Shown here: piece by piece, positions 1 to 64,000 of the stretch
Position numbering within the stretch: position 1 is the first letter of the stretch
Layout of the letters: every line of letters begins with the position of its first letter
Origin: Octopus vulgaris
Taxonomy: Eukaryota
NCBI GenBank assembly: GCA_951406725.2
Contig: OX597818.1
Coordinates: 103,354,001-103,418,000, forward strand
DNA: 64,000 nucleotides
Reading direction: 5' to 3'
The notes under the pieces: model-generated
What the model was told of the DNA's origin: nothing
Seen by the model: only the letters and a program-made list of their open reading frames with translations
Databases searched by the model: none
Translations under genes and position numbers: made by a program

Positions 1-549
1 CAATGCATGCTGCTCTAAGTTTCTCTCGTGGCATTTGAATCTCGCCCTATATTTTAATCGTATTCATTGAACTATCACAATTATACTCACAGTAGATTCA
101 AACTGCATATGGTATGCATATTGCATCTCCTTAAATCGTACCACGAAATGTTTTCGTTTTCTATGAATATTTTCGTAGCTCAATTCGAGCGTAATTGTAA
201 TGGGAAATACGTATTAAAGTTCAGCATAACTGAGGGTTTACTTCAAATAATATTTAGAGTAAAAATTGTCGGTGACGAAAACTATTATTCTCTTCTTATT
301 AGGGTATCATTTAAAAACTATTGGTTCTCTTCATAACTAAATTTTGTTCAAGTTCCAAATGTCTATGCAGTCACAATTTCTGATAGCAAAAAGCATAGAA
401 ATCTCACTAATATCACATAGAATCTTCAAACTTGTCGAAGTATGCATCCGATAATGTCATTTTGCACATAAGTAGAAGATATCCATTTGACAGATGAGAA
501 AATATATACAAAAATACATACATACATGCTTACATGCATACATATATAT

Positions 550-823
550 CATCGTGACCGACCAGGCTATCAGATGTTGCTACACATCGCTGATCACAAT
601 GCGCTTCGCATTGTTTTAGCCTTCGAATGATGCAACAGAAGAAAGAGTGAGGGAAAGTTGTGGCGAAAAAGTACAGCAGGGATTGCTACCCCCGCTGCCG
701 GAGCCTCGTGGAGCTTTAGGTGTTTTCGCTCAATAAACACTCACAATGCCCGGCCTGGGAAACGACACTGCGATCCTACGACCGAGAGTCCGCTGCCCTA
801 ACCACTGGGCCATTTCGCCTCCA
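550..823 (-). mobile_element. tRNA-derived SINE, family 3 (other copies 35157-35350 plus; head only 34113-34180 plus)
   Basis: Reverse complement starts TGGAGGCGAAATGGCCCAGTGGTTAGGGCAGCGGACTC (A box) and the body is homologous to 35157-35350. Confidence 0.75.
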
Positions 824-847
824 CACACACACACACACACACAGACG

Positions 848-884
<37 letters not shown>

Positions 885-1391
885 CATGCATGCATAAATA
901 CATTCATATTGTGTGTGTCAGTGTTTGTGAGTCCGACAACCGTTATAAAATTGATGTTCGTTTGTTCACTTCTCCGAATCATAGGGGTCTGACAAAAGAC
1001 TCCGAACGACAAAAGAGTCCTATAGAATACGTAGCAGAAGAACTAGGGTCGAGTCACTAGAGTACAGCTTTTCAGAGGATGTTCCAATGGTTGATAAAAG
1101 TAAACAATGAAAAAAAAATGGTTTTATACTATGAAGATACAAATTAAAAATCGATGATTTTTACTTTCACAGGTCCCAGGCGTAGTTGCATCCGGAACAG
1201 CAATTTTCACAGCTATTATGTCAAGAAAAATATAGTATTGAAACTTGACGGTTGTGAAATGAACTACTCTGACAGTTAGTCTGCTGGGAGAGTAATGCAA
1301 AAATCGTGAACTTTATAATTTTCATGTATAGCAAGTTGAATAGGAATAATAAAGGTGGGAAATTACTGTTAGTTAACAGAGAAATATATAA

Positions 1392-1485
<94 letters not shown>

Positions 1486-1676
1486 ATGTAATTATATGAA
1501 TATAATAAAAATTAAGTGTACTGATAACAGCACCAACATGGTAGAAATAGAAGTCAGATTGTCTCTAAAACCACATCGTGATCTCTTTTGTCGCTGCTGA
1601 AAAGCAAGGGAATGAGCAAAAATTATTTAACTAATTTTCAGTATATATACATATTGTGTATATATATATATGTGTG

Positions 1677-1742
<66 letters not shown>

Positions 1743-1763
1743 TACACACGCACACATATATAC

Positions 1764-1805
<42 letters not shown>

Positions 1806-1837
1806 GCATGTATACCTATATATAAACCATGATCAAT

Positions 1838-2087
<250 letters not shown>

Positions 2088-2575
2088 TCACGCCTAAGTT
2101 GACTTCGCCTTTCATCTTTCCGGAGTCGATAAGTACCAGTTAAGTACTGGGACCATGTCATTGAAAAACTGATAATCTAGTGGTGTAAGAACTCAATATA
2201 CATATACTTAAGTTTCTGTCAAGAACAGAGCAGGAATAAGAAATTAAAATGAAAAGGTAATAAGAAATCATGTCATGAACTTCACCAGCATTACATTTAT
2301 TTCTGCTGTAAGAAGTAAAGCACTCATAGTTGAGGGCTTGTGTGTCACCCTATAGCTTCATTGTGAAATGTACGGTCTACTTAAACATACGTGCATTGCA
2401 TATTATAGCAGAAAGAGTTGTAAGCGAATAAAGATCATTACGTACTCCCTCACTCCTTTTTCATTTTAATAAATCTGTGTGTCTGTCTGTCTATCTATTT
2501 ATCTATCCATCTATCTGGCTGTCAGTCGCTCCATATGTCTGTCTTTCTGTCTGTTTGTCTGTTTGTCTATCTATG

Positions 2576-2627
<52 letters not shown>

Positions 2628-2650
2628 AATCTATCGATCTCTCTCTCTCT

Positions 2651-2696
<46 letters not shown>

Positions 2697-2701
<5 letters not shown>

Positions 2702-3862
2702 AAGGTATGTAGAAAAATACAACATGGACAAGAACGTATAACTCTTAGAAGACGATACAATAAACACGGACAGGACATTCGAAACCCTCAGTCTTCAGTC
2801 AAGAACCGGATCATCGTAGTAATTTCGGCTGATTAATCTTGAGATTACTAGATCACGGCCAGCCCTCCAAGAAAAACTAAGCAACGAGCATTAGAAAAAC
2901 TAAGCTGGGAGCGTAGATTTCCTGGAAGAAGGATCGAATGCATACGAACACCAGGACAGCAAAAGGGACGAATATAAAAAAACAAAAAACAATAATGGAA
3001 TACAGAAACATGAAATACAGAAGCATTAACGGTGAAAACAACAACAAGTGTCTTACGACTGATAACAAGCAAACAAATTTTTTCTCTGGCGCATTGGAAA
3101 GGAGCCTTATCGGCGATGCCTATAGCGGCGGACGAAAAACAACGATGTTAACACGACGCTGGTGAGAAGCTGAAAGGCAGATTTCGGCCAGCAGTCACGT
3201 GACAGAGAAGAGAGAAAAGAAAAGAAAGAGAAGCAAAGGAAGAGAGAGAGAGAGAGGAGAGAGAGAGAGGAGGGACAAACGCAACAAAGAGAGAGAAGAG
3301 AGAGAAAGAAGGAATCAGAGAGGAGAAGGGATGGGTGTCGAAGATTGACCAGTGAATGCAGAGCGAGACAAAGAAATAGGAGGGTAGGGGAAGATTAGAC
3401 CAAAGAATCAGAGGAAAGAGAAGAGAAAAAGAGGATGAGTAGAGAGAAAAGAGAGAAGGGGACAGATCAAGTAAAAGTGAGAGAGAGAGAGAGACAAACA
3501 GAGAGTCGTACCAATTATTAAGAATATGTGCTCACATTAATGTTAAGAGGGTACGTGGCGCCTGGAATATATGTTAAGGTATGTAGAAAAATACAACATG
3601 GACAAGAACGTATAACTCTTAGAAGACGATGCAATAAACACGGACAGGACATTCGAAACCCTCAGTCTTCAGTCAAGAACCGGATCATTGTAGTAATTTC
3701 GGCTGATTAATCTTGAGATTACTAGATCACGGCCAGCCCTCCAAGAAAAACTAAGCAACGAGCATTAGAAAAACTAAGCTGGGAGCGTAGATTTCCTGGA
3801 AGAAGGATCGAATGCATACGAACACCAGGACAGCAAAAGGGACGAATATAAAAAAACAAAAA
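2697..3862 (-). mobile_element. Element with ~290-bp near-identical direct repeats (2697-2987, 3571-3862) around a ~580-bp purine-rich non-coding core, flanked by (TA)n
   Basis: The repeats are offset by 874 bp with only a few substitutions, and the ORF track gives near-identical peptides from both. Strand is inferred from similarity to other TA-embedded elements. Confidence 0.7.
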
Positions 3863-3864
3863 TA

Positions 3865-3908
<44 letters not shown>

Positions 3909-4718
3909 ACGAAGGCAGGTGGTGTACAAACAAACAAATGTATCAGTATAGCGCTCAGGAATAGAAAAACTCTTTTGCGTTTCGAGCCTACGCTCTTCGA
4001 CAGAAAGATAAACAGAAAAAAAGGAGAGAATATATATATATGTATGTATCTACATACGCACACACTCACACACACACACACTCACATATATATAGTGTAA
4101 CTAATGAGAATCTGTTCAAAATGCTTAATACCCATATTTTGGTTTGGACGAAACGTTTTATTCCTTAGCATAAGGTTAAACAGTTTCTTTGCGTATATTT
4201 ACATATATGAAAGCTAAAATACAAAAATGTCTTCACAAAACAAATGTTCCTCTACAATGGTTTTACTGAAAACATATTCGTGAATGTTTTCACACGCTGT
4301 GTTTTACATGCACAACACAAAAAAATGGAATAAAAAGATCACGTTACAAAAAGGTTTTCCTATTCATAAAAGTTTCGTGAATAAATTTCAGTGAATATGG
4401 TTGCCAAAAGAAATTATGTAACAGATGCAAGATTATATATAACTGACCGAGTCCATGGTTTTTGGTGTCGTTCAACCGCCCAACATGATGCTCTATTGTA
4501 ACTAAAGACAACACACAGTCACACACATATAAAAACCATATTTGTGAAAGGTCGACTCGCTTTCGACTAAATATACATGCATAAATATAAATAGGATATA
4601 TACATATATATATATAGTCCGAGAGAGAGAGAGAGAAAGAGTAAGACACATATATATATATATATACGCACACACATGTATACATACATAAATATACGTG
4701 TATATATATACATACATG

Positions 4719-4754
<36 letters not shown>

Positions 4755-5327
4755 CATACATACATACACACATACATACATACATACATATATATATATA
4801 TATATGTATATATATTTAACATATAGAAAGTATTTTTCAAGAATAAAATCGTAATTCAATCAATGATACCTCCATAATAATTGCTGATATTTACACTTTA
4901 ATCTTTAATATTTTCTATTTCAATACACAAAACACATTTTCTTTCACTTAGAATCCACATAAAACTTCGATTATGCTTCAGTTCTACTGCATTATTATAG
5001 GCCACCAATTTCACCACCCTAATTCGTTTTGTTATTTACAGTTTAAAAAAAAGTTTTATTTTATCTTTTAAATTTCAATGAACACAATTTCACATTCTAT
5101 TCAAACAAATAATATGTATATTATATTATATTCGTATATTTTAGTAATTTTTTTTTCGTCTTGAAAACATTTTCTTGTCTGCGAAATTCGCGCCTAATGT
5201 ATATGTTATACGAACGAACCTCTCGATGTTTCTCTCTCATTTCAGAAATGTATACGTGTGTGCGTATGAGTATGTGTGCGTGTGTATACATATGCGTGTA
5301 TGTGTGTATATATGCTGTGTATGTGCG

Positions 5328-5365
<38 letters not shown>

Positions 5366-5471
5366 CAGTATATTATACATATTTGTGTATGTGATAGAGC
5401 GTGTGTATGTATATATGTATATAAATCTATGTATATATATATGTATGTATATACACATGTGTATATATGTG

Positions 5472-5546
<75 letters not shown>

Positions 5547-5739
5547 TTATATATAAATAGATAGATAGATAGATTTGTGTGTGTTGTTTACATGGTGTTG
5601 TCACTTCAGGACGTTTTACTAGAATTTTGCGCTATTGCAAACAGTGTCAAGGTTGACAGTGGCGTGCAATCTTTGTTTACCTTCTGAAATATGTTATCAG
5701 TGTTGTAATTCCTACTACTAAGAATTATTCTTTTATACT

Positions 5740-6290
5740 CTAGGCACAAGGTCCGATATTTCGAGGGAGGGGCCCAGTGGATTATATCGACCGCGGTACG
5801 CAACTGGTACTTAATTTATCAACCCTGAAAGTATGTAATGCAAATTCTATCACGGCGGAATATGACCGCATAACGTAAAAACAGACCAAATGCCACCAGG
5901 TATTTCGCCCGAAATGCTAACGTTTCTCATTTCGTTATTGCCCACAAGGGGCCAAATATAGAAAGGTCAAACAATGGCAGACAAAGAGATTCGGTCGATT
6001 ACATCGAGCCCAGAGCTTAATTGGTACTTGATTTTGAACTCAGAACGTAAAGGCAGACGAAATACCGCTAAGCACTTCGTCCGGAGGGACAAGGCACGAA
6101 CTTTTGGGGAATGGGGCCAGTCAATTAGATCGAACCTACTAAGAAACTTGTACTTAATTTATCGCCCTGGAAATGATGAAAGGCAATGTCGACCACGGCG
6201 GAATTTGAACTCAGAATGTAAAGGCAAACGAAATACCGCAAAGCACCTCGCCCGGCGCGCTAACGTTTCTACCAGCTCGCTGACTTATTA
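5740..6290 (-). mobile_element. SINE family 1 cluster (fragments)
   Basis: Reverse-complement matches to the family 1 head and core, several times over. Confidence 0.8.
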
Positions 6291-6753
6291 ATGCAAATAT
6301 CAACTCAGTGCAGAAATCCAGCTTGAGATGTAAATAATTTGGTGGTATAGCTATTCACAAATACTCATTGCTATTTCAATCTTCATCTATACATTCATAG
6401 ATTCGAAGAAAAACTACACTCAACTACTTAATGAAGCAGTAACTGAGGCGAATATTAAATGTTTAGGAGTTCCTCCTGGAATTTCCTTTTCTCATTATTA
6501 ATTATTTTTTCTTCTCGGAATGAAGTATATTTTAATGTTTAAACGTAATGATTCTGATGGAGGTTTCATATCTGAATCAACTTTAGGTTGTTTATATGTT
6601 TGTAATTTTTTCTTATAAAATATTAAATTCATATAACTGTATGTATTTTATGTATTAATATATACGGGTTCAGAGGAGTACGACAGAAATGTGCGTTTGT
6701 ATTGCTGTATGTACATTTGTGTATGTTCATTCTCGTATATATATATATATATA

Positions 6754-6790
<37 letters not shown>

Positions 6791-6791
6791 C

Positions 6792-6823
<32 letters not shown>

Positions 6824-9015
6824 TTATATATACATATATATATATATATACATATACATACACACACACATATATAATATATATATATATATATAATTGT
6901 ATGAGTGTGTTTATGTGTATATATATGTATATATGTGTGTGTATGTAAGCATGTATGTATTTATCTGTATAGAAACAGAGACAAAGTGAGTGACAGACAG
7001 ACAGACAGACCGAGAGAGCACGAGGTAGATATTGAGGCAAAATAATCAAGAAACGACATCAATTACAAAATTCAATACGTAAATATAAAATACACTTTAA
7101 TAAATATTAATTGATGAATTTTAACGTACTCATTTTCGCTTTGCCATTCTCACAGGAGATAATAAGAGATTGCTGCTTCTTAAACGGCTTGCTATTTAAA
7201 TAAAATTCAAAATTTTATATAAATGAATGCCAGATTTTTATTGTTTCATGATTTAAAATGTCAAACGTGAGATATCCTTTCAAATGGTCTATTTCGAGTT
7301 AACATATTCCTTTCTCCTTTAATTCTGATGCTGTTATGTAGTATTTTTTAAACAACTTGATGTATGTTATTAATTGTTGCGCAAGTATTTCGTGTTTGCA
7401 TAAACGATTCTTCAGTTCATTTAATCTATTCGAGCAATATTTTGAAAAGTGGATTTGCCACTTACAACTTAAAGTTTTCGTAATTGAACCAGACCTACAA
7501 TCGTCAAAATAAAGTGCCACCTCTTCTGCATTATCGTACAAACATTTTCTCTTTTGAACCGGATGTTTAAAACTTCGCTTACATTATCAAAATAAAAATA
7601 AAAAAGAAATCTTCGATTTTCATAGCATTCCATACACTGTTTTGTCGATGGAGTTGTAATTCCTTAACGGACACAGTTAAAATTGTATGATGTCGGTTTT
7701 GGAGATGAAAAATAAATTGAGGGCTTTAAGAGTGCTTGTGTGTCGCTCAGTGGTGAGCGTTAGATATAAACGGAACTGATGTTGTGATTTAGGTTTGAAA
7801 AATATTAAGTTTGTGAATGGGCGACACCAGTGGGGAATTCATGTATCAGCTAAGATTAGTTGAGGATATTGAACTGACACATGACAATTGTTTCAGGGTT
7901 TGTTGAGATAGATATTCAATCCAGGAGCAAATATGTTCGAAAATATTTTAAAAGTAAGGAGAATGATGAAACGAGCTGACGCTTTTGGAAGTATTGGCGA
8001 GTAAAAAACTGGAAGTCATCGTGGCTGATATACAGGTACGAGTTCTGAATGAGAAGGAATGGAAATTCAGATATGCACCGACACGGGTGAGCACTATCTG
8101 GAGTTGTGTTGAATGTTCATTTTGAATTTAACAGCAAGTAATTCTGTAAAGATCGACATTATAGAATTACCAGCACAATGTAATAACCAGAACGAGAAAT
8201 GAAATAATCAACCATAGCATTTATAACAGAAAGACATGAAATGGATGTATAGATGCGTTTAAATATTACCTCGGTGGTTACGAACAATGAAGTAAATTGG
8301 TGGCGAAATTCTAGTATTTTTCCACACCTATCTATTAATATTTTCAGTTTTATTTCCACGAATGTGCAAAAGTTTGATGACAAGAGTAATTTCAGTACTG
8401 TGATGGTAATGAATTTTCCCATCGGCACTTGCAGTGAAAGTAAGACGAGATCGAAGTTAGAAAGATGATTGCCCGCTTGCATTCGTATGAGCTAACATTA
8501 TACTCTTGTACGTGCTCGCCCGCAAGGAATTAATGCCAATACAAGTATGGCTTTAGCCTTAATAAGATAAGAAAGCCCTGAAATTATTTTGAGATACAAA
8601 ATCCTTTCTACGTTTAATAGATTATCAAATTTTACTTCCTTTGTAATCAGTAAAGCCATACTCTTCAATAGTCTCTGTTTTCTTGTTGTAAAATATAGTT
8701 CCAATAAGCCAACTAAGGTCGATACAATCGATTTTGTCTCAGCTCTACATGCATGTGATGAGAGATATCGTATTGATGTATATAGAAAAAAAATTAAAGC
8801 AGTTTCATTTATAATTTCCGATGTATATTACTTGCGTATACTAATTGTAGAAGAGAGGTTTTGAACAGACTTGTAGGGTACATCGTATAATTAAATAAAA
8901 CATCCACGTAAAAGAACGGAGAGTACCTTCAAGTAAATATTTAATATGGGAAATTTAAGAACCGATAGAAAAATAAGTCTAGTGTACAGTCATATTGTTA
9001 ATAATAGGTCAGAAT

Positions 9016-9230
9016 AAGGCGGCGAGCTAGCAGAATCGTTAGCACGCCGGGCAGAATGTTTAGTGGCATTTCATCCGTCTTTGCCCTTTGATTTCAAATG
9101 CTACTGGAGCCGACTTAACCTTACATCATTTCGGGTTCGATAAAATGAGTATCATTTGAGGACGAGTTTCGAATTAATGGACTTACCTCCTCCCCTGAAA
9201 CCACTAGCCTTGTCCCAAAATTTGAAACCC
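9016..9230 (+). mobile_element. SINE family 1 (diverged)
   Basis: AAGGCGGCGAGCTAGCAGAATCGTTAGCACGCCGGGC head and core. Confidence 0.8.
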
Positions 9231-10352
9231 AATTTCAGAATTCGAGATACATTGCTAAGTATAAAATATAGATCCAATATTGAGATTAAAATATGAAGAA
9301 ATATATTCTGAATAATCTTATAACTGGCTATTTGTGTTCCAAGTTTAATATTTTGGGGATAAATATCCTGACAAAACGATAACATAAGCTTTAGACACCG
9401 TTATGTTTAAAATATTTTGCAGATCACTTACATGATATCTACGACTTGTGACATGTTCCTTAAATGGTTGCTAATATCAAATATTACCAAACATTATATA
9501 AACTCTGGCAATCACACAAACCTACGGCTAAATGCTATTTGACCATACCCGTTTCATACTTCTGTTAATCTGCAAGCAAGTTAATGTTGTCCAAATTATT
9601 CTCAATTCTTTAAAACGGTGGGATCTGAAGAGAGATAACAATTGTCTTCTATAAATAACAGTTGTAGTGCCTGAATAAGGTTTCCATCGACAGCTCATTC
9701 AATAAATGAATATACTGACGCAATAAATAGAATAGTTTAATCATAGAACAGGCGATATGTAAAATATTAGGAAATGAATTCGTGATCTCCGCTTCTGTAG
9801 TTAAATATTTTATGATGAGAAGTATCATATGAAACACATCAACATATTTTATATAAAGAACATGCAAGTTTTATTCTAAATAATATGACGGCTATGTGCA
9901 GGAAGAGCATGAGAATAAATATTACTGAAATAATGGGGATAAATTACCCTTGATTTTTTAGAGGTATTTTTGCAGTTGTATATAGTATCACCATTGGCAC
10001 CATATTCATTCACATATAATATTATCTTCAGAATCATCATAATTTCTAAGTATACGGTGACGATGAAGCAAACAAATAGCTCTGATGTGATGTTGCATAG
10101 AGACGTTGAATTAGTGAGTAGATCTCCATCTGACAACGGATTTATTCACTGAATATAATTTGAAAAACGTGCATTTCCTCTGAAAAAATAATATCGAAAT
10201 AATGAGGATGACACTACGTAGTCAGAAGGTATCCTACATATATAATATTTTGATATTACATTGGTCAGTGAAGAACGATAAATTTGTTAATGAAATCATA
10301 AATTTATAAATAAAAGACAGGAAAAGTATCACTTTTTTCATCATTGAAATGA

Positions 10353-10778
10353 TATCTGCTCGAAGAGAGGTGATCTGGAGCTAAATAACTGAAGACTGAG
10401 AAACGATATTTTGATATTACATTGAAAAGATAATTAAAACGATAAATTGTTGTATAATGAATGATATTGCAATTATAGATACTTAAATGCGTAGAGTAAT
10501 GATGTGTTAGTCGTAGGTGGACAATCTTTGATCACATATTTCTTCATCCAAAAACGAACTTATCTGCTCGAAGAGAGGTGATCTGGAGCTAAATAACTGA
10601 AGACTGAGAAACGATATTGACACTTGATATACTAGAAAAGATAATTAAAACACTTTCAGTATTGTTGTATAATGAATGATATTGCAATTATAGATACTTA
10701 AATGCGTAGAGTAATGATGTGTTAGTCGTAGGTGGACAATCTTTGATCACATATTTCTTCATCCAAAAACGAACTTAT
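10353..10778. repeat. Tandem duplication, period ~208 bp
   Basis: TATCTGCTCGAAGAGAGGTGATCTGG at 10353 and 10561; both units end CCAAAAACGAACTTAT. Confidence 0.9.
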
Positions 10779-11124
10779 TCACTCGTGAATATGGCGGCCG
10801 AAAATAAATTAATCCTCTGTTAAAGTGATCAGTGTGAATGATCGACGACGAGGTTATTACTAGTGGAAAACTATATTTACCAGGATAATTTGTAATGCGA
10901 GTAGAGTGTCACATATAGCTTAGAAACAGAATTATCCAGTGTTATTATAGAAGGTTATACTATAGTCTATAGAAATTCGTTTCATACTTGTAGACTTTCT
11001 TCCTTCGCAACCAAACAGATAACCACGATTAGAATTAAGATTTAGCGTGAAACTATGATATTATATATCTGCCCATACATTTCATGCACCTTTTCTCTGC
11101 AAGAATATGTTAAATTTAAAAGCA

Positions 11125-11175
<51 letters not shown>

Positions 11176-11419
11176 GAAAACCAAATATAAAAGCACGATA
11201 TATATATATATCATATATATATATATATATATATAGTATATAATCATTCGTAAGAAATACATACATTTACATATATATATATTGTGTGCATGTATATATG
11301 TGTCTGTGTGACTGTGTGTGTGAGAGTGAGTTTGTGTGTACATGTGCGTATTTTCACTGAGTCTTATTGTTTATGAGATATAGTGTAATAAAATATATCG
11401 AGACAAGAAGAGATATAGA

Positions 11420-11655
11420 AAAGGCGGCTAGTTGGCAGAAACGTTAGCACGCCGGGCGAAATGCTTAGCAGTATTTAGTCCGCCGTTACGTTTTGAGTTC
11501 AAATTCCGCCACGGTCGACTTTGCCTTTCATCCTTTCAGGATCGATAAATTAAGCACCAGTTATGCACTGGTGTCGATGTAATCGACTTGATCACTTTAT
11601 CTGTCCTTGTTTGTCCCCTCTATGTTTAGCCCCTTGTGGGCTATAGAGAAATAAG
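11420..11655 (+). mobile_element. SINE family 1 monomer with 15-bp TSD
   Basis: Full A box/B box/core. TSD aagaagagatataga (11405-11419) vs aagaagggatataga (11653-11667). Confidence 0.88.
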
Positions 11656-13084
11656 AAGGGATATAGATTTAGATGCATCTCTCTTTCTAGATCTCGTTCA
11701 TATATATTTGTCTATTCGTATACCTATTTTGAATGAACCTAAAATATATTGAAAGTCCAACGCCATTGAGTAACTAATAAAGGTGAAATAAACATCAGAA
11801 ATCTCTCTCCACATGCAGACGATTCAGGAGCTGAACAAAGGTTTTGGAAGCTCTTCTTCTAAATCCATCCCAATGTTGCCAACTCTTTCGTATAATCAGC
11901 TGGCATCTCAAGGTTACAAGTATTTTTGCGCCTCAGCCGCTACATTTCGCCTGAGGGAGTCGGCGAGGAGTGAATTAGTCTTCGACGGCAGAAGAGTTCC
12001 ACGTGTGGTCTTTTATCAACCATTGCCACCTTAATCTTCATCCTGATGCCCTTCCCTATACCTTGGGGGATTTTTTCACTCGTTTGGATTACAGACAAAT
12101 ATTTTGCAGGAAATAACACATTGGTTTATCTGTAACTACTGTATATTGCAGCATTCGATAATTTTTTAATCCAATATGAATTACTGAACGATTTTCCGTG
12201 CTCATCTCAGAAATACTGCAATAATTCTTCTTGATATATTTAAGATCAGTTGAAGTCTAGAAAACAATTCGCTTCCTTTTATACAAACAAAACGAGAGAG
12301 GAAACAGATATAAAAGAATTTTTGAAGACTGTTTGTAGATTCTCGTCAGGAATGTTTGATAGATGTTATAGTCGAATCATATCGGTACATATTGCAGACG
12401 AATCATATGTACCCATAGCTGGCATAAAGTGATTAAGTGTAGTCAGCATTGCGTGCTATAGTTAATTAACTCGGGTGAGGTTGGCAGATCGTAGATCGAA
12501 TGAATTAGACCGGGAAGAACGGGAGGAGAACAAATGTTGGTCATAATGCAACGTGAAGGAAATATGTAATGTTTTGTTCACATTAACAGGCCCCCAAATC
12601 CTCGGAGATCAAATAGCCATCCCCTCGTATGAAACAGCGCGAGTGAGTAATGTTGTCGAGAATAGGACTGTCAAGATTCTTTAACGATAAGTGGTGTTTG
12701 AGTGTGAGACTACTTCTCGTTGAAATAAGGAAGGGAACACACATTTATTCAGTCCATTATCTACAGGTTTATTTCCCTGCATACATTTACGGATACAGGT
12801 ATATGTATGTAAATATATATATATGTGTGTGTGTGTGTGTGCGTGTGTGTGTGTGTATGAGTATGTGTGTGTGTGACTATGTATATATATATATCTATAT
12901 ATATATATGTATGTATATATATATACATGCATACATATAAATATACATACACACACACAGATATATATATACATATATACACCTATGGTGTTGCAATGCG
13001 TTGGTGCGGATAATTGAATTTAATATTATAGTGAATTGAAGAAATGGAGTTGAACGAAGATTGAACAGAAATCGTTTTATTGCA

Positions 13085-13164
13085 TTCTACACGTATTTCG
13101 AAAGGCACAATTTACCAAATTCCGATTGAATAAGGAGACCATATTGTGTCTTTCTCTTCAGGAA
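13085..13164 (-). ncRNA. Type I minimal hammerhead ribozyme, inverted copy
   Basis: Reverse complement: ttc-CTGAAGA-gaaagacacaat...attgtgcctttc-GAAATACGTGTA-gaa, with stem II 11/12 paired. Confidence 0.75.
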
Positions 13165-13257
13165 GAAATAGAAATCCGTTGAAAAAACAAAAACAGAACA
13201 GAGGCGGAGCAAAACAAATCGAACGAGGCTCCTAAGAGCCCATGGCCAAACTATTTC

Positions 13258-13335
13258 TTCCTGAAGAGAAAGACAATATGGTCTCCTTATTCAATCGGAA
13301 TTTGGTAAATTGTGCCTTTCGAAACACGTGTAGAA
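13258..13335 (+). ncRNA. Type I minimal hammerhead ribozyme (PLE-type)
   Basis: ttc-CTGAAGA-gaaagacaat...attgtgcctttc-GAAACACGTGTA-gaa: intact core, stem II, palindromic stem III ACACGTGT, GUA site (13330-13332) and 3-bp stem I. Confidence 0.8.
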
Positions 13336-13390
13336 TGCAATAAAGCGATTTCTGTTCAATCTTCGTTCAACTCCATTTCTTCAATTCACT

Positions 13391-13438
<48 letters not shown>

Positions 13439-13480
13439 ATATATATGTATGTATATATATATATATATATATGTAGGTAT

Positions 13481-13574
<94 letters not shown>

Positions 13575-14048
13575 GGGTTCAGTAAAAAAAAATTACTTTA
13601 CCACACACCGAACTTTCAGAAATAGCAGCCAAATAATTTTAGCCATTTCTTCTACTATGAGAAAAGTCTCCAATACACCCGCACTCACATATATTTATAT
13701 AGGTATGTGTAGATGTGTATCTATGGCTATAAGTATATAGGTATACTAGCACTCTCGAACACAACCATATATTTAACAACATAGAGATGGAGAAAGTGAG
13801 GAAGAAAGATAATATATTCAACGCACGTCAATACCATCTTTACAAATTGTATAAAGTAATACATTCACGTACACATATAACATAATACATTGTTTGTGCC
13901 ATACAGTCAAATAGATATGACCGAAACATATAATACAAAGTATACTAGAGAACATAGATATGTAGGTTGCAGTTTGTTTGCTCTTGGGAAATAATATCAG
14001 CGCTTGTTTTCAAATATTTATTACAAAGTTTGTCAATAGAGTTGATCA

Positions 14049-14117
<69 letters not shown>

Positions 14118-14181
14118 CATATACTTATATATACACGCATACACACACATATATATTCATTTATATATTTACTAATATATG

Positions 14182-14219
<38 letters not shown>

Positions 14220-14624
14220 AAAGCAAATATGAAATTGCGTTGTCGCGGTCACAGTTATTATTTATGAAAATAATAAACAAAATACACGATTAGATGTCTG
14301 CGTCGTCAGAAATCGTTAGATATAAAATGACGCATGAAGACGTAAGTACTAAAGACTTACCAGTAAAGTATTTCTTCAGTAGCACAGCACGACTCCAATC
14401 ATTTGTCTTTAATGAATAACAGTGTTTGTAACCTAAGTATTGACGTTACTCTATGTAGTACGGAACTGTTGCAACCTACACAATTAGTAGCCATGTTATG
14501 AAAATGTCTATTTAGATGTGATTTTAATTATGGACGAAATGTGATGATATTTTAAAGGAAATGTGAAAAGGAATAATTTCTAAAGCGTATTTGACGATGG
14601 TGACAATGTCGTTCATGTTTGGAC

Positions 14625-15050
14625 GGGGGTGAGCTGGCAGAAACGTTAGCACGCCGGACGAAATGCTTAGTGGTATTTCGTCTGTCTTTACTTCTGCGTT
14701 CAAATTCCGTCGAAGTCGACTTTGCCTTTCATCCTTTCGGGGTCGGTTAAATAAGAACCAGTTGCGCACTGGAATCGATATAATCGATTTATCCGTTTGT
14801 CCGTCCTTGTTTTCCCCCTCTGTGTGTAGCCCATTGTAGGCAATAAAGAAATACTGAAGGTTAGCACGCCGGGCGAAATTCTTAGCGGTATTTCGTCTGT
14901 TGCTACGTTCTGAGTTCATATACCGCCGAAGTCGACTTCGCCATTTATCCTTTTGAGGTCGATAAATTAAGTACCAGTTGCAAACTGATTTCGATCTAAT
15001 CGACTGGCCCCTTCCCCTAAAATTTCGGGCGTTGTGACTACAGTAGAAAT
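14625..15050 (+). mobile_element. SINE family 1, two tandem copies
   Basis: Two successive head/core units. Confidence 0.85.
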
Positions 15051-15369
15051 GAGTGTTGGTCACGTTTGACTTAACGATGCCGAACATGATATCTTGTCTT
15101 TTTCAACTTCATGTCTTTTTTGAGGTTCTTTTCATGATCATCATCATCATTATCATCTCCATAATCAACATCAATTCGCCATCATCTTTATCATCGGTGT
15201 TGTCATTGCCATCTCCTTTTGTGGTCAACACGGTTATCTTCGTCGTTGTCATGCTAGCCATCATCATCAATGTCATCATCATCAACGTTTTCTCCTTCTA
15301 CTACCATCACTACCACCTCCACTCGCAGTGCACCTGTTCAGATAACGTAGATGTGATGTAATATGCGGC

Positions 15370-16500
15370 ACTAATATTTGATCACTGTAAGCAAATCATT
15401 TAGGCAGATCGTTCGGCAAAAGCTGAACACACGTACGCCGTCTTCGACGGGAGAGTCCATTAGGATTTCATTTGCTCTAGCTAATTCTGAAAGAGTTGAA
15501 AACAACCTGTTGCTGTTGCTAAGGGTCTCACATTGTCTTCTTCTATGGTACTTAATATCCAATAACAATCTCAAATTCCTCACGGTCCCCAAGAGCGCAT
15601 TTCTCTAAGCATGGGATATCATCCCGAATTTTTCCAAACAACTTCTCAAACCTGGTTGGATGAAGGCGGTGAGCTGGCAGAAACGTTAGCACGCCGCACG
15701 AAATGCTTAGCGGTATTCCCCTGCCGCTACGTCCTGAGTTCAAATTCTGCCGAGGTTGACCTTGCTTTTCATCCCTTTGGTGTCGATAAATTAAGTATCA
15801 GTTATGCACTGGGGTTGATGTAATCGATTTCATCCCTTTGTCTGTCCTTGTTTGTCTCCTTTATGTTTGGCCCCTTGCATGATAATTACTCTCTTAGTTG
15901 GCAATATTCATATAATCTTTTTGTGACTTGCACTCTTCGATCATTCCTAGTTATCTATCATCCTCTGCATTACTATACTGAAATTCTTTTGGCAAAGAAT
16001 GGTTTCCCATGTGGTCATCCACTTCGTCGGTGATCATTTCATCCATTTGCCCATCAGTTCTTTTGTGTAATGTTAGGAAATTCGTCATCTAGCATCTTTG
16101 TTCCACATCTGAATCTTGACATTTCCACTATGGAACATTCCTGTTGTCTCTTCGCTCACCATTTCAGTCGTTATCCTTATCTTTATCTTTTTTACACGGT
16201 TTTCCTCCAATTTTAATTCCTTCAACCATTCACCACCTTTTTTGATTTTCCCGTTCTCCCAGATGTTACTGCAACACCTCCCCCAATTTGTTTAGCATCA
16301 GGTTCCTCACCGCTGTTAACCTTTCAACTGCTGATAAACTCTGATCATTTTGGAACAATCAGCTAATCTAATACTGTTAAATTCTTTGATCATATCACTT
16401 AACGCTTATAACTTTCGCGTTGCAGTCATCGTTTCAACTCTTGAAGGACTACATTTAACCCCTTTTCTTGATCCTATATCTATGTTCTAGTTCCTGATAT
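15370..16500 (-). mobile_element. Decayed Dong/R4-clade (RLE) LINE remnant, internally deleted and interrupted by a SINE at 15662-15880
   Basis: Collinear minus-strand peptide traces: YDQRI..LFQNDQ..YQQLKG, SNIWEN..EWLKELK, MIEECKSQK..MNIA, and a C-terminal EKCA/LGTVRNLRLLLDI (cf. QKxALLGTARILRKVL). Confidence 0.55.
15662..15880 (+). mobile_element. SINE family 1 inserted in R4/Dong remnant
   Basis: Full head, core and tail. Confidence 0.85.
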
Positions 16501-16535
16501 CTTCCCTTCCTTATTCCACCTTATTTCTTTCTTTC

Positions 16536-16937
16536 CAGAAATGTTAGCACGCCGTGCGAAATGCTTAGCGGTGTTTCGTCTGCCGCTACGTTCTGAGTTC
16601 AAATTCCGCCGAGGTCGACTTTGCCTTTCATCCTTTCGGGGTCGATTAAATAAGTACCACTTACGCACTGGGGTCGATGTAATCGACTTAATCCGTTTGT
16701 CTGTCCTTGTTTGTCCTCTGTGTGTAGCCTCTTGTAGGTAGTAAAGAAATAGGTATTTCGTCTGCCCTACGTTCTGAGTTCAAATTCCACCGAGGTCGAC
16801 TTTGCGTTTGATCATTTCGGGTTCGATAAATTATGTACCAGTTACGCACTGGGATCTATGTAATCGACTTTATCCCTTTGTCTATCCTTCTTTGTCCCTC
16901 TATGTTTAGCTCCTTGTGGTCAATAAAGAAATAAGAA
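16536..16937 (+). mobile_element. SINE family 1 dimer
   Basis: Two units joined by AAAGAAATAGGTATTTCGTCTGCC. Confidence 0.85.
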
Positions 16938-18636
16938 TCATATATATACATAGTGACATTCATATGTGGACACATTAACACACACATCATTTATGTATCA
17001 GAGAAATTGTACCATCATATGGCAGAGGAATTATTAGTTCTTGTGTAATCATGTAGCTACATTCTGTATAGTATAGTAATGCTCTTCCCTTGAACAGCCA
17101 TTTCGGAACATTTACCCTCTCGCTGTAATTCAACGAAGCTTTTAACCAATAAGCAATGATTCTGATATTTAAAGCACTGAACTGTATCAATTATGGTCAC
17201 AGTGTACAAGTTGATGGATTAACCCGTTAAAGATTGAAATTATTTGGCGTGTGTATATGAGAACGATTGATTGGATAAGAATTAAGATCCATTAATCATG
17301 CTCAATATAATACGCAAACAGATACATTTATCATTGCCACTCATACATATACGGCCACACAGCCAACCACATAGGCGTAAAGAAACACATACATACAACC
17401 CGCCATACATATGTGTGTGTGATTGCGTTTGTGTGTGTGTGTGGAGAGAGAGAGAGAGAGAGACAGAGAGAGACAGAGAAGACCCGAGAAGGAAAGAGGC
17501 TAAGAAATGGAAAAACAAATGATAGACAAGTACGTGTATTTGGCATTATATCATAATATTTTTTGTTACATAAACGTAAAAATATATATTTGTCGTAGAA
17601 ACAATATTTTCCATTAATAACCTTTACAAATGTTTCAAAAATTCCGCAGTTCTTTTATATAATAATGTGTCTAACGGAGATCCACGTGCATACTGATGCA
17701 ATGAAATCTATGAAACAAGTAGAAATGATTAACACTTAACATGATTCTTGTATATGTTCCAGATGTGTAAACATTACTACATCAAGCAATCGTTGAAAGC
17801 TTTGAAGATCTATCATAAACTATATTTCTCTTGGCCGAACGTACTAATTGCTACATGTACTCTATTTTCGAGCTTAGAACGGCATACGGATATATAAGTC
17901 ACACGGGCGTATAAGGCGTGCCCCAATTATCGCAATCCTAATTCATGTGTAAAAAAATGCAGCTAACCCTGAAACCCCAAGCTGAATTTCTTACACAGTT
18001 ACATGTATAAGAACCATCACAATTTAGACTGACGATCTTTGGTAAATTATTATGACAGGCAAAGCAAATATCACAACTGACCTCTATCGTAACTAGCACT
18101 GTCCATCTAAAATAACACTAACCAACTCTGCCGAAAACCTGACCATTTGCATATAAGGTACAAAGGAACATTGGGGGAAAATTTTACGAGAAAAGCTACT
18201 CCGTATATGTCGACAAAGAAAATGAGAATGCATGTTTATGTCTTTTGCGTATACATGTTTATACGAAAATATACAGGCTGTTCATGTAAGTATTTTTTAT
18301 ACGTAACTATTTCGGCTAGATTTTCACTACCAAACTGCATGTCGTTGTCGTTAACCCATTCTCAACACGCTGCGAAAATTATTATTTGTCTACCATATCT
18401 GTCTGTCAAAGAAGTTGAATAAAGCCTTATTTCCAATTCGGCAATTCTGTTCTCCTTACAAACGTTCGTCAGTCTGAAATTGTCCGTTCTGTACTCCGGT
18501 ATTTACATTTCAACTACATTTTTTAAGCTTGGTATTTATTCTGTCGTTTCTTTTTTACCAAGCGCTAGTTTATAGGAAAGTTAACGAAGAAATACCGGCT
18601 GTCAAGCTTCACACATATTTTCTCTCTCTATCTCTC

Positions 18637-18679
<43 letters not shown>

Positions 18680-18682
<3 letters not shown>

Positions 18683-18866
18683 GATAGATCGTTAGCTCCT
18701 ACACGAATTTTTTTATCTCCTTGTTTTTTTCTCTGTATCTTTCTGTCGAAGAGCGTAGGCTCGAAACGTAAAATACTTTTTCTATTCCTGAGCGCTATAC
18801 TAATACATTTGTTTGTCTGTACTCCACCTGCCTTCGTCTTTTGTTTATTTTCGTAAACTTTCCCTA
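18680..18866 (+). mobile_element. ~190-bp hammerhead-bearing non-coding element, family A (other copies 58502-58700 minus, 3907-4030 minus partial, 62976-63083 minus partial)
   Basis: The two full copies share the 5' start ATGATAGATCGTTAGC and the 3' end TCGTAAACT..CCCT-(AT)n. All four copies share the body and abut microsatellites. Confidence 0.8.
18739..18774 (+). ncRNA. Minimal hammerhead variant (same family)
   Basis: cttt-CTGTCGA-A-gagc-gtag-gctc-GAAACGTA-aaat. Confidence 0.6.
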
Positions 18867-18884
18867 TATATATATATATGTGTG

Positions 18885-18952
<68 letters not shown>

Positions 18953-18976
18953 TGTGTGTGAGTGTGTGTGTGTGTG

Positions 18977-19170
18977 ACCGCGTGTGTACCGTTGGCGATT
19001 TTTTTCATCCGTCTTCCCTTCTTTGGTTCTTTCCTTTTTCTATGTTTATGGCGAAGAGCTCCGCTCGAAACGTTAAGCCCTCCTTCTTTCCTGAGCGCCC
19101 AATAATACTATACTTGTTCCACGTCCTCGCGTTGTTGTGTTTTATCTTTGTGTTTTCATGATTGGATGAA

Positions 19171-19226
<56 letters not shown>

Positions 19227-19335
19227 TTCATCCAATCATGAAAACACAAAGATAAAACACAACAACGCGAGGACGTGGAACAAGTATAGTATTATTGGGC
19301 GCTCAGGAAAGAAGGAGGGCTTAACGTTTCGAGCG
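18977..19335 (+). mobile_element. Hammerhead-bearing element family B with inverted duplicate across (TA)n
   Basis: gttt-ATGGCGA-A-gagc-tcc-gctc-GAAACGTTA (19044-19075, degenerate core). 19062-19174 is repeated inverted at 19223-19335. Confidence 0.7.
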
Positions 19336-19744
19336 TTGTCACTAATGTGTCACAATGTTCTAAAAGAAATATGTTACGTTTAGTAGTGCATTTATTTAAT
19401 TGATCAGTTTCCGTAAAATAGATATGAATAACATTAATTGGTTAAATCATTCCATAAAATATACTGACTGTATGGAAACGTATGGTCTAGTAATACGTAC
19501 GTACATGTGTGTGCCTCTGAGTGTGAGAGACGCTATGTGCTTGTGTACTTCTTTGTAAGCAGAATATTCTAATATGAATCCACTTGATCAACGATTTATA
19601 AGATATGCAGGCTAAACATTTAGAGCACTTACGAAATATAAGCTAATACGTATTAAGTTATATATATATATATATTCATGCATATATATATACATGTGTG
19701 TGTGTGAGTGTGTGTATGTGTGTATATATTTACGTTCGCTGTCA

Positions 19745-19801
<57 letters not shown>

Positions 19802-19804
19802 TAC

Positions 19805-19915
<111 letters not shown>

Positions 19916-20544
19916 TTGATCCGCATATAAATACGTATTAATGTATTTAGAAACGAAGATGTTTCCTGAACAATATCTTTAGCAATAATATTTAGTATAT
20001 ATCATCTAAAATGCCACGAAGAAGACAGAGTTTAGACGTGCAGTATCTGCAACCGAATTCGTATTCTTATTACTCCATTAAAATATGACGATTTTCAGTT
20101 TAGGATTAAGGCCCCACTGTGGATGCAGTATGAAAAAGCAGAGTTCCAGGCAACCACAATGCCGCCACCGTGAATATACGTAGAAACTAATAGAATACAA
20201 CTGTACTTATCGTAATTTCGCATATACACACGCACCCGCACACACACATACCCACACACACACACACAAGCACACAGACACGTGTGTATGTGATAGTCCC
20301 CCACCCGCTTGCCATCTATTGCTGCTTTGTCTCTTCTTTTGTAAACGTCAGAAATAGGACAACTATCAGTCAGAGGATAAGATTAAATATTAATGTCGAT
20401 TTGATCAACACAATCCTTTTAAGTGACTTTGCTGCATATCTGCTCAACAATGACTGTAACGGAATAAAGTAAGAATACAAATAATCAAAAGTATATAGGC
20501 GTGAAAAATATTTTATTTGCTTCCGTAAGATATTTGTATTTTGA

Positions 20545-20960
20545 AGACGGCGAGCTGGCAGAAACGTTAGCGTACCGGGCGAGATGCTGAGCTGTATTTC
20601 ATCTGCCGCTACGTTGTGAGTTCAAATTCCGCCGAGGTCGACTTTCCCTTTCATCCTTTCGGGGTCGATTAAATAAGTACCAGTTACGCACTGGTGTCGA
20701 TATAATTGATTTAATCCGTTTGTCTGTCCTTGTTTGTCCTTTCTGTGTTTAGATCCATGTGGGTAGTAAAGAAATAGGTATTTCGTCTGCCGTTACGTTC
20801 TGAGTTCAAATTCCGCCGAGGTCGACTTTGCCTTTCTTCATTCGGGGTCAATGAATTAAGTACTATTTATGCACTGAGGTCGAGGTAATCGACATAATCC
20901 ATTTGTCTGTCCTTATTTGTCCCATCTATGTTTAGCTCCTTGTGGGCAATAAAGAAATAA
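20545..20960 (+). mobile_element. tRNA-derived SINE family 1, dimeric copy with 23-bp TSD
   Basis: GGCGAGCTGGCAGAAACGTTAGC (A box), GAGTTCAAATTCC (B box) and central GCCTTTCATCCTTTCGGGGTCGAT. TSD taagatatttgtattttgaagac at 20526-20548 and 20958-20980. Confidence 0.9.
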
Positions 20961-21751
20961 GATATTTGTATTTTGAAGACATGCAATTAACGTTAATATC
21001 ATTCTCACGATTACCCTGCATTATTATCTCAGTAACCTTCAAATCAAAATAACTGCTGGTGTGTAAGAAATTGAAAAGAAATTAAATAAAATATGGATCT
21101 TGCATTAAAGATACTTACAATCTAAATCAACTAAAATCAACATAAATGGCAGTTATTCTGGAAAAAAATCAATGGCCTTAATGAACATCCCAGATAAACA
21201 GAAATAAGAAGAAGTAAATTTAATGGATTATTTTAGAAACATACGAAGCATGTATTTGCTAAATGATAGAATGCATTCTAGAAATCCAGTGCCTTTGTTC
21301 CTTTTTAAACAGCATGTAATATAACAAGTATTAGGTAATTACAATGACACGGGGAATACTTTCAGAGAATAATCTATTGATATTCTGATTTTGTAGGTGT
21401 GACAATATTAAGGAATCTGAAGTATCCTTTAATTAATTTAATCAATTGAAGCGTAACAGGATGCGTACAGGTTAATAAGCATATTCTGGAAATTGTGAAG
21501 TGATTCGGATTATCTTCAGAGATTAATTATAAAGTGTCAAGAAATTACTGACAATGAAGAAAACTAAATTCAACGGAAGGCAATGTAAGTGGTAGGAAAA
21601 TATAGGGAAAAAGATATGCGGGGGATGAATTAGTGAAGGCATCACATAATACATATATGTAAACAAAAGAATGACATTTGCACATATACATATATATATA
21701 GGAATATGTATGAAATCCTTGGTACACTTGGGTATATTTGAAAAAAATAAT

Positions 21752-22100
21752 GTGCAGAGTGGCTGTGAGGTAAGTAGCTTGCTTAAGAACAACATGGTCA
21801 TGGGTTCAGTCCCACTGCGTGGCTCACTTGGCCAAGTGTATTCTACTATAGCCTCGGGCCGACTAAAGCCTTCTAAGTGGATTTGGTGGATGGAAACTGG
21901 AAGAATCCCGTCGTAAATGTATATATATATATATATATGCGTGTGTGTGTGTATATATATTTGTGTGTCCGTGTTTGTCCCCCAACATCGCTTGACAACA
22001 GATGGTGGTGTGTTTACGTCCCCGTAACCTAGCGGTTCGGCAAAAGAGACCGATAGAATAAGTACTAGGCTTACACAAAATAAGCTCTGAGGTCGATTTG
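21752..22100 (+). mobile_element. tRNA-derived SINE family 2 (CORE-like) with internal TA/TG microsatellite
   Basis: GAGTGGCTGTGAGGTAAG A box, GGGTTCAGTCCC B box and a CORE-like segment (ACCTTGGGC[A/G]AGT in the better copies). Homologous to 38531-38567+40264-40710, 51900-52260 and 58790-59215. Confidence 0.85.
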
Positions 22101-22215
22101 CCTAATAGTGGTTTTATCTCAAATTTAATATAATATAATATTTTACTATAAAATTGGATTCAATCCTAGATCTGATTTTTCCCTGTAAGTTTGGATTTAT
22201 TCCTTAATATTTTAT

Positions 22216-22282
<67 letters not shown>

Positions 22283-22380
22283 GAGAAAAATGGTTAATAG
22301 CATATAGTTTTCTGGTGCATCTAATTTAAGTACCGCATTCAAGTGAATTCAATAGAACTCACTTGAATCTTAATTGCTTT

Positions 22381-22457
<77 letters not shown>

Positions 22458-22538
22458 TAGATAGATATTAGCGGAGATGTATATAGTGAGTGAGAGGGTG
22501 AGGCATAAATAAATATAATACATAAAAGAAATAGCGTT

Positions 22539-22637
<99 letters not shown>

Positions 22638-23147
22638 ATATGCAAGTTGCATGTAGTTCATCTTCGCAAATATACACATATTAACACGGTAGAACGACAC
22701 AGCGTAAATTAAATTGTGAAAATGAAAATAAGTTGTGTATGATTGAGAGATGTCGGCTAAAGGATAATGTAAAAGATGAGTGTGTTTGCAAATGTAACAA
22801 AAGTTAAGAAATGCAAATTCTGAGAAAATCTGCTGGAGAAATATAATTGCGTCGTCTGTTCTTCGCGAGAAATAATGCATACATTTAAATATTTAAAAAT
22901 CACAGAAGGTAGAACGTTGATCTCTGACTTCTAGTGTCACACATATGAATTGCGGAAAATCAGAATTGAAGCCAAAGATGAACGTTAGCAATAATGTGTT
23001 GCATTGAGGTTTAGCAAGGATTCCTGAATCAGTAAAACAATAATTTTAAGGAAATAATAAGGAAGAAAATGAAATTAACGCGATTCGAAAAGGCTCATCC
23101 CATTAGATTTCCCTTTTCATGAACAGTATGTAAACTAAGCTTATTAT

Positions 23148-23612
23148 CAAGGCGACGAGCTGGCAGAAACATTAGCACGCCGAGCGAAATGTGTACCCGT
23201 TTTTCATCTGCCGTTACGTTCTGAGTTGAAATTCCGCCGAGGTTTACTTTGCCTTTCATCCTTTCAGGGTCGATAAATTAAGTACCAGTTACGCACTGGG
23301 GTCGATGTAATCGACTTAATCCGTATGTCTGCCTTTGTTTGTCCCCTCTGTGTTTAGCCCCTTGTGGGTAGTAAAGAAACATATACTTTAAGGGCGGCGA
23401 GCTGGCAGAACCGTTAGCTCGCCTGCCGAAATGCTTAGCGGTATTTCGTCTGTCGTTACGTTCTGGGTTCAAATTCCGGCGAAGTCGCCTTTGCCTTTCA
23501 TCCTTTCGGGGTCGATAAATAAAGTACCAGTTTCGCACTGGGGTCGATGTAATCGACTTAATCCCTTTGTCTGTCCTCTCTATGTTTAGCCCCTTATGGG
23601 CAGTAAAGAAAT
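23148..23612 (+). mobile_element. SINE family 1, two full tandem copies
   Basis: Heads at ~23148 and ~23390. Confidence 0.85.
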
Positions 23613-23919
23613 ATATATTTACACTTACACACAAACTAAAAAATTATAACCACTCACGAGAGCGATATCAGGTTTCACTTCCTTTGCTACGAGTCGTGTT
23701 GTTTTTCTTTAAACAAAACGTTTTGTTTCACGTTGCTCTGCGATACATTTCGTTTTTTTTTAACGTTTGGCATATCTATACTTGTACTGGTAATGTCGAT
23801 TTGATGGTGGGAGTGTGCATATGTACGTTACCATGTCATTCGTGCGGGTAGTTCAGTAAGAAAATGCGGAATGTCTTGAGAACCTCCTAAGAAGAAAGGA
23901 TTATTAGCCGGATGTTTTT

Positions 23920-24355
23920 AGTCTTTTCTACTGTAGGCACAAGAACCGAAATTTAGGGGTGGAAGGCCAGTCGATTAGATCGACCACAGTCCCCAACTGG
24001 TACTTAATTTATCGACCCCGAAAGGATAAAATGCAAAGTCGACATCGGCGGAATTTGAACTCAGAAAATCAAGACAGATGAAATACTGCTGGGCATTTCG
24101 CCCGGCGTGCTAAAGTTCCTTATTTCTTTATTGCCCAGAAGGGGCTAAACATAGTGGGGACAAACAAGGACAGATAAATGGATTAAGTCGATTACATCGA
24201 CCCCAGTGCGTAACTGGTACTTATTTTTATCGACCCCGAAAGGATAAAATGCAAATTCGACCTCGGCGGAAATTGAACTCAGAATGTCAAGACAGACGAA
24301 TTAACGCCAGGCATTTGAACCGGCGTGCTAATGTTTCTGCCAGATCGCCGCCTTG
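23920..24355 (-). mobile_element. SINE family 1, two copies
   Basis: Reverse-complement head/core units. Confidence 0.85.
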
Positions 24356-24867
24356 TTTTTCTATATTTATTGACTGATCAATTGTGTTGGTACATTCGAA
24401 TTTGCTACTTATGATCGTAGATAAATTCATTTATGTTGCAAGTAGTTGCAACATAAATGTAGTTGTTCACGGTGATGAATTTTGGCAGTGTATGACGGTA
24501 AGTAGGATAGAAGGTGTCCCATCCGTGACAAATCCATTTCTCATACAGGCGTAGACTGACAACTTATTTTATCTTGGATGATCGCATTTAAAACGATCCT
24601 GTAGATTAATTTTATGGTGAATGTTGAGAAGAAGCATACGAATTAGAAATGGATGAGACCGATATCTTGTGCCAGTGTTCCGAGACATCATTTCAAAATT
24701 GATTCAACTAAACAAGAAAATAAAATAGAAAGACATTGATCACGCCTTATAATTAAATATTGCTTTGAAATTTTGGAACAAGACCAACAATTTTGGAATA
24801 AGTGAAAATCGAAGCATCGAACCCAAAAACATTAAAATGCAAATGAACCTCTACGAAATTTCAATCT

Positions 24868-25510
24868 TGGCTGAAACATTAGCACGCCAGGCGAAATGTG
24901 TACCCGTATTTCGCTGCCTTTACGTTCTGAGTTCAAATTCCGCCGAGGTCGACTTTGCCTTTCATATTTTCGGGGTCGATAAATTAAGTACCAGTTACGC
25001 ACTGGGGTCGATATAAGCGACTTAATCCGTTTGTCTGTCCTTGTTTGTCCCCTCTGTGTTTAGCCCCCTGTGGGTAGTAAAGAAATAGGCATTTCCTCTG
25101 TCTTTACGTTGAGCTCGAATTCTGCCGAAGACGACTTTACCTTTCATCCTTTCGGGGTCGATAAATTAAATACCTGTTGCGTACTGACTGTCCCACCCCC
25201 AAAAAAATTTCAGGCATAGTGCCTAGAGTAGAAAAGTATCTAGAATATAAATACTAACGAAATACTAACGAAATGCGTCTTCCAAAATATTCTGTCAACT
25301 CACCGCCTTATTGTGCGTTAATATTGTTTTCAATTTGTTTACACAAGGCTAGCAGGTTTGGGAAATCGACCCCAGTACTCAACTGGTTTTTCTTTTATAA
25401 AACCCGAAAATAAGAAAGGCAAATACGAACTTGCTGTAATTTGAAGTTAGAACGTATAGTCGAATGAAATTCAGTAAGCTTTATGGCAGGCTTGATAAAA
25501 ATTTCGCCTT
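24868..25510. mobile_element. SINE family 1 dimer (plus) followed by degenerate minus-strand fragments
   Basis: Family 1 motifs, with the dimer junction near 25080-25100. Confidence 0.8.
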
Positions 25511-26530
25511 ATAATAGCTCAATATCAATATTGCTTTCACGTATAATGGAAATGGTGCAAATCTTTGCAGTGCTAATTTCAGGACTACTTTTGTACAATT
25601 TGCAGAGCTAGGAAGTTTGAATAACATACATGCTCTTAAGAAAATGTAAAACGATGAGTACAGTGTATTTTAGATGATAGTGTGTATCGTACTTGTATCT
25701 TAATTTACTAGACGACATTAAAATATGGACTGTAATTCGATTTAAGCTATAACACTTCAGAGATATATGAATATTTTAATGTCACAACATTAATTTAACT
25801 TGTACTAACGTAAGCTGTAACTGATATTGTCGGCTGAGTGTTGCTATTGTCGGAAGCCGTAACAAGTACCATGACTAAACGAAGTAATTGTAATTGTCAT
25901 ATATATATTGAAATATTTACATTATTTCGCAATAATAGTTATACGTTGCTTCTTTCAGTCATTGAACAACAGTCAGGCTGGAGCATCACTTTAAAGAGTT
26001 TTAACCAAATATATCGACCTTAGTATTCTTTTCTAAAACCTGGTAATTTCATATTACAAAATTACAGGGAAGTTATTTCCGAGTCCACAGGGGAGAGAAG
26101 TTCAATTTAGTGGTACTAAAAGGAATTACTAACTGTATTATATACATATATATATATATATATATATAAAGATAGGTTTAAGAGACAAAATCACCTTCAA
26201 GCAACTCAATCTTCATTGGATGACGTTAACTACACTATGTACATATAGGAATACACCTTAAAATTATCAAAATTAATACCTACAATTCTTATTCCAAATT
26301 ATCCAAATTAATACCTTCAATTCTTATTTCAAATGATATTCTTTATATTATCTAGATTACGCGTGTTTCATGACAACATATTCCTAGATATTGCTGAAAT
26401 AGAATGTCACTAAATACAATACCATATTAAAACGATTATATTGCCAATCTTGAGGTCTATCTAACATGAACCTATTTTGCAATTTACATCCTCATGACAA
26501 ACTAAAATTATATAACTAAAACTATAATCA

Positions 26531-27172
26531 TACGAGATATGGTCAATAAGTATCGGGGATGCTGCAATATTAACGAAGCTAAAACTCGCAGAGTGAAGCT
26601 GCTTGGCGAAAATTGACCTAGAATACGGCTATGCGTGCATATTAAGTTTTCGCGTTCTAGCTCACTTCTGCTATTTACAGCACTGCTTGGAAGTAAGGTA
26701 TGTAGCGTGTGATCCTCACATTGACCATGGCCGACAAAGTTGTTACAGCAACATCTGCTCAGAGGCCTAGGCAAAGTTCCAGAAAGTGTATAAAGAGGAG
26801 TGTATGCGTCATACACAAGTGTACGAATGCTTCAGATGTTTCCAAAATGGCTGAAAAAATGTAGATATAGATGAACGTTCTGAGAGACCAGCAACCAGCG
26901 TTAGATGAAAAGGCTTCGGAAATTTGCATAGGCCTTTGCACAAGAATACCCAAGCATTTGGCAAAATTTGATGCAGACTCTCTGCTCAACTTTCTCTATG
27001 ATGGTCAAAGTGGCAATCACACGCTAAACACGTTCATTCCAAGCACTGCTATAAAAATCGGAAGTGAGCATGTGAGCAGAGTTCAAGGCTAATCTGTGCC
27101 AAGCGGGTTCAATCCGCGTACTTTAGCGTTGTTACTATGGCAAGAGCCCGGATACTTATTGAGCAGATCATA
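26531..27172. mobile_element. Tc1/mariner-type MITE with long (~230 bp) imperfect TIRs
   Basis: Left TCAATAAGTATCGGGGATGCTGCAATATTAACGAAGCTAAA vs right-end reverse complement TCAATAAGTATCCGGGCTCTTGCCATAGTAACAACGCTAAA. An inner CAGCACTGCTTGGAA / TTCCAAGCACTGCT match extends the TIR, and both ends are TA. Confidence 0.7.
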
Positions 27173-27202
27173 TATCTATCTATATATCTATCTATCTATC
27201 TA

Positions 27203-27237
<35 letters not shown>

Positions 27238-27429
27238 ACAATAAAATGCGACAAGCCAAGTGAGTGTAGAATTTCTAGGATATTTATAAAGAGAAAGGTT
27301 GTCTTACAGCTGTTTCAGGGATATCAGAGACGATATGAGAGTGTTAAATAGAGGGAAATATATCAATATATATATTAAACACCCGATTTTGCACTGATGT
27401 ATATTTTACTTTATCTCAACAAAAAGAAA

Positions 27430-28310
27430 TGCAGTTAACCAAAGGGGACACCCAAATTACCAACAGGACTTTGCTATTTTATCGGTAGCTTATTTATGCT
27501 GACAGTGAAGAATTCTGGAGAGCAACAGGGGTTGAAATCACGGAAGGCTGGTTTTGAATCTTCTTCAGATTCTACATTTTTTCCCTTGCAAAATGTTATT
27601 TGTCTAGAAAACGTGACAGTCAGTTGGTGCAAGATCTGGTGAATATGGTGGATGACAGAGTACTTCTAAGTTCAGTACCTGTAACTTGAGCAACGTACTT
27701 TGTGCAACATGTGGTCGATTTTTGTCTTGCAAGAGAAGTTGCCTGTCTCTATAGATCGGTTGTTTAATTGCAAGTTCGCTCATCATTTCATGTAATCGTC
27801 TGACGTATACATGCGCCATAATTGACTTACCAGGACTCATGAATATGTAGTGGATGACACCAGCATGGACCACCAAACATACACCGTTAGCTGTTTTGGT
27901 GAATATTCGTTATTGAATTGTGTTTTGGGACCTCGTCTCTATCCATCCACCGTGCAGAACGCATGTTATTGTTGAAAATGATCCATTTTTCATTACCCGA
28001 GGCAACAACGGTTCGCTTTTATTCCGTGACAGCAAAGAACAGCAAGACGGCGTGTACTTTGAAACACCAAACCTTACTAACTCACACGTAGATTGAAATG
28101 TATCCGCTTCCACTATAGTTGCCAGCTCATCATTAGCCAACTAGGTCTCAGGTTTACCACGGGGCTGATTCACTAACGTAAGGTCATCAGACCGGAACTT
28201 CTCATACTATCGACGTACAGCGCGCGTATTCGCCACATCTTCACCAAACACCTCATTGATGTTTTGAGCTTTCTGATATGCATTGGTTCTCCGAGGGAAC
28301 TCGTATTTAT
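27430..28310 (-). pseudogene. Mariner (DD34D) transposase pseudogene
   Basis: LLLQDKNRPHVA...LCHPPYSPDLAPTDCHVF (YSPDLAP motif) with an upstream HTH-like segment (DELATIVEAD) and multiple frameshifts. Confidence 0.85.
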
Positions 28311-28823
28311 GGGTTCACAAAATTGATATACAAGGGAAAACTCATACTATAATGAGACACCATGAATTGCATTTATATATATATAAATTGTTAGGGAGAG
28401 GGAGAGAGAGAAAGAAATAGAGAGAGAGAGAATTATACATATATTTCTATATACACATATATATATATATATTTCGGTCACCAGTCATTTTCACAATTAC
28501 AGCCAATGAATCTAGTCAACGCACAAGACAGCCATTATGGTCCACCACCACAAAACACCACCACGTGGTCTCTGTTGCGACTAATAAGAAACAATTATGA
28601 ACTTTTTTATTACACTTAACTCTTAAAAATATTCTTGATAAGTTTCGTTTTTTCAAGAAGAACCGAAGCATGTAAAATCTCTAAGAAATGAAAATTCATA
28701 TTATATAGTGCTTTTTTCAAACTTCTTTTTTATAAATATATATATGTATGTGTGTATATATATATATATGTATATATATATACATAGTATTTATATATAT
28801 TGTATATATATATATATTGTATT

Positions 28824-28885
<62 letters not shown>

Positions 28886-30048
28886 TAAATAGAAGGGTAG
28901 CTAAATAAATATATATATATATATATATATATTAAAAATTGAAAAAATTAGAAAAAATTCTCCGCCACAAGCCGTCCAGCGAGAAAGAAAAGATAGTCAA
29001 AGACTATATAATATACATTCAAAAATATAAGGAATGGCCATAATAGGACATTCGACTCACTAGAAAGAGCAGCCAAACTCAAACCGCAAATAGTTATAAT
29101 TCTGAAATTGAAAGAGAAATAAAAACGTTTACCCCTTTCATCTATGGACTATGCATAGTTTCGGCAAACTTTGGTTCAGAATTATAACTATTAACGGTTT
29201 GAGTTTGGCTGCTCTTTCTAGTATATATATATATTGATGGAATATTTATCACTCTCTATCTTGAGCACCATTAGTACCACCATCACCAGTAATACTACTT
29301 TATTAGTCGCCACTACAGTCTTACCAAATATGGAATTCCTGCTTGGGAAATCACTAATGCATTCTCACGAAATGCATTATCGCAGAAGCCAATAATACTT
29401 CTTTCCTTAAAATCTTTGATAATGTTGAAACAGAATTTATTCGTGAAAAATTTAGCAGCTTATAAAAGAAAAGAATATCATGAAATATTAATATTCAGAA
29501 AAGAATTAATGCACGTTTTCGGAGTCAACGAGGTGAAAGTTACTAATTTATCGTCCTGAAATTTAAGATCTTCGGTAATGTTTCTGAACTTTTGAAATAA
29601 TAACGAGGTTAAATAAACCAAGTTTTGTGTCTTAAACTGCAAATATTATTTCTATTAAGAAGTTAAACAGATATATCAACAGCAGAAGCCGAATATCCGG
29701 AGAGTATAATTAGGTGAATCGTACAACTTCTAATTTATTGATTTTGTTTAGCCATTGGATAATGATGGTATGCAAATTAGATGATCAAATTAATCAAGAC
29801 TCTCTTTAGTATCGACTGAAGAGGCATGTACTGTAGCGCAGAACATCCTATAAGCGGTTTTGTTCCCAAGCTAATTAACTGGATGACAAGAGAGGTATCA
29901 TTAACCATTGGCTTCCAGACATCTTAACAAACAAAAAAAATTGAAGAACCTCATTGTCGCAAATTCAATTTCATAACATTGTCCAATTCACAAGGAAGGA
30001 GATATATTTACACATGAGAGCATATTTCACTACTGAGACATATTATAC

Positions 30049-30195
<147 letters not shown>

Positions 30196-30252
30196 GTATA
30201 TGCATATATATACATATATATATGTATATGCATATATATATATATTATATAC

Positions 30253-30284
<32 letters not shown>

Positions 30285-30959
30285 GCATATATATATATAC
30301 ATATATATGCATGTGAGTGTGGTGTGCATGAGTGTGTATAAGAGTTAATGCGTGTACGTGTCTGTGTGCTTATATATCTTGTATATGAGCATATATATAT
30401 TTGAGTGTGTGTGTATACACATCAAATATGAAATCTTGTTTTACAGTTGCATGATTCTTACTTCGTTAGTATAAAATCTGATCGGATGCGTGTACCGTAG
30501 ATGTATTTTAAGTCCTTGTGTCGATTAGGAATCATGCCACCTAGATTAATTGAATTACTATTTAAGCCGAAGCGACGAAAGAGAAGGTTAACCTCGTAGA
30601 AAGACATGATGTATTCAATACTTTACTGTTTTCTGATTTTATTCTGTGTTGAAATATCCTTGGGAGAAACATATTTTTTCTTCATTAAGAATCAATCAAT
30701 AAATTATTGATTTGTAATGATGAACTCAGTGTAACTTTTGTGTGTGTCAGGATTTCATACCATCTTATGAAAATAGTGCTTAATATTTTCATTTAATGCA
30801 TAGTAAAGCGTAAAATATACAAGGAATAACATCCTTTGTTGCTATGTTAATTATTGTATGGGGTGGAGAAAAGGGGACACAATACGGCTGGAGTTTATTT
30901 TAAATGTTATCAGAAGGGAAAGATAAATACTGAGAGTGATATTATTTAAACAACGAGGA

Positions 30960-31545
30960 GGGTTTAAGTCGATTACATCTACCCCAGTACTCAACTGGTA
31001 CTTATTTTATCGACCTCGAGGGGATGAAAGCCTAACTCATCCTCAGTGGAATTTGAAATCAGGACATGAAGACGGACGAAATGCCGCTAAGCATTTCCCC
31101 CGGCGGGCTAACGATTCTGCCAGCTCGAATTCTTTTATGTAAATAATATTTTTTACTATAGTCACAAGGCCTGAAAATTTGGGGAGCAGAATTGTCAATT
31201 ACATAGACCCCAGTACTGAACTGGTACGTAATTTATCGACTCCGAAAGGATGAAAGGCAAAGTCAACCCCAGCAGAATTTGAGCTCAGAGCCTAGCGGCA
31301 GATGAAATGCCTATTTCTTTACTACCCACAACGGGCTAAACACAGAGAGGACAGACAAGGACAGACAAACGGATTAAGTCGATTATATCGACCTCAGTGC
31401 GTAACTGGTACTTATTTAATTGACCCCGAAAGGTGGAAAGGCGAAGTCGACCTCGGCGGAATTTGAACTCAGAACGTAACAGCAGACGAAATACGGCTAG
31501 GCATTTCGCCCGGTATGCTAACGTTTCTGCCAGCTCGTCGCCCTA
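30960..31545 (-). mobile_element. SINE family 1 cluster (dimer + monomer)
   Basis: Reverse-complement head/core units. Confidence 0.85.
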
Positions 31546-31589
31546 AGCATTTCATTCGGCATGCCGCTCTTGGATAGATAAAAGGTTAC

Positions 31590-31835
31590 GTATCTTCCCT
31601 AGTCATACCGACTCATAAGGGATAGTTTCCTGGTTACTTAGCGTATATATACCCCACCTGGATGTGATGCCGGTCTGTCACAGGATTACTCATTTTTTGA
31701 CAACTGATTGTACTGTAGCAACATGAAATGAAGTGTTTTGCTCAAGAACACGATACATCACCCGTTCCAAGAACAAAAACCACAATCTTGCGATCATGAG
31801 TCAAACTCCCTAACCCCTTAACTACACACCTCCAC
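31590..31835 (-). mobile_element. tRNA-derived SINE, family 4 (CORE-like and V-like domains)
   Basis: Reverse complement has a tRNA-like head, GTGTTCTTGAGCAAAACACTT (CORE-like) and CCTGTGACAGACCGGCATCACATCCAGG (V-domain-like). Domain assignments are from memory. Confidence 0.55.
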
Positions 31836-31889
31836 TTGTATATAAATAATGCCAGGTATTTTGGCTGGCAATATCACAACCAGTGTCGA

Positions 31890-32460
31890 AGGCGTCGAGC
31901 TGGAAGAAACGCTAGCACGCCGGGCGAAATGCGTAGCCCTTTTTCGTCTGCCGGTATGTTGAGTTCAAATTCCGCCTTTTTATCCTTTCGGGTTAGATTA
32001 AATAAGTACCAGTTACGCACTGGCTGTCGATGTAATCGACTTAATCTCCTTGTCTGTCCTTGCTTGTCCCCTCTATGTTATGAGCGTTAACACACCAGGC
32101 AAAATGCTTAGCGACATTTCACTCGTTTTCACGTACTGAGGTTAAATTCCGCGGAGGTCGACTTTGTCTTTCATATCATCAGAGTCGATAAAATAAGTAA
32201 CTGTTGATTACTGGGTTCGACGTAATAGACTACACAATTCTTGAAATTGTTGGCTTTGTTTCAAAATAATTTGTAACAAATAAATAAGGCCGTGAGCTGA
32301 CAGAATTGTTAATACGCCGCAATAAATGCTTATTGACATTTCATCCGTCTTTACGTTCTGAGTTCAAATTACGCCGGCGTCGTCTTTGCCTTTCATCCAT
32401 AGAGGGTCCATAATAGAAATTTTAAGCGACTTATTCCCTTCTGTATAAATTTGCTGTTCA
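31890..32460 (+). mobile_element. SINE family 1 cluster (three diverged units)
   Basis: Heads at ~31890, ~32085 and ~32287. Confidence 0.8.
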
Positions 32461-33541
32461 TGTGCTAAAATTTTAAGCCAATATTGCAACCAAAGTTCTC
32501 TGAATATGCTGTAGGTCTCCCTGGAAATTTACTGTGCAAATTTTGTCTTTCATTTGCAAAGTATATGAACATCCATGTGAATGACCATCACTCATAATTT
32601 TTCCTTTAAAAATGTTGAATTCCGTTTTGAAAATCTTGTGCGTGCACACATTGTTTAACATTCGTATTTGTGAAACAGCTAAGAAGAAAAAAAACTGCTT
32701 AAAACTCTGACACCCATCACGTTGTATATAATGCAGTAGAAAATTATAATGTATTTGAAAACGATTGAGAAGAATTAATCTGAATTATATGATATGGTGA
32801 TTAATTGAAATATCTATTTAAATAAATAACAAAGACCACCACACATAAACAAAAGAAATCATATAAACACACAATTATGATCGAAAAGCTAAGTTGTCAT
32901 ACAAATTAAAATATAAAATATATATGGTAGCATTTATATTCTTCTAAAATACATTCCTTAAAATTTTGAATATAAATTCTTGTCTCTGATTTAAAATATC
33001 CCAATGAGCAGGAAAGGATGACTATGAAATTGATATAGTACTTGCTAAGCTAGTTAGAATTTGATTTAATGATAGCCGTTCCTTAAATGAATTCAGAGTT
33101 TCAGTTTTCAATATTGTATATATTGCCCACCGCCATCGATTTTTTTCGCTATAGTTGAATTTTGAATATTGTCGTCAATATCAAAAACAATGCGGTTATT
33201 CCTGGTCGAGGTAGATAGCAAATCACCCTTGTATGTCATATTTGTATTCCAGAAATTCAGTTGACTGTGTAGGTACAGTGTTATGCATCAGGACACGAAA
33301 TCGAAGCTTTATATGAGAGCACCTAGTTCATATAAGACAAAAGAGATTCCAATTAAAATGTCCACCCAATGATTTTATACAATTAATTGTATATATTTCG
33401 GGATCGAAAAATTAAGTACTTTTGAAGTACTGGGGTCGATGCGATCGATTGTTCCCCTTCCCAATAAAATCTAGGCCTTGTGCCTATAGCAGAAATGCTT
33501 GTTATTATTATTATTATTATTATTATCATTATTATTATTAT

Positions 33542-33591
<50 letters not shown>

Positions 33592-33594
33592 TAA

Positions 33595-34325
<731 letters not shown>

Positions 34326-35949
34326 GTGTCCTCCTCCTTCTCCTCATCCTCATTATCATTACTATTATTATGAGTAGTAGTAGTATTATTAATATTATTA
34401 TTATCATTATTGTTGTTGTTGTCGTCTCTTATATAACTTTAACTGCGTCGGTTTCCGTAGATCTAGGAATTGTTGTTGAAATAACATGCTTATAGCTGCA
34501 ATATTTTATTGAATTTTATTTAGCATCTGTTGCTACACTAAGTGAAGTAGGATACTGCCACAATGCTCTCTGAAGTATTCAGTTGTTGTTAGATTTATTT
34601 TCTTTTGTTTGTTTGTTTGTTTTTTTGTTTTTTGCCGAGGGTGGATGGTAGTTGGATTTATGGAGTTACAAATGCCAACGACATGTTTCAATGAATGGGT
34701 AATACATAACACGAGAGCGCAAAAAAAAAAAAGACTCAAGTAAAACAACGATGACAATAACAAAACCAGAACAGAACACTTACAAATTCATCTGAAACAC
34801 TAGAAACGATGCTAGCGAAGACAAGATTCTACTAACGGAAGGAGAAAAGAAGTTTTGAATAAATTACAGTACAAATTCAACTGACGTAGCAACAAATGAA
34901 AGTAGTAGCAACAATATCAACAGCAACAGCAACAGCAGCCGTTCAAGAATTTGGACCTGGATATCTCCATTTCCAGCGACATCGAGGGCCACCCACCCAA
35001 TGGTGTCGGGCGTCAACGAAAAGCCCTCGACTACAAGAAGACGACCAAATTTTTTTTCCAAGGTCTGGGGTCTCCCGTCCCTAAGCCCTAGACTGTCACC
35101 TAATCACCATTACCCGTCTTGTTGTTTAACAACAACATCGACAACAACAGCAGCAGTGGAGGTGCAATAGCCCAAGTGGTTTGGGCAGCGGACTCGCCGT
35201 CGCAAGAACACCACGGTTTCTTCCCAGACCGAGCATTGCGAGTGTTTATTGAGCAAAATCACCTAAGCTCCAACAGTCTCCGGCGGGGGCTGGGGGAGTG
35301 GTGAACCCCGCTGTACGCTTTTACCACAACTTTTTCACACTATTTCTTCCTACTTCTGCCACAAAGCTGAGGAACCATGATGTAAAACACTATGGTGTGG
35401 TAAACTTCAAACCCTAGTCTAGATTGCGAATCCTCTGTACCCCAGGATGATTCAGCTCTCCACCCGTTACAAACCACCGTTTACGGAATGAGGATAACAA
35501 CGCAGCTTTCGCGCCCGTGCAACCGCCAGTCTATTGCATATGGTGTGTGGATCTTCAAGTTGCCCCACGCATTCTTAGTAGCTTAGAGTAGGCTCGAATT
35601 AGTGATTATTTTGTGTTGTTAATTGCGTGAATCCTGATTAGAGGAAGAGAGGAAGAAGAAGAAGGTGGAACCTTGCGATTTCTCGCTGGCTATATCCAAG
35701 ATGGGATAGATCAGCTAGATTTCCTTCGGCGTTTGGAACTCTTCCTGGGAGGTTCGCACTTAAGTGATATGGACGCCATCATTGAAGAAGGTGAAGAAGA
35801 AAAAGAAGAAAAAGAAGAAAAAAAGAAGAAGAAAAGAAGAAGAAGACGAAGAAGAAGAAAAAGAAGAAGACGAAGAAGGAAAAGAAGTAGAAGAGTTAAA
35901 GTGTTCATACCTATTATCTTGTTTTTAGCATTGAGCTTTATTATTATTA

Positions 35950-36505
35950 TTGAGTGAGCAAGCAGAGTATGCCATCAAAGTGACACTGGGGTAAAATATA
36001 CGAAGCCCAGTATACCCATCATGACTACCCGTCTGATAAGGGTACACCAGGCACATGCATCACAACCATATGTGCGCGACATGGTGATCTCATATCAAGA
36101 TAAACAGCACATGACCTTGCAGGTGGAGCCCAGTTAGAATTTTCTTCAGATCGAGTAACCCATCCCGCTCAAAAGGTCCCTGAATAAGGGTTGTTTAAGG
36201 ACGTTGAACGAAACACCCATGTTTCCAGAGGTGAATTATTCAAACCCCAAAGAATCCCTCTCAACACATGGCTATGATGCTCCCCCACTACTTCTGCTCG
36301 TGATCAGAGATGCACTTATCGTCAGCCACTAAGGGACATGCTCAACTGGTTAAGGTCAAATAACTGACAAGCAAATCTGTGGTATTGAGCAGAATATTTG
36401 CTGTAGCCCATCTTTTATACCAAGACAAAACAATGTACATGATAACACTTCCAATCAGTTAAGATCAGAAGCCATGAGAGCCACTGCCTGGTACTGCATC
36501 AGGGC

Positions 36506-36510
<5 letters not shown>
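35950..36510. repeat. ~560-bp interspersed element in (ATT)n; one end recurs as an inverted tandem dimer at 60173-60640
   Basis: The reverse complement of 36275-36510 aligns to 60173-60404 and 60405-60640. Confidence 0.8.
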
Positions 36511-36578
<68 letters not shown>

Positions 36579-36683
36579 TAGTTTTATTTTTATAGCGTGC
36601 TTTTACTTCACTACCGAGCGCAGCTCTGTGTGTCTTGGGTATGTGTTGTGATTTGTTGTGGTGCTCTGATGGTTACTGTATTG

Positions 36684-36765
<82 letters not shown>

Positions 36766-37123
36766 CTCATAATATAATGAAAGTATTATTTGTTGCATAA
36801 CTGATATTCATTATTTGATTAACTTTAGAAGCTTATAAGAAAACTTTATAAAATCGCATTTATTTGCGTTAGAAACTATTCACAGAACATATCTGATTTA
36901 AGAATTAAACGATAGACAGTTTTGACAAATTCTATTTGTGTATTATGTCTACATCGAAATTTCGTAGTATGATGAAGGTCATACAGTCGTAGAATTGTTA
37001 TACAGTACATAACTGAACACAGTTATGTGCACAAATAACGTTATAATTTCTGTCATTACCAAATATAATAAAGTAAAGAAACAGAGTCCCCGTGATGGAT
37101 TTGTGTTGAAACTCTATATTTTA

Positions 37124-38080
37124 TACATGGTTTGAAACCCTATATCCGAAATCCCAATATCCGAATAACTCCAAAATTCGAATGTTTATATTAATAGCTG
37201 ACATGACACGCCACACATGGAAAATTCCACAAACTGCTGGGATTTTTCCACCAAGTAGACCCTTTCCTGTGTCGTTGTGCCTCTTGAGCTTGTTTTGTTT
37301 TGTTTTTTTCTTCGGTAATCCTCAAAACCTAAATTTTACGAGGAATCTGAATTTCACCTCCTTGTAATGGTCTAACATGACTATTGTCATTACTTGAACT
37401 TTACTTCAAAAGTAAAATTCTCATTTTTTGTAGTTTTCATTCTAACTACCTAAAACCTAGTTCAATGATTTGTTTTTATGCCTTGCATAAAAAGTAACAC
37501 ATATTAAGTAAAAAGTAAAATATAAATAATGTATGTGTACGGTAACTTTTAATCAAAACAATACATCGCAGTTGGAAACTGATATTCTAGCTTAGCGTAT
37601 AAAAGGGTTTTGATCTCTCTACTAACTTATGCCAGTGCTTGCGCACAGCAAATCCTATTTTCTTTCCGTCGAGGGCTTATATGCCCCAAAATTAGACTTT
37701 TTACTTTAGTCAATGCACGGTTATCGCTAATAATTCTGTGTCGTATGAATATGTCCCTCGTTTAAGAAACAGATTGGGCTTATTTACATTTGTGAAGAAA
37801 AAAAGATACCTTCCCCCCACCCCTAACACAACCCTAAACCTAACCCTAACCAACCCTAAAACAGATTGAAATGCAATAGATCGATACTAGGGTCATAATT
37901 ATGGGTGACAATTTCATATGACACCGCTAGAAAAAACTGCCGTTGAAACCAAAAAGATCTGAATTACGTTTGTGTCCCATTTCAAGGTTGTTTTATAGAT
38001 GCGGTTATAAATATAGACATAAATCCGAAACCTGAAACATATAGGTTCTATGAATTGCGGATAAGGGATACTAAACTGTA
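37124..38080. mobile_element. Pogo/Tigger-like MITE
   Basis: Left TACATGGTTTGAAACCCTATATCCG and right reverse complement TACAGTTTAGTATCCCTTATCCG resemble the Tigger TIR CAGGTTGAGTATCCCTTATCCG. Confidence 0.55.
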
Positions 38081-38567
38081 CTGCAGATTTGAAGTTTGCT
38101 CAAATATAAAATTACACTGCATTTTGTAGATAAATAAAATTCTCGTTGTTTGAATTCTGAATCTTCATCAAAAATATTGTTCTTTAGCAGCGAATTTCAC
38201 GTGGTTTCACGGTACATTTAACCGTTCATGCGTTTTTAATTGTAGTGTATTAAAACTGAACGTTCTGAGTGTAAAATCCGCCGAAGTTGACTTTAAATTT
38301 CATTCTCCGGGAAAGATAATATATATAGATATAAGATCAACAACGAGGTCGATATAATGGATTTGACTCCTCACACGCAATTTCAAGCCTTGTGTCTGCA
38401 GTAGAAAGGACGATAAAGCAAAGTAATACACATTACATACATGCGATCTGCTGTAATATTTTATACACGACTTTTGCAAATTAAAATGTTTTAATTTTTT
38501 TCTTCTAGCCTCAATATATGCATTAAAATAGGCGGACGAGTGGCTGTGTCGTAAGTATCTTGCTTAC

Positions 38568-40263
38568 TTCACTATAGAAGGGTTCGCGTTTTTTCACGCT
38601 CATTAGAAGTCACGTCATTCGACGTGAAATATTGAAAAATTGAAGCACGTAAGGCGTTTTATTTTTGAGCTTATTGGAGTCTTGGTTCCAGACATGTGCC
38701 TGCCTGTGGTCCTGCAAAAAGACTCACTTTGCACTGAGAATTGTGTTTTTGGGAGGCGTATTCCCTCCAGAAAAAAAACTTTTTTGAAAATTGCTTTTTG
38801 TTTTACTGTGTTCGTGCCCAGGAATTACCACTGGATTTACCATTCAGGCAAGGAATGCGAAGACGGCAAGAATTTAATTTTTGTTCAGCGACGGAGAACT
38901 GCCAATTGTGAATGACCTAAGTAGCAGAATTTTGTTGCCAGCTAAACTGTCTTCCTTCATTCATTTTTCTCTCGCCTGTCTTTTCGTTCTTTCTTTGAAG
39001 TATTTTATTATTGACTTTTATTTGAACATTTTTGGACATTTTGGTTTTTGCAACATTTTATTTTTATTTGATTTTTAAAAAATGGCAACAAACAATACCG
39101 CTTCGGAGTGGCGAATTGTGGCCCCCAAAGAATGGCTTTAAAATTGTACTGAGAGAACGGAGGTGTTAAGGACCTACTCTAGACTCCTTGAAGCCATCAA
39201 TCTGTTCTCCCAGCCTGAGACTGAAGAAGAGTTGGCAGAGTACCTGCCAACTTTTAGATTTATCCGTAGGAGAGCAAAGTATGCAACTGTGTGTGTGGTT
39301 TTTGACACTCATACGAAGGCAAAAAAGTTTGCGTGCCAACCGGTGGAAGGGGAGAATATTTTGTTTCTCCCTATATACGGTTAGCGAATAATAACGAGAG
39401 CTTGGGTGTGTGAACAGTGGAGTCTATCCGCCGGGGTTTTGGTGGCAGTAATACCAGGCTGTTGAACGTAAAGATTATATCTACGGTTGACTGGGTGGGC
39501 TCAAAATCTGTTTTGACCATATGGATCCAGTCAGCCGAAGATCTGGTATTACCGGATTTCCTGACGTTGACCGTTTCCAGGCACCCGGTGGTCCTTTAGG
39601 GACGACTTCCTCCAAGTGTCACCTCTGCCTGGAAGCAGGCCACATAAAGAGGAACTGCTCAAGGAACAAAGCTAGGGTACTGGAGCAATTAATAGACGAT
39701 GGAGAGTATCCCCCTGTTCCTCCAACGGAGCCTCCTGATTCTCTAACGGAAGAGAAAGTCTTTGAAGATGTAACTCCTTCGAACGGAAAAAAAGAAAGAA
39801 GGTGTGCAACGTTGGTTGCCCACTAATATATTCTGAGGCGGTGGGAGGGAGGGAGACACTCCCCGATAAGTTGGAGGAATTCCACCCTCCCGTCGAGAAA
39901 ACAAAAAAGAAGAAATACGAGAACAACGTATCTGGGATCTGGAGCAGTACCGATGGACAACTCATAGCCCGGTCGGGGACGAAGAAGAATAGGCTAGCCC
40001 GAAATATGTAAATATATTTTTATATTTGTATAATGTAAATATTGTTGTCATTTTTGACAAATTGTAAGAGGTTCATTGCCTCGTGTAACGTGTTGTTAAA
40101 GATCAATGTTATAGAGAAGCAGAGGGTCAGCGGGCGCTTTCTGTCTTTCCCTAGCCTTATCATTCTCGTATCATTATTATTCATTTCATTAATGTCTTGT
40201 CCACCCGCAAAGCTACTTAATCTGTGTACTGTCTTCATGACAACTTTGATGAAATAAAATAAT
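38568..40263 (+). mobile_element. ORF1-only (gag-like CCHC zinc knuckle) non-autonomous non-LTR retroelement with TSD, nested in a SINE
   Basis: Flanked by gtatcttgcttac (38555-38567) and gtagcttgtttac (40264-40276). It ends AATAAAATAAT and contains a broken ORF of ~39082-40011 with CHLCLEAGHIKRNC. Confidence 0.75.
39082..40011 (+). pseudogene. Frameshifted L1/Tx1-like ORF1 (RRM-like region + CX2CX4HX4C zinc knuckle + basic tail)
   Basis: Collinear ORF fragments 39163-39384, 39417-39599, 39521-39826 and 39802-40011, with the zinc knuckle at 39617-39658. Confidence 0.65.
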
Positions 40264-40404
40264 GTAGCTTGTTTACCAACCACATGGTACCGAGTTCAGT
40301 CCCATTGCGTGGCACCTTGGGCGAGTGTCTTCTACTGTAGCCTCGGCCGACCAAAGCTTTGTGAGTGGATTTGGTAGACGGAAACTGAAAAAACCCGTCG
40401 GATG

Positions 40405-40443
<39 letters not shown>

Positions 40444-42626
40444 ATGTGTGTGTGTGTGTGTGCGCGTGTGTATGTGTGTGTGTGTGTATGTGTCTGTGTG
40501 TCTGTGTTTGTCCCCCCAACATTGCTTGACAACCGATGCGGGTGTTTACGTCCTTGTAACTTAGCGGTTTGGCAAAAGAGCCTATAGAATAAGTACTAGG
40601 CTTACAAAAAGTCACTCCCTGGGTCGTTTTTTGCTCAATGAAAGGCAGAACTCCAGCATGGCCGCATTCAAATTACTGAAACAAGTAAAAGAATAAAAGA
40701 AAAGAAAAAATGCAGCCCTTCCGATGACTAAGCAACAGCGACGCCTCATGACTGTGGTCTTTCATTGTATAAATTATTACGTACCTTAGCGTTCCATAAT
40801 CATATCTTCTGCTATGTAATTTAAAAATATTATTAATCTGTTTGTTTCCAAGAATATAAATATTTTTTGATATTCTATTTTGTAAATTGTTCTCAGTATA
40901 TAGGTATCATGAAACATTTAAGACTAGAAGCTATAAAATATTGAAAAATGAACTACAATTACAAAAAAAAAAAAACAGAAACGTAAAGAACATAGAAATA
41001 TACAAATGAAAATAAAAAAATTCAAACTTCTCGAGAATCATGTGAGTATGCGTGATTATTTGTCGACGTTAATATGATTTTCTAACTAATAAGTTCCTAC
41101 TTATTTGGTTTTTAACTTCTTCAAGTTTACTTTCCGACATATTCCGTAATGAATCTTTATGTGTTTCATACAATATTGTTTTCATTCAACTAAACAAAAC
41201 TCTCAACAAAAATTTAATGTTTGTATATTTTTTTGTTAACATTTAGTCATTACTTTTATAAATGTTAATTTTAAGGTAAATCTAAAACTGCAATAACAAA
41301 ATAATTATAACATTTTGTAATATAATCTTTAAACATAAACCTGCATAAACCTACAACAGCGGCGGATCTCTCAATATATTTAAGTAGAATACTGCGTTGA
41401 TTTTATTTTCATGAGGAAATATTTGTCAAAGCTTCGAAGTTTCTTCTAAGATGTTTTTGTCAACCGTACTTGAATATTACGGATATTTTCTTTTTTATTT
41501 GTATTGTTCAGTCTGTAAGTGAGATATGCTGGTTTTTGCTTAGATTTAGCTTAATAACTATATTTTCAGCGTCTTGCTTTAACATTAAACGGAATTTCAC
41601 ACAGAAATATCGCAGTCACAAGTGAGAAGACATTATAAGAAGAAAAGAAGTAAACATCCGTAGACTATCTACATGTGATAGAGAAACACAATAGCGCGAC
41701 AAAAAATCTGACTATTTCTTCTTCAGCAACTACACACTGTCATATTTTCGCTCAATGATATTAGAATTGTCGACAGACGTCTGTGATTGCACTTAAGAAC
41801 TCCCAGCGGAATCAATGACTGCAACAACTCTTTTGATCTCAAAGATTTCATTATAGGTAGCATGGATGTAATATCACTATATCCATCAACTGGTATCGAT
41901 TTCACGGCAACAATAACAAAAAGTGTAGAGAGAAAATATGTGATGTAGTGAGAATGATATAACATTTCGAAAATTCGATGCCAATGAAGTAGGTTTTCTG
42001 ACATGTATATTGGAAATTCCAGCAAGATCGGAAAAAAGTTTTACCTCACCTGCTCTGACTAAGTTCGACCTCAAACGGTTTTGTTGGCTGTAAAAAGTAG
42101 CGCAATGAGTGATCAACTAGATGAGAAATATACAGCCAGAGAAGAATGTCTGTGCCGAGTGCAAAATGATGCTAAATAAGGTCATTATAAAATAATATAT
42201 TAAATTACATACTTGGAAGACCACAGATATTAGTCACTGCATTGCTTGGGATGTACACTTATAAATAATATGGTGCATTAAGCATCGTACCATCAACTAG
42301 TCGGTACCTAATAGACAAACAGTTTGTTATACCAAATAAGTCATAAACAATATAATGGAGAAATAGTCAAACGCATAGTAAATTCCTTTCACTAAAACAT
42401 AAATTTGATCAGCGGTTATAAATTTATATATATATATACACATATAATTCCAAGAGAGTTAGTGGTTGTGAATCCAACCAACTAAGGAATAATATCTATC
42501 CAATATACTTCTGATAGAATACCCAATTATTAATGTACAAGTGTTTTTCCATTGCATGACAATTACACTATTGAATGTAATTAAATGGGTGATGATACAA
42601 AGTTGTTTTATCCTTAATTTACACAC

Positions 42627-42658
<32 letters not shown>

Positions 42659-43657
42659 GAATAATAATGCATATTTATGTTATATTTATTTAATTGAAAA
42701 CCAAGCATCCATTTACAAGTAAGTATATCTAAAACATTTTGATGCTACTCTACTCTATATTGTTTTCTTTTTCCGTCCTTCTGTAATTCCTTTTTCTCTC
42801 CTCCCGCTTTCGACATTTCCTCTCTCTCTCTCTGACTCTCTTTCTCTCTCTCTCGCCACTCCTCTTTTACTTTCTCATGTTGCTCACACGTAACCCGCGT
42901 CTATTTTTCTTTTCCTCCCGTAACCATATTTCCTTTCCGGCACGGACGTTCAAAGGACAGGACTTTTTCCTTCTCTCTCTTCTATCATTTCTTTTTTGAC
43001 ACAAAATATTTCTCAAGGTGCTCGCTATTTTCCTCTCGTTCTGGTCTAACGATCTTCTATGTTTGTTTTCGTTCGGTTCCCTTATATGTCTCCACTGTCC
43101 TGATTTTGCTCCCAACTTTAACCCTCAATAAATCATATGTCTTATTTTAGAAGTTCCGGAAGCAACTGTCTTTCAAGACACATATTACCGTTGAATGCAC
43201 GAAATGAGGGGTAGGTAGACAGCTGACAACTTATGAAGGGTTGTTCGATGTGCTTGCTTCTCCTGTATTCATTTTGACTTTCGTTGTTACGTATTTAACT
43301 CGTTTGTTTTCGTATTTCATTTTGTTTACACAGTTGGTGACGTCCTCTACACATGTAAGCATGTGTGTGTATTTATATTATATTTATCTAATTGAACGCC
43401 ACGCAACTATTTCCAAGTACCCGCGCACACACACACATACACACATAATAACGTATATACATATATATGCCATATATATTTCCATAATTCCAACATTTAT
43501 AAATGTTTCCATTAGGTGTTTCATATTTTGAAATCTTCTAACTGAAGGAAATAGCATCAATCACATTAAACCTACCTCAGTTACGATGTTTCAAGATATA
43601 CACCACGTGATAGAGATATTCATGAATATACAGGTATATGTATATGTATATATATAT

Positions 43658-43694
<37 letters not shown>

Positions 43695-44255
43695 ATAAAA
43701 CATATGCATATATACATACATATATGTACGTACCTACCTCTATATGTATATATACATGCATATATGGGTACAGGACACCAAAAAAAACACGTTGAACACA
43801 ATGCGAATCGAAGACATAAACACAAAACCAAGGAAATGGAAGTTACAAGGAAAATTCCCCTTCTTCAGTCGCCTTTGTTTCATCTACAACGCGTTCGACG
43901 GTCAAGGTGAGACACGACTTTAATGAGACATTCCTTCCGCGAAAAGCAAATTAAATAAAATTTGAGATTTTTTTGCGGAGGGGTAAATGGTAACAAAAAC
44001 AGGACAGTAAAGACAGTAAAGATAGTAAAGACAGGACAGTAAAGACAGTACAAAATATAAACAGTAAAGGACAGGACAAGGAGAATAACAGTAACACAAA
44101 CATTGAGAGCTGTTAAGCAAGAACTAAAGAAAAAATATTATGAATGCATTTGATGACGGCAAGAGAGAGACAGGAAAGCCATCCACACTTGAAGGAAGCC
44201 AGGTCAGAAAGACAGTATATATGTATGTATCGTTGTATATATGTATGTATCGTTG

Positions 44256-44328
<73 letters not shown>

Positions 44329-44458
44329 GTATAAATATATGTATATATATATATATGCCTGTGTAAGTGTATATATAGGTTTATTTGTAGGTATCTGTGA
44401 CTATTTATATATGTATATGAATATATCTACCCATGTTTGCATAGATCAGATATGTAGC

Positions 44459-44510
<52 letters not shown>

Positions 44511-44615
44511 TAGATAAATACATACATAGAGATTTAGTCGTTTATATAAGTCTATATGTCTATAAGTATAAATATATGTATCCCTCAATATCTGGCCGCT
44601 TTCTTTCTATCTATC

Positions 44616-44700
<85 letters not shown>

Positions 44701-45088
44701 GCATACGAAATCACTAAAACACATTCACCCGCATACAAAGACACACACACTCAAAACAAATACACCCACGGTTATCTCCGTAGCATTTCTAACCTGGGCC
44801 CGTTCTTTCATCAGCTTGTTAATTCTTAATTGTCTCTGTGGCTAGTATCCATATGTAGAATTACTCTTATGAAACTCATAAACGTATTCATTGTATATTT
44901 TTCTCTTCTCTGTCGTTATTTGGGATTACCTGTCTGTGGGATTTTGCTCTTTCTTTTCTTCTCTTTCTTAACTTAGTTCGGCAGATACCTGTGATTAACA
45001 ATTCACACATACATGCACACACATACACACACATACACATATATATATATATGCATGTATGTGTATATATATATATATGTATATATGC

Positions 45089-45123
<35 letters not shown>

Positions 45124-45127
<4 letters not shown>

Positions 45128-46855
45128 TGATTGATTGATTGATTGATTGATTCTAGTTTCAGCTTATGAGCTGTCGCCATGCTGGGGCACCGCCATTTGG
45201 TGTTGCTACTTGGTTTCACTTCATGGAGGCTTTCTAGCAACTGCTATTTGGTGCATGAGAGAGTTCGATGCAGCTGCCCTCATCTGCCCCTCTTGCCGTG
45301 AAGTTGGTTCATCTGGGACACCTGACAGGAAGAGATCCAGCTCCATTTTAAAGACATCTGTATCCACCCCATGCAGGTCTCTCAGGTTCTTCGGGAGGAT
45401 ATTGAAGAGCTGTGGGCCTCGGAAGCCCAGGCTATCACAGAATCTTGTCCTACATCTTGATGGCAAGTTTGGAGTCCTAGGCACCACGCAGTGGCGCCCA
45501 GTTCTGGCATTTGCGTAACTCTCGATGCCAAAGTTCAGGACACTTCCCTCCAGGATCTTCCAGATGTATATTATGGCATATCTTTCCCGCCTACGCTCCA
45601 GGGAATATAATTTTAATCTCTTGAGTCTTTCCCAGTAGCTTACATTCTGCATAGAGGCTATCTTCTTCGTGTAGCTTCGTTGGATCGCCTCAAGTTCTGT
45701 GATCAACTTGACACTGGATGGTGACCATAGCTGAGAGCAATAGTCAAATTGACTTAGGACAAGTGTCTTCCAGAGGACCATCATGGTTTCTTGTTCTCTT
45801 GTTCCAAAGGTTCTAAGAATCCATCCAGCCAGCCGTCTGCATTTCATTGTCAGTTTAGCAACATGTACATGAAAGGTCGCGTCATCACTCATGTGAATAC
45901 CCAGGTCACGCACTGATTGTGCCTCTGGGATTGCAATCCCTCCGGGTCCAGTGTATTCCTTGGGTATTGCATTCAGTTTTGCATGCTGATAGTATAAAGC
46001 TTGAAACTTTTCAGCATTGAACTGCATGCTATTCTTTTCAGCCCACTTGTATATTTCGTCCAGCTCATATTGCAGGTGCCTAGTGTCTTCAGGGTTCTGT
46101 ATTGCCTGTGAAACTTTTGTATCATCTGCATAACTTGTGATCGTGGCTCTCCGCGTGGCTGAGGGCATGTCTGAGAGGGCCATTATGAACAGTAGTGGTC
46201 CCAAAACAGTGCCCTTTGGAACACCGCTCACTATTTGCGTGCTAATGGAGGTGGCCCCATTGGCTACTACCACCTGACTTCTATTCTTCAGAAAGTCGTG
46301 AAGCCATTCTCCTAGTTTTCCAACTATGCCAAGATCACGCAGTTTGTGACATATCATTCCATGATCGACTTTATCGAAGGCCTTTGCGAAGTCGAGATAT
46401 ATGACTTCCACATTTGAGTGGTTGAGCAGTTGTTTCAGCACCCAGTCATAGTGCTGCAGGAGCTGAGTTAAGCAGCTTCTTCCTGGTCGGAAACCATGTT
46501 GGGTGTCAGGCAGCAAGTCATTTTCTTCAAGGAAGGTGATTAGTTTCCTTCTGACTATTCGTTCCATGACCTTGCTGATGTGTGAGGTCAGAGAGATAGG
46601 TATGTAGTTCTTGGCCTCCGCTCTGCTACCTCCTTTATGAATAGGGCATATTTTACCTTCCTTCAGTTTTCTTGGAAGTTTGCCAGCTGCAAGGAAGCTC
46701 TGAAAGAGGAACTGCAGTGGTCTTGCTAAGACTCTCTTACATACTTTTAAGAGGATTGCCGGGAATCCATCGGGACCAATAGCTGAGTCTATTTTCATTT
46801 CATCTATAGCCTTTATTACATCGTCTTCCTCTATATCGATGTAATTTATCGTCGC
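45124..46855 (-). mobile_element. 5'-truncated CR1-group non-LTR retrotransposon (LINE) with (AATC)n tail
   Basis: RT ORF followed by a short 3' UTR ending GGCGGTGCCCCAGCATGGCGACAGCTCATAAGCTGAAACTAG-(AATC)n, abutting (TA)n. No endonuclease domain is present. Confidence 0.9.
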
Positions 46856-46948
46856 CGGAGAGGGGAGGCTGGTATGAATGGGCGACTGCTGGTCTTCCAT
46901 AAAAACACGCCTATGTTGTGCGTTCGACGACGTGGCGACTATCCGCAC
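45221..46948 (-). CDS. LINE ORF2 reverse transcriptase domain plus C-terminus (open frame, 575 aa; first ~30 aa are not LINE-derived)
   Basis: Motifs GPDGFP, PISLTSHISKVMERIV, QHGFRPGRSC, YLDFAKAFDKVDH, GVPKGTVLGPLLF, YADD, and C-terminal SLERRRERY typical of CR1-group elements. Confidence 0.9.
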   Translation of the reverse strand: MRIVATSSNAQHRRVFMEDQQSPIHTSLPSPATINYIDIEEDDVIKAIDEMKIDSAIGPDGFPAILLKVCKRVLARPLQFLFQSFLAAGKLPRKLKEGKICPIHKGGSRAEAKNYIPISLTSHISKVMERIVRRKLITFLEENDLLPDTQHGFRPGRSCLTQLLQHYDWVLKQLLNHSNVEVIYLDFAKAFDKVDHGMICHKLRDLGIVGKLGEWLHDFLKNRSQVVVANGATSISTQIVSGVPKGTVLGPLLFIMALSDMPSATRRATITSYADDTKVSQAIQNPEDTRHLQYELDEIYKWAEKNSMQFNAEKFQALYYQHAKLNAIPKEYTGPGGIAIPEAQSVRDLGIHMSDDATFHVHVAKLTMKCRRLAGWILRTFGTREQETMMVLWKTLVLSQFDYCSQLWSPSSVKLITELEAIQRSYTKKIASMQNVSYWERLKRLKLYSLERRRERYAIIYIWKILEGSVLNFGIESYANARTGRHCVVPRTPNLPSRCRTRFCDSLGFRGPQLFNILPKNLRDLHGVDTDVFKMELDLFLSGVPDEPTSRQEGQMRAAASNSLMHQIAVARKPP

Positions 46949-47017
46949 AGATTTGTTCCCCAGAGGGGAAGCTCTCAGGTTTATCCATGGACATTGTGAA
47001 CGATGGAGTCGAGTTTC

Positions 47018-47052
<35 letters not shown>

Positions 47053-47058
47053 TATATC

Positions 47059-47210
47059 TATATAAGGCACCGTTGACTATCTATATAAGGCACCGCTGAC
47101 TATCTATATAAGACACCGCTGATATCTATATAAGGCACCATACTATATATAATGACTATCTATATAAGGCACCGTTGACTATATATATATATATAAGGCA
47201 CCGTTGACTA

Positions 47211-47215
<5 letters not shown>
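47059..47215. repeat. Minisatellite, ~23-bp unit TATAAGGCACCGTTGACTATCTA, about 6 copies
   Basis: Directly visible tandem units with TA expansion. Confidence 0.85.
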
Positions 47216-47245
<30 letters not shown>

Positions 47246-47363
47246 GTATATATAATATGTGACAAATATTCGGTAGCCATGATAAAACTCGAACATACAT
47301 ACATAAGGTATACGTCTATCTCATTCGTGGGTACTATACCATGAGTCTATGACACATATTTCA

Positions 47364-47450
<87 letters not shown>

Positions 47451-47537
47451 GATAGATATATCTTTAACTGTCCGAAGAACGGGAACATGAAACTCTGAAT
47501 AACTCTTTTAGTAAAATGTTTGCTGTTTTTGAATAAA

Positions 47538-47575
<38 letters not shown>

Positions 47576-48663
47576 ACATTTATACTTATATATATATAAT
47601 TTTATTTATACTTTTGTATATAGTTATATTTATATATATTAATAATTATATTTACATTCATGTTTATATATGCATGCATGTAATATTGCTGAGGCGGACG
47701 CTTCGAGTGCTTTAATATGCAAGTAAGCAGCTTCTAATATTGCATTCAGCCTATATATAATTTTGTATGCTAATATATATTTACATATCAAGGGTTGCTT
47801 TCTCTACTTATATGTATGCTCTTCCGGATGACGTCTACATTTGTATATACATATGTGCATATGGGGTTGTGAGTGCGTGTGTAAACACGTACCTTCATAC
47901 GTATATATTTCCATACAAATATGTATGCATATCAACATATGGATATATATTCATGGATATATATATATATATATATACATACACGCATATATACAGATAT
48001 TATATTTATATATATAGATATACATATATATGTATGTATATAGTCACATCGATGAATATGAAACAAATGTAAAGACATATATGTTACTACATCTACGTGT
48101 GAAAGTGTTTTTTTTAATATTGAGAACGTCTGTGTATGCGCCCGTGCGAGCTGGTGTTTGCCCGTATTCTTCTGTGTGCCTGTTTCTGAGAGTGTATTTG
48201 TGCGTAAGTGCATAATATAGATTGAAACGGTTCAAGCAATTGCGTTCGTCTGATCTATCTTTTATGTTATTTTCTTTCTAAAGTAATTTTCTTCATATGT
48301 CTTTTATTTGTATTTACTTGGATCCCCCCCCCCGTATACGCCGCTCACCATTATCATTTTCTCGGAAATATAAAGAGGCTATTTTTGTTTCATGTCTGAC
48401 TAATTTTGAAGCCATAAACTTTCTTTGATCGCATATTTCTGTCTAACTTAATTGTTCTGAGCAAAAAAAAAAAAAATTCATAATAATATTAATAATATCA
48501 ATATTAACATTAATGCTGATGTTACATCTTCAGCCTTCCCCGACACCATCACCCCCCCCCCCAGACACCTACATACACACATTAAACACACGACCATCAG
48601 CGCCACCACAAGTACGATTATACGACTACTGCAACTACAACTACGACACGGATAACAATAAAC

Positions 48664-48766
<103 letters not shown>

Positions 48767-48843
48767 TAATAATAATAATAATAATGATAATAATAATAAT
48801 AATAATAATAATAACGATGATGATAATAATAATAATAATAATG

Positions 48844-48884
<41 letters not shown>

Positions 48885-49644
48885 GATAATAAAAATAATA
48901 ATCTCAGCTATAATAATAAAGAATTATGAAAGATAAAGCTTGTGTCTGCAATATATTGCAGGCTAATTTAAAACTACTTTGAAATCCGCTCTCGATCGCA
49001 TTCTAATTCGAACGTTCACATATTCACGTAAATAAAGCCACAGAAATAGACAGATACACAGATACACAGAGTTACACGTTTATATGTGTGTATGTATAGA
49101 ATATGACTAAATAACATTATCCATTGTATATCTGTTAAAAAAAAAGATAAACAAACGCAGGCATCTATCAAAGTCATTAATTATAAGTGGTAGGAAATTG
49201 AAAAACAATCTTCATTTCGAAATCCTATTGCGTTCGTAATATTTTTAAATGAATGACAAAAAGGTTGTTTGAAAATTATTCTGTACGTTTACATCGTCAC
49301 CCATATATTTCATGTTAGTTGTTCGTGTCTTTCAGACGTATTATCGCAGGTGAACAACATATATACGAAACAATATTTTCCTTTTATTTTGATAAGACAT
49401 TGCGCATATGTTTGTACATGTAAACTGAATAATAAAATAAATTCCATAAGAATATCCCGCCCATTAATAATCTATGATAAGATATTGAAGATGCAAATGT
49501 ATATATTTGAGGATATTTCATGAGAGTCGATTTAAATTTATGTTCCAAACACACAGTAGAATTTTTCGTAGAAACATATACATTTCCCTCAATCATTTAG
49601 TGAACGAATATATGAATAACTCAAGTAATTAATCACCTTGAATT

Positions 49645-49862
49645 AAAGTCCCCCTTCGGTTATTAATGACCCTGGAATTTCCCCTAGAATGTTTCTAACC
49701 AAGCACAAGTCTGGGTAAGGTTACTTTTTAAAGACTTGCAGTCGCCCATGCATACCAGCGTCCCCTCCCTACGCTACCGATGGTACCCAAGGGAAAGGCA
49801 AAACCCGGTATAGCTGGGCACCAGTGATGTCACAATGGATTTCTACAGCTGGAGTAACGTGA
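49645..49862. repeat. Interspersed repeat (probably SINE body); a ~50-bp piece recurs inverted at 46855-46905
   Basis: GCAGTCGCCCATGCATACCAGCGTCCCCTC matches the reverse complement of 46860-46890. Confidence 0.55.
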
Positions 49863-49864
49863 TT

Positions 49865-50532
49865 TATTGGGTTGGCAACTATGTTCCTGGCGATTTGTTT
49901 TTATTAAATTTTGGAATTCATTGCGTTTTTCAATTTTTGGAATATATTTTTTTTTTCGAGAATTGTATTTTTGGATCATTTTGGAATCTTTTTTTTTTTT
50001 CTAGTTAATTTGAGTTATTTTTTATTATTTTTAGAACATTAAAATGGAATGTGCAGTTAAGAAAAACGTGCATTTTCGACACCTTCTTTTTGCTTTTAAT
50101 CAAGGTTCTACGGCTGCAAAAGCTGCTCGCGATACTTGTGCTGTGTATGGAGAGGAGGACATAACTGAAAGAACCGATCGTGATTGGTATGCCAAGTTCA
50201 CAAATGGGAATTTTGACCTCAAACACGTACCTCGTCCAGGCTATATCCAGTTGAGTTCGATGAAGAGCGATTAAACCAACTTTTGCAACGAAAATTCTCG
50301 TCAAAGGACAAGGGAACTGGAAGTGAAAATAGAATGCTTCCACACTGCTATAGAGAAGTAACATCACTCGATGGGAAAGGTTCAGACGTAGGGAGCATGG
50401 GTTCCGCATGATTTGAGTGACAACAAAAATCATTGAGTCACAATCTCCGCTAGTTCGCTTGCTCGCCACCGCTCAACTCATGGACACAAGCAACGATTTC
50501 TTTACCGAATCGTTACTGGCGACGAAAAACGG
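49865..50532 (+). pseudogene. Mariner transposon left end with 5' half of transposase, truncated
   Basis: TA-TTGGGTTGGCAACTA TIR-like start; HFRHLLFAFNQGSTAAKAARDTCAVYGE...WYAKF...PRPG; WVPHDL motif; ends at RIVTGDEK. Confidence 0.85.
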
Positions 50533-50602
50533 TGCGTGTGTGCATGTACTGCATAGGTGTGTGTATGTGTGTAAGAGAAGGAGAGGCACACAGCTAAGTG
50601 GT

Positions 50603-50805
50603 TAAGGCGGCGAGCTGGCAAAATATTTAGCGCACTGGACGAAATGCATATCGCTACGTCCTGAGTTCAAGTTCCGCTGAGGTCGACTTTGCCTGTCATC
50701 ATTTCGGGGTCGATATATTAAATACCACTGAAACACTGGGGTTGATGTAATCGATTTCTTCCCTCCCCTAAAATTTCAGGCTTTCTGTCCATAGCAGAAA
50801 GGAGT
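50603..50805 (+). mobile_element. SINE family 1
   Basis: AAGGCGGCGAGCTGGCA head, B box and core. Confidence 0.8.
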
Positions 50806-50887
50806 AGCAAAGTGGTTAGAGTGTTGCATCGGATTCCTGGCTCAGGCATTTAGTTGTGTACTTTGGATCTTTTATATACATGTGTGC

Positions 50888-50951
<64 letters not shown>

Positions 50952-51899
50952 CTGTGTGTGTGCGTGTATATATATATATAGTTGAGTAAAATAGTTGTAT
51001 TTCCTTATCCTTTTAGCAGCCAAATTGCTTTGTCAAATTTAGTGCTTGTATATTTACAGTGTTTTGCATTAATCATGTACTGTTTTGTATCTTTAAGATT
51101 TCAAATATTTCTAGAATGGCGCTTTAGGCTCGGTAAAAAAAAAAACGGAGACACAATCGTATGGCGGATTTGAACACAAAACAAGTAGAATATTTTGGCC
51201 CAGATATAGGTGCTTTAAATGTTAACACTTTCAGCCGTAGTTATGCATTAAACCTATACGTATACAAATAAACGTCACTCATGGTCGTACACACATATAT
51301 GACACAATGTGATTTTGCTTTCTAAACTAAACTCGTTTCTTAGTAGATGAACTAATGAACAATTGATTTCTCACTTTGACCATGCCATTTGTATTTGACA
51401 GTCCTTTCTAGAATCTCACGTCTCCCCTTACATGTTTCTTCCCTTGTTGGTTCATATTATATACGAGTTTACAAATATTATTTGCATTTATTGTGTAATG
51501 AATAAACGTATTTATACGCTTAGCTGATAGTTCGATTACGTCTTGATATTTGGTTTGCGAAATTCTTGTCTGTTGAAAAAATCTTGTGTCTTGAGAGGGT
51601 ATTGACGCCAATAATAACACACGATGAAGTTCAGTATCACTTCATTATTGTTAATCAATTAATCAACCAGCTAACTAATCGTTAGTTTATTTAATATGCT
51701 GGTTAAACAACCAATCGTTTGTTTGTTAATCAAAGTTTTGTCATCGATAATAGCGACCTTTTCAATGACTTGTCCTCAATCCTCAAGTTCTAATAATTCA
51801 ATATTTTATAACAATTTGCTGTTGAATTATTGTAATTAGAGAACTTTTTTCAGAACTTTTGACTGAGGTTTCCAGAAATGCACGAATAATTTCACTATT

Positions 51900-52262
51900 G
51901 TGGCGTGGCTACCTCGTAAGAAGCTTGCTTCCCATCCATATGATCCTGGGTTTAGTTACGCTGCGTGGCATCTTGGGCAAGTATCTTCTACTATAGCATC
52001 GGGTGGACGAGAGCCCTCTGAGTTGATTTCATAGATAGAAACTACAAGAAGCCCATCATACATATGTGGGATTGTATGTATGTGTGCGTGTGTCTCTGCC
52101 TGTACTTGTCCCACCACCGCTTAACAGCCGGTTTCGGTGTATTTATGTCCCCGTAATCAAGCGGCACTGCAAAAGAGACCGATATAATAAGTATTAAGCA
52201 TAAAAAAAGTTGGCGGCCCAGCAGGACTTCAGTCAAATGAATAAAACAAAATGAAAGATAAA
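51900..52262 (+). mobile_element. SINE family 2 (diverged)
   Basis: Head, CORE-like segment and body homologous to the other copies. Confidence 0.75.
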
Positions 52263-52720
52263 AAATGCTTGGACGCAATACATATTCTCACATTTACTTT
52301 CCGTTTCCGGTACAATCCGAATCCATCTCCTCAAGATGCAACAGGTTGCTTTCTGCATGATACTCAATTAACAGTGTGACACTAATCTCCAATGTGCATC
52401 TGAACAGTAACTACTTGGATGAAAATTATCAACCTACGAGACATTCGGTGAATTCTTCAATTAATTTCGGTAGGTGATGCAAGCATGATGTCTTTAATTC
52501 GGAGTTATTGCTGAGTTTTGTATTTATATTTTGTTAAAGATGAAAATAGAGACTTAGTGAAGAACTAACACTGGAAACTTTATACATACTTTGTATTAAA
52601 TGTAAGTCTTAAAATGGACAATTTAAATTTAAAATTTTTATTTGTTGCTGTAAGCAAAGTAAATTATATTACATTAATCTATTTTAAAGCTTAAGACGAA
52701 ATATGGTAAGATACGTACAG

Positions 52721-52820
52721 NNNNNNNNNNNNNNNNNNNNNNNNNNNNNNNNNNNNNNNNNNNNNNNNNNNNNNNNNNNNNNNNNNNNNNNNNNNNNNNN
52801 NNNNNNNNNNNNNNNNNNNN
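52721..52820. other. Assembly gap (100 N)
   Basis: Run of n characters. Confidence 1.
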
Positions 52821-54194
52821 ATGTAATTACATTTATCCTATTAGATTTTTCAATGACATTAACAATCTTATTTACTGTTTCTTATTTTCGAGGTATTTCA
52901 CAATATCATTTATGTTTTGTTTGCTCACCTTACTGGCATATATACCACATGAACCTTTAGTTATCTTTTCTTCACCGAAAAAAGAAAATGGAATCAAACA
53001 GGAAAAAAATGTTATCAAGTAAAAAATATAACAGGAAGACAATCGAAATTTGTGGACTTTTTTTATCAGTTTATTTTTTCTTATAAATAACATGTGCCTC
53101 CTAAGTTTTCATTAGTTCCAAAGTTATTCTAACGATGTCTACATTTAAAATTATTAGTGTGACATGCGAGATCATATTCTTACGAAGATGATATTAAAGT
53201 AACGTAACACAATTTAAGATAGCTGTAAAGAAATACATAGTACCGAATAAACTTGTAGAGAAGTGACAATTAACCAAAAGCAAAGTATTGAAATAGGTAA
53301 CGATTCCACGTAATCAGCTATAATAGAATTGAACCTAAATGCGTTTCTCAAAAGCAACGTAAATCTATATTTTTGATCTTGCTTACGGAAGGAAATACAC
53401 ACCTTCCAAATATACATACAAATACCCAGATATACCTAAAGGGTACATACGCATGCACAAACATAAATCAGTCTTAGGATAAATAGGTACATAGGTGTAC
53501 ATATATAGAATAATAATTATATTTATAATCTCTTCAGAAAGGGTAATTTCATTGTAAAATTTACTTAGAATTTTTACAAATATCAAACCAATCAATTTTA
53601 TTCACTAGAAATTTAATTCGAAATATCTTTAGTAATAGATAAATAAAGAGAATTGAATTATCTCGTAATGCGATTTAATCGAAATTAATCACGTAATTAT
53701 ATATTGAATATATCGCTCTGCAGGTGTTGTACGATGCTATGCATATATGTGCGTATGTAATCAGAGAATATTTAGTTATCGGTGACACTGTCCTTCTAAC
53801 TCGAGGGTTATTAATTACTCTGTTTTACGAATCAATATCCACAAAGTGTATTAAATTCCCACACACATCAACACGAATCAAAAAATATACGTCGGAAATG
53901 AAACAAAAAGCTAATAATACAATATTCTTTGTATTCTCCAGATAACCTATGCATCTCATAAAGATAGTCACGAGAGATATTTTCCTATACGTATGATGTG
54001 TTATCAGTAACTGAAACAAACAGAAGTGTAGTATAGTTATGTAAGCAAACATTAAAATAAAACTTTAAGATACTTACTTGTATCATTCCCTAGAATAACA
54101 AATTGTACAAATTGTGACAACAAAATACATTTACAATTAAATGTGAGGCTCAAAAGGGAGATAACAAACAAGGTTTACAAATACATAGGCATGA

Positions 54195-54259
<65 letters not shown>

Positions 54260-54335
54260 TATATACATACATATACATACATATATATATATATGCATAT
54301 TCAGTGTCAATGTATAAATGAATATATACACATGT

Positions 54336-54740
54336 ATCATCATCATCATTGTCCGACCGTGGTCGAAACAATGGAATTTACCATGCTACGCCAGACTTCA
54401 CGGTCCATCATGGCATTACGGAGGTCCTGTTGCTGGATGCCTGTATCCCTGGAGATTACATCAGGGTAGGAGAGTGTGCGCCCTCTGGTATTGCGAGTAG
54501 ATGGCTTCAGAGGAGAAGAGTGGAAATTACTTCTTTTTCAGCTCTACAACAATGTCCAGCAAACTGGACTCTCCTACCTTTCACAAGAGATGACACAGGT
54601 GGTAGTTTCCCATATATTTGCATTTTGGTTGGATGGCGCTTCCACGAGAGATTTTGAGCTCTCCTAAGGAGGCGAGTGTAGGTTCCATCCAACCGCCTCT
54701 CAAGCTTCTTTGATAACGTCCAGGTTTCTGAGCCATATAG
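54336..54740 (-). mobile_element. RTE-clade (RTE/RTE-X) LINE 3' fragment with (TGA)n tail
   Basis: Translates LYGSETWTLSKKLERRLDGTYTRLLRRAQNLSW...FAGHCCR...AMMDREVWR, the typical RTE ORF C-terminus, then (GAT)n. Confidence 0.85.
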
Positions 54741-56056
54741 TATACACATGTATACATACATACATAAATACATATATATATATATGTGTGTGCGTGCGCG
54801 CGTCTGTGTGTGTTTATGCATTACATGTATGCGTACAAATTTGGTAAATAACTATCTTAGTACCAATCAAACTATTGCACCCATAATTACGTATAAATTT
54901 ACATGCTTTTGATATAAATGTATATATGTACATATCTGTACACATACATACACATAAAAATAAATGCATACTAAATAACATACACAGATACAGACACGCA
55001 TATACATACATGCATACATGCATACAGACATACGTATATATATACATAAATGCATACAAACATACATATATACATATATATATATACATACATACCCAGG
55101 ACTATCGAAAAGAGAATACCTACGCTTAACTATAGAGAAATCTAGAATTACTCCACTCAGATTACAATTTCAGGTACATATCTGTTATTATCTGGTCACA
55201 AGATATGTAGCGCAATGCCGGAGTACTAATTTTGAGAAAGTAAGATTCTCAAAACCAGAAAGGAAAAACCTGATTTGAAGACTACATATCTGAGCTATCA
55301 CCAGAACTGCAAAATTCTGTAAAAAACAATTCAGTAAAACTTTGCAGAAGTTCATTTTTAAGTATTTTTAAGTAAGAATATAAAGGGATATATACGTATT
55401 TACACATATTTGATGTATGGCAGTAGACTGCTCATGAGTTTCCCCGCCTTTTGACGGGTCTTATTTGTTATCATCTAGGGTGCACATGTGCACATGTAAA
55501 ACATGGGACTATATACATGACAATACATAGATAAAACAAAACATACAAATCTGCACATACACCGACTCCAAATTCTACACATTTATAAACATACATACCC
55601 TGTTGTTGAAATTTCAATGAAGGATCTAGATTAGAAATCTTGGATTTAGATTAGAAACCGACCCTGTCGGGGCTGACTAGGAATCTGGAAGTAAAACATA
55701 ATAATGACATACATTCATGCATACATAGACGCATTCATGCATACATGGATAGTACATACATACAAATATAAAATACTACCCATTATGGGTACCGTTTTCG
55801 TATTGTATAACTAACCTAGTTGAATGATTCAGTTTTTCTTCTCGAAATATGGTCAGAACAGTTGAAAAAGGAATGCTACCTTTAAATAATTTGGAATACG
55901 TAAGAGGATGATTAGTGTGAATAACTGCTGCTACAATTGCTGAAAATCTGAAATAAAATAATATAGACATTGTATGCTATTGAAACATGTATCTACAAAG
56001 AAAATGTAAATGTAGATGGAGTAGGTAACAGAGAAAGAAAGGAGCTCATGTTTGTA

Positions 56057-56519
56057 TACGGTAAATCTTCGTGTATAATCCGCCCTTGAGTATAATACGC
56101 AGGGGATTTTTAGGGGGCTATACCTCTGAAAAACCTTGTGTATAATACGCACTCCTTCTCTAACTTCAGTCGTGCCTAATTAAGCCAGCAGCAATTAGAC
56201 GAACAAACACTTCCACGCATGCGTAATACAGTAATGGTGATGTTCTGAATGTTCGGAATGCTTTTATTTTAATGAATATTGCTTACTGCAAGTTGTGGAT
56301 GATCCTTTTATGAGTTCATTGCTTTCAGGCTTAGCTTAAAGTATTTTCGCACCCGACATCACAAAATGCGTCTGAATAGACATTGCCGGACAGCAAATCG
56401 AGACTCGGACATTGGTTAGAAAATAATTTTCATTTTAAACCTCGTATATAGTACGCACTAGAGATTTTGACACTGAATTTTGGGAAAAAAATGCGGATTA
56501 TACGCAAGGACGTACGGTA
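56057..56519. mobile_element. TA-flanked MITE with ~27-bp TIRs and subterminal GTATAATACGCA repeats
   Basis: Left TACGGTAAATCTTCGTGTATAATCCGC vs right reverse complement TACCGTACGTCCTTGCGTATAATCCGC. Confidence 0.7.
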
Positions 56520-57708
56520 TGTGTTCGTATGTGTGTGTGATTATCGGTGTGCGTTTGTGTGTGTGTGTGTGTGCCCACATGTGTGTGTGTTGTTGTTGCA
56601 CAAGTGCGTAAGTGTTAGACTGAGCAAAATCACCTCCCGATACACACATTTACGCATTCAAGGATAGTTAAAGAACCTTATTGGAAATCTTTGAACATTA
56701 AATGGAGGTAACTGAATTTCTCTTGCTTGAAATTGAAGTCTAATTAATGAATCTAGAAAAGGGATAAGAATTGCTTTCATCTGCTGGGATTTTTATACAA
56801 CCACGAATAGCATTAATAGGAAACCTGTGTATGTGTTTGTGCCTGAGTGTATGTGTGTGCGTAGAAATATAAAGGGAATATATAAGAAAGGAGAGAGGCT
56901 ACAATTAGGCATAGCATGCCAAAGGAATAAACGGAAGAGAATATCACGTTTCGGTTTGGATGTTTTATCAAATGAAAGAAAGGGGGATAGAAAATAATTT
57001 CTTAGGAAATTAATACGAAGAAAGCATGAAACAAAAGAATGTATCTGGTCACATGAACACAACAAGGGATGAAAGGCAAATATTAAATGTCACGTTGCTG
57101 ATACGTTATATATACAGAATATGCAGGAGAGCATAAATATCAATTATCTAACAAGCATTCGTTTCTTCGTTAGGAATCAGTTAACCCCTTCTGGAAATAA
57201 TTTTAGGAGATAAAATAAATAAAGAGAATGTTGGTTGCATGTATATACATATATACAGTCATGTGTGCGCGCATGTTTCTGTGCATACTTCTGTATGTAT
57301 GTACATATCAATCCATCTGTCTGCAAATTCATATATGTATAGATAACTTACTTGAAAATGGATGCGTGGCGTTTGATCATATGATAATGTAAATATATGC
57401 ATATATACATAGATATATGTACATAACTATATATGTATGTATATATAGACGGATATATAGATACAGGACATCAAGAAAACAGAACGTCAACAAAATAAGA
57501 AAGGAGAACACTCATATATACATATGCGTATCTATAATCGCATATATGTATGTATGTTTGTATGTATATATATATGCATACATACATACATATACATATA
57601 TATATATATGTATATATTAATACATATATATTTTATACATATAAATATATACATAAATAAATATATATTTGCACATATTTATATATATACATATACATAT
57701 ATACATAT

Positions 57709-57770
<62 letters not shown>

Positions 57771-57919
57771 ATGTATGTATATTATTTTAATAATTTTTAT
57801 ATATTTATTTTATTGTAAATGCAAAAGAACACCGCGGAGGAATCGGCGATAGGTGAACTGCGATAGATGAATCACGATATAATGAGGGATTATTGTGAAT
57901 ATATATATATATACGTGCG

Positions 57920-58400
57920 TGTGGGGGGATGGGGGGATGAGAAGGATAGGGTAGGTGGGGTTGGAAAGTGTAGGGGTGGGGTGGGCATACGAGAGAAGGC
58001 TGACGATAAAGGGAGAAGAAGGTAGGTAGGAGTGAAGATGAAAGAGAAGGAGTTTACGAGTGAAGAGAAGTAGGTGTCAGAGCATGAGAATAGATGTGAG
58101 TGAGATGAAGTAGGTGTGAGGGGGAGAGAGGCGAGGGGAGGTAGTTAAATGAAGAGAGGAGGAGAGTTGAGCCCATGTGGCGCAAAGGAGCGAAGAGATG
58201 TTCGAATAGGCAATACGCACTAGAAGCAACTTAGTCTAAAGCAAGACCCATCATCTACAACTATAGTAAATGCAAGACATTGCACACAATGTGAATAACA
58301 AATTATATTATTCTTGCATACTTTATGAAATACAAAAACAGTTTCGGTTTGAGAAACATCTGCAAGAGATTTCCAGGCATTAACTTGTTTTACTGATTAC
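57920..58400 (-). mobile_element. Penelope-like element C-terminal remnant with pyrimidine-rich 3' region
   Basis: Minus strand 58198-58166 translates SLRSFAPHGLN, resembling the PLE GIY-YIG C-terminal LxTxxPxGLN, followed by a CT-rich tract. Confidence 0.4.
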
Positions 58401-58469
58401 ATGATTTCCTGTAATGTTGTCATATGTAGTCTTTGTTAAAAAAAGTATATATATATATATATATATATA

Positions 58470-58506
<37 letters not shown>

Positions 58507-58592
58507 AGAGTTTACGAAAAAAACAAAAGACGAAGACAGGTGGTGTACAAAACAACAGATGTATTAGTGTAACGCTCAGGAATAGAAAAAGT

Positions 58593-58628
58593 CTTTTACG
58601 TTTCGAGCCTACGCTCTTCTACAGAAAG
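58593..58628 (-). ncRNA. Minimal hammerhead variant (CUGU core, extra A after A9)
   Basis: Reverse complement cttt-CTGTAGA-A-gagc-gtag-gctc-GAAACGTA-aaag: stem I cttt/aaag, stem II gagc/gctc, palindromic ACGT stem III and GUA site. Confidence 0.6.
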
Positions 58629-58699
58629 GAACACAGAAAAAACAAGGAGAGAAACAAGGAGAGGAAAAATGTGTGTAGTGGCTAACGATCTATCATTGC

Positions 58700-58789
<90 letters not shown>

Positions 58790-58792
<3 letters not shown>

Positions 58793-59210
58793 CTGTTTTA
58801 CTCTTTTACTTGTTTTAGTCATTTGACTGCGGCCATGCTGGAGCACCGCCTTTAGTCGAGCAAATCGACCCCAGGTCTTATTCTTTCTAAGCCTAGTACT
58901 TATTCTACCGGTATCTTTTGCAGAACTGCTAGGGTACAGGGACGTAAACACACCACCATCGGTTGTCAAGCGATGTTTGGGGACAAACACAGATAAACAT
59001 ACACAACGACAAACATACACACATATATATATATATATGCATATATACGACACGCTTCTTTCAGTTTCCCTCTACCAAATCCACTCACCTGGGTTTGGCC
59101 GGCCAGACGCTGTAGTAGAAGACACTTGCCCAAGGTACGACGCAGTAGGACTCAACACAGAGCAATGTTGTTCGTAAGCAAGCTCCTAACTACACACACA
59201 CACCGCTACG

Positions 59211-59215
<5 letters not shown>
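58790..59215 (-). mobile_element. SINE family 2, full-length with LINE-like tail
   Basis: Reverse-complement tail AAAGGCGGTGCTCCAGCATGGCCGCAGTCAAATGACTAAAACAAGTAAAAGAG. Confidence 0.85.
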
Positions 59216-59301
<86 letters not shown>

Positions 59302-60649
59302 TTTTGTACACAAATACCTATGCATTTAAACACGCATACCTATACGCAATGCAAGAATTCATAACTATATAAACACATCTAGGAAGAAGATTAAGAATTG
59401 TTAGTATCGTACATGACTTTTATCGAACCCCACCATAAATTTTTATATTTAACATATACATTTTCTTGTCACAATGTAAAGACACGACTCCATATAACCC
59501 TGATAAAGTGCTCACTCTGATATCACCAATGTATATTTTGTGTAATTTTTCAAACGATATCTTTTATAAGTTCTAATTCCAAAAGCGGGGAGGAAAATAA
59601 ACAAATATAACAGATATTAATCTTGCGTTGGCTTGATATATACAAGACGAAACATGACAATTGGTACCCTTTAAATATTCCTTACCATGTTTCTGTAAAG
59701 TGTTTTCTCTAATCATATTTTGAAGTGAGTAAAAAGTACTCGTACTCAAAAATGACAAAAAACAAATTAATATAGCTATACGTCTTGATTACATTGCCAC
59801 TCAGTCTTAATATATAGTTCATTATATCTAAGCAAGAATAATGAAAGCTGAAATAGTCTTCAGCAGAATTTGAATTCACAACGTAAGGTCGTAAAAAGTG
59901 CTGCTAATGATTTTAAATTCTGCCACGACACGGATCTAGCAACAGATGCAGCAGCAGCAGCAACAACAACAACGGCAACAAAAACAACAATTCTTTCTAT
60001 CGAAAGCAAAAGGGCTGAAAGTTTGAATGAATGGCTAGTCGATTGCCTCAGGATTTGTTCGTTTGATCATGAAAGGATGGCGTACAAAATCGACATCTGT
60101 GAAGTGTGGAGTGTGAATTCATAAAATAAAGAAGGATGATTCTGTCAGCTTCCTGCAATACCAGGAAATGGAAATGCCCTGATGCGGTATCAAGCTGTGG
60201 CTCTCATGGCTTCTGATCTTAATCGATTGGAAATGTTAATATGTACATGATGGTTGTTGGTGTAAAAGATGGGCTGCTGCAAATATCCTGCTCAATATCA
60301 TAGACTTGCTTGTCAGTTGCTTGATCTTAACTAGTTGAGCATGTCCTCTACTGGCTGACGATATGTGTATCACTGATTACATGCAGAAGTAGTGGTAGAG
60401 CATCAATGATCTGATGCAGGACCAGACAGTAGCTTCCATGGCTTTTGATCTTAACTGATTGGAGGTGTTATCATGTATATTCTTTTGTTCTGGTATAAAA
60501 GATGGGCTACAGCAAATATCCTGCTCAATTTCACAGATTTGCTTGTCAGGTGCTTGATGTTAACCAATTGAACATGTCCCTTAGTGGCTGACAATCCATG
60601 CATCTCTGATCACGAGCAGAAATAGTGGCAGAACTCATCAGAGGATATG

Positions 60650-61055
60650 ACATTGCCCAAACTGTTAGTGGCCCCTCCACCATCTCACCGGCCCAATATT
60701 TTCTCCACCTGATGTTGGCTGGTCAACGAAGTGGCTTCTTTCTTGCTCTTCTGCCATAATAGCCAAGTTTGTGAAGATACCTGATAGTTATTATTTAACT
60801 GACCTCAACTTGTTCTGCTACGTCAGAGGCCTTTCAACGAGGATAATCCTCCACACTTACTCCTAGCGAAAATAATGGTTCTGTCTGAGGTCTCTGGTTG
60901 ATGTGGGCGAGATAACATGGAACCCAATCACTCTATTAACTGTAAAAAGCGGGATCCCAAGAATTTCTGCGATTTTACGTTGAGTAAGTCCACCTTCAGA
61001 ATGACACAAAATACGGCCTCTTTGAAATTCAGATAGTTCCAAGGCTCTTTTTTTC
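60650..61055 (-). pseudogene. Tc1-like transposase N-terminal remnant
   Basis: Minus strand near 60690-60775 reads LHKLGYYGRRARKKPLR*PANIRWRKYWA, matching the Tc1 linker (GxxxRxARKKPLL...RxxWA). Confidence 0.6.
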
Positions 61056-61625
61056 TGTATGGCATAATTAAATAGTCACACATAGAACCTAAAACATGAA
61101 AATATTACGTAATCTAAAATATCAACCTTTACAATTAGAATAAGTATAAAGTGATGTTTTATGGTCTATTTATTTACTTCTGTCATTTCTGTGTATAGCT
61201 CGCGTGTGTGTGTATGCATGGGCGTGTTTTCGTCTGCCCGTCAGTGTTTGTCTGTGCATCCGTACACTCTTGTTAGTATAAATTTGAGTTGATCTTTGAA
61301 ACAACAGTAAGTTAATAATAGGAAAGGACAACAATTAATATTCTGAGACGCAAACGAAGCTGGTTTTTTTACTTCCGATTTCTGCGATATTCGCTAGTGA
61401 CAGAAACAATATTGCAATTATATTTTCTGAATATAATAGCGTTCTGGAAACATTATATGGAACTTTGTTTGAAATATCCTACTATGAGAAGTAAACATCA
61501 GAAAATAAGTAAATATAAAAAAAAAACATGAATCAAGAAAGGACAAACATTTGTTCGTTGATTGTAAGTTTGTATTGTTTTATTTGATTGTAGCTAATAA
61601 TCAAACACACTTTTACAAAACATTC

Positions 61626-61659
<34 letters not shown>

Positions 61660-61743
61660 GCATATATGTTTGTACATTATACATGGATACACAAACACGC
61701 TCAAACTCACACAGACACATACACACACACACACAAACACGCA

Positions 61744-61817
<74 letters not shown>

Positions 61818-62037
61818 CTTATACATGTATATGCGTTGATATGCATGCGTGTGAGCGCACATATGCGTTTATGCGTAAGTATTTTGCCTGCTGGGTTTGT
61901 ATATACAAATGTATGTACACGTGTTGTCATGCATAATACATACATACATACATACATATATACTTGCTATCAGGGATACAGAAATTCAAACATGTATATT
62001 TGGATGACGAGTTAGCCAATATTTGTGTGTGTGTGTG

Positions 62038-62083
<46 letters not shown>

Positions 62084-62925
62084 ATACACCAGAAAGAGGA
62101 GGAAATATAAATGGAGAAGTCATCACATATTTTCTTGTTCACAATTAAATTGTGAAATGAAAATATAGAACTTGATGTCATTAACGCATTTTTTCTTTAC
62201 ATTGTTGATTACAATAAAATGCATTATATTATTTTTGTTGAGATTTTTCCTGTTGAAACTTTTGCTATATTTCTAGGAATACTTTATTTAGAAATGGCAG
62301 GTGAAATATTCATGTTTTGTAACATGTGAACATTTATATTTACTAATTTAATTTCACACCATCACATCGGCTAAAACCTTGACATCTAAACATATTTGAT
62401 GGCGTTACAACAAGACCAAAGTAGATGAAAAGTTTTTGCTTGCCTTCTAAAATATTGAAGAACAAGTATAAATCATTGGCAACCACAGTTTTGATTTGGG
62501 AGGTGATACTTCTATGAGTATGTTTGAAAATTTATTAACATTGAAGAGGCTAATAACTTACTCGCCCGCCATTTTTGATGGGTCAATATATCAGAAGAGT
62601 TTTTCATTGTACAGTCATAACTGAATGTGCTAACATTTGCAGGCTCACACGTCAATAGCGAGATTTCAATCGTTATATCTTTATTAAATGTTTCGTCTCT
62701 CAATATGTTTCATATTTACTATATTTCCGCTTGTATCTCATATTTTCCTCTTTTCCTCATCGTAATTCTCTTTAAAATGTATTACATTACAATAATGAGG
62801 AAATTTTATGGGAATGCCATATGAGAATTATACACAGATGCATGCAGATGAATGTGTCTGTGCCCTTCCTGAGTTTTCGCATATATAGATGCATGCATAC
62901 ATACATACATACATATATGTATATT

Positions 62926-62978
<53 letters not shown>

Positions 62979-63856
62979 GGAACGGGAAGGTTTACGAAAA
63001 TAAACAAAAGACGAAGGCAGGTGGAGTGCAAACAAAAAATGTATTAGTATGTCGCTCAGGAATAGAAATAAATCAAGTCTTTTTGTTTTTGTTTTTAGAA
63101 ATTTCACCACCAGTGGCCTAGCATATGTATAAAGTGAATAGACAACATGTTCTCAATATGAAATAGTGTGCATTTAAGCACAAAAGGAAACTGCCTTTAA
63201 CAGGCAGTTTTTATACGCTAGAAGAAGCAGTCAAAACGATCAAACCAGATTTAAGAGTAATTTTCAAAAGGAATGAAAAATAAAAACTGTTGCCTTGTTA
63301 TTTTTTTCCGGTCAGACATAGGTTTCTAAATTAATTTTTTTAGCAAATAAAGTAATTTGCTAGGCGAATTTTTCATCAGTGACCGCGCCATGACGTTAAC
63401 ATATAATTAAGAGATAATTAACACCTGTCTCTTTGTTATACATTATAACTTTTCAAATTAACTGCGCATGTGCAGTTTCATTCGGTAGCAAAATTAATAA
63501 CTGCCGCATTGATCATTTAAAAATTACTAAAAACATATACGTAAAATATATAGGGTAGTGAGTTTTTTTTACAAATTTCACCACCAATGACCTAGAATGT
63601 ATAAAAAAGTCAATAGACAGCATTTCTTCAATATAAAATTGTGTACATTTAAACAGAAGAGAAATTGCCTTTTAAAAAAATTTAGAAACCTAGGTCTGAC
63701 CGGAATAAGATGAAAGGTAAAAGTTATTATTTTTCATCCTTTTGAAGATTGCTCTTACATGTTGCCTAGGTCGTTTTGACTACTTCTTCTAGCGTGTTGA
63801 AGGTAGTTTTCTCTTGTGTTTAAATGTACACTATATATATATATATATATATATAA

Positions 63857-63894
<38 letters not shown>

Positions 63895-63897
<3 letters not shown>

Positions 63898-63941
63898 GGT
63901 GCCCCAGCATGGCCACAGCTCATGAGCTGAAACTAGAATCA

Positions 63942-63944
<3 letters not shown>
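63895..63944 (+). mobile_element. Extremely 5'-truncated copy (3' tail only) of the same LINE, in (TA)n
   Basis: GGCGGTGCCCCAGCATGGCCACAGCTCATGAGCTGAAACTAGAATCAATC is nearly identical to the reverse complement of the LINE 3' end (~45145-45197). Confidence 0.85.
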
Positions 63945-63988
<44 letters not shown>

Positions 63989-64000
63989 CATGGATTCTCC

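Follow-up and report, generated by a model that had tools for sequence, protein, structure and literature searches.

The short repeats considered here, found in a window of octopus DNA (the whole stretch that was analysed, 64 kb in length), carry a minimal hammerhead motif in which the A of core position 6 is replaced by U (A6U). The new observation concerns the history of this change: as read from the genomic copies, A6U is a derived state that persists into the youngest subfamily with the stems and the other core bases fixed, and it has a parallel in a second core substitution, U4C, in a sister lineage. The class of the element, an autonomous Penelope-like element (PLE), is ordinary, and the extra A and the palindromic helix III of the motif are published features of minimal hammerheads. 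The reading that we favour, with modest confidence, is that of an autonomous and likely still mobile PLE in which the fixed A6U probably makes a slow, mostly switched-off ribozyme whose fold is likely still selected. The role of the hammerhead in PLEs is at stake, as these motifs are nearly universal yet dispensable in one in vitro system. The octopus genome provides a natural experiment, with an ordered subfamily series, intact young elements and two independent core substitutions.

The element and its copies in the window

The focal copy (18680..18865, plus strand) belongs to the C7 subfamily and ends at the fixed 3′ end of the family, followed by (TA)n. It shares 95.7% identity over 187 nt with the 3′ end of an ORF-bearing copy, L061. 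Its minimal type I hammerhead (18739..18774, plus strand) has the architecture described in PMC4209133: the 5′ strand of stem I at 18739-42, the core from C3 to A9 at 18743-49 with U in place of A at position 6 (18746..18746), the extra A at 18750, stem II at 18751-62, G12-A14 at 18763-65, the palindromic helix III (ACGU) at 18766-69 and A17 at 18770. By hammerhead numbering, the putative cut site, GUA^AAA, falls at 18770..18771. In this copy G1.4 is changed to T (18774) and stem I is only 3 bp long. The same change, which breaks a stem I pair, recurs at many loci across several subfamilies and was found in 4 of 69 sampled copies.

Two further copies with the motif lie on the minus strand. The second truncated copy (58502..58696), of the A7 subfamily, has its hammerhead at 58593-58628 with an intact 4-bp stem I; the third, shorter one (3898..4022) has a decayed hammerhead at 3972-4007, in which U16.1 is replaced by C. 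An earlier sequence-only reading had placed the three motifs at these coordinates and strands, read them all as CUGU(C/A)GA-A-GAGC-GUAG-GCUC-GAAAC and noted the GCA triplet of the 3972 copy, and all of this holds. On paper the three are minimal type I hammerheads with a stem I of 3-5 bp, a CUGUNGA core, the extra A, a GAGC/GCUC stem II with a GUAG loop, GAAA, a loopless palindromic ACGU and a GUA triplet (GCA in the 3972 copy). The covariance models of Rfam gave no hammerhead match to 18690-18860 up to E=10; in a scan of the window, no hammerhead family was among the best 150 of 213 matches, those listed being of miRNA type and lying on TA repeats or on an inverted pair of sister-lineage tails. 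A fourth copy (62984..63082, minus strand) is represented by its tail only, and its 5′ end falls in an A run approximately at the predicted cut site, a single case with no genome-wide enrichment.

The sister lineage, recognised by a UCC loop, is present as a 3′ end with an individually decayed core and (TA)n at its end (18977..19173, plus strand) and as an inverted partial 3′ end (19222..19335, minus strand), which matches its partner on the far side of the (TA)n at 100% identity. The perfect inverted pair around (TA)25 (19075-19322) would form a long hairpin, which scores below threshold against plant miRNA models. Insertion into TA repeats, as first proposed, agrees with the position of the copies in (TA)n.

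Upstream of the motif, the frames for a reverse transcriptase (RT, with YIDD), a CX4CxxC linker and a GIY-YIG endonuclease are contiguous and end just before it. This contiguity, together with the unit of 4,482 nt and the fixed 3′ end, therefore identifies the repeats of about 190 bp, on sequence grounds, as the 5′-truncated 3′ ends (pseudo-LTRs, pLTRs) of an autonomous PLE of Neptune/Nematis type, and not as a SINE. A protein search of the genome gave 142 scored hits, many with open frames of more than 1,000 codons. Twelve long-ORF loci were selected from them and fetched; every one carries the U6 motif at its 3′ end, ten have a second motif 4.5 kb upstream, and all 22 hammerheads are identical and have U6. 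The intact ORF has 1,082 aa from the first methionine and passes the cut-off for RVT_1 (E=1.4e-7). It joins the RT to a C-terminal GIY-YIG domain as is typical of EN+ PLEs, the endonuclease match (residues 874-907, E=0.006) being below the cut-off. The linker, CSRPRCRTC, precedes an IIYCI..LYIGQT motif and corresponds to the CX2-5CxxC linker between RT and EN described for the Neptune/Nematis clade (Craig et al. 2021, PMC8557442), in which the element is provisionally placed by this linker type rather than by an RT tree.

Other properties of EN+ PLEs are also found, namely pLTRs in partial tandem, 5′ truncation and inverted partial copies (inverted pieces occur in L286, L306 and L324). The pLTRs vary in length and reach 99.8% mutual identity in L214; a short internal TA tract at the pLTR/5′UTR junction holds the fixed 3′ end, which the predicted cut site precedes by 110 nt. 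Their motif has the architecture of PLE minimal hammerheads, with a stem I of 4-5 bp, GAGC/GCUC, the extra A, ACGU and GUA or GUU, and the hammerhead is, as suggested earlier, of the PLE kind. Among the other searches, Pfam gave no match to three degenerate ORF pieces, and a PDB sequence search with the central part of the intact ORF gave none. In the portion searched of a recent Octopus vulgaris annotation, recently active Penelope families are listed and ribozymes are unmentioned (PMC13282606). Fragments nearby (L062:3513-5218, L061:1935-3493 and 8766-9500, L063:3122-4821) include a 251-bp tandem array and sequences that resemble a Helitron Rep/helicase and RTE-type LINE RTs.

The first reading had proposed a separate, SINE-sized non-autonomous element of about 190 bp that has defined ends and is moved in trans by the proteins of PLEs. 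The 5′ ends do cluster near the position noted there, and short internally deleted derivatives of 468-492 nt exist. However, a SINE would have its own 5′ end and be independent of an ORF-bearing body, and the 5′ ends of these copies are nested and extend, with unchanged subfamily marks, into the sequence that codes for RT and endonuclease, while the 190-bp piece holds no sequence that the autonomous element lacks. The element assignment depended on the existence of ORF-linked copies; these were sought and found, and they refute the SINE-like reading, to which we give almost no weight. Of its supporting observations, matching ends stand for the 3′ end and fail for the 5′ ends, nested as they are, and the lack of an ORF is true of the short copies but not of the family, which has ORF-bearing members.

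Position 6 and the order of the subfamilies

The pattern CTGTNGAAGAGC..GCTCGAAAC has 21,781 exact matches in the 2.8 Gb of the genome searched and its reversed control has none, so that chance does not account for the motif. When an exact 35-nt context is demanded, 12,892 matches are obtained, of which 12,493 have U6, 122 have A6 and 277 have C or G. The U6 share of copies in this context is thus 97%, at odds with the CUGANGA core of the PLE minimal hammerhead. With the core and stem II fixed only, the 21,781 U6 motifs compare with 6,025 canonical CUGA motifs, the latter mostly from other lineages; the reversed patterns again had no match.

Samples drawn independently of the core agree. Ninety copies, the first in a list of 20,661 tail-motif matches and all from contig C1, were picked blind to the core. 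U6 was found in 68 of the 72 that could be aligned; the 18 left out of the tally were mostly truncated downstream of the motif or matched too poorly. Of 30 copies picked by an upstream query, 28 have U6, one is without the core and one has it deleted. The earlier suggestion that U6 is the family state and not decay is therefore upheld by the genome-wide tabulation and by these samples, as is the variability of position 7, which takes four states among the sampled copies. An alternative register that restores A6 was rejected: it works for A7 copies only and would cost G8. In the contigs under the organism labels A, C, D and E no other letter at position 6 reaches 3%; their nearly identical position-7 spectra suggest close relatives, so the uniformity carries little time depth.

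Trees of the 3′ region, one of them built with positions 4, 6 and 7 masked, order the subfamilies as a ladder: A6U7 - U6U7 - C7 - G7 - A7 - C7 - U7. Copies of the old A6 group share 86% identity, old U6 copies 83% and those of the young U6 subfamily, which has the intact ORFs, 96%; between old and young U6 copies the value is 73%. The outgroup root fell mid-ladder on a long branch, and because such rooting is unreliable the direction rests on divergence and on the intact ORFs. Read in this direction, A6U is derived and is retained up the ladder to the youngest copies. Along it, about five changes fell on position 7 and two, both from A to U, on position 17, with H17 being A or U apart from one G and one C among 72 copies; the changes at both positions agree with what the hammerhead tolerates. 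In the trees, a small number of A6 copies fall among the U6 copies of the mid-ladder. Those with G7 and GUU that lie among U6 G7 copies (L258, L261-L263, L270, L271; 20 of the first 100 A6 matches) are possibly a small revertant branch that did not spread.

The sister lineage kept A6 in all 57 alignable copies of 70 sampled, and 39 of the 57 have U4C. The resulting core, CCGACGA, has 9,959 exact matches in the genome (e.g., L346-L425), and the C4 copies are more alike than the others, with mean identities of 95% and 89%. By this measure, U4C was fixed independently in the younger part of the sister lineage, in parallel to A6U. Canonical cores make up 6,025 of the 37,765 motifs with the shared stem II, and the two substituted forms (A6U and U4C together) 31,740. 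Standard CUGANGA descriptors miss both substitutions and would overlook 84% of the motifs with the shared stem II. A bolder reading is that PLE hammerheads are selected to be poor: two detuning substitutions were fixed independently, the catalytic guanines, the stems and the NUH rule were kept, and the detuned forms out-amplify the canonical ones, 31,740 to 6,025. We regard it as possible but doubtful. If true, attenuation would protect the uncut RT template and leave rare cleavage, gated by dimerisation or protein, for the making of circles, that is, a tuned RNA switch in the transposition cycle.

Conservation of the fold and expected catalysis

Columns that vary at the subfamily level (in four or more copies, CpG changes set aside) number 2 of 32 in the stems and core and 28 of 61 in the flanks among 69 core-independent copies (Fisher p=6e-5), the flank count being inflated by T-rich sequence prone to slippage and the tail also containing conserved blocks. 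The two varying columns in the stems and core are the marginal pair 2.5 and the recurrent G1.4T. G8, G12, U16.1 and the H17 rule (A or U) were constant at this level while the U6 copies diverged to 73% identity, and no second core change was fixed in the U6 lineage after A6U. Pair 2.4-1.4 is C-G in the U6 lineage and G-C in many sister-lineage copies; no compensatory stem change was seen inside the U6 lineage among the copies compared. The hammerhead fold is likely still under selection in the U6 lineage.

The activity of the core would be low, as published mutagenesis suggests and as the genomic ends, whose pattern the sister lineage shares, may suggest. Perreault et al. (2011, PMC3088659) reported that a natural A6C hammerhead of phage Bcep176 cleaves at less than 0.1/min and that U4C is a low-activity viroid variant. 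These are rare single examples of substitutions in the CUGA turn that leave low but detectable activity; the octopus differs in that A6U and U4C have both reached fixation, each in its own retrotransposon lineage of roughly 10,000 to more than 20,000 copies. In pairwise mutagenesis, CUGA mutants had low activity and were not rescued, with the exception of the C3/G8 swap (PMC9901934). Folding predictions point to a possible cause: the probability that positions 4-6 are paired is 0.52-0.92 in the four of six U6 copies covered versus 0.21-0.49 in five A6 copies, and U6 is predicted to add a helix between 4-6 and 15.1-16.2, which would close the junction in the monomer. In folding energy the copies differ little, by about 2.4 kcal/mol at most, and misfolding is likewise predicted for a sister-lineage copy with a canonical core.

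The closest published relatives are the minimal type I hammerheads of PLE pseudo-LTRs (Cervera and De la Pena 2014, PMC4209133). They share with the octopus motif the location in both pLTRs, the short stem I, the G10.1-C11.1 pair, the extra base at 9/10.1, the palindromic loopless helix III and thousands of solo copies from truncated elements, and they showed low dimer activity. The extra A, which the sequence-only reading had singled out, is thus present in the motif but not unusual. The core variant described there is a compensatory U3-A8, whereas the octopus A6U is uncompensated and occupies 97% of copies and the youngest intact subfamily. In the part of the supplement covered, the PLE minimal-hammerhead consensus is CUGANGAH and its three CUGU hits are not core sequences. 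Canonical hammerheads have been called universal outside Naiad/Chlamys in the work on Neptune/Nematis elements (PMC8557442), and the octopus core is non-canonical. In the open-access literature searched, which took in part of the PMC4209133 supplement, no PLE hammerhead with A6U was found, in keeping with the proposal of an uncharacterised core; the work of Lunse et al. (2017) lies outside that scope and could list A6U. Reportedly, the collection of Lunse et al. holds about 150,000 small PLE hammerheads.

A dead ribozyme is a less probable explanation that deserves serious consideration. In it, a master copy would have lost catalysis through A6U, the change spreading by hitch-hiking since cleavage is dispensable, and the sequence was kept as a protein-binding fold or an internal promoter. 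Core mutants of the anole PLE insert unimpaired in vitro (PMC11167929), canonical hammerheads are lacking in the thriving Naiad PLEs (PMC8557442), and the canonical CUGA turn was lost in each of the two octopus lineages. Against it stands the constancy of G8, G12, U16.1 and the H17 rule despite the 73% identity between old and young U6 copies, as well as the failure of any further core change to become fixed after A6U.

Copy ends, templates and tandem arrays

The 5′ ends of the copies are nested, from less than 20 nt upstream of the tail motif up to full length, on a fixed 3′ end. Among 90 copies, 52 begin 60-119 nt upstream of the predicted cut site and one within 5 nt of it; ends in old subfamilies are possibly underestimated, and the longest copies are lower bounds. 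In 86 copies bearing the start of the 5′UTR (drawn from 193 matches), the upstream tail junction is seamless in 85 and the whole upstream hammerhead is crossed in 73; one copy starts near the cut, and the upstream extensions reach at least 1,998 nt. As the 5′ ends cluster about 100 nt upstream of the predicted cut and not at it, and as most copies run through it, most templates of reverse transcription were probably uncut. This pattern is not specific to U6: 38 of 70 sister-lineage copies, canonical cores included, end 80-119 nt upstream and one of the 70 at the cut site. A religated circle would likewise be copied through the cut site. The absence of a peak there in both sets of copies is also what a dead ribozyme predicts, and such a reading would fit the location of the motif, some 60-100 nt past the inferred start site.

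Unit position 4277, 96 nt ahead of the cut, is the exact start of four copies; among those that begin there or close by, several are joined upstream to element body sequence. The position may correspond to the RNA 5′ end, a candidate transcription start. The exact end recurs at L239, L240, L321, L329 and L286, often with a jump into the element body upstream.

In the favoured reading, that of a mobile PLE with a mostly switched-off ribozyme, transcription would start within the upstream pLTR, some 96 nt ahead of the cut site, and the element protein would nick TA-rich DNA and prime reverse transcription internally at the pLTR/5′UTR junction. Priming at the upstream junction and run-off to the RNA 5′ end would give the abundant solo copies of about 200 bp, and priming at a downstream junction the partial tandems and the long copies. 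In the monomer, the predicted pairing of U6 with the helix III strand would close the junction; cleavage, if it takes place, would be occasional, e.g., for unit-length circles, and would depend on dimers formed through the ACGU palindrome, on the element protein or on both. A similar course is known for the Poseidon element PAc of Anolis (Frangieh et al. 2024, PMC11167929), where RT starts internally, targets are AT-rich, the main template is uncut, no ends fall at the cut site, and cleavage is protein-assisted and dispensable for insertion in vitro. The PAc hammerhead, which does cleave with the help of protein, overlaps the start of the ORF, unlike the predicted ribozyme of the octopus, whose position is about 750 nt ahead of the first methionine of the ORF.

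Tandem copies bring in a further explanation, a fully competent new core, where U6 is compensated by dimer context or protein and efficient cleavage yields unit-length circles that are reverse-transcribed by rolling. The seamless junctions (85 of 86) with their long upstream extensions would fit, as would the excess of U6 over canonical matches with the same stem (21,781 to 6,025), a full three-unit tandem and a 492-nt array of five U6 motifs with identical junctions. We consider it improbable: published A6 substitutions are slow (PMC3088659, PMC9901934), the junction of the mini-array lies at the inferred RNA 5′ end (4277) and not at the cut site, and the tandems can be explained without cleavage by read-through of tandem masters or by template jumps.

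The three-unit tandem (L288-L289, G000:C6:117389000-117407000) consists of full 4.47-kb units head-to-tail with a partial one and has four U6 hammerheads. The 492-nt array (L286, G000:C8:18599000-18604500, minus strand) and a second one with a 468-nt unit (L287) resemble retrozymes, their units being composed of the 5′UTR and the 3′ end of the autonomous element. Circles, template jumps or read-through would each account for full trimers and short arrays. Splicing was rejected for the 492-nt unit, position 4277 having no AG in front of it. Animal non-LTR retrozymes (PMC7229834; bioRxiv 10.64898/2026.07.22.740005) consist of short units in head-to-tail order that each bear a type I hammerhead akin to those of PLE pLTRs, an arrangement found only in the rare derivatives L286 and L287. 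The copies of the window differ from them in being solo, and the arrays in being internal-deletion products of the autonomous element with the U6 minimal core. Two-copy tandems of other repeat families also occur in the window, at 10353-10778, 16570-16933, 20594-20967 and 60205-60632, with periods of 215, 181, 183 and 233, respectively, those of 181 and 183 belonging to related units.
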